Shown: positions 1 through 11,963 of the stretch, piece by piece | How positions within the stretch are numbered: position 1 is the first letter of the stretch | How the letters are laid out: each line of letters begins with the position of its first letter | Assembly: GCA_964643335.1 (NCBI GenBank) | Contig: CAZXSQ010000191.1 | Span: 1-11,963, forward strand | Direction: 5' to 3' | Length of the DNA stretch: 11,963 bases | From: an uncultured bacterium | GTDB taxonomy: Bacteria; Hinthialibacterota; Hinthialibacteria; Hinthialibacterales; Hinthialibacteraceae | The notes under the pieces: model-generated | Told to the model about the DNA's origin: nothing | What the model saw: only the letters and a program-made list of their open reading frames with translations | Database searches by the model: none | Made by a program: the position numbers and the translations under genes

Positions 1-402
1 TCTTCAATGTTGATCGGTCTTATCCGTTCATTTTGGGCATACATTTACATGGCTCCAAATTCATAGAAATGAGATTAAAATAACATGAATATCCCCGATT
101 TAAGCGGAGTAAAAATGGCGCATGGGTTCAAACGGCAGGATAATTTGGGGTAAAATTTCAATATACCTCAACCCATTACTAACAAAAGCCGCCGTTAAAC
201 AGGATCCATAAGAAACGACGCGCCAAAAAGAGAAAACAACTTATTATTATACTTTATAATATGTTACGAATCAATGGAATCGTTATTCATGTATAGCCGG
301 ATTAAAATAATGGCAAAAATGTAATCAGACATTAATAAATCAGGAGCATTTTTTCATTATAAATAATATAAAGCAATTAAATATAAATCATTAAGTATCA
401 AT

Positions 403-1230
403 ATGATGAATAAACTATGTACCCTCAAAACTTTCTTTTATTCCTGTTTATTTTTGGCGCATATTATCTCCATTCCATCGTATAGCGGCATCACTTGTTT
501 GGATACTGATCAAGTAAAGAAACTTAAATTGTTAACTCAAAGCCGAACCATGATGAGGAATGGTTCGGAGACCAAACAATTATATCCGCCAGTCTCAGAT
601 GCCACTCAAGAAATGTTCGTCTGGCGGCAGATTTTTGCCGATATTGTCCAGAACAAGATTTTGGCCAAATCGATATTCAGTTCAAGCCAGCCTGCTAAGT
701 TTTCTTCCCCTCAACTGGTTACGCTTTATGAGGAAGAAAAAGTGACAACCATTGATCACAAGCAAAAACGGATTTCTGTTCAAAGAATAGATGCCAATCA
801 GCTTGATAGAATTTCCCTAGTTTTTGCCGGCCGTTTGTATAAGAACAAGATCGTGAGTGATCTTATTCAAAATGCAAGCCGTGAAGGCCATATGATACAA
901 CAAGATGGGACAAAGATGTTTGATACGCAACTTCCAGGAGTCTCTGCGACTGTTACATTGTTTTTGAATAAAAAATTGCAGTTAACCAAAATCAAAGAAA
1001 ACAATCGAATAATAACTTATGATTGGAAAGAGACCGGAGTGGATAATTTTGCCTACGTCCATCATTCATCAACAGTAATATCTCAATCCGGGAAAAAATT
1101 CTATATTGAAGAATGGGTTCGGAACATTGTAATCAATCCACCATTCGCTTCGAATTTATTCAAAATCCAATATCCTGAAAATTATGAGATGAAAGATATG
1201 CGAAAGTTGCTTACTCCACCCAAATTTTAA
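403..1230 (+). CDS. Hypothetical secreted protein, 275 aa. The N-terminus has a K-rich n-region followed by the hydrophobic core FFYSCLFLAHIISIP, consistent with a Sec signal peptide. The C-terminal half is beta-rich and may have a LolA-like fold.
   Basis: Long ORF whose N-terminus looks like a signal peptide. GC is much lower (about 33-35%) than the rest of the window. There is no clear Shine-Dalgarno sequence before the tandem ATG ATG start, which lowers confidence. No family could be recognised by eye. Confidence 0.55.
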   Translation: MMNKLCTLKTFFYSCLFLAHIISIPSYSGITCLDTDQVKKLKLLTQSRTMMRNGSETKQLYPPVSDATQEMFVWRQIFADIVQNKILAKSIFSSSQPAKFSSPQLVTLYEEEKVTTIDHKQKRISVQRIDANQLDRISLVFAGRLYKNKIVSDLIQNASREGHMIQQDGTKMFDTQLPGVSATVTLFLNKKLQLTKIKENNRIITYDWKETGVDNFAYVHHSSTVISQSGKKFYIEEWVRNIVINPPFASNLFKIQYPENYEMKDMRKLLTPPKF

Positions 1231-1377
1231 TCGGTCTGCTATTCAAGGTATCTATATCCAGACTATTTGACTTCTTCCCATTAAATGAAATATATATATC
1301 ATTTATACTGAATAAATAAGTAATTTTATTTTTAAAATCGGTTTAATACTTGTGAACGAATAATAAACAATATTCAA

Positions 1378-1385
1378 AAAGGAGG
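1378..1385 (+). promoter_or_regulatory. Strong Shine-Dalgarno sequence (AAAGGAGG) 8 nt upstream of the EncFtn ATG. An AT-rich putative promoter lies between about 1260 and 1375.
   Basis: The sequence aaaaaggaggtatagggaATG is seen directly. TTGACT at 1266-1271 is a candidate -35 box. The promoter boxes were not assigned with confidence. Confidence 0.6.
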
Positions 1386-1393
1386 TATAGGGA

Positions 1394-1774
1394 ATGCCAA
1401 CCGGCTATCATGAATCAGAAGCTGAACTTTCTCAAGAGACCAAAGAAATCCATCGAGTTTTAGCGAGTTTTATTGAAGAATTGGAAGCAGTGGATTGGTA
1501 TCACCAACGGGTGGACGTTACCCAGGATGAGTCTGTCAAGGCCATACTGGCCCATAATCGTGATGAAGAAATCGAACATGCCGTGATGTGCCTCGAATGG
1601 CTGCGGCGGCATATGCCAAAATTCGACGAAGAACTCAGAACCTATCTCTTTACGAGAGACCCGATTACTGAATTGGAAAATGGAGAGGAAGAAGGCGAAG
1701 AAACTCAAACTGAATCCCAAGGGAAACAAGGGGGGACGCTCGGAATAGGAAAAATCCAAAAGGAGGAAAAATAA
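1394..1774 (+). CDS. Encapsulated ferritin-like cargo protein (EncFtn family), 126 aa, with a C-terminal encapsulin targeting peptide (…GGTLGIGKIQKEEK).
   Basis: The translation ...IEELEAVDWYHQRVDV...ILAHNRDEEIEHAVMCLEWLRRH...LRTYLFT closely matches the remembered Rhodospirillum rubrum EncFtn (…EELEAVDWY.QRVD…ILAHNRDEE.EHA.M.LEWLRR…LRTYLFT). It has the E…E..W entry site and the ExxH (EIEH) ferroxidase-centre motifs. The acidic, Gly-rich C-terminal linker ends in TLGIGKI, matching the family-1 cargo-loading peptide consensus (SLGIGSL / GGDLGIRK type). A strong Shine-Dalgarno sequence is present. The stop codon TAA abuts the downstream ATG. Confidence 0.88.
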   Translation: MPTGYHESEAELSQETKEIHRVLASFIEELEAVDWYHQRVDVTQDESVKAILAHNRDEEIEHAVMCLEWLRRHMPKFDEELRTYLFTRDPITELENGEEEGEETQTESQGKQGGTLGIGKIQKEEK

Positions 1775-2581
1775 ATGGTTGATATTCTCAGACGCTCTTT
1801 TGCACCTATAACAGAAGATGCCTGGAGTGAAATAGAAGATACCGCCAAGGATGTGCTGCGCACTTTTTTAACCGCTCGGAAACTCGTCGATGTCGATGGC
1901 CCGAATGGGTGGGAACAGGCGGCGGTCAATCTCGGCAAGCTCAAGGTAGTTCAAAATGAACCCATTGAAGATGTTCACTGGGGGAAGCGTGATGTATTGC
2001 CTTTAATAGAGTTGCGAATACCTTTTTTCCTGAACCAAATGGAAGTGGATACAATTGAACGCGGTTCAAAGGACGCTGACCTTGAACCTCTGGAAACAGC
2101 GGCTAAAAAAATCGCCAAATTTGAAGACATGGCCATCTTCAATGGATTTAAAGATGGAGGAATCGGTGGAATTCTGGATAGCTCGCCTCATTCCGCCATT
2201 CAATTATCCAATGAAGCCGATCAATTTCCAAAATCGGTTGCTGAAGCAGTAATCGTCCTCAAACAGGAGGGAATACCCGGTCCATATTCATTGGTGCTTG
2301 GGACTAAACCTTATGAAATCTTGAACCGGACAGTCGGATGTGGTTATCCTCCACAAAAGATGATCGATCAGCTACTTCTCGGTGGAGACACGCTATGGAG
2401 CCCCGCTGTAGAAGGAGGTGTGCTTATATCGGCACGAGGCGGAGATTTCGAATTAACCATTGGTCAAGATTTGTCAATTGGTTATGCCAACCACGACCGT
2501 GAGAAAATCGAACTTTATTTAACTGAAAGTCTTACATTCAGAGTGATTGAACCGGCAGCCGCCGTTCCGTTCACCTTATAA
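1775..2581 (+). CDS. Family 1 encapsulin nanocompartment shell protein (HK97-fold, linocin M18-like), 268 aa.
   Basis: The translation aligns along its whole length with the remembered Thermotoga maritima encapsulin (LKRSFAPLTE / [40 protein letters not shown] / [24 protein letters not shown]; C-terminal TFRVIEP / TFQVVNP). The ATG follows the EncFtn stop codon immediately (taaATG), and the AGGAGG Shine-Dalgarno sequence lies inside the end of the upstream gene, indicating translational coupling. Its size fits a T=1-type shell. Confidence 0.93.
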   Translation: [268 protein letters not shown]

Positions 2582-2601
2582 GATTACATCATCAAAAAAA
2601 G

Positions 2602-2646
2602 AAATTCCCCCTCATACTTGAATAAAATGAGGGGGAATTTTTCTTG
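2602..2646 (+). terminator. Rho-independent terminator closing the encapsulin operon. It has a perfect 14-bp stem (aaattccccctcat / atgagggggaattt), an 11-nt loop and a T-tract. An A-tract upstream makes it potentially bidirectional.
   Basis: The inverted repeat and the following tttttcttgatttt are seen directly in the sequence. Confidence 0.85.
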
Positions 2647-2760
2647 ATTTTATATAATCCTTGCTATCCACTTCAAAAATTTCCATAAATTAGCCATTAT
2701 AAAGAAGCTTATTGTATACAACTACTATCTTTTCGCCGCAGCGGCAAAGGGAGGACAACA

Positions 2761-4254
2761 ATGCGCACTACTCCTATTGGCATAGCCATGTTAAATGATG
2801 AACGGGAACATGTATGGAAAGAAAATAATCCGGAAAATATGTCCGTTGTGAACGCATGGGCCGACTTTATCAAAAAGAACCTTAAAAACATCGATGATTC
2901 GGCTCCGGAAATCATTACCGGCAGTGAGATTATCACTGGTGTCCGGTCAGCTCAGAAAGTTGGTGAAGAACTCGCTCGAGCCAATGTAAAACAAGTCATC
3001 ATGCTGTACAACGTTTGGAATTTCCCTTTTCTTTGCTGGCCTTTTTTGAACAGTATTGGGGATGTGCCGGTTTTAAGCCTATCCAACAATAATGGAGAGT
3101 TTCCGGGAAATGTCGGTCTTCTAGCCACTGATGGAGCTCTACGGCAGGCGGGAAAGCGTACCCACAGGATTATCGGCGATTTAGAAGATAAAAAAACACA
3201 AAACAAGGTATTAAGTTGGATTCGCGCCAGCCAGGCTGCTACGACGATCAAAAATGAGGTTTTGGGAAGCTACGGCGGGCATTCGATGGGTATGGAAACC
3301 GGCTTTGCTCATTTGACCCCAACATTGAAATGCCTCGGCACGACTGTCCGTCAAATCGATCAGCTGTGGCTGCTGAAAGTCATGGAAACCGTCGATAAAA
3401 ACGAAGTAAAAGAAGGCCGGGAATGGTTCGAGAAACTCTTAGGGAAACGGTTAAAATACGACGGCAAGATGTTGACTCCGGAAACTCTGGAAAACCAGAT
3501 TGCTCTTTATTTAGCCATGCGGGAAGTCAATGAAGACAAAGGCTTTGACTTCTGCGGTCTCAAGGGGCAGCGTGAATTGACGGAACATGTCTGTCTGGGA
3601 GATGTTCCCGAGATGCTAATGAACGATCCTTACGATTGGAATGGGCCGAAAGAATCCATCGTCTGCGCAACCGAAGCGGATGCCTATGCCGCCGTGACAA
3701 TGCAGCTGATGAAATATATCAGTGGAGGTCTTCCAACATTGTTCATGGATGTGCGGCTGTATCACCCTGATCTGGACATATGGGATTGGTGCAATTCAGG
3801 AAACCACGCCAGCTGGTTTGCGGCTAAAAGCATGAAACCTGAGAACAATTTCAAATCCATCACCTTCCATCCTGCGCTTGAATTTTATTTCAAAGCGGGG
3901 GGGGCATCGGTTGAGTTCGATGCCGCACCAGGGCAAATGACATTTGCGCGGCTGGGATTGTGGGATGAGAAGCCGTATATGGTAATCGTGCGTGGTGAAT
4001 CTGAAAGACTTCCCGCCGCTCAGCGCAAAAAACTCAATAATATGACCAACCCGACCTGGCCGCACGTGCACGCCAAACTGGAATGCACTTTTGATGAGTT
4101 TGCCGAAGTATTTCCATGCAATCATGTTTTAGGCGTGGATGGCGACAAGGTACAATCGCTGGTATACCTTTGCGAGATTTGCGGGATCGCCCCTGTTGTT
4201 CTCGGCAAAACCAAAGAAGGTCTGGAAACACCTATTTGGGAGCGAGTACGTTGA
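2761..4254 (+). CDS. L-fucose isomerase (FucI-like) sugar isomerase family protein, 497 aa.
   Basis: The translation matches remembered E. coli FucI blocks: [29 protein letters not shown] versus [35 protein letters not shown] versus [18 protein letters not shown] versus NSTWPTTWFAPRL. The conserved Glu (ATE) and Asp (DVR) are present. It has a strong Shine-Dalgarno sequence (GGGAGG). It is shorter than canonical FucI (about 590 aa). No sugar kinase, aldolase or transporter partner lies in the window. Confidence 0.8.
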   Translation: [497 protein letters not shown]

Positions 4255-4284
4255 TCTCCAGTTATAATGGTTTATGTATATTCA

Positions 4285-4305
4285 GGGGCATGAAGATCGT
4301 GCCCC
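4285..4305 (+). other. Small GC hairpin (ggggca-N9-tgcccc) between the fucI-like gene and the next ORF. It could be a weak terminator, an attenuator or an RNA-processing site.
   Basis: A 6-bp inverted repeat is seen directly. It is followed by tattct, which is not a strong U-tract, then by the Shine-Dalgarno sequence of the next gene. Confidence 0.3.
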
Positions 4306-4325
4306 TATTCTAAAGGAGAAAAGCC

Positions 4326-4763
4326 ATGACGGAGTTTCTTCATGGACATATTGTGAGAATATTGGATGATCAACGGCTGGTAATCAACCTGGGAATGGAA
4401 CAAGGGGTTTCTGTGGGGGATCATTTCTTTATTTATGAAGAAGGGGATGAAATCAGTGATCCACAAACGGGAGAATCTCTTGGACGCCTGGAATTGCTGA
4501 AAGCCGAAGTGGAGGCGGTTCACGTTCAGGAAAAAATAACTCTTGTGTCTCCTTTGAAAAAAGACCAACCTCAAAAACAAACCGTTCTTTCAGCCACGTT
4601 AGCCCAGGTATATCAGAGCGATACAGTCGGTGCGGATAAGCAGCGCGGTCACTTGAATGTCAGGCAAAACCAAATCACCGGACTTTATCAGGCTTCACCC
4701 ATTACCGTTGGAGATGCCGTTCGTTCAGCCAAATCCTGGGAAAGTCAACAGGATTCTGTATAA
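4326..4763 (+). CDS. Hypothetical protein, 145 aa. Its N-terminal 70 residues have a small beta-barrel-like pattern (GHIVRILDDQRLVINLGMEQGVSVGDHFFIY…DPQTGESLGRLELLKAEV); the C-terminal half is low-complexity and Q/S/T-rich.
   Basis: ORF with a good Shine-Dalgarno sequence (AAGGAG, 7-nt spacer). No family was recognised. The pattern loosely resembles FeoA/SH3-like or NfeD-type OB/barrel domains. Confidence 0.6.
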   Translation: MTEFLHGHIVRILDDQRLVINLGMEQGVSVGDHFFIYEEGDEISDPQTGESLGRLELLKAEVEAVHVQEKITLVSPLKKDQPQKQTVLSATLAQVYQSDTVGADKQRGHLNVRQNQITGLYQASPITVGDAVRSAKSWESQQDSV

Positions 4764-4788
4764 AGTGATTAAATAACTAATATGCCTC

Positions 4789-4951
4789 GGGAGGGCGAGA
4801 TGGCTCATCAGGAGGGTTTGTCTCAAAACAGGTTAGACACATGGGTTTAACCCTACATATGGTAGGGGTAAACCTATGTGTTTGCCCTATGTTGTGGCAT
4901 CCTCCTCATCTAACATAGTTTTGAGACAAATTCAGGAGATTCGCCCTTCCA
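4789..4951. repeat. Composite, multi-level imperfect palindrome of about 165 nt with MITE-like architecture. It has an outer stem (GGGAGGGCGAGAT / ATTCGCCCTTCC), then 13-bp perfect inverted termini (TTTGTCTCAAAAC at 4817-4829 / GTTTTGAGACAAA at 4918-4930) flanked by direct TCAGGAG repeats (4807-4813 and 4932-4938), then an inner 19-bp near-perfect palindrome centred on CATATG (4838-4880). The right arm carries an asymmetric insertion of about 28 nt containing its own 7-bp hairpin (ctatgtt…aacatag).
   Basis: All repeats were read directly from the sequence. The region is intergenic, between the stop codon of the 145-aa ORF and the asnB start. Confidence 0.55.
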
Positions 4952-4980
4952 TTTAACTCTGTATTGAAAAGAATTTATTT

Positions 4981-6790
4981 ATGTGTGGACTTTGCGGCAT
5001 ACTATACAGCGACAGACAAAAACAGGTCGAGCCAGAATTATTAAGAAAAATGACCGAGGTCATCAGGCATCGAGGTCCTGATGATGAAGGCCAATTAATC
5101 GACGGCTCCATAGGGTTGGGTTCACGAAGGCTGTCGATTTTGGGATTAAATGATGGCCATATGCCGATGTCTACGGAAGATGGAAACATTTGGATCGTTT
5201 ATAACGGTGAGTTGTACAATCACCCTGAAATCAAGCACAACCTATCTTCAAAAGGCCACAAATACCGCACCGGATCCGATACCGAGAGTTTCCTGCATCT
5301 ATATCGGGAATTCGATATTGAGTTTCTTGAGCATACCCGAGGTATGTTTGCTCTGGCTTTGTGGGACCGTCCGCGACAACGGCTTATACTAGCCCGGGAC
5401 CGGCTGGGGATCAAACCTTTATATTACCATCTTGACAGCAAAGCCATTCGTTTCGCTTCGGAGATTAAATCCATACTTTGCGATCCGGAGGTTTCTAGAG
5501 AAATCGATTATGAAGCGCTGAACTTATTTTTGGCTTATCTTGCCACGCCTGCACCTTTTACAATGCTAAAAGGAGTCAAACAGCTTTTCCCAGGTGAAAT
5601 GTTAATCTATCAAGAGGGACAGGTTCAAACACGAACATATTGGCAATCTTCCGAAACGATTATCCCTAATGATATAAAAAACATTGACTCTACAAAACAC
5701 GAACTGGGAGATCGTTTACGCGAAGTGGTTCAAGAACATTTGCTGTCCGATGTGCCGGTCGGGGCGTTTCTTTCAGGGGGGATCGATTCGGGCATTCTGG
5801 TGGGATTGATGAGAGAATTTCTCGGTCCTGGATTTAAAACATTTTCAATAGGATTTCAAGGACACACACTTTTTGACGAAACTCAGCAAGCCCAGTTAAT
5901 GGCTCGGCGTTTTGAAACAGACCATCATGAGCAAATTCTCGCTCCGAATGACTTACTGGAAGCGCTTGATGATATAATTTGGCAGTTGGATGAACCGCTC
6001 GCCGACTCTTCCTGCCTACCGGTCTACTATGTCTCCAAACTGGCATCGCAATATGGAAAAGTGGTTCTTTCAGGTGACGGGGGAGATGAAATCTTTGCAG
6101 GATACCGCAAATACCAGGCGGAATACTATCGCCGTTTTTGTTCTTGGCTTCCCTCCCCTCTTTTAAGATACGTCTCTCATTCAGTCGTACCCCATATTCC
6201 TGAATCCAGGGCCAATTATTGGATGGACCTGCTGCGGCAAGTGAAAAAATTCTTTCGGGGATTCGATCCGGATGCTTTTGAACGTCATTTGGGATGGGCG
6301 ATTCATTTCGAGGATGCCTTGCGGCATCCTATGTTGAATCCGGACATTCGAGAACAAATCAATTTCAATCAACCACGTGATTATCGCCGAAAATTGTATG
6401 ATGAATTACCTCACCAGGAGGAATTGAACAGGATGTTATGGGTGGATTTGCGTCACGGTTTACCGGCGGATATGCTCATGGATTCTTAAGGAAACATTTA
6501 AAGACCTTCTTCCACCTGAAATTTTACACCGCAGAAAACACGGCTTTGATGTCCCAGTGGGTGAATGGTTTAAACATGAATTACGAGAAGTTATAGAGGA
6601 TGTGTGTTCGGAGGCTACCACGAACCGCCGGGGGCTGTTTAACCCCCGGCAGGTCCGCCGCATTATAATGGATCATCAAGACGGGAGAAGAGATTATAAT
6701 AATCAATTATGGATTCTTCTTAGTTTAGAACTCTGGCAACGCCGGTATCTTGATTCAACGCCTGGTTCGATTCCATCCCGGCCCGTTTAA
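4981..6790 (+). pseudogene. asnB: Asparagine synthetase B (glutamine-hydrolysing, Ntn-amidotransferase class), apparently disrupted. Frame 1 stops at 6489 (…LPADMLMDS*) and the C-terminal segment continues in the +1 frame (…LKETFKDLLPPEILHRRKHGFDVPVGEWFKHELREV…LWILLSLELWQRRYL) up to 6790.
   Basis: The N-terminal MCGLCGI (Cys2 nucleophile), SGGIDS PP-loop and the typical C-terminal blocks are present. At the junction, about 45 residues normally carrying the conserved K-DRMSMA-LE-R-PFLD motif are absent and the frame shifts by +1. The Shine-Dalgarno sequence is poor. The combined size would be about 640 aa, like B. subtilis AsnB. Confidence 0.7.
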
Positions 6791-7718
6791 CGGGGATGGC
6801 TTTTATGATTCCCAAGCGGGATATATTCCCTTTTTTGCTTCGTTTTTCTTCCTCAGTTGTATAGATCACTTTGGCAATAATTCGATCATTGGCGTTCAAC
6901 GTGTTTTTATTAAACACCTCTTTGTTTACCCCCTTTCGCTTGAACCAAAGAAAACCATCGTAACTGTGATAGCGGAAAGTAAAGCTGTTGCCGGTGTAAG
7001 AGATATTGGAGAGTTCAACCTCAATTAATTCTCCTGGTATAACCCGTGGTTCCAAATAAATGATTTTTTCATGCCTTTTGTTATCGGTCAGCATCAAGCC
7101 AGGGATGTTGGTGATCTTTAAATTCAATTGATCACCGATATTGACATCGGAAATCTGCTTGATAAAACAACGATATCGCTGACCCAATGCATCCGTCAAG
7201 TTAAATCCGGGATTCCCTTCCAGTATCCGCTGATTATTCGTTTTTGAACGCCGCTGATCCACAACGAAGGCCACTTTGGGATTTATAAACGTGTTGATAT
7301 TTACTTCATCCGGTTCGATATAATCTGAATTGTTGGTTGCGAGAATGTCCACGATTTCTTCACAAATACTATGATTGGAACATTCTTCCGGCTTATGGTC
7401 ATGGTGCAAAAGAATCTCATGAGCCATATCATGCACAATCTTCGTCACGCCAAAACTCCACGCATTCCGCAAACGGTCTACCCATTGCTGTTCTTTTTCT
7501 TCGGACCAATCATCTTCGCAGTGAACACGCTCATTTAAATAAGAAAAATGCTCGGGCTTGAGCAATTCATAATATTTGGTCTTCCGCACTTCAAATGTTT
7601 GTTTGGCCAGTTTGAAACACCCTAATTCAAGCTGTTCCAATATCCGCTCGACGTAATAAAGTGAAACCTGATCATCGTCTTTGGTAGTTTGATAACTTTG
7701 TAGTATCCTGCTTGTCAC
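6720..7718 (-). CDS. Protein of 332 aa with an N-terminal SprT-like zinc-metallopeptidase-type domain whose motif is variant (…VTKIVHDMAHEILLHHDH…: HDxxH-x4-HH rather than HExxH-x5-H), followed by an uncharacterised beta-rich C-terminal domain of about 170 aa.
   Basis: The ORF has a GTG start and a Shine-Dalgarno sequence (AAGAGGTG, 7-nt spacer). Its N-terminal segment (ILEQLELGCFKLAKQTF…YYELL…NERV) and the His cluster resemble the E. coli SprT HELAHLLVWKHFG block. The function is inferred by eye only. Confidence 0.55.
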   Translation of the reverse strand: MTSRILQSYQTTKDDDQVSLYYVERILEQLELGCFKLAKQTFEVRKTKYYELLKPEHFSYLNERVHCEDDWSEEKEQQWVDRLRNAWSFGVTKIVHDMAHEILLHHDHKPEECSNHSICEEIVDILATNNSDYIEPDEVNINTFINPKVAFVVDQRRSKTNNQRILEGNPGFNLTDALGQRYRCFIKQISDVNIGDQLNLKITNIPGLMLTDNKRHEKIIYLEPRVIPGELIEVELSNISYTGNSFTFRYHSYDGFLWFKRKGVNKEVFNKNTLNANDRIIAKVIYTTEEEKRSKKGNISRLGIIKAIPVKRAGMESNQALNQDTGVARVLN

Positions 7719-7952
7719 AACTGAACACCTCTTAAAGATTTGTTCAACAAAGAGTGTAACAACAAGGTTCTTTTCGTATATAATTTACTTGTAAAAACTT
7801 GTACAAAGAAATATTTTGATTTTTTTTGATCCGTGTGAACTAACCCTTTTGTCAATTGGAAAACTTGATATTCTTTAACTGAAATTTCCATCTTATAAAA
7901 TTTATATATATTCGCTTAAGTATAAGTATGTTTTAAAGCCGGATGTGAAGAT
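7719..7952. promoter_or_regulatory. AT-rich divergent intergenic region, presumed to hold the promoters for the minus-strand SprT-like gene and the plus-strand micro-ORF / GT-C gene. Candidate elements are TATATAAT at about 7786-7793, TTGTCA at 7849-7854, and TTGATA…TATAAA at about 7866-7900.
   Basis: The calls rest on sequence composition and approximate sigma-A-like hexamers. The spacing is not canonical for any single pair, so no promoter is assigned precisely. Confidence 0.3.
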
Positions 7953-8120
7953 ATGAAAAAGGAATTGTGTTCAGCCATCAGTATAGCCAAACATAGAAAA
8001 TCATGTCCCTTCTGTGGCCGAAAGTGCCATCCGGCGCCTCAATTCATTTCTCAACCAATTCCCTCTGATCCTCTTTCTCGCGGGATGCACATACGTGAAG
8101 ATAAGGAGAATTCTGAATGA
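7953..8120 (+). CDS. Possible 55-codon Cys-rich micro-protein (MKKELCSAISIAKHRKSCPFCGRKCHPAPQFISQPIPSDPLSRGMHIREDKENSE). Its stop codon overlaps the start of the downstream GT-C gene (ATGA).
   Basis: The ORF is not in the supplied track, being below the size cut-off, but is open in frame 3. It contains a C-x11-CxxC-x3-CH cluster. It has a weak Shine-Dalgarno sequence. The stop overlap of 4 nt is typical of translational coupling. It could alternatively be a non-coding leader. Confidence 0.25.
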   Translation: MKKELCSAISIAKHRKSCPFCGRKCHPAPQFISQPIPSDPLSRGMHIREDKENSE

Positions 8121-11100
8121 AAAATCGTTCTAAACGTGGAGAGCCGCGCCTAACCAAGGCGCTTTCCGACTCTTCCCGTTATTGGCCGATCATTTCAATT
8201 GTGATTTTGGCTGTATGCATTCGATTATATGGTGTCACAAATCCGCTTTATGATTTGAATTACTGGCGCCAAACTGAAACGGCGGCTTTGGCCAGGAATT
8301 ATCATGAAGACAATCTCCCATTTCTTTATCCGGAAGTGGACTGGATTGGCCCTCACGGCCATGCCGAAATGGAATTTCCTCTTTATCCTTATATTCTGTC
8401 ATGGATTTACAGAATTTTATGGCCATCCGAAATATTCGGGCGATTACTCACTATACTCTGTTCTGCCGGTGCGATACTGGCCATTTGGGATATTGTGAGG
8501 CAAACGATCAACCGGCGCATTGCGCTATTAGCCGCCGCGTTTTTTGCCGCATCCCCCCTAGCGGTTTATTTCGGCCGGACGTATCAGCCCGATATGATGA
8601 TGGTTTTCTTTTCCACGGCATCGATCAGCTGCCTTCTACGCTGGATGGGAGAATCAAAAAATGTCTGGTTTTATTGCTCAGCGATTTTATTGGCTTTGGG
8701 CGTTTTGTTGAAACCTCCCTGCCTGCTTGTTGTATTACCTTTGTCTTGGATTTTGTATAAACAAGAAGGTCAAACATTTATCTTAAACAAAGAGAACTGG
8801 ATATATGCCTCGATAGTCATCGTGCCGGCCATTTTATGGTATGCCCATGCGCAAACTTTTTTTGAAGAAACAGGGGCGACCTTTATGTGGCACTTTAAAA
8901 ACTTTTCTGTGGAACGTCACCTTTTTTCTGTCTGGAGTTCTTTTGAATTCTGGACCACCATTGGTATGCGTTTCACTGATGGCATTCTTGCGTATGTGGG
9001 TTTACTGCCCTTTATTATAGGGATTTGGCGGTTGTTTTATCCTTGGCCTGGCCGTGCCTTGCTGGGCTGGTGGGTAGCCGGAGTTGCTGTATTTTACCTG
9101 GCCATTCCCGGTCATCATATCGGGCATACCTATTACTCACTATTGGCGATCCCACCTGCAGCTATCATTACAGCCATCGGATGCGACAAACTTGGACATT
9201 GGTTGAACTCCTATTTGCATTTTTCCTACAATTGGATTGTGCTGCTCCCTCTTATCACTGCAATTTTAGGATTCAGTCTGCTTATTTCCCGCAACTATTA
9301 TGGCAAACTCTATTATTACTACGACGATGCTCTGGCCCTGAGACAGCTTGTTCCTGAAAATGAACTCATCGCCGTCAAAGACGACTTGATGCATACTCCG
9401 GAGTTTTTTTATTTCATCAACCGGAATGGATGGCATCTCGCCAATTATCCTGCAAAAGGAACGGATAACTCGCCATGGATAGAAAAAGTTAGGAAGAAAG
9501 GAGCGGCCTATTATTTTGGATTAACTGAATTTCAAGGCAACCATCCGCTTCTTTATCTTCAAGACTATTTACACGGTCAATATATATGGGATCATTATGT
9601 TATCCAGGACATTGGATTCAAATATTTTGCCGCCCGTTTGGACCAACCGATTTATGGCAATCATCTTTTTTCTCAATATAAAAATAAAAAAATAGCCATA
9701 CCGGATATGGCCAGAAACGCTCTTAACGATCCTTCAATTCAAACCGTTTCATTATATGAGTGGCAGTCAGCCGATGCGATATTGCTGGATTTTCACAAGG
9801 TTCATCCTGAAGAAATGAACTCTATTCGAACTAATTATGAAAATGCTGCTGCAAATGGTTTTGTGGTGACTCATCAGGAATCCGGAAGATTGGTTCTTGA
9901 AAAAAGTGGTCACATTAAGCCGGTCACCGGTTTGATCGATTCGGTGGGATCATCTCAACTTGTACTTACTCCGCAACTTCCAAATGGAAGATTTTATTTA
10001 GGCTATTTTGAAAAAGGGCGGCATCGAGTCAGTTTTCGTTTCAGCCAGACAAGTTTTCCCGATCCGGTAACCCTTGCGGTTGAAGACCGCTTTGGGAATA
10101 CGATTCAGCAGCGTGTTTTGCAACCGGTTCACTTTCCACATCTCAGCGAAGGTGAACGGCCAGAGTGTATATTTACCCTTGACCAGCCTTTGGTCTTGTA
10201 CGCAGCCGCTTATACGGAAAAAGGCTTAATCCGTCCGGAATCCATTGTCTGGATGCCTGACGTGCAGTGCGTACAAACAGAAACGGTTATTCAAACTGAG
10301 CAGCTTCACACAAACATGGCCATGACGGTTACTGATGCCAAAGCTAACCGCAACAAGGCCTTGTGGGGATGGACAGAGGATGAACCTCGGTTTATCTTCC
10401 ACGGTCCTTTTTTCCATTACCCTTCAGGATTATATGAGATGGCTTTTCGTCTCAGAGCACCGAACAAATGGAATCCCGGTACCATAGAAGTGGGTGTTTA
10501 TGCAGACGGCAATACCACATTGGCACATCAAGAACTATATCCTTATTACTCCGGTGAAAATTCTCTCGGTAGGAAATACTCCAAAATACCTTTATCAGCG
10601 AGAATCCGCTCCACGTCAACCATTGAAATGAGAGCACTGCTGCATCCGAACGCCGAAGCGTTGATCGATACGATTCATGTTCACCAGCAAGCGAAAACAT
10701 TCAAACCGCGTGATTTGAATAATCCCTTGTGTCTTATTCCACGTGATGGACAGACAAAAATGATTACGCCGGACGGTAGAATCATCGGCCAAGCAGGAAC
10801 AATTCAACGAAGAGTACGGCTGGTGTCTTCACCCATCGCTTGGGCGGCGTGGAACCAAAATACAGGGGAACTGTATATCGATGAAGCCGGACGTATTATC
10901 GGTGAGAAGAATGAGGAATACTGGTCAATTCAAAGAGCACTTGAAGAAAAAATTATCAATTTTAATGTATCGCCAGACGGTTTATCGATAGGAGTCCTTA
11001 CCGATAAAGGCCGTGTTTTTATTTGGCATCAGGGTGAGATTGAAACTTTCACTATCCCAGCAACCGACTTTCCATTCAGAGACCTGCTGGTATTGGGTAA

Positions 11101-11392
11101 AGGTAAAGCCCTCGTGTTGGATAGGAATGGGGGTGTTATCCCGGTCGGGGAGGCACAAAAAATCGAGGGACTGCCTGTATTTTGGTCGGATGTGGCCCGT
11201 GCGTTTATTCATCATCCGGACGGTATTTATGTTGTAGACTGTCTTGGCGCGATTCATTCGTCATCCGGCTTAGAACCAATCCACTCACCGCTTTACAGGC
11301 CGGAAAATTGGATTATTGACGCCTACCGGATGTCGAACGGCATTTGGGTATTTTTATCCAAAACCGGCGAGATTCATACTTTCCAAGAATAA
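8117..11392 (+). CDS. Polytopic GT-C-fold membrane glycosyltransferase of the ArnT / PMT (GT39/GT83-like, undecaprenyl- or dolichyl-phosphate-sugar dependent) type. It has about 11-12 transmembrane helices in the first 480 residues, fused to a C-terminal extracytoplasmic region of about 600 aa that ends in tandem beta-propeller-like repeats. Total length is 1091 aa.
   Basis: The transmembrane helices are seen directly. The first extracytoplasmic loop (NPLYDLNYWRQTETAALARNYHED…PHGHAEMEFPLYPY) resembles the ArnT/PMT loop-1 signature (DE.RYAEIAREM….YFEKPPL.YW). A strong Shine-Dalgarno sequence (AAGGAGA) is present. The C-terminal 250 residues show recurring units of about 40-45 aa (TPDGRIIGQAG / DEAGRIIGE / DKGRVFIWHQGE / DRNGGVIPVGEA / PDGIYVVDCLGAIH / SNGIWVFLSKTGEIH), reminiscent of RCC1-like beta-propeller blades. 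Confidence 0.8.
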   Translation: MKNRSKRGEPRLTKALSDSSRYWPIISIVILAVCIRLYGVTNPLYDLNYWRQTETAALARNYHEDNLPFLYPEVDWIGPHGHAEMEFPLYPYILSWIYRILWPSEIFGRLLTILCSAGAILAIWDIVRQTINRRIALLAAAFFAASPLAVYFGRTYQPDMMMVFFSTASISCLLRWMGESKNVWFYCSAILLALGVLLKPPCLLVVLPLSWILYKQEGQTFILNKENWIYASIVIVPAILWYAHAQTFFEETGATFMWHFKNFSVERHLFSVWSSFEFWTTIGMRFTDGILAYVGLLPFIIGIWRLFYPWPGRALLGWWVAGVAVFYLAIPGHHIGHTYYSLLAIPPAAIITAIGCDKLGHWLNSYLHFSYNWIVLLPLITAILGFSLLISRNYYGKLYYYYDDALALRQLVPENELIAVKDDLMHTPEFFYFINRNGWHLANYPAKGTDNSPWIEKVRKKGAAYYFGLTEFQGNHPLLYLQDYLHGQYIWDHYVIQDIGFKYFAARLDQPIYGNHLFSQYKNKKIAIPDMARNALNDPSIQTVSLYEWQSADAILLDFHKVHPEEMNSIRTNYENAAANGFVVTHQESGRLVLEKSGHIKPVTGLIDSVGSSQLVLTPQLPNGRFYLGYFEKGRHRVSFRFSQTSFPDPVTLAVEDRFGNTIQQRVLQPVHFPHLSEGERPECIFTLDQPLVLYAAAYTEKGLIRPESIVWMPDVQCVQTETVIQTEQLHTNMAMTVTDAKANRNKALWGWTEDEPRFIFHGPFFHYPSGLYEMAFRLRAPNKWNPGTIEVGVYADGNTTLAHQELYPYYSGENSLGRKYSKIPLSARIRSTSTIEMRALLHPNAEALIDTIHVHQQAKTFKPRDLNNPLCLIPRDGQTKMITPDGRIIGQAGTIQRRVRLVSSPIAWAAWNQNTGELYIDEAGRIIGEKNEEYWSIQRALEEKIINFNVSPDGLSIGVLTDKGRVFIWHQGEIETFTIPATDFPFRDLLVLGKGKALVLDRNGGVIPVGEAQKIEGLPVFWSDVARAFIHHPDGIYVVDCLGAIHSSSGLEPIHSPLYRPENWIIDAYRMSNGIWVFLSKTGEIHTFQE

Positions 11393-11397
11393 TCTGA

Positions 11398-11784
11398 TTA
11401 TTCCTGGACTAACGCGACTGCCTCAACCTCAACATCCACTCCTTGCGGCAAGGCTGCCGCTTGTATGCAGGCTCTGGCGGGTTTGCTATCACCAAAATAA
11501 TTTGAATAGATTTCATTGAACACGTTAAAATTAGCCAAATCCTTCAGGAAAATAGTCACTTTCACAACGTCATTCAATGTTGAATCCGCCGCTTCAACAA
11601 CACTTTTTACATTTTCAAGCGCCTGTCTGGCTTGTTTTTCAAAAGAGTCCATTTCCAGTTGACCGGTTGCAGGATTCAACGGAATCTGGCCGGATACAAA
11701 CAAAAAGCCATTTGCTACCACGCCGGGGGAATAGGGACCTACTGGTTTTGGGCCTTCGCTGGGTGCGATTAATTTTTTTGCCAT
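11398..11784 (-). CDS. ridA: RidA family reactive-intermediate (enamine/imine) deaminase (YjgF / TdcF / L-PSP), 128 aa.
   Basis: The translation …GPYSPGVVANGFLFVSGQIPLNPATGQLE…VKVTIFLKDLANFNVFNEIYSNYFG…ARACIQAAALPQGVDVEVEAVA matches remembered RidA sequences almost motif for motif. The Shine-Dalgarno sequence AGGAGA lies 6 nt before the ATG. The gene is convergent with the GT-C gene, with only 5 bp between the two stop codons. Confidence 0.92.
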   Translation of the reverse strand: MAKKLIAPSEGPKPVGPYSPGVVANGFLFVSGQIPLNPATGQLEMDSFEKQARQALENVKSVVEAADSTLNDVVKVTIFLKDLANFNVFNEIYSNYFGDSKPARACIQAAALPQGVDVEVEAVALVQE

Positions 11785-11821
11785 GGTTTATCTCCTGGTT
11801 ATTCATTATACCTTTAACAAT

Positions 11822-11838
11822 GCAGGCGAGACGCCTGC
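11822..11838. other. Perfect 7-bp hairpin (gcaggcg-aga-cgcctgc) upstream of ridA, next to a TATAAT-like -10 element (minus strand, 11805-11810). It may be an operator-like or stem-loop regulatory element.
   Basis: The inverted repeat is seen directly. It has no flanking U-tract in either orientation, so it is unlikely to be a terminator. Confidence 0.3.
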
Positions 11839-11963
11839 GTTACCCCTTACGCCTGTGCTGTCCTTTTATTTTATTGCTCTTTCTTGCCGAAACGAACGGA
11901 GTATGTGTCTAGTTCTTTGCCGGTTGGAGTGGTTAGCGGGCCATAAAACTCCGGCCGGCGGGC

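Follow-up and report, generated by a model that had tools for sequence, protein, structure and literature searches.

Two adjacent genes on a contig from a poorly sampled, uncultured bacterial lineage had been read, from the nucleotide letters alone, as a compact nanocompartment operon that encodes an encapsulated ferritin (EncFtn) and an encapsulin shell. The locus raises the question of whether this reading is right and, if so, which kind of shell the operon would build, whether its cargo keeps the residues of a ferroxidase, and how far the gene pair stands apart from its neighbors. We analyzed the whole contig of 11,963 bp (referred to below as the window) together with related loci from other genomes. 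The locus is very probably a family 1 ('classical') encapsulin operon of two genes, with a cargo of the EncFtn (Flp) type. The features established here are its gene structure, family membership, residue conservation, targeting peptide, fold, gene order and a terminator-like hairpin.

Organization of the EncFtn-encapsulin locus

The EncFtn ORF (positions 1394-1774, plus strand) encodes an encapsulated ferritin-like ferroxidase cargo of 126 aa, and the adjacent ORF (1775-2581, plus strand) encodes a family 1 encapsulin shell protein of 268 aa, for which we predict a T=1 assembly. The two genes abut: the EncFtn stop codon TAA (1772-1774) is followed by the shell ATG at 1775 with 0 nt between them. 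Each ATG is preceded at a distance of 8 nt by a plus-strand Shine-Dalgarno sequence AGGAGG, that of EncFtn, read from the sequence, at 1380-1385 and that of the shell gene, which lies within the EncFtn ORF, at 1761-1766. The TAA-ATG junction and the Shine-Dalgarno sequence inside the upstream ORF make co-transcription and translational coupling of the two genes most likely. Both ORFs and their junction are found as the sequence-only reading had described them, that is, as two tightly coupled genes with an embedded Shine-Dalgarno sequence.

The nearest gene 5' of the operon (403-1230) is on the same strand and is separated from EncFtn by an AT-rich gap of 163 nt. At least one gene on the contig is disrupted, an asparagine-synthase-like gene near the operon, but the two ORFs of the operon are intact. 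Given the disrupted gene, assembly quality or gene decay on the contig cannot be fully ignored. Scanning the window for Rfam families and tRNAs gave no match. Both operon proteins form singleton clusters in a collection of 5.8 billion proteins.

Family assignment and metal sites of the EncFtn cargo

The cargo matches two profiles above their cut-offs, namely Pfam PF22277 (EncFtn-like; 138 bits, cut-off 27), where the match stops at residue 87, and NCBIfam TIGR04535 (ferrit_encaps, 'encapsulin-associated ferritin-like protein'; 152.2 bits, cut-off 125). Its score against NF058679, the profile of the EncB family from the T=3 system of Myxococcus xanthus, is below the cut-off (72.2 versus 90 bits), and by this measure the 126-aa cargo is related to the EncB subfamily but lies outside it. 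The best match among solved structures is the EncFtn of Haliangium ochraceum (PDB 7oe2, E = 1e-33). The EncFtn of Rhodospirillum rubrum (5da5) matches with E = 1.6e-29, and its alignment with the cargo is free of gaps across residues 5-95 at an offset of 3. On these sequence grounds, the cargo is a member of EncFtn (encapsulated ferritin, FLP-TP class), as had been proposed for it.

The roles of individual residues in R. rubrum EncFtn are known from a crystal structure and mutagenesis (PMC5012862) and have been reviewed (PMC11202242). The gap-free alignment places residues E29, E59, H62 and Y36 of the cargo at the ferroxidase center (R. rubrum Glu32, Glu62, His65 and Tyr39), E28 and E31 with W35 at the entry site (Glu31, Glu34 and Trp38), and H54, E58 and E61 at the outer site (His57, Glu61 and Glu64). 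The cargo thus keeps all ten metal-site residues of R. rubrum EncFtn, including the E/E/W entry-site and ExxH ferroxidase-center residues that had been picked out from the sequence, and they are unchanged in the four closest cargos. By analogy with characterized homologs, the cargo would be expected to form a metal-dependent D5 decameric ring and to have ferroxidase activity.

Linker and targeting peptide of the cargo

Past its structured domain, the cargo continues into an acidic, Gly-rich flexible linker, ELENGEEEGEETQTESQGKQGG (residues 93-114, positions 1670-1735, plus strand), with 8 Glu and 5 Gly among its 22 residues. It lines up with the C-terminal stretch that is disordered in the cargos of H. 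ochraceum and of the R. rubrum type. It is followed by the targeting peptide TLGIGKIQ (1736-1759, plus strand) and a KEEK tail, so that the C-terminus reads ELENGEEEGEETQTESQGKQGG-TLGIGKIQ-KEEK, with tag and tail together written TLGIGKIQKEEK. This order matches the one described for the FLP-TP class, in which a disordered C-terminal linker of ∼10-40 aa precedes the targeting peptide (PMC11202242).

TLGIGKIQ aligns with SLGIGSLRQE of the 7oe2 chain named 'encapsulated ferritin localisation sequence' (H. ochraceum), which upholds its earlier identification as a family 1 targeting peptide. The LGIGK segment is identical across the four closest cargos. An LGIG-type motif ends 78 of 82 related cargos, and in 51 of these 82 it is exactly LGIG.

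It had also been suggested that EncFtn is probably the only cargo encoded here. A six-frame scan of the window for LGIG-type motifs detected no second copy near any C-terminus, in agreement with the suggestion as far as the 12-kb contig goes. Secondary cargos of family 1 systems can be encoded at other genome sites, and for this reason the statement is limited to the contig.

Family and predicted T number of the shell protein

The shell protein matches the NCBIfam equivalog NF041155 (encap_f1, 'family 1 encapsulin nanocompartment shell protein'; 293 bits, cut-off 100), its residues 5-266 covering the whole profile (1-261 of 261), and Pfam PF04454 (285 bits, cut-off 24.3). Searches with PF04454 and the EncFtn models, proposed as a check of the original reading, have thus recovered both proteins well above thresholds. 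We built an AlphaFold model of the shell protein from 40 homologs (pLDDT 95, pTM 0.90). The model has an HK97-type fold with A-domain, P-domain and E-loop, and has neither the N-terminal extension nor the inserted domains of family 2. Together, profile matches and model identify the shell as a family 1 (classical) encapsulin, which agrees with the HK97-fold shell of about 268 aa that had been proposed.

Encapsulins and phage capsids have the HK97 fold in common and are often confused, as one survey points out (PMC8346489), and the 268-aa protein could accordingly be taken for the major capsid protein of a prophage or degraded phage with a ferritin-like gene next to it by coincidence. Against this stand the score for the family 1 equivalog, nearly three times its cut-off, and the listed PDB fold matches, all 50 of which are encapsulins. 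No phage genes, tRNAs or repeats were found in the window, which argues against a prophage. Moreover, the cargo encoded upstream bears a matching targeting peptide, and the gene pair is kept in 82 of 83 relatives. The family 1 match, the encapsulin folds, the tagged cargo and the conserved pairing effectively refute the phage-capsid reading, to which we assign a probability close to nil.

A different question is whether a genuine EncFtn-encapsulin pair could here form a shell of larger size, T=3 or T=4, like those of M. xanthus EncA or Quasibacillus thermotolerans. The T number is not certain from sequence, and PDB titles describe engineered EncA pore mutants that switch between T=1 and T=3. 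The comparisons, however, point the other way. The best solved match of the shell is that of H. ochraceum (7odw, E = 1.3e-76), and T=1 shells in general (H. ochraceum, Thermotoga maritima, mycobacterial Cfp29, Brevibacterium linens and Klebsiella pneumoniae) match with E values of 1e-56 to 1e-77 in alignments nearly without gaps, whereas T=3 and T=4 shells reach only 1e-7 to 1e-11 and, within the aligned region, exceed the window shell by 11-12 residues. In a Foldseek search of the PDB, every one of the best 27 matches of the model is a T=1 encapsulin, with a TMq of 0.83-0.96 and an rmsd of 1.2-3.0 Å over 261-267 columns of the 268 residues, and superpositions at 1.2-1.5 Å are among those on T=1 shells; T=3 and T=4 chains reach a TMq of at most 0.79 with an rmsd of 4-8 Å. 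The failure of the cargo to reach the cut-off of the EncB family, which belongs to a T=3 system, also speaks against a larger shell. We consider a T=3 or T=4 assembly very improbable.

The T number had been left to a comparison with the T. maritima and Q. thermotolerans shells, and this comparison comes out as T=1-like, with none of the additional residues of T=3/T=4 shells. Because the shell resembles T=1 encapsulins in both sequence and model and is without those 11-12 residues, we predict, rather than report as measured, a 60-subunit T=1 shell of ∼24 nm that would enclose the cargo. In other encapsulins, single residue changes alter the T number, according to PDB titles.

Conservation of the gene pair and its neighborhood

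The closest shells in the 5.8-billion-protein collection have at most 60% identity to that of the window. In named genomes the closest shells have at most 56% identity and come from metagenome-assembled genomes (MAGs) labeled Hydrogenedentota, Planctomycetota, PVC group and similar. We examined gene order in 83 related loci, which were selected by similarity to the window's shell and so represent its clade, not encapsulins at large. EncFtn is located directly 5' of the shell gene and on the same strand in 82 of them; in 60 of these 82 pairs the genes overlap or are separated by at most 13 nt, with cargo starts set from the HMM alignment and not from the longest ORF (GC-rich genomes). In family 1 systems generally, the primary cargo gene is found directly 5' of the shell gene (PMC8346489), and the arrangement in the window agrees with this organization.

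The three nearest relatives that we examined likewise have EncFtn immediately before the shell gene, and their flanking genes are dissimilar. Since the flanking genes vary among relatives, the EncFtn-shell pair behaves as a self-contained module. In describing the operon as an autonomous iron-storage and oxidative-stress module, the sequence-only reading went further; both 'autonomous' and the assigned role may apply, by analogy with characterized systems.

Synteny with the window extends to both operon flanks in one relative, L005. Its ∼2.5-kb segment between the shell and isomerase genes was considered as a possible second cargo and rejected, as it is a TIR and SLOG cassette without an LGIG tag. 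The isomerase-family gene 3' of the operon in the window encodes a protein with 89% identity to a protein of a MAG labeled Candidatus Omnitrophota and 80% identity to one of Ca. Hinthialibacter antarcticus. This isomerase-family protein is 72-76% identical across several phyla, and a lineage placement based on the isomerase is therefore indicative only. A literature search for encapsulins in Omnitrophota found no papers. The tag variant LGIGK[F/L/I] is common to the closest relatives, and the nearest named neighbors are MAGs labeled Omnitrophota or Hinthialibacterota.

Candidate regulatory elements

The sequence-only reading held the operon to be insulated by its own strong Shine-Dalgarno sequence or promoter upstream and by a perfect 14-bp-stem terminator downstream. 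The Shine-Dalgarno sequence and the stem are both present, and the promoter is the part that did not stand. The upstream scan gave 7 promoter matches against 4.0 ± 1.9 expected from shuffles, and the single plus-strand candidate among them is a weak sigma-70-like sequence, TTCCCA-16-TATCAT (1275-1302), with 9 of 12 consensus matches, no better than chance. With no promoter above chance, transcription independent of the upstream gene is unproven.

Downstream of the shell gene lies an intrinsic-terminator-like hairpin with a U-rich tail (2600-2651, plus strand). The hairpin itself folds over 2600-2642, where 14 perfect Watson-Crick pairs (2602-2615 with 2627-2640) are lengthened by one G-U and one A-U pair to a stem of 16 pairs, closed by an 11-nt loop. 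Its energy is -26.2 kcal/mol (z = -4.69 versus dinucleotide shuffles), and an inverted-repeat search reports its arms as 19 nt long and 89% complementary. The hairpin is followed by UCUUGAUUUU; U makes up 8 of the 11 bases past the 14-pair core, in an interrupted tract. A scan for consensus terminators returned 0 sites, which is not a true negative because the scan admits loops of 3-8 nt and leaves out the 11-nt loop present here. The hairpin is terminator-like, and we regard it as a candidate rho-independent terminator with an atypical loop of 11 nt.

Overlapping the -10-like hexamer of the weak promoter candidate is a 24-nt palindrome (1282-1305) formed by the 12-nt arms TAAATGAAATAT and ATATATCATTTA, which are 92% complementary. 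It is matched by only 0.7% of 2000 dinucleotide shuffles, and the window has just one other palindrome of this kind. The palindrome is not conserved 5' of EncFtn in the related loci, the syntenic L005 included. We describe it as a candidate operator that uncertainly belongs to the operon.

In one related locus (L001) a Fur gene lies directly 5' of EncFtn, and from this observation a search for Fur boxes was started, using an E. coli-type consensus (GATAATGATAATCATTATC-like). Upstream of the operon the best match has 12 of 19 positions and is equaled by more than half (>50%) of the shuffles, and across 80 upstream regions, from the window and 79 related loci, the scores equal the shuffled expectation. 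Iron-responsive control of the operon by Fur is thus not supported by the upstream sequences. It can be speculated instead that the palindrome is the operator of a lineage-specific, non-Fur regulator and that the LGIGK[F/L/I] tag reflects a group-specific, co-evolved pairing of shell and cargo; we hold this combined reading to be improbable. If true, the operon would still be a known system, varied modestly in its regulation and specificity, and would not represent a system of a new kind.

The disrupted asparagine-synthase-like neighbor and the absence of an outstanding promoter could be taken to mean that the operon is a decaying or unexpressed remnant, and tagged proteins might be encoded outside the 12 kb, in which case the main cargo might lie elsewhere and EncFtn might be a minor one. 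However, both ORFs are full-length compared with the profiles, the catalytic and tag residues are intact, the Shine-Dalgarno sequences are strong, and the same locus is intact in L005. The position of EncFtn, directly 5' of the shell gene, is that of a primary family 1 cargo. The chance of a remnant or of a main cargo elsewhere is, in our view, exceedingly small, and we continue to read the locus as an intact operon with EncFtn as its cargo.

Proposed function and significance

The H. ochraceum, R. rubrum and T. maritima systems suggest how the encoded compartment would work. EncFtn would form annular D5 decamers in which E29, E59, H62 and Y36 provide di-iron ferroxidase centers at the dimer interfaces. 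The flexible acidic linker would present TLGIGKIQ to the shell protein at a hydrophobic cleft of its lumenal face, and the cargo would be captured while ∼60 shell subunits self-assemble into the ∼24-nm T=1 icosahedron. Fe(II) may then pass through the shell pores, be oxidized by EncFtn and be deposited as a ferric mineral in the shell lumen. EncFtn alone would be unable to store iron, and the whole system would provide a high capacity for iron storage and buffer the cell against iron and oxidative stress. Decamer formation, encapsulation, T=1 assembly, ferroxidase activity and the physiological role are all carried over from these three systems and are put forward as expectations for the window.

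The locus is a new, fairly divergent sequence, and the kind of system to which it belongs is known and has been described in depth. The catalog of family 1 systems exceeds 2,000, and EncFtn/Flp is the second commonest cargo type in it and occurs in 23 bacterial phyla (PMC8346489). To these the operon adds one divergent family 1 encapsulin of the EncFtn type, from an uncultured lineage with poor sampling, and it has little import past annotation; it makes no open question testable. By analogy, it points to a high-capacity iron store in the source organism, and it could supply another natural pair of shell and tag for nanocage engineering.

Comparison with known encapsulin systems

The EncFtn:encapsulin system of H. 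ochraceum (7ODW, 7OE2, 7OEU and 5N5F) is the best solved match for both operon proteins. Its compartment is a T=1 shell with four EncFtn decamers inside (Ross et al. 2022, PMC8791618). The two shells have 47% identity and superpose with a TM of 0.94 and an rmsd of 1.5 Å. Common to both systems are an EncFtn of ∼130 aa, a disordered linker, a C-terminal (S/T)LGIG peptide and a shell protein of ∼266 aa with a T=1 assembly, predicted in the case of the window, and all ferroxidase and entry-site residues are common to the two EncFtn proteins. The systems differ in the tag, which is TLGIGKIQKEEK in the window and SLGIGSLRQEG in H. ochraceum, with Lys-Ile in place of Ser-Leu past GIG, and in the linker, which is more strongly acidic in the window. 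Furthermore, the window comes from a different, uncultured lineage with ∼43% GC.

The R. rubrum EncFtn (Rru_A0973, 5DA5; He et al. 2016, PMC5012862) serves for comparison of the core domain only, as the 5DA5 construct is without the tag. The cognate shell of the R. rubrum type (9ry4, 280 aa) contains an insertion of 5 residues, which is missing from the window shell.

The T. maritima shell (3DKT, 7KQ5 and 7MU1; PMC8610991) is likewise a T=1 family 1 encapsulin (E = 9e-65, 40% identity, TM 0.90-0.91). T. maritima also has an EncFtn-type (Flp) cargo, and the N-terminal helix of the tag cleft is closely alike in both shells. In the T. maritima shell, the residue that stacks with flavin is a Trp, given as W90 (PMC8610991). 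This residue, found within LDLWELD, aligns with Met89 of the window shell, on the presumption that numbering in the paper and in the PDB is offset. With Met89 in place of the flavin-stacking Trp, flavin binding of the T. maritima type is not predicted for the window shell.

Finally, the EncA/EncB/EncC system of M. xanthus (T=3) and the IMEF system of Q. thermotolerans (T=4) follow the same principle, in which a ferritin-like cargo oxidizes iron within an HK97-fold shell. Their shells are distant from that of the window, having 21-25% identity to it (E = 1e-9 to 1e-11) and the additional 11-12 residues.

Palindromic elements and upstream regulation

A 24-nt palindrome with the half-sites TAAATGAAATAT and ATATATCATTTA occupies positions 1282-1305, 89-112 nt upstream of the ATG of the encapsulated ferritin gene EncFtn, and overlaps the -10-like hexamer (TATCAT) of a weak promoter candidate. 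Dinucleotide shuffles reached it in just 0.7% of cases. The palindrome differs from a Fur box and has no conserved counterpart at the related loci, and so may be an operator. The window has just one more long palindrome, at 11383-11407, which reads CCAAGAATAATC-T-GATTATTCCTGG. It covers the stop codons of two convergent genes, a glycosyltransferase (ending at 11392) and RidA (ending at 11398 on the minus strand), and would form a poor hairpin because its spacer is 1-3 nt.

In L001, a locus of a close relative (GCA_964517495.1), a gene for a Fur-family regulator (3569-4045) lies directly 5' of EncFtn on the same strand, and its position hints at iron-responsive control in the L001 lineage. The window possesses neither an equivalent Fur-family gene nor a Fur box.

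Genes flanking the encapsulin operon

Upstream of the operon lies a plus-strand ORF of 275 aa (403-1230) with a hydrophobic, signal-peptide-like N-terminus. A homologue with 39% identity is equally placed upstream of EncFtn in L005, the relative that is syntenic with the window on both sides of the operon, and none was found upstream of EncFtn in the other relatives. Neither this ORF nor a 332-aa ORF on the minus strand (6720-7718) has a significant match to a Pfam, NCBIfam or PADLOC family.

Downstream of the operon, the plus-strand gene at 2761-4254 encodes a 497-aa protein of the L-fucose isomerase family. All three L-fucose-isomerase domains are present, yet its scores with the NCBIfam fucI equivalogs are just 110-121 bits, where the cut-offs are 775-850. 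The protein is a shorter, very widely conserved member of the family, 72-89% identical across MAGs labelled with many phyla. In L005 (CAYPPG010000051.1), the encapsulin operon is separated from the isomerase gene by a two-gene cassette (5943-8149) that the window lacks. One of its genes encodes a ThsB-like TIR-domain protein (PADLOC PDLC00434, 83 bits) and the other a SLOG protein (PF18180, LD_cluster3, 86 bits). The cassette looks like a small inserted island of the defence type.

The asparagine-synthase / PEP-CTERM-amidotransferase-like gene at 4981-6790 (plus strand) is disrupted, with PF00733 matches in two frames: the ORF 4981-6489 covers profile positions 2-224 and the shifted frame 6458-6790 covers positions 266-354, so about 41 profile positions are missing. 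The frame changes near 6480-6490, and the gene is either a pseudogene or the product of an assembly error. Further downstream, a 1,091-aa membrane protein (8117-11392, plus strand) has a PMT_2 / ArnT-like glycosyltransferase domain confined to its first ~330 residues; the last ~750 residues matched no family in the profile search.

Comparison with the Thermotoga maritima shell

Of the 83 related shell loci, L078 (JASGIX010000017.1) alone had no EncFtn ORF detected 5' of its shell gene. In the T. maritima shell, W90 stacks on FMN (PMC8610991); we infer that this residue, in the numbering of that paper, corresponds to the Trp of LDLWELD in the PDB chain. The window shell has Met89 (codon 2039-2041) at the aligned position, and therefore a flavin site of the T. 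maritima type would not be expected in it.

Follow-up and report, generated by a model that had tools for sequence, protein, structure and literature searches.

A probable 120-bp MITE in an existing hairpin upstream of an asnB-like gene, and the many bacterial loci that share its terminal core

The stretch of DNA analysed here (the window, an entire NCBI contig of 11,963 bp) contains a nested inverted repeat at positions 4789–4950, in the spacer between a 145-aa ORF and an asnB-like gene. Is this a structured RNA, selected because it serves the genes on either side? Or, is it mobile DNA that has come to rest between them? The Correia/NEMIS elements of Neisseria, RUP of the pneumococcus, ERIC, and Nezha are about 100–160 bp long, carry terminal inverted repeats, and are intergenic. 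They are co-transcribed into stable hairpins and can affect mRNA processing or termination. The other genes of the window are an encapsulated-ferritin / encapsulin pair, a fucose-isomerase-like gene, and a PMT_2 glycosyltransferase gene. An initial annotation, based on the letters of the sequence, had proposed a miniature inverted-repeat transposable element (MITE) within an older hairpin, with a cis-regulatory structure as one alternative.

The three concentric levels of inverted symmetry described in that annotation are all present. The middle level is the perfect 13-bp inverted pair that had been noted, TTTGTCTCAAAAC at 4817–4829 and GTTTTGAGACAAA at 4918–4930. The outer pair exists but is shorter than the 12–13 bp first given, being 10 nt in length (GGGAGGGCGA, 4789–4798, and TCGCCCTTCC, 4941–4950) and 90% complementary; as RNA, 10/10 positions of these arms pair, one of them via G-U. 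The inner palindrome around CATATG is likewise real but imperfect, with 38 nt (4819–4856 / 4862–4899) that are 76% complementary. The right half has the additional side hairpin expected of it, at 4888–4917 in the minimum free energy (MFE) structure. A stable RNA fold was also found: the + strand of 4780–4960 folds at −78 kcal/mol, against −47.7 ± 3.6 kcal/mol for dinucleotide shuffles (z = −8.45; 0/200 as good), and the fold of the minus strand is weaker (−63.9 kcal/mol, z = −4.96). No second copy of the 4789–4950 structure is present within the 11,963-bp window, in agreement with the first reading.

The middle level is part of longer terminal inverted repeats of 16 bp, 4814–4829 and 4918–4933, in which 14/16 positions are Watson-Crick pairs and the remaining two are G-T. 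The left repeat, GGGTTTGTCTCAAAAC, is on the + strand and includes at 4819–4829 the invariant 11-nt core TGTCTCAAAAC. The right repeat, GTTTTGAGACAAATTC, is on the − strand and has the reverse complement GAATTTGTCTCAAAAC. The element bounded by these ends is 120 bp in length (4814–4933) rather than the approximately 114 bp suggested initially, and the reading of it as a MITE is retained. It has no contained ORF of 60 aa or more, 120 bp being 40 codons at most. Its non-coding interior (4830–4917, + strand) consists of a long imperfect hairpin at 4834–4884, centred on CATATG, and the side hairpin. Adjoining the right end, the interior holds CCTCCTCATCT (4901–4911). A promoter scan returned a promoter-like site inside the MITE (4834–4863), but such sites occur there at chance frequency.

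Immediately outside the terminal repeats, AGGA is present on both sides, at 4810–4813 and 4934–4937, the left copy being separated from the 11-nt core by 5 nt. At an offset fixed beforehand, a 4-mer would match by chance about once in 256 cases. The initial annotation had seen a longer target-site duplication here, the heptamer TCAGGAG. Direct copies of the heptamer do stand on both sides (4808–4814 and 4932–4938), but the true duplication is the 4-bp AGGA, and the 7-bp repeat is AGGA together with adjacent bases of the repeat ends. One further TCAGGAG is found in the window at 340, and the heptamer count by itself is not significant (three or more copies in 18/200 shuffles).

Beyond the duplications are the two halves of what would have been the target. 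The left half (4789–4809, + strand) has the 5' arm at 4789–4798 and a remainder of the loop at 4799–4809 with a small GATG/CATC stem; the right half (4938–4950, + strand) ends in the 3' arm at 4941–4950. Both halves are delimited by the inverted repeat and the MFE structures. When 4813 is joined directly to 4938 (...CATCAGGAGATTCG...), the reconstructed empty site consists of the two 10-nt arms around an 18-nt loop, and folds at −20.9 kcal/mol. Of the three concentric palindromes, the outer one is therefore the target hairpin, now split, the middle one is formed by the ends of the transposon, and the inner one by its own internal hairpins. We put the probability at roughly 85% that 4814–4933 is a non-autonomous 120-bp MITE with IS1182/IS5-type ends, inserted in an existing hairpin, and we infer that this copy arrived by transposition.

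The pattern TGTCTCAAAAC-N60-90-GTTTTGAGACA was scanned over 185,579 species-representative genomes (596 Gb). Inverted pairs of the 11-bp core, 60–90 nt apart, are present at 117 genomic loci or more, against a chance expectation by our own calculation of about 2 matches (22 fixed bases, 31 spacings, 596 Gb). The matches listed fall in about nine phyla: Planctomycetota, Bacteroidota, Ignavibacteria, Bacillota, Acidobacteriota, Verrucomicrobiota, Binatia, Aminicenantes, and Pseudomonadota. Many of the Bacteroidota matches listed are from Flavobacteriaceae, and the Verrucomicrobiota group includes Kiritimatiellae. Element sizes, again among the matches listed, cluster at 89, 99, and 109–112 nt. 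Family members adjoin unrelated genes in both orientations and on many contigs. Their interiors are unrelated across lineages; within one genome, however, they are 89–100% identical, in both orientations. A planctomycete MAG has 9 such copies, an acidobacterial MAG has 6, and Flavivirga aquimarina has 5. One short pattern, TGTCTCAAAAC ... GTTTTGAGACA, marks a MITE family in at least nine phyla.

The interior of the window element has no similarity to those of 118 other family members, global identity being 60% or less, which is background. A single copy of this interior is known, the analysis having covered one contig of the source genome. Phage and plasmid collections searched by BLAST with the element gave no match, and a literature search with the terminal repeat sequences returned primers only. 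Viral contigs scanned with GAGNCTGTCTCAAAAC yielded 28 single matches, with no partner end within 3.5 kb; these were treated as chance-level. The classical hairpin MITEs (Correia/NEMIS, RUP, ERIC, Nezha) have terminal repeats and targets unrelated to those of the window element, the target being TA for Correia, RUP, and Nezha. To our knowledge none of them has the TGTCTCAAAAC core or targets hairpin loops.

An imperfect palindrome of about 100 nt with conserved ends and a variable centre is superficially like an integron attC site, and copies 2 kb apart do occur (L006). Could the structure then be another kind of palindromic repeat, whether attC, a REP/BIME element, or a chance palindrome? We give this almost no credence. 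By our own reading against the published consensus, the ends TCAAAAC / GTTTTGA depart from the attC RYYYAAC / GTTRRRY, there is no integrase or cassette array in the window, and the copies are scattered over many contigs in both orientations with 4-bp target duplications. For a REP element the window element is too long, and it lacks the GTAG motif. A chance palindrome is excluded by the fold shuffles and by the excess of genomic loci over the roughly 2 expected.

The target duplication is a property of the family and not of the window copy alone. It was analysed in 125 distinct insertions, with permuted flanks as the control. Across these the inverted repeat runs 5 nt past the 11-nt core, with the consensus G-A/G-G-N-C/T and complementarity of 0.57–0.92. 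In 42 of the 125, the 4 bp that lie exactly 5 nt outside the core on either side form a perfect direct repeat (permutation mean 1.8, maximum 6). In a second class, 15/125 and mostly planctomycete, CTAG is found one position further in. With offsets 4 and 5 taken together, perfect 4-bp duplications are seen in only 57/125. With AGGA/AGGA at the 5-nt offset, the window copy conforms exactly to the main class.

Past the duplication, the flanks are often themselves inverted repeats, as in CCCCTCCTC-AGAT-GAGGAGGGG, CGCGGAC-TAAA-GTCCGCG, and CCCTCCCCTTT-TTCA-AAGGGGAGGG. Reconstructed empty sites fold at −10.1 kcal/mol compared with −5.7 kcal/mol for sites chosen at random in these loci (p = 6.6e-6), and have 5.05 in-register pairs of 12 compared with 3.22 at random sites (p = 1e-8). 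The sites are also mostly intergenic; 31% cross a long ORF as against 84% of random positions. Insertion sites of the family are thus preferentially palindromic and intergenic.

One target hairpin, CCCCTCCTC-NNNN-GAGGAGGGG, has been struck repeatedly, in both orientations and in different samples, by MITEs and by full-length IS1182 elements. It is found in one acidobacterial MAG (L005, L019, L069, L091, L112, L114) and in the metagenome contigs L159 and L230. This hairpin may itself be a repeated palindromic element. Separately, the 99-nt subfamily of the Flavobacteriaceae (e.g. L006, L018, L040, L045, L061, L111) has one-sided conserved sequence past the repeats (…ACGGTCTCGGCTATGAGTAG) and an ACGG/CCGT duplication. 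This suggests that the element is part of a larger composite, or that its target is recognised by sequence.

Which transposase would move such an element? Metagenomes were scanned with the commonest 16-mer end, GAGGCTGTCTCAAAAC, and partner ends were then sought in the 120 loci obtained. The result was many MITE-sized pairs (99–290 bp) and ten elements of 1559–1817 bp with GAGGCTGTCTCAAAAC ends. Each of the ten has one ORF of about 470–525 aa (471–523 aa from the first Met), and all 10/10 ORFs match NCBIfam NF033551, the IS1182 family transposase, at 330–485 bits where the cut-off is 270. The domains DUF772, DDE_Tnp_1, and DDE_Tnp_1_6 were found in the three ORFs tested. Eight of the full-length elements have both flanks; 6/8 are in palindromes, and three of the six have 4–5-bp duplications. 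One of these IS1182 elements has an AGGA duplication in a GGGTC/GACCC hairpin, the same duplication as in the window. Within the 117 or more genomic loci, a search for full-length elements returned only extra MITE ends or ordinary genes. The full-length IS1182 element in L228 (reverse-strand position 23, 1765 bp) is flanked by an inverted repeat of 22 bp, ACCATACATATAATTAGGCAAT / ATTGCCTAATTATATGTATGGT, which is perfect, and it has no duplication. Either this is a very long palindromic target or the terminal repeats are much longer in this case.

The eleventh full-length partner is of a different kind. L262 (200–1063, 864 bp) has the identical 16-bp ends GAGGCTGTCTCAAAAC and encodes an IS5-family two-ORF transposase (NF033580; 97 + 130 bits). 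Since this IS5-family element has the identical 16-bp repeat, the mobiliser cannot be told from the ends alone, and the same ends are common to two related transposase families, IS1182 and IS5. This bears on how both families are related. For the GRRTTTGTCTCAAAAC ends, then, the question is whether the MITE was mobilised by an IS5-family transposase, of the IS5 or IS427-like groups, instead of one of the IS1182 family. A second point in favour of an IS5-type mobiliser, besides L262, is the likeness of the window end variant TTTGTCTC to the planctomycete subfamily whose ends are GGCTTTGTCTCAAAAC and whose flanks are CTAG/TA, as is typical of IS5-family targets; the relevant likeness is to the two-ORF, IS427/IS1031-like members and to this subfamily in CTAG sites. 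We nevertheless consider it improbable. L262 duplicates 2 bp, TA, within CTAG. The duplication of the window copy is instead AGGA, 4 bp long and not TA, and is in a hairpin, a preference that the planctomycete copies do not show. The IS1182 elements (L259, L159, and others) have duplications of 4–5 bp or none, and are in palindromes. A 4-bp duplication in a hairpin matches both these full-length elements and published IS1182 features (PMC3281130, PMC4923244), and 10/11 of the full-length partners recovered are IS1182. By the length of its duplication and by its hairpin target, the window copy was probably mobilised by an IS1182-type transposase rather than an IS5-type one.

Among published members of the IS1182 family, the 1653-bp ISPse1 has 16/16-bp repeats and duplicates 4 bp of its target (PMC3281130). 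MITEs of 160–169 bp related to ISMac2, also of the IS1182 family, are found in Methanosarcina acetivorans, and one set, of 160 bp, has a 4-bp duplication (PMC3852290). IS1272 and TnSha1, from the same family, insert into hairpins, many of which are terminators and several confirmed as such; part of the stem is deleted and no duplication is made (PMC4923244, PMC5678879). A review, as cited in PMC4923244, has some IS1182 members targeting palindromes. The window element resembles the family (ISPse1, IS1272, ISKpn6) and its derived MITEs in having 16-bp repeats that start G-R-G, a 4-bp duplication, and a hairpin target. It differs in lacking a transposase, in its unique interior, and in its outer bases: the outer 5 nt are GGGTT / GAATT, not the GAGGC of the recovered full-length IS1182 partners, which share the 11-nt core with it. 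Unlike IS1272, the window insertion keeps the stem and duplicates 4 bp. No full-length element with the window end variant TTTGTCTC was found among the sequences searched, and annotated IS1182 members from plasmids (IS1272, ISKpn6, and an Aeromonas IS) have ends that start GAGNC and lack the TGTCTCAAAAC core. By its ends, its repeats of about 16 bp, its 4-bp duplication, and its hairpin target, the window element would be an IS1182-family derivative, with mobilisation predicted from these features. The placement of a MITE in the loop of a pre-existing hairpin, first proposed from this single locus, is supported by the shared termini, the family-wide 4-bp duplication, the palindromic sites, and the IS1182 partners, as well as by the documented insertion of IS1182 elements into hairpins (PMC4923244, PMC5678879). 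Hairpin targeting, experimentally described only for staphylococcal IS1272, is extended here to environmental lineages and to non-autonomous elements.

A mechanism can be suggested from these comparisons. The 16-bp repeats would be recognised by IS1182-family DDE transposases, the same repeats being present on some IS5-family elements. A full-length element would provide the transposase in trans, and this enzyme would bind the two ends and excise or copy the MITE. Insertion would then take place by a 4-bp staggered cut in the loop region of the hairpin that separates asnB from the operon upstream, AGGA being duplicated when the cut is repaired. The result is an ordinary kind of bacterial mobile DNA, although the family spans many phyla.

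The position and the fold of the structure can also be read in another way, as a structured RNA, cis-regulatory (leader, attenuator, or terminator-insulator) or small, that is under selection on behalf of asnB or of the operon upstream. The upstream 145-aa ORF (4326–4763, + strand, with a weak FlgT_C match) has its stop codon 26 nt before the outer hairpin, and 30 nt separate the structure from the asnB start downstream. The fold of the + strand is very stable, and the outer stem is followed by a tail, albeit only weakly T-rich. Yet an RNA structure leaves the flanking direct repeats unexplained, and the members of the family adjoin unrelated genes in both orientations. Rfam gave only a chance-level match (a miRNA) at E ≤ 1 in the window element, and no gathering-score matches on the elements in 18 related loci. 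Readings of the structure as a CRISPR repeat or a ribozyme were rejected on sequence features; a minus-strand CUGAUGA at 4805–4811 is without a hammerhead core.

The asnB-like gene itself is of little help to a regulatory explanation, since it is broken in this contig. On the + strand at 4981–6489, the N-terminal 500 residues are in frame, and the C-terminal 112 residues are in another frame at 6452–6787. Against a 645-aa homologue, residues 1–500 correspond to 4978–6477 and residues 534–645 to 6452–6787 in the different frame, so that about 33 residues are missing in addition to the frameshift. The gene is either a pseudogene or the product of an assembly error.

The closest AsnB relatives are 66–70% identical, and some are labelled Candidatus Omnitrophota. 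They keep the downstream synteny of asnB, a 330-aa gene on the opposite strand, and then PMT_2. In the window (4981–11392) this is asnB, an opposite-strand gene of about 330 aa overlapping the asnB 3' end, and a 1091-aa PMT_2, an order kept in the Omnitrophota-like relatives L266–L270. The upstream genes are different in each relative, and where the upstream gene is close the spacers are 78–125 bp. The window spacer is 217 bp; without the 124 bp of the element and one duplication copy it would be 93 bp. No trace of a MITE was found upstream of asnB in the nearest relatives, whose upstream regions are not orthologous to that of the window. The MITE sits at a synteny breakpoint, because everything upstream of asnB differs among the relatives. 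A cis-regulatory RNA for asnB, as offered in the initial annotation, is disfavoured by the absence of the element upstream of asnB in the closest relatives and of an Rfam family, and we judge selection for asnB or the upstream operon to be very improbable. In the annotation of the contig a candidate regulatory RNA is removed; the structure upstream of asnB is treated as mobile-DNA debris, not as a leader.

MITEs of this family can alter termination or mRNA stability, because they split and enlarge intergenic hairpins; they also break metagenomic assemblies. The enlarged hairpin in the window may still be a terminator or an RNA-stabilising structure.

The outer hairpin that was split has a likeness of its own. 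With AGATGGCTCATCAGGAGATTCGCCCTTCC and the 5' arm GGGAGGGCGAG (4789–4813 + 4938–4950), it is identical at 26–27/29 positions to the long hairpin inside a 110–112-nt subfamily of planctomycete MITEs with the same ends, a score reached by 0/500 shuffles. The matching stretches are at 3571–3598 in L049, 3999–4026 in L065, 391–415 in L115, and 4113–4137 in L076, and in L076 a solo fragment of the hairpin module lies outside an intact MITE. The outer hairpin was also considered as a decayed older MITE, a candidate that was rejected as unsupported: its flanks lack terminal-repeat relics and score no better than shuffles (p = 0.64–0.93). An older element could have left it behind, or it could be a hairpin repeat in its own right, both targeted and carried by these transposons.

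A broader and more tentative proposal is that the window copy belongs to a pan-bacterial superfamily of hairpin-seeking MITEs, in which the core TGTCTCAAAAC is used by both IS1182 and two-ORF IS5 elements, the hairpin interiors are interchangeable, and the outer hairpin is homologous to the planctomycete module. We regard this as possible but rather unlikely. No prior description of such a superfamily was found. If true, it would imply module exchange or horizontal spread between Omnitrophota-like bacteria and Planctomycetota, or elements that carry and re-seed their own targets.

Elsewhere in the window, directly 3' of the encapsulin gene at 2584–2657, a hairpin is followed by a T-tail and has a weak, sub-threshold Rfam match to SpR14 (31.7 bits; gathering score 50). 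The likeliest reading of this hairpin is simply an intrinsic terminator for the EncFtn-encapsulin operon.

What the first reader, a model, noticed from the sequence alone, without database searches (positions are those of the whole stretch)
7953..11392. Giant GT-C (ArnT/PMT-like) membrane glycosyltransferase fused to a beta-propeller-like extracytoplasmic domain, preceded by an overlapping Cys-rich micro-ORF
The 1091-aa protein is about twice the size of ordinary bacterial GT39/GT83 enzymes. After about 11-12 transmembrane helices, and an ArnT/PMT-like first-loop signature, it continues for about 600 residues outside the membrane and ends in five or six tandem 40-45-aa repeats. These repeats have the rhythm of beta-propeller blades (D-x-x-G-R-[IV]-[IF]…G-E). 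A propeller appended to a lipid-linked-sugar transferase suggests a built-in acceptor-recognition module, that is, glycosylation of a protein or polymer rather than of lipid A. The 55-codon ORF whose stop overlaps the transferase start (ATGA), and which carries a CxxC…C…H cluster, could be a small zinc-binding partner or a regulatory upstream ORF. The pair sits alone, with no other glycosylation genes such as a GtrA/GtrB-like C55-P-sugar synthase in the window. It is transcribed head-on into ridA with a 5-bp gap and no terminator.
Basis: partly seen in the sequence, partly recalled or inferred. Interest (0 to 1): 0.65.

Follow-up and report, generated by a model that had tools for sequence, protein, structure and literature searches.

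The report
Membrane glycosyltransferase with sugar-binding module and propeller
This is a real, unusually large membrane sugar-transferase from a little-known bacterial phylum; its outward-facing tail carries a carbohydrate-binding module and a six-bladed propeller of a type otherwise found on cell-wall-cutting enzymes, and the tiny gene in front of it is the leftover of a larger zinc-finger gene.

Summary

The tail has four parts:
- an alpha/beta domain (395-600);
- a beta-sandwich (606-714) that is optional in the family;

The CBM-like module recurs at the C-termini of other polytopic GT-C-type proteins. The propeller blades belong to an unannotated ~42-aa repeat found in at least 1800 secreted M23, CHAP, SpoIID, GH25, deacetylase and amidase proteins. 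I therefore favour a cell-envelope glycan as acceptor, possibly peptidoglycan, over a protein or lipid A. This is inferred, not shown.

The 55-codon ORF is not a dedicated micro-ORF. It is the N- and C-terminal remnant of a conserved ~260-aa double-zinc-ribbon gene, and about 200 codons are missing. The neighbouring asnB also carries an internal deletion.

The family is rare (about 10 clusters at 50% identity); its named members are all from Hinthialibacterota. I rate it a new domain architecture within a known enzyme class.

The parts
7953..8120 (+). 55-codon ORF. It is an in-frame remnant of the conserved ~260-aa double-zinc-ribbon (DZR) gene: about 28 N-terminal codons (CPFCGRKCHPA) joined to about 25 C-terminal codons (…PSDPLSRGMHIRE…). 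Its stop overlaps the GT start (ATGA).
   Evidence: Searches give the sequence. tblastn of the L001 DZR protein aligns aa 1-28 to 7953-8036 (E 1.4e-5), and BLASTP gives 3.8e-7. The alignment with seven full-length orthologues shows that only the N-terminal CxxC…CH and the C-terminal 'RGMHxR' tail are kept.
8103..8108 (+). AAGGAG Shine-Dalgarno sequence, 8 nt upstream of the GT start codon and inside the remnant ORF.
   Evidence: Read directly from the sequence.
8117..11392 (+). Complete 1091-aa GT-C glycosyltransferase gene.
   Evidence: There are 15 full-length homologues at 36-57% identity.
8117..9289 (+). Membrane (catalytic) domain, aa 1-391. It has about 11 TM helices with the N-terminus in the cytoplasm. 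The first periplasmic loop (aa 42-105) carries invariant D46, W50-R51-Q52, E54 and E84-M85-E86. Further invariant residues are R154, D159, K199 and H333/H337 (with H334 in at least 90% of sequences) of a PGHHxGH loop.
8252..8254 (+). Codon of D46, the candidate catalytic Asp, immediately after TM1.
   Evidence: D46 is invariant in 15 sequences. Its position matches where the proposed catalytic Asp lies in several solved GT-C structures (PMC11127046). The catalytic role is inferred.
9299..9916 (+). Membrane-proximal periplasmic alpha/beta domain, aa 395-600. It holds the family's most conserved extramembrane motif, D422-x3-H-T-P-E-F-F-Y (aa 426-432) followed by G438-W439.
   Evidence: DSSP of the AF2 model and invariant columns. 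Residues 420-450 are modelled with low confidence (pLDDT 50-58).
9932..10258 (+). Beta-sandwich 1, aa 606-714. Together with aa 530-605 it is absent from the shorter (~880-aa) family members.
   Evidence: AF2 models. The BLASTP alignment with P0017 skips aa 530-714.
10277..10696 (+). CBM-fold jelly-roll, aa 721-860. This module recurs at the C-terminus of other polytopic GT-C-type proteins.
10712..11389 (+). Six-bladed beta-propeller, aa 866-1091, with blades of about 38-40 aa. Blades 4 and 5 (aa ~999-1060) are recognisably homologous to a ~42-aa repeat found in secreted cell-wall hydrolases.
6720..7718 (-). 332-aa gene of unknown function, transcribed divergently from the remnant ORF and GT pair. 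It is a conserved neighbour.
   Evidence: No Pfam or NCBIfam hit. It is 65% identical to the 331-aa gene at the same position in L001. The same position is occupied in L012, L017 and L019.
4981..6805 (+). asnB-like glutamine amidotransferase, a conserved neighbour. Here it is disrupted: frame 1 runs to 6480 and frame 2 runs from 6440, and about 30-40 codons are missing, including the conserved segment KVDRMSM…VRVPFLD.
   Evidence: Pfam Asn_synthase/GATase hits. tblastn aligns q1-500 to 4981-6480 in frame 1 and q531-650 to 6440-6805 in frame 2.
11398..11784 (-). ridA (Ribonuc_L-PSP family), convergent with the GT with a 5-bp gap. This adjacency is not conserved in relatives.
   Evidence: The downstream genes differ in L012, L014-L019.

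Best explanation
The 1091-aa ORF encodes an inner-membrane GT-C glycosyltransferase of the PMT_2/ArnT-like type. I expect it to transfer a sugar from a polyprenyl-phosphate-linked donor to an acceptor on the periplasmic face. Invariant D46, just after TM1, is the likely catalytic base.

The ~700-aa periplasmic tail is a stack of four modules: a conserved alpha/beta domain that probably completes the active site, an optional beta-sandwich, a CBM-fold jelly-roll, and a six-bladed beta-propeller. I propose that the CBM-like module and the propeller hold a cell-envelope glycan polymer at the active site. The polymer could be peptidoglycan or a polysaccharide attached to or near it. This is how the CBMs of EmbC, AftD and GT136 ORF12 work for their polysaccharide acceptors.

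Shown here: the GT-C fold and Pfam family match, the CBM fold, the six-bladed propeller, homology of the blades to the hydrolase-associated repeat, and the conserved gene neighbourhood. Inferred: the N-in/C-out arrangement, from a hand-made positive-inside count and from modules shared with secreted proteins. Inferred only: the donor type, the catalytic residue and the nature of the acceptor.

The upstream 55-codon ORF is a deletion remnant of a cytoplasmic ~260-aa double-zinc-ribbon protein whose gene lies just upstream of, and on the same strand as, the GT gene in relatives. It has lost one half of its first zinc ribbon, its helical core and its second ribbon. It is probably non-functional as a protein, although its translation may still deliver ribosomes to the GT start.
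For: GT-C identity:
- Pfam PMT_2 at 71 bits and PMT at 42.5 bits, both above their cut-offs.
- Foldseek hits to AglB, ArnT, AftD, STT3 and PglB at E 1e-10 to 1e-7.
- Invariant D46 after TM1.

Topology: with 11 model-derived TM helices, K+R density is 12/65 on the inside and 8/121 on the outside.

CBM module:
- The same module is the best-matching stretch in 69 other listed proteins, 39 of them polytopic. Pfam on some of them finds DUF2079, PMT_2 and PTPS_related.
- Literature precedent that CBMs on GT-C enzymes bind the acceptor polysaccharide (PMC11127046).

Propeller:
- Profile positions 459-533 hit 67 secreted or anchored proteins. Their catalytic domains are Peptidase_M23 (9), Polysacc_deac_1 (3), SpoIID, Amidase_2, YkuD and CHAP (2 each) and GH25.
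- A search with one such protein finds at least 1802 relatives. Of the 120 listed, 79 carry an M23, CHAP, SpoIID, deacetylase, GH25, GH18, NAGPA, Amidase_2, C39_2 or YkuD domain, and none has a Pfam model on the repeat.
- A reciprocal HMM hits GT residues 999-1060.

Context:
- The asnB / 331-aa / DZR / GT order is conserved down to 36% GT identity.
- One relative has VanY/M15, GerM and Amidase_3 genes directly downstream.

Remnant ORF.
Against: - No donor-synthesis gene (GT2/GtrB-like) or flippase gene lies next to the GT in the window or in most relatives. The one GT2 found, in L014, sits beside its own 398-aa PMT_2 gene.
- The N-terminal domain has no sequence-level match to any solved GT-C, even at E <= 10. 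Residue-level catalytic assignments therefore rest on position alone.
- Only two of the six blades match the hydrolase repeat.
- That repeat has itself never been shown to bind cell wall. The link is guilt by association.
- Six-bladed propellers also bind proteins and RNA (NHL) or unknown ligands (PknD).
- The topology comes from a hand-made positive-inside count on AF2 helices, not from a dedicated predictor.
- The two internal deletions in neighbouring genes could be assembly errors. If so, the 'remnant' might not exist in the real genome.
Confidence: 0.6

Rival explanations
1. It is a protein O-glycosyltransferase that works like PMT or TMTC enzymes. The propeller recognises folded or unfolded periplasmic or outer-membrane protein acceptors, and the CBM-like domain reads glycans already attached.
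Confidence: 0.2
2. It is a lipid A or LPS-core modifying enzyme that works like ArnT or EptA. The C-terminal modules would serve anchoring or regulation rather than acceptor binding.
Against: NCBIfam returned no ArnT model; the only match is sub-threshold, to TIGR03663 (58 bits against a cut-off of 126). No arn-operon genes are present in the window or in the eight relative loci examined. There is no sequence match to ArnT chains at E <= 10. A 700-aa glycan-binding tail has no role for a lipid acceptor embedded in the membrane.
Confidence: 0.07
3. The locus is decaying or mis-assembled. The GT may be intact by chance and the gene cluster non-functional in this organism, so no mechanism operates here.
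For: Two of the four conserved cluster genes carry internal deletions within 3 kb: the zinc-ribbon gene has lost about 200 codons, and asnB has lost about 30-40 codons with a frameshift. The contig is only 11,963 bp long.
Against: The GT ORF is uninterrupted over 3.3 kb. It keeps every column that is invariant among its 14 homologues and has a strong Shine-Dalgarno sequence. The 332-aa neighbour is also intact.
Confidence: 0.13

Closest known systems
GT-C enzymes with C-terminal CBMs that act on polysaccharides: mycobacterial EmbA/B/C and AftD, and Citrobacter ORF12 (founder of GT136)
   Different: No sequence relationship to these enzymes was detected. Here a six-bladed propeller follows the CBM, which none of those enzymes has. 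No adjacent polyprenyl-P-sugar synthase or flippase is present. The donor and acceptor are unknown.
ArnT (GT83) and bacterial/eukaryotic PMT (GT39), covered by Pfam PMT_2 and PMT
   Different: This protein is about twice as long. It gives no hit to ArnT or PMT chains by sequence profile at E <= 10. NCBIfam returned only one sub-threshold match, to TIGR03663, and no ArnT model. There is no arn operon and no MIR domain. The periplasmic tail is built from different modules.
Unannotated ~42-aa repeat (consensus GYVLDGxGGxHxFGGAP…YWxGWDIARxLxL) on secreted M23, CHAP, SpoIID, GH25, deacetylase and amidase proteins of Actinomycetota, Dormibacterota and Myxococcota
   Same: Blades 4 and 5 of the GT propeller match this repeat in both search directions. 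The period is the same, about 40 aa.
   Different: In those proteins the repeat is highly regular and follows a soluble hydrolase domain. In the GT the six blades are strongly diverged and are attached to a membrane transferase. Neither version has an experimentally known ligand, and no Pfam or NCBIfam model covers it.
Six-bladed NHL-type propellers, including the extracellular sensor domain of M. tuberculosis PknD
   Different: There is no Pfam NHL match and sequence identity is about 12%. The resemblance is in fold only.

Membership tests
GT-C glycosyltransferase superfamily (PMT_2 / GT39-GT83-like) | Match to a family HMM above its curated threshold | tested here: met
   PF13231 PMT_2 scores 71 bits (cut-off 26.1) and PF02366 PMT scores 42.5 bits (cut-off 22.7).
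GT-C glycosyltransferase superfamily (PMT_2 / GT39-GT83-like) | Polytopic membrane domain (7-13 TM helices) with the GT-C fold | tested here: met
GT-C glycosyltransferase superfamily (PMT_2 / GT39-GT83-like) | Conserved acidic residue at the start of the first extracytoplasmic loop, after TM1 | tested here: met
   D46 is invariant in 15 sequences, five residues after the TM1 segment defined (aa 19-41).
GT-C glycosyltransferase superfamily (PMT_2 / GT39-GT83-like) | Use of a polyprenyl-phosphate-linked sugar donor, with transfer on the extracytoplasmic face | not testable with these tools
   This needs a biochemical assay.
ArnT (lipid A Ara4N transferase) | Equivalog-level sequence match and arn-operon context | tested here: not met
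   NCBIfam gives only TIGR03663 at 58 bits, below its cut-off of 126. No PDB ArnT hit appears at E <= 10. No arn genes are present in the window or in the relatives.
Three-component periplasmic glycosylation systems (GtrA/GtrB/Gtr*-like; GT136-like) | Adjacent polyprenyl-P-sugar synthase (GT2) and flippase genes | tested here: not met
   None is present in the window, nor in L012, L015-L019. Only L014 has a 230-aa GT2, and it lies next to a separate 398-aa PMT_2 gene. The genes could be encoded elsewhere in the genome, which is not testable from a 12-kb contig.
Three-component periplasmic glycosylation systems (GtrA/GtrB/Gtr*-like; GT136-like) | Extracytoplasmic CBM-fold domain on the GT-C enzyme | tested here: met
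Six-bladed beta-propeller (NHL / PknD-sensor type) | Six four-stranded blades forming a closed propeller | tested here: met
Six-bladed beta-propeller (NHL / PknD-sensor type) | Sequence match to the Pfam NHL, WD40 or PQQ repeat models | tested here: not met
   No Pfam repeat family matches at E <= 0.01. The only signal is a weak profile match to the bacterial WD40 protein 2ymu (E 4.5e-11 summed, each individual stretch non-significant).
Hydrolase-associated ~42-aa repeat (no database name) | Reciprocal profile match to the repeat | tested here: met
   The forward search is (positions 459-533). The reverse HMM, built from 93 units, hits aa 999-1034 (i-E 4.5e-8) and 1035-1060 (i-E 0.004). Blades 1-3 and 6 are not detected.
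Double zinc ribbon protein (Pfam DZR_2-like), tested for the 55-aa ORF | Complete CxxC…CxxC zinc ribbon(s) | tested here: not met
   There is no Pfam hit. The ORF keeps C18-x2-C21 plus C25 and H26 but lacks the second CxxC, the core and the second ribbon found in orthologues.

The most novel reading that the evidence does not exclude
This family may be the catalytic core of a previously unrecognised periplasmic glycosylation of the cell wall itself, meaning peptidoglycan or a polymer bound to it, in Hinthialibacterota. In this reading a GT-C enzyme docks on the sacculus through a propeller of the same repeat family that actinobacterial, dormibacterial and myxobacterial peptidoglycan hydrolases use, together with a CBM. 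It would work with an AsnB-type amidotransferase and a cytoplasmic double-zinc-ribbon partner. As a by-product, the ~42-aa repeat would be a new, widespread cell-wall-binding propeller domain present in at least 1800 proteins and lacking any Pfam model.
Probability: 0.15. Interest if true: 0.75.

Novelty: new variant of a known kind. Interest (0 to 1): 0.45.

Why it matters
GT-C enzymes decorate envelope polymers and proteins outside the cytoplasm, and their appended domains are the best available clue to what they modify. This family combines a CBM-fold module with a propeller. The held literature searches found no description of that combination for a GT-C.

It also connects the enzyme to two uncatalogued but recurrent modules:
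- a CBM-like domain shared by many orphan polytopic GT-C-type proteins;
- a ~42-aa propeller repeat carried by well over a thousand cell-wall hydrolases.

Defining what these modules bind would help annotate many proteins. It would also say something about the envelope of Hinthialibacterota, a phylum with no cultured member mentioned in the sources I read.

The relevance to the window itself is modest. This is one uncharacterised enzyme, with no donor pathway in view and damaged neighbouring genes.

Tried and rejected
- BLASTP self-comparison of aa 861-1091 found no internal repeats. The repeats show up only at motif, structure and external-profile level.
- Sequence-profile searches of the PDB gave no GT-C hit. 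The full-length profile A1 hit only WD40 designs. The N-terminal profile A7 hit nothing at E <= 10. I therefore could not make a residue-by-residue catalytic alignment to ArnT or PMT.
- The afdb50 Foldseek search, meant to find proteins with the same overall architecture, could not run because the library was unavailable.
- An exact look-up of the window protein's contig returned nothing, so I could not confirm the organism directly.
- Cluster look-ups gave almost no names.
- NCBIfam and Pfam have no model for either recurrent module.
- A word-based homologue search with the 259-aa zinc-ribbon protein found only 2 proteins. Its wider distribution had to be read from the loci.
- Literature searches for GT-C plus propeller fusions, and for a propeller-type cell-wall-binding repeat, found nothing relevant. 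Absence from the held library is not proof of absence.
- I considered and rejected the micro-ORF as a conserved leader peptide or uORF. No relative has a short ORF at this position. They have either the full ~260-aa gene or an unrelated gene.
- I considered and rejected ridA as a functional partner. The adjacency is not conserved.


Full report
**1. What is in the sequence**

The ORF list gives a 55-codon ORF at 7953..8120 and a 1091-codon ORF at 8117..11392 on the + strand. The two overlap in the sequence ATGA. An AAGGAG Shine-Dalgarno sequence lies 8 nt upstream of the second start.

ridA (Pfam Ribonuc_L-PSP, E 6e-41) is convergent at 11398..11784, leaving a 5-bp gap. No terminator-like hairpin lies in that gap.

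The other genes in the window are:
- an unknown 275-aa ORF;
- an EncFtn and encapsulin pair;
- a fucose-isomerase-like gene;
- a small FlgT_C-like ORF;
- an asnB-like amidotransferase;
- an unknown 332-aa gene on the minus strand.

None of them is a GT2/GtrB-type gene.

**2. The N-terminal domain is a GT-C transferase**

Pfam PMT_2 matches aa 88-239 at 71 bits (cut-off 26.1). PMT matches aa 27-237 at 42.5 bits (cut-off 22.7).

An AlphaFold2 model was built on 15 family sequences. Its mean pLDDT is 81.6 and pTM is 0.65.
- By Foldseek it resembles AglB, ArnT, AftD, STT3, PglB and ALG9/12, with E 1e-10 to 1e-7.

At sequence level the domain is far from every solved GT-C. A profile of the N-terminal 400 residues finds no PDB chain even at E <= 10. 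NCBIfam offers only a sub-threshold match to TIGR03663. I therefore file it as a GT-C of the PMT_2 type and do not assign it to ArnT or PMT proper.

The family alignment shows these conserved residues:
- D46, five residues after TM1;
- W50-R51-Q52 and E54;
- E84-M85-E86;
- R154 and D159;
- K199-P200;
- H333 and H337 in a PGHHxGH loop (H334 is conserved in at least 90% of sequences).

[quoted passage not shown] D46 is therefore the candidate catalytic base. This is an inference from position.

**3. Topology**

I took the eleven membrane helices from the model and counted charges in the loops. The N-terminus and the even-numbered loops carry 12 K+R in 65 residues. The opposite loops carry 8 in 121. 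This fits an N-in, C-out arrangement, with everything after residue 392 in the periplasm. It is a hand count, not a dedicated predictor.

It is reinforced by two observations. Modules of the tail recur in signal-peptide-bearing secreted proteins. One of the modules has a CBM fold.

**4. The tail is modular**

DSSP on the model gives four parts:
- an alpha/beta domain (aa 395-600);
- a beta-sandwich (606-714);
- a second beta-sandwich (721-860);
- an all-beta region of 21 strands (866-1091).

Shorter family members of about 880 aa lack residues 530-714 but keep everything else.

The alpha/beta domain holds the best-conserved extramembrane motif, D422-x3-HTPEFFYF…GW. It probably completes the active site, though that stretch is modelled with low confidence.

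**5. The jelly-roll (aa 721-860)**

I searched 1.84 billion representative proteins with a profile of the tail. The stretch corresponding to aa ~721-855 was the best-matching part in 69 of the listed proteins. Of these, 39 are polytopic membrane proteins with the module at their C-terminus.

Where Pfam recognises the membrane part of those proteins, it is DUF2079, PMT_2 or PTPS_related. The soluble carriers include CBM_4_9, PA14 and GxGYxYP glycosidase-like proteins. The module has no Pfam or NCBIfam model.

GT-C enzymes with CBMs are known: EmbA/B/C, AftD and the GT136 founder ORF12. In those the CBM binds the acceptor polysaccharide (PMC11127046).

**6. The propeller (aa 866-1091)**

- the RSL and AAL fucose lectins;
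- YWTD domains.

The profile search shows that blades 4 and 5 (profile positions 459-533) are related to a repeat present in 67 of the listed proteins. Nearly all of these have a signal peptide or a single anchor. Their catalytic domains are Peptidase_M23 (9 proteins), Polysacc_deac_1 (3), SpoIID, Amidase_2, YkuD, CHAP and Peptidase_C39_2 (2 each), GH25, and a few other glycosidases.

A search with one such protein (P0041) finds at least 1802 relatives. Of the 120 listed, 79 carry one of these domains:
- M23 (19), CHAP (16), SpoIID (13), deacetylase (10);
- GH25 (6), GH18 (6), NAGPA (4);
- Amidase_2 (2), C39_2 (2), YkuD (1).

Their source names point to Actinomycetota, Dormibacterota and Myxococcota. 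No Pfam domain is recorded on the repeat itself.

The repeat consensus is GYVLDGxGGxHxFGGAP…YWxGWDIARxLxL, about 42 aa. An HMM built only from 93 such units hits the window protein at aa 999-1034 (i-E 4.5e-8) and 1035-1060. It also hits five blades of P0075, an 801-aa protein with a PMT_2 domain followed by a propeller.

The propeller therefore derives from a repeat family whose normal partners are enzymes that cut or modify peptidoglycan. That makes a cell-wall-targeting role the most economical reading. No member has a known ligand, and only two of the six blades retain the signature.

**7. The micro-ORF**

In the closest relatives the gene directly upstream of the GT encodes a 258-259-aa protein. 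These are L001 and L002, the latter from the Hinthialibacterota MAG SURF_12, with 57% and 56% GT identity. The protein has an N-terminal CPFCGQKCHPAKxxCDxC ribbon, a helical core, a second CxxC…CxxC ribbon, and a tail ending …PPPIKSKPDL…FRGMY…. Its stop overlaps the GT start by one base.

Homologues of the protein precede the GT in L007, L008/L017, L015 and L019 as well. All have a C-terminal [RS]-G-M-H-x-R motif. Pfam sees a weak DZR_2/DZR signal.

The window's 55-aa product aligns to residues 1-28 of this protein (tblastn E 1.4e-5; BLASTP 3.8e-7). It also aligns to the C-terminal tail (…PSDPLSRGMHIRE). Nothing lies in between.

It is therefore an in-frame remnant lacking about 200 codons. 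Those codons included half of the first zinc ribbon, the core and the second ribbon. It still ends in the stop/start overlap, so its translation could still feed ribosomes to the GT. As a zinc-binding partner it is very probably dead.

**8. Neighbourhood**

The following gene order is conserved in the window, L012/L013, L017 (36% GT identity) and L019:
- asnB-like gene (~645 aa);
- 331-aa gene on the opposite strand, whose 3' end overlaps that of asnB by about 70-90 nt;
- zinc-ribbon gene;
- GT.

Other family members have different upstream genes. Downstream genes vary:
- L017 has VanY/M15, GerM and Amidase_3;
- L014 has a 230-aa GT2 plus a 398-aa PMT_2 gene upstream.

In the window asnB is also damaged. 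Residues 1-500 are in frame 1 and residues 531-650 are in frame 2, and a conserved segment is lost.

Two internal deletions within 3 kb may mean gene decay or assembly error. I cannot tell which.

**9. Distribution**

Only about 16 full-length homologues were found among 5.8 billion clustered proteins. About 10 clusters at 50% identity were found among 1.84 billion.

The named sources are Ca. Hinthialibacter antarcticus and SURF_12. Both belong to the phylum Hinthialibacterota (OLB16), according to PMC9324843. The window probably comes from the same phylum; this is inferred.

**10. Verdict**

What I add:
- the CBM-fold module and its recurrence on other GT-C-type proteins;
- the link between the propeller and a hydrolase-associated repeat;
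- the conserved neighbourhood;
- the identification of the micro-ORF as a gene remnant.

What stays open is the donor, the acceptor and the role of the zinc-ribbon partner.

I rate it a new domain architecture within a well-known enzyme class. It is moderately interesting, with a minority chance (about 0.15) that it marks an undescribed cell-wall glycosylation system.

Noticed in passing
window 4981-6805 (junction near 6440-6490): The asnB-like amidotransferase is disrupted. Residues 1-500 of the L001 orthologue align in frame 1 and residues 531-650 in frame 2, and a conserved segment (KVDRMSM…VRVPFLD…) is missing. With the zinc-ribbon remnant, this is the second internal deletion within 3 kb. 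The cause could be gene decay or assembly error.
   Followed up: partly
window 6720-6805; L012 7829-7917; L017 7595-7665; L019 7727-7812: The 3' ends of asnB and of the convergent 331/332-aa gene of unknown function overlap by about 70-90 nt. The overlap is conserved across genomes whose GTs are only 36% identical. The 332-aa protein has no Pfam or NCBIfam match.
   Followed up: no
P0032, P0037, P0039, P0041 and at least 1800 relatives: A regular ~42-aa repeat (GYVLDGxGGxHxFGGAP…YWxGWDIARxLxL) sits in 5 to more than 10 copies behind M23, CHAP, SpoIID, GH25, GH18, polysaccharide-deacetylase, Amidase_2 and YkuD domains. The carriers come from Actinomycetota, Dormibacterota and Myxococcota. No Pfam or NCBIfam model covers it. 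It is a candidate new cell-wall-binding propeller domain.
   Followed up: partly
P0033, P0034, P0043, P0045-47, P0053, P0059, P0113 etc.: A ~130-aa CBM-fold module (consensus YEAExL…DxxASxGxA…GPYxxxPxGxYxAxFRLK…LEFR) occurs once or twice at the C-terminus of dozens of polytopic proteins. Most of these have no Pfam hit at all. The recognisable ones are DUF2079, PMT_2 and PTPS_related. This looks like a large set of orphan GT-C-like enzymes sharing one uncatalogued accessory domain.
   Followed up: partly
P0075 (801 aa): This is a distant PMT_2 protein with the same type of propeller (five blades detected) attached directly after its membrane and alpha/beta part, without the two beta-sandwiches. 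It suggests that GT-C plus propeller fusions may also exist outside the Hinthialibacterota family.
   Followed up: no
L014 7193-9365: In one relative, a 230-aa GT2 (GtrB/DPM1-like size), a 398-aa PMT_2 protein and an acylphosphatase lie directly upstream of the large GT. This is the only locus with a candidate lipid-linked donor synthase nearby.
   Followed up: no
L017 13585-16178: Directly downstream of the GT in this relative, on the opposite strand, are genes for VanY/Peptidase_M15, a GerM-domain protein and Amidase_3. All are peptidoglycan-related.
   Followed up: no
window 1394-2581: An EncFtn-like cargo gene (126 aa) is immediately followed by an encapsulin shell gene (268 aa, Linocin_M18, E 4e-85). 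This is a classic two-gene ferritin-encapsulin operon.
   Followed up: no
window 403-1230 and 4326-4763: A 275-aa ORF has no family match. A 145-aa ORF has a marginal FlgT_C match (28.1 bits against a cut-off of 27). The first ~1.3 kb of the window is markedly AT-rich (GC 0.32-0.39, compared with about 0.45 elsewhere).
   Followed up: no
L003 5554-6792 and L011 8957-9910: A different clade of the GT family has an unrelated conserved gene upstream in place of the zinc-ribbon gene. It encodes 317-412 aa, ends in …FSGSFYEWLCKA and has no Pfam hit.
   Followed up: no
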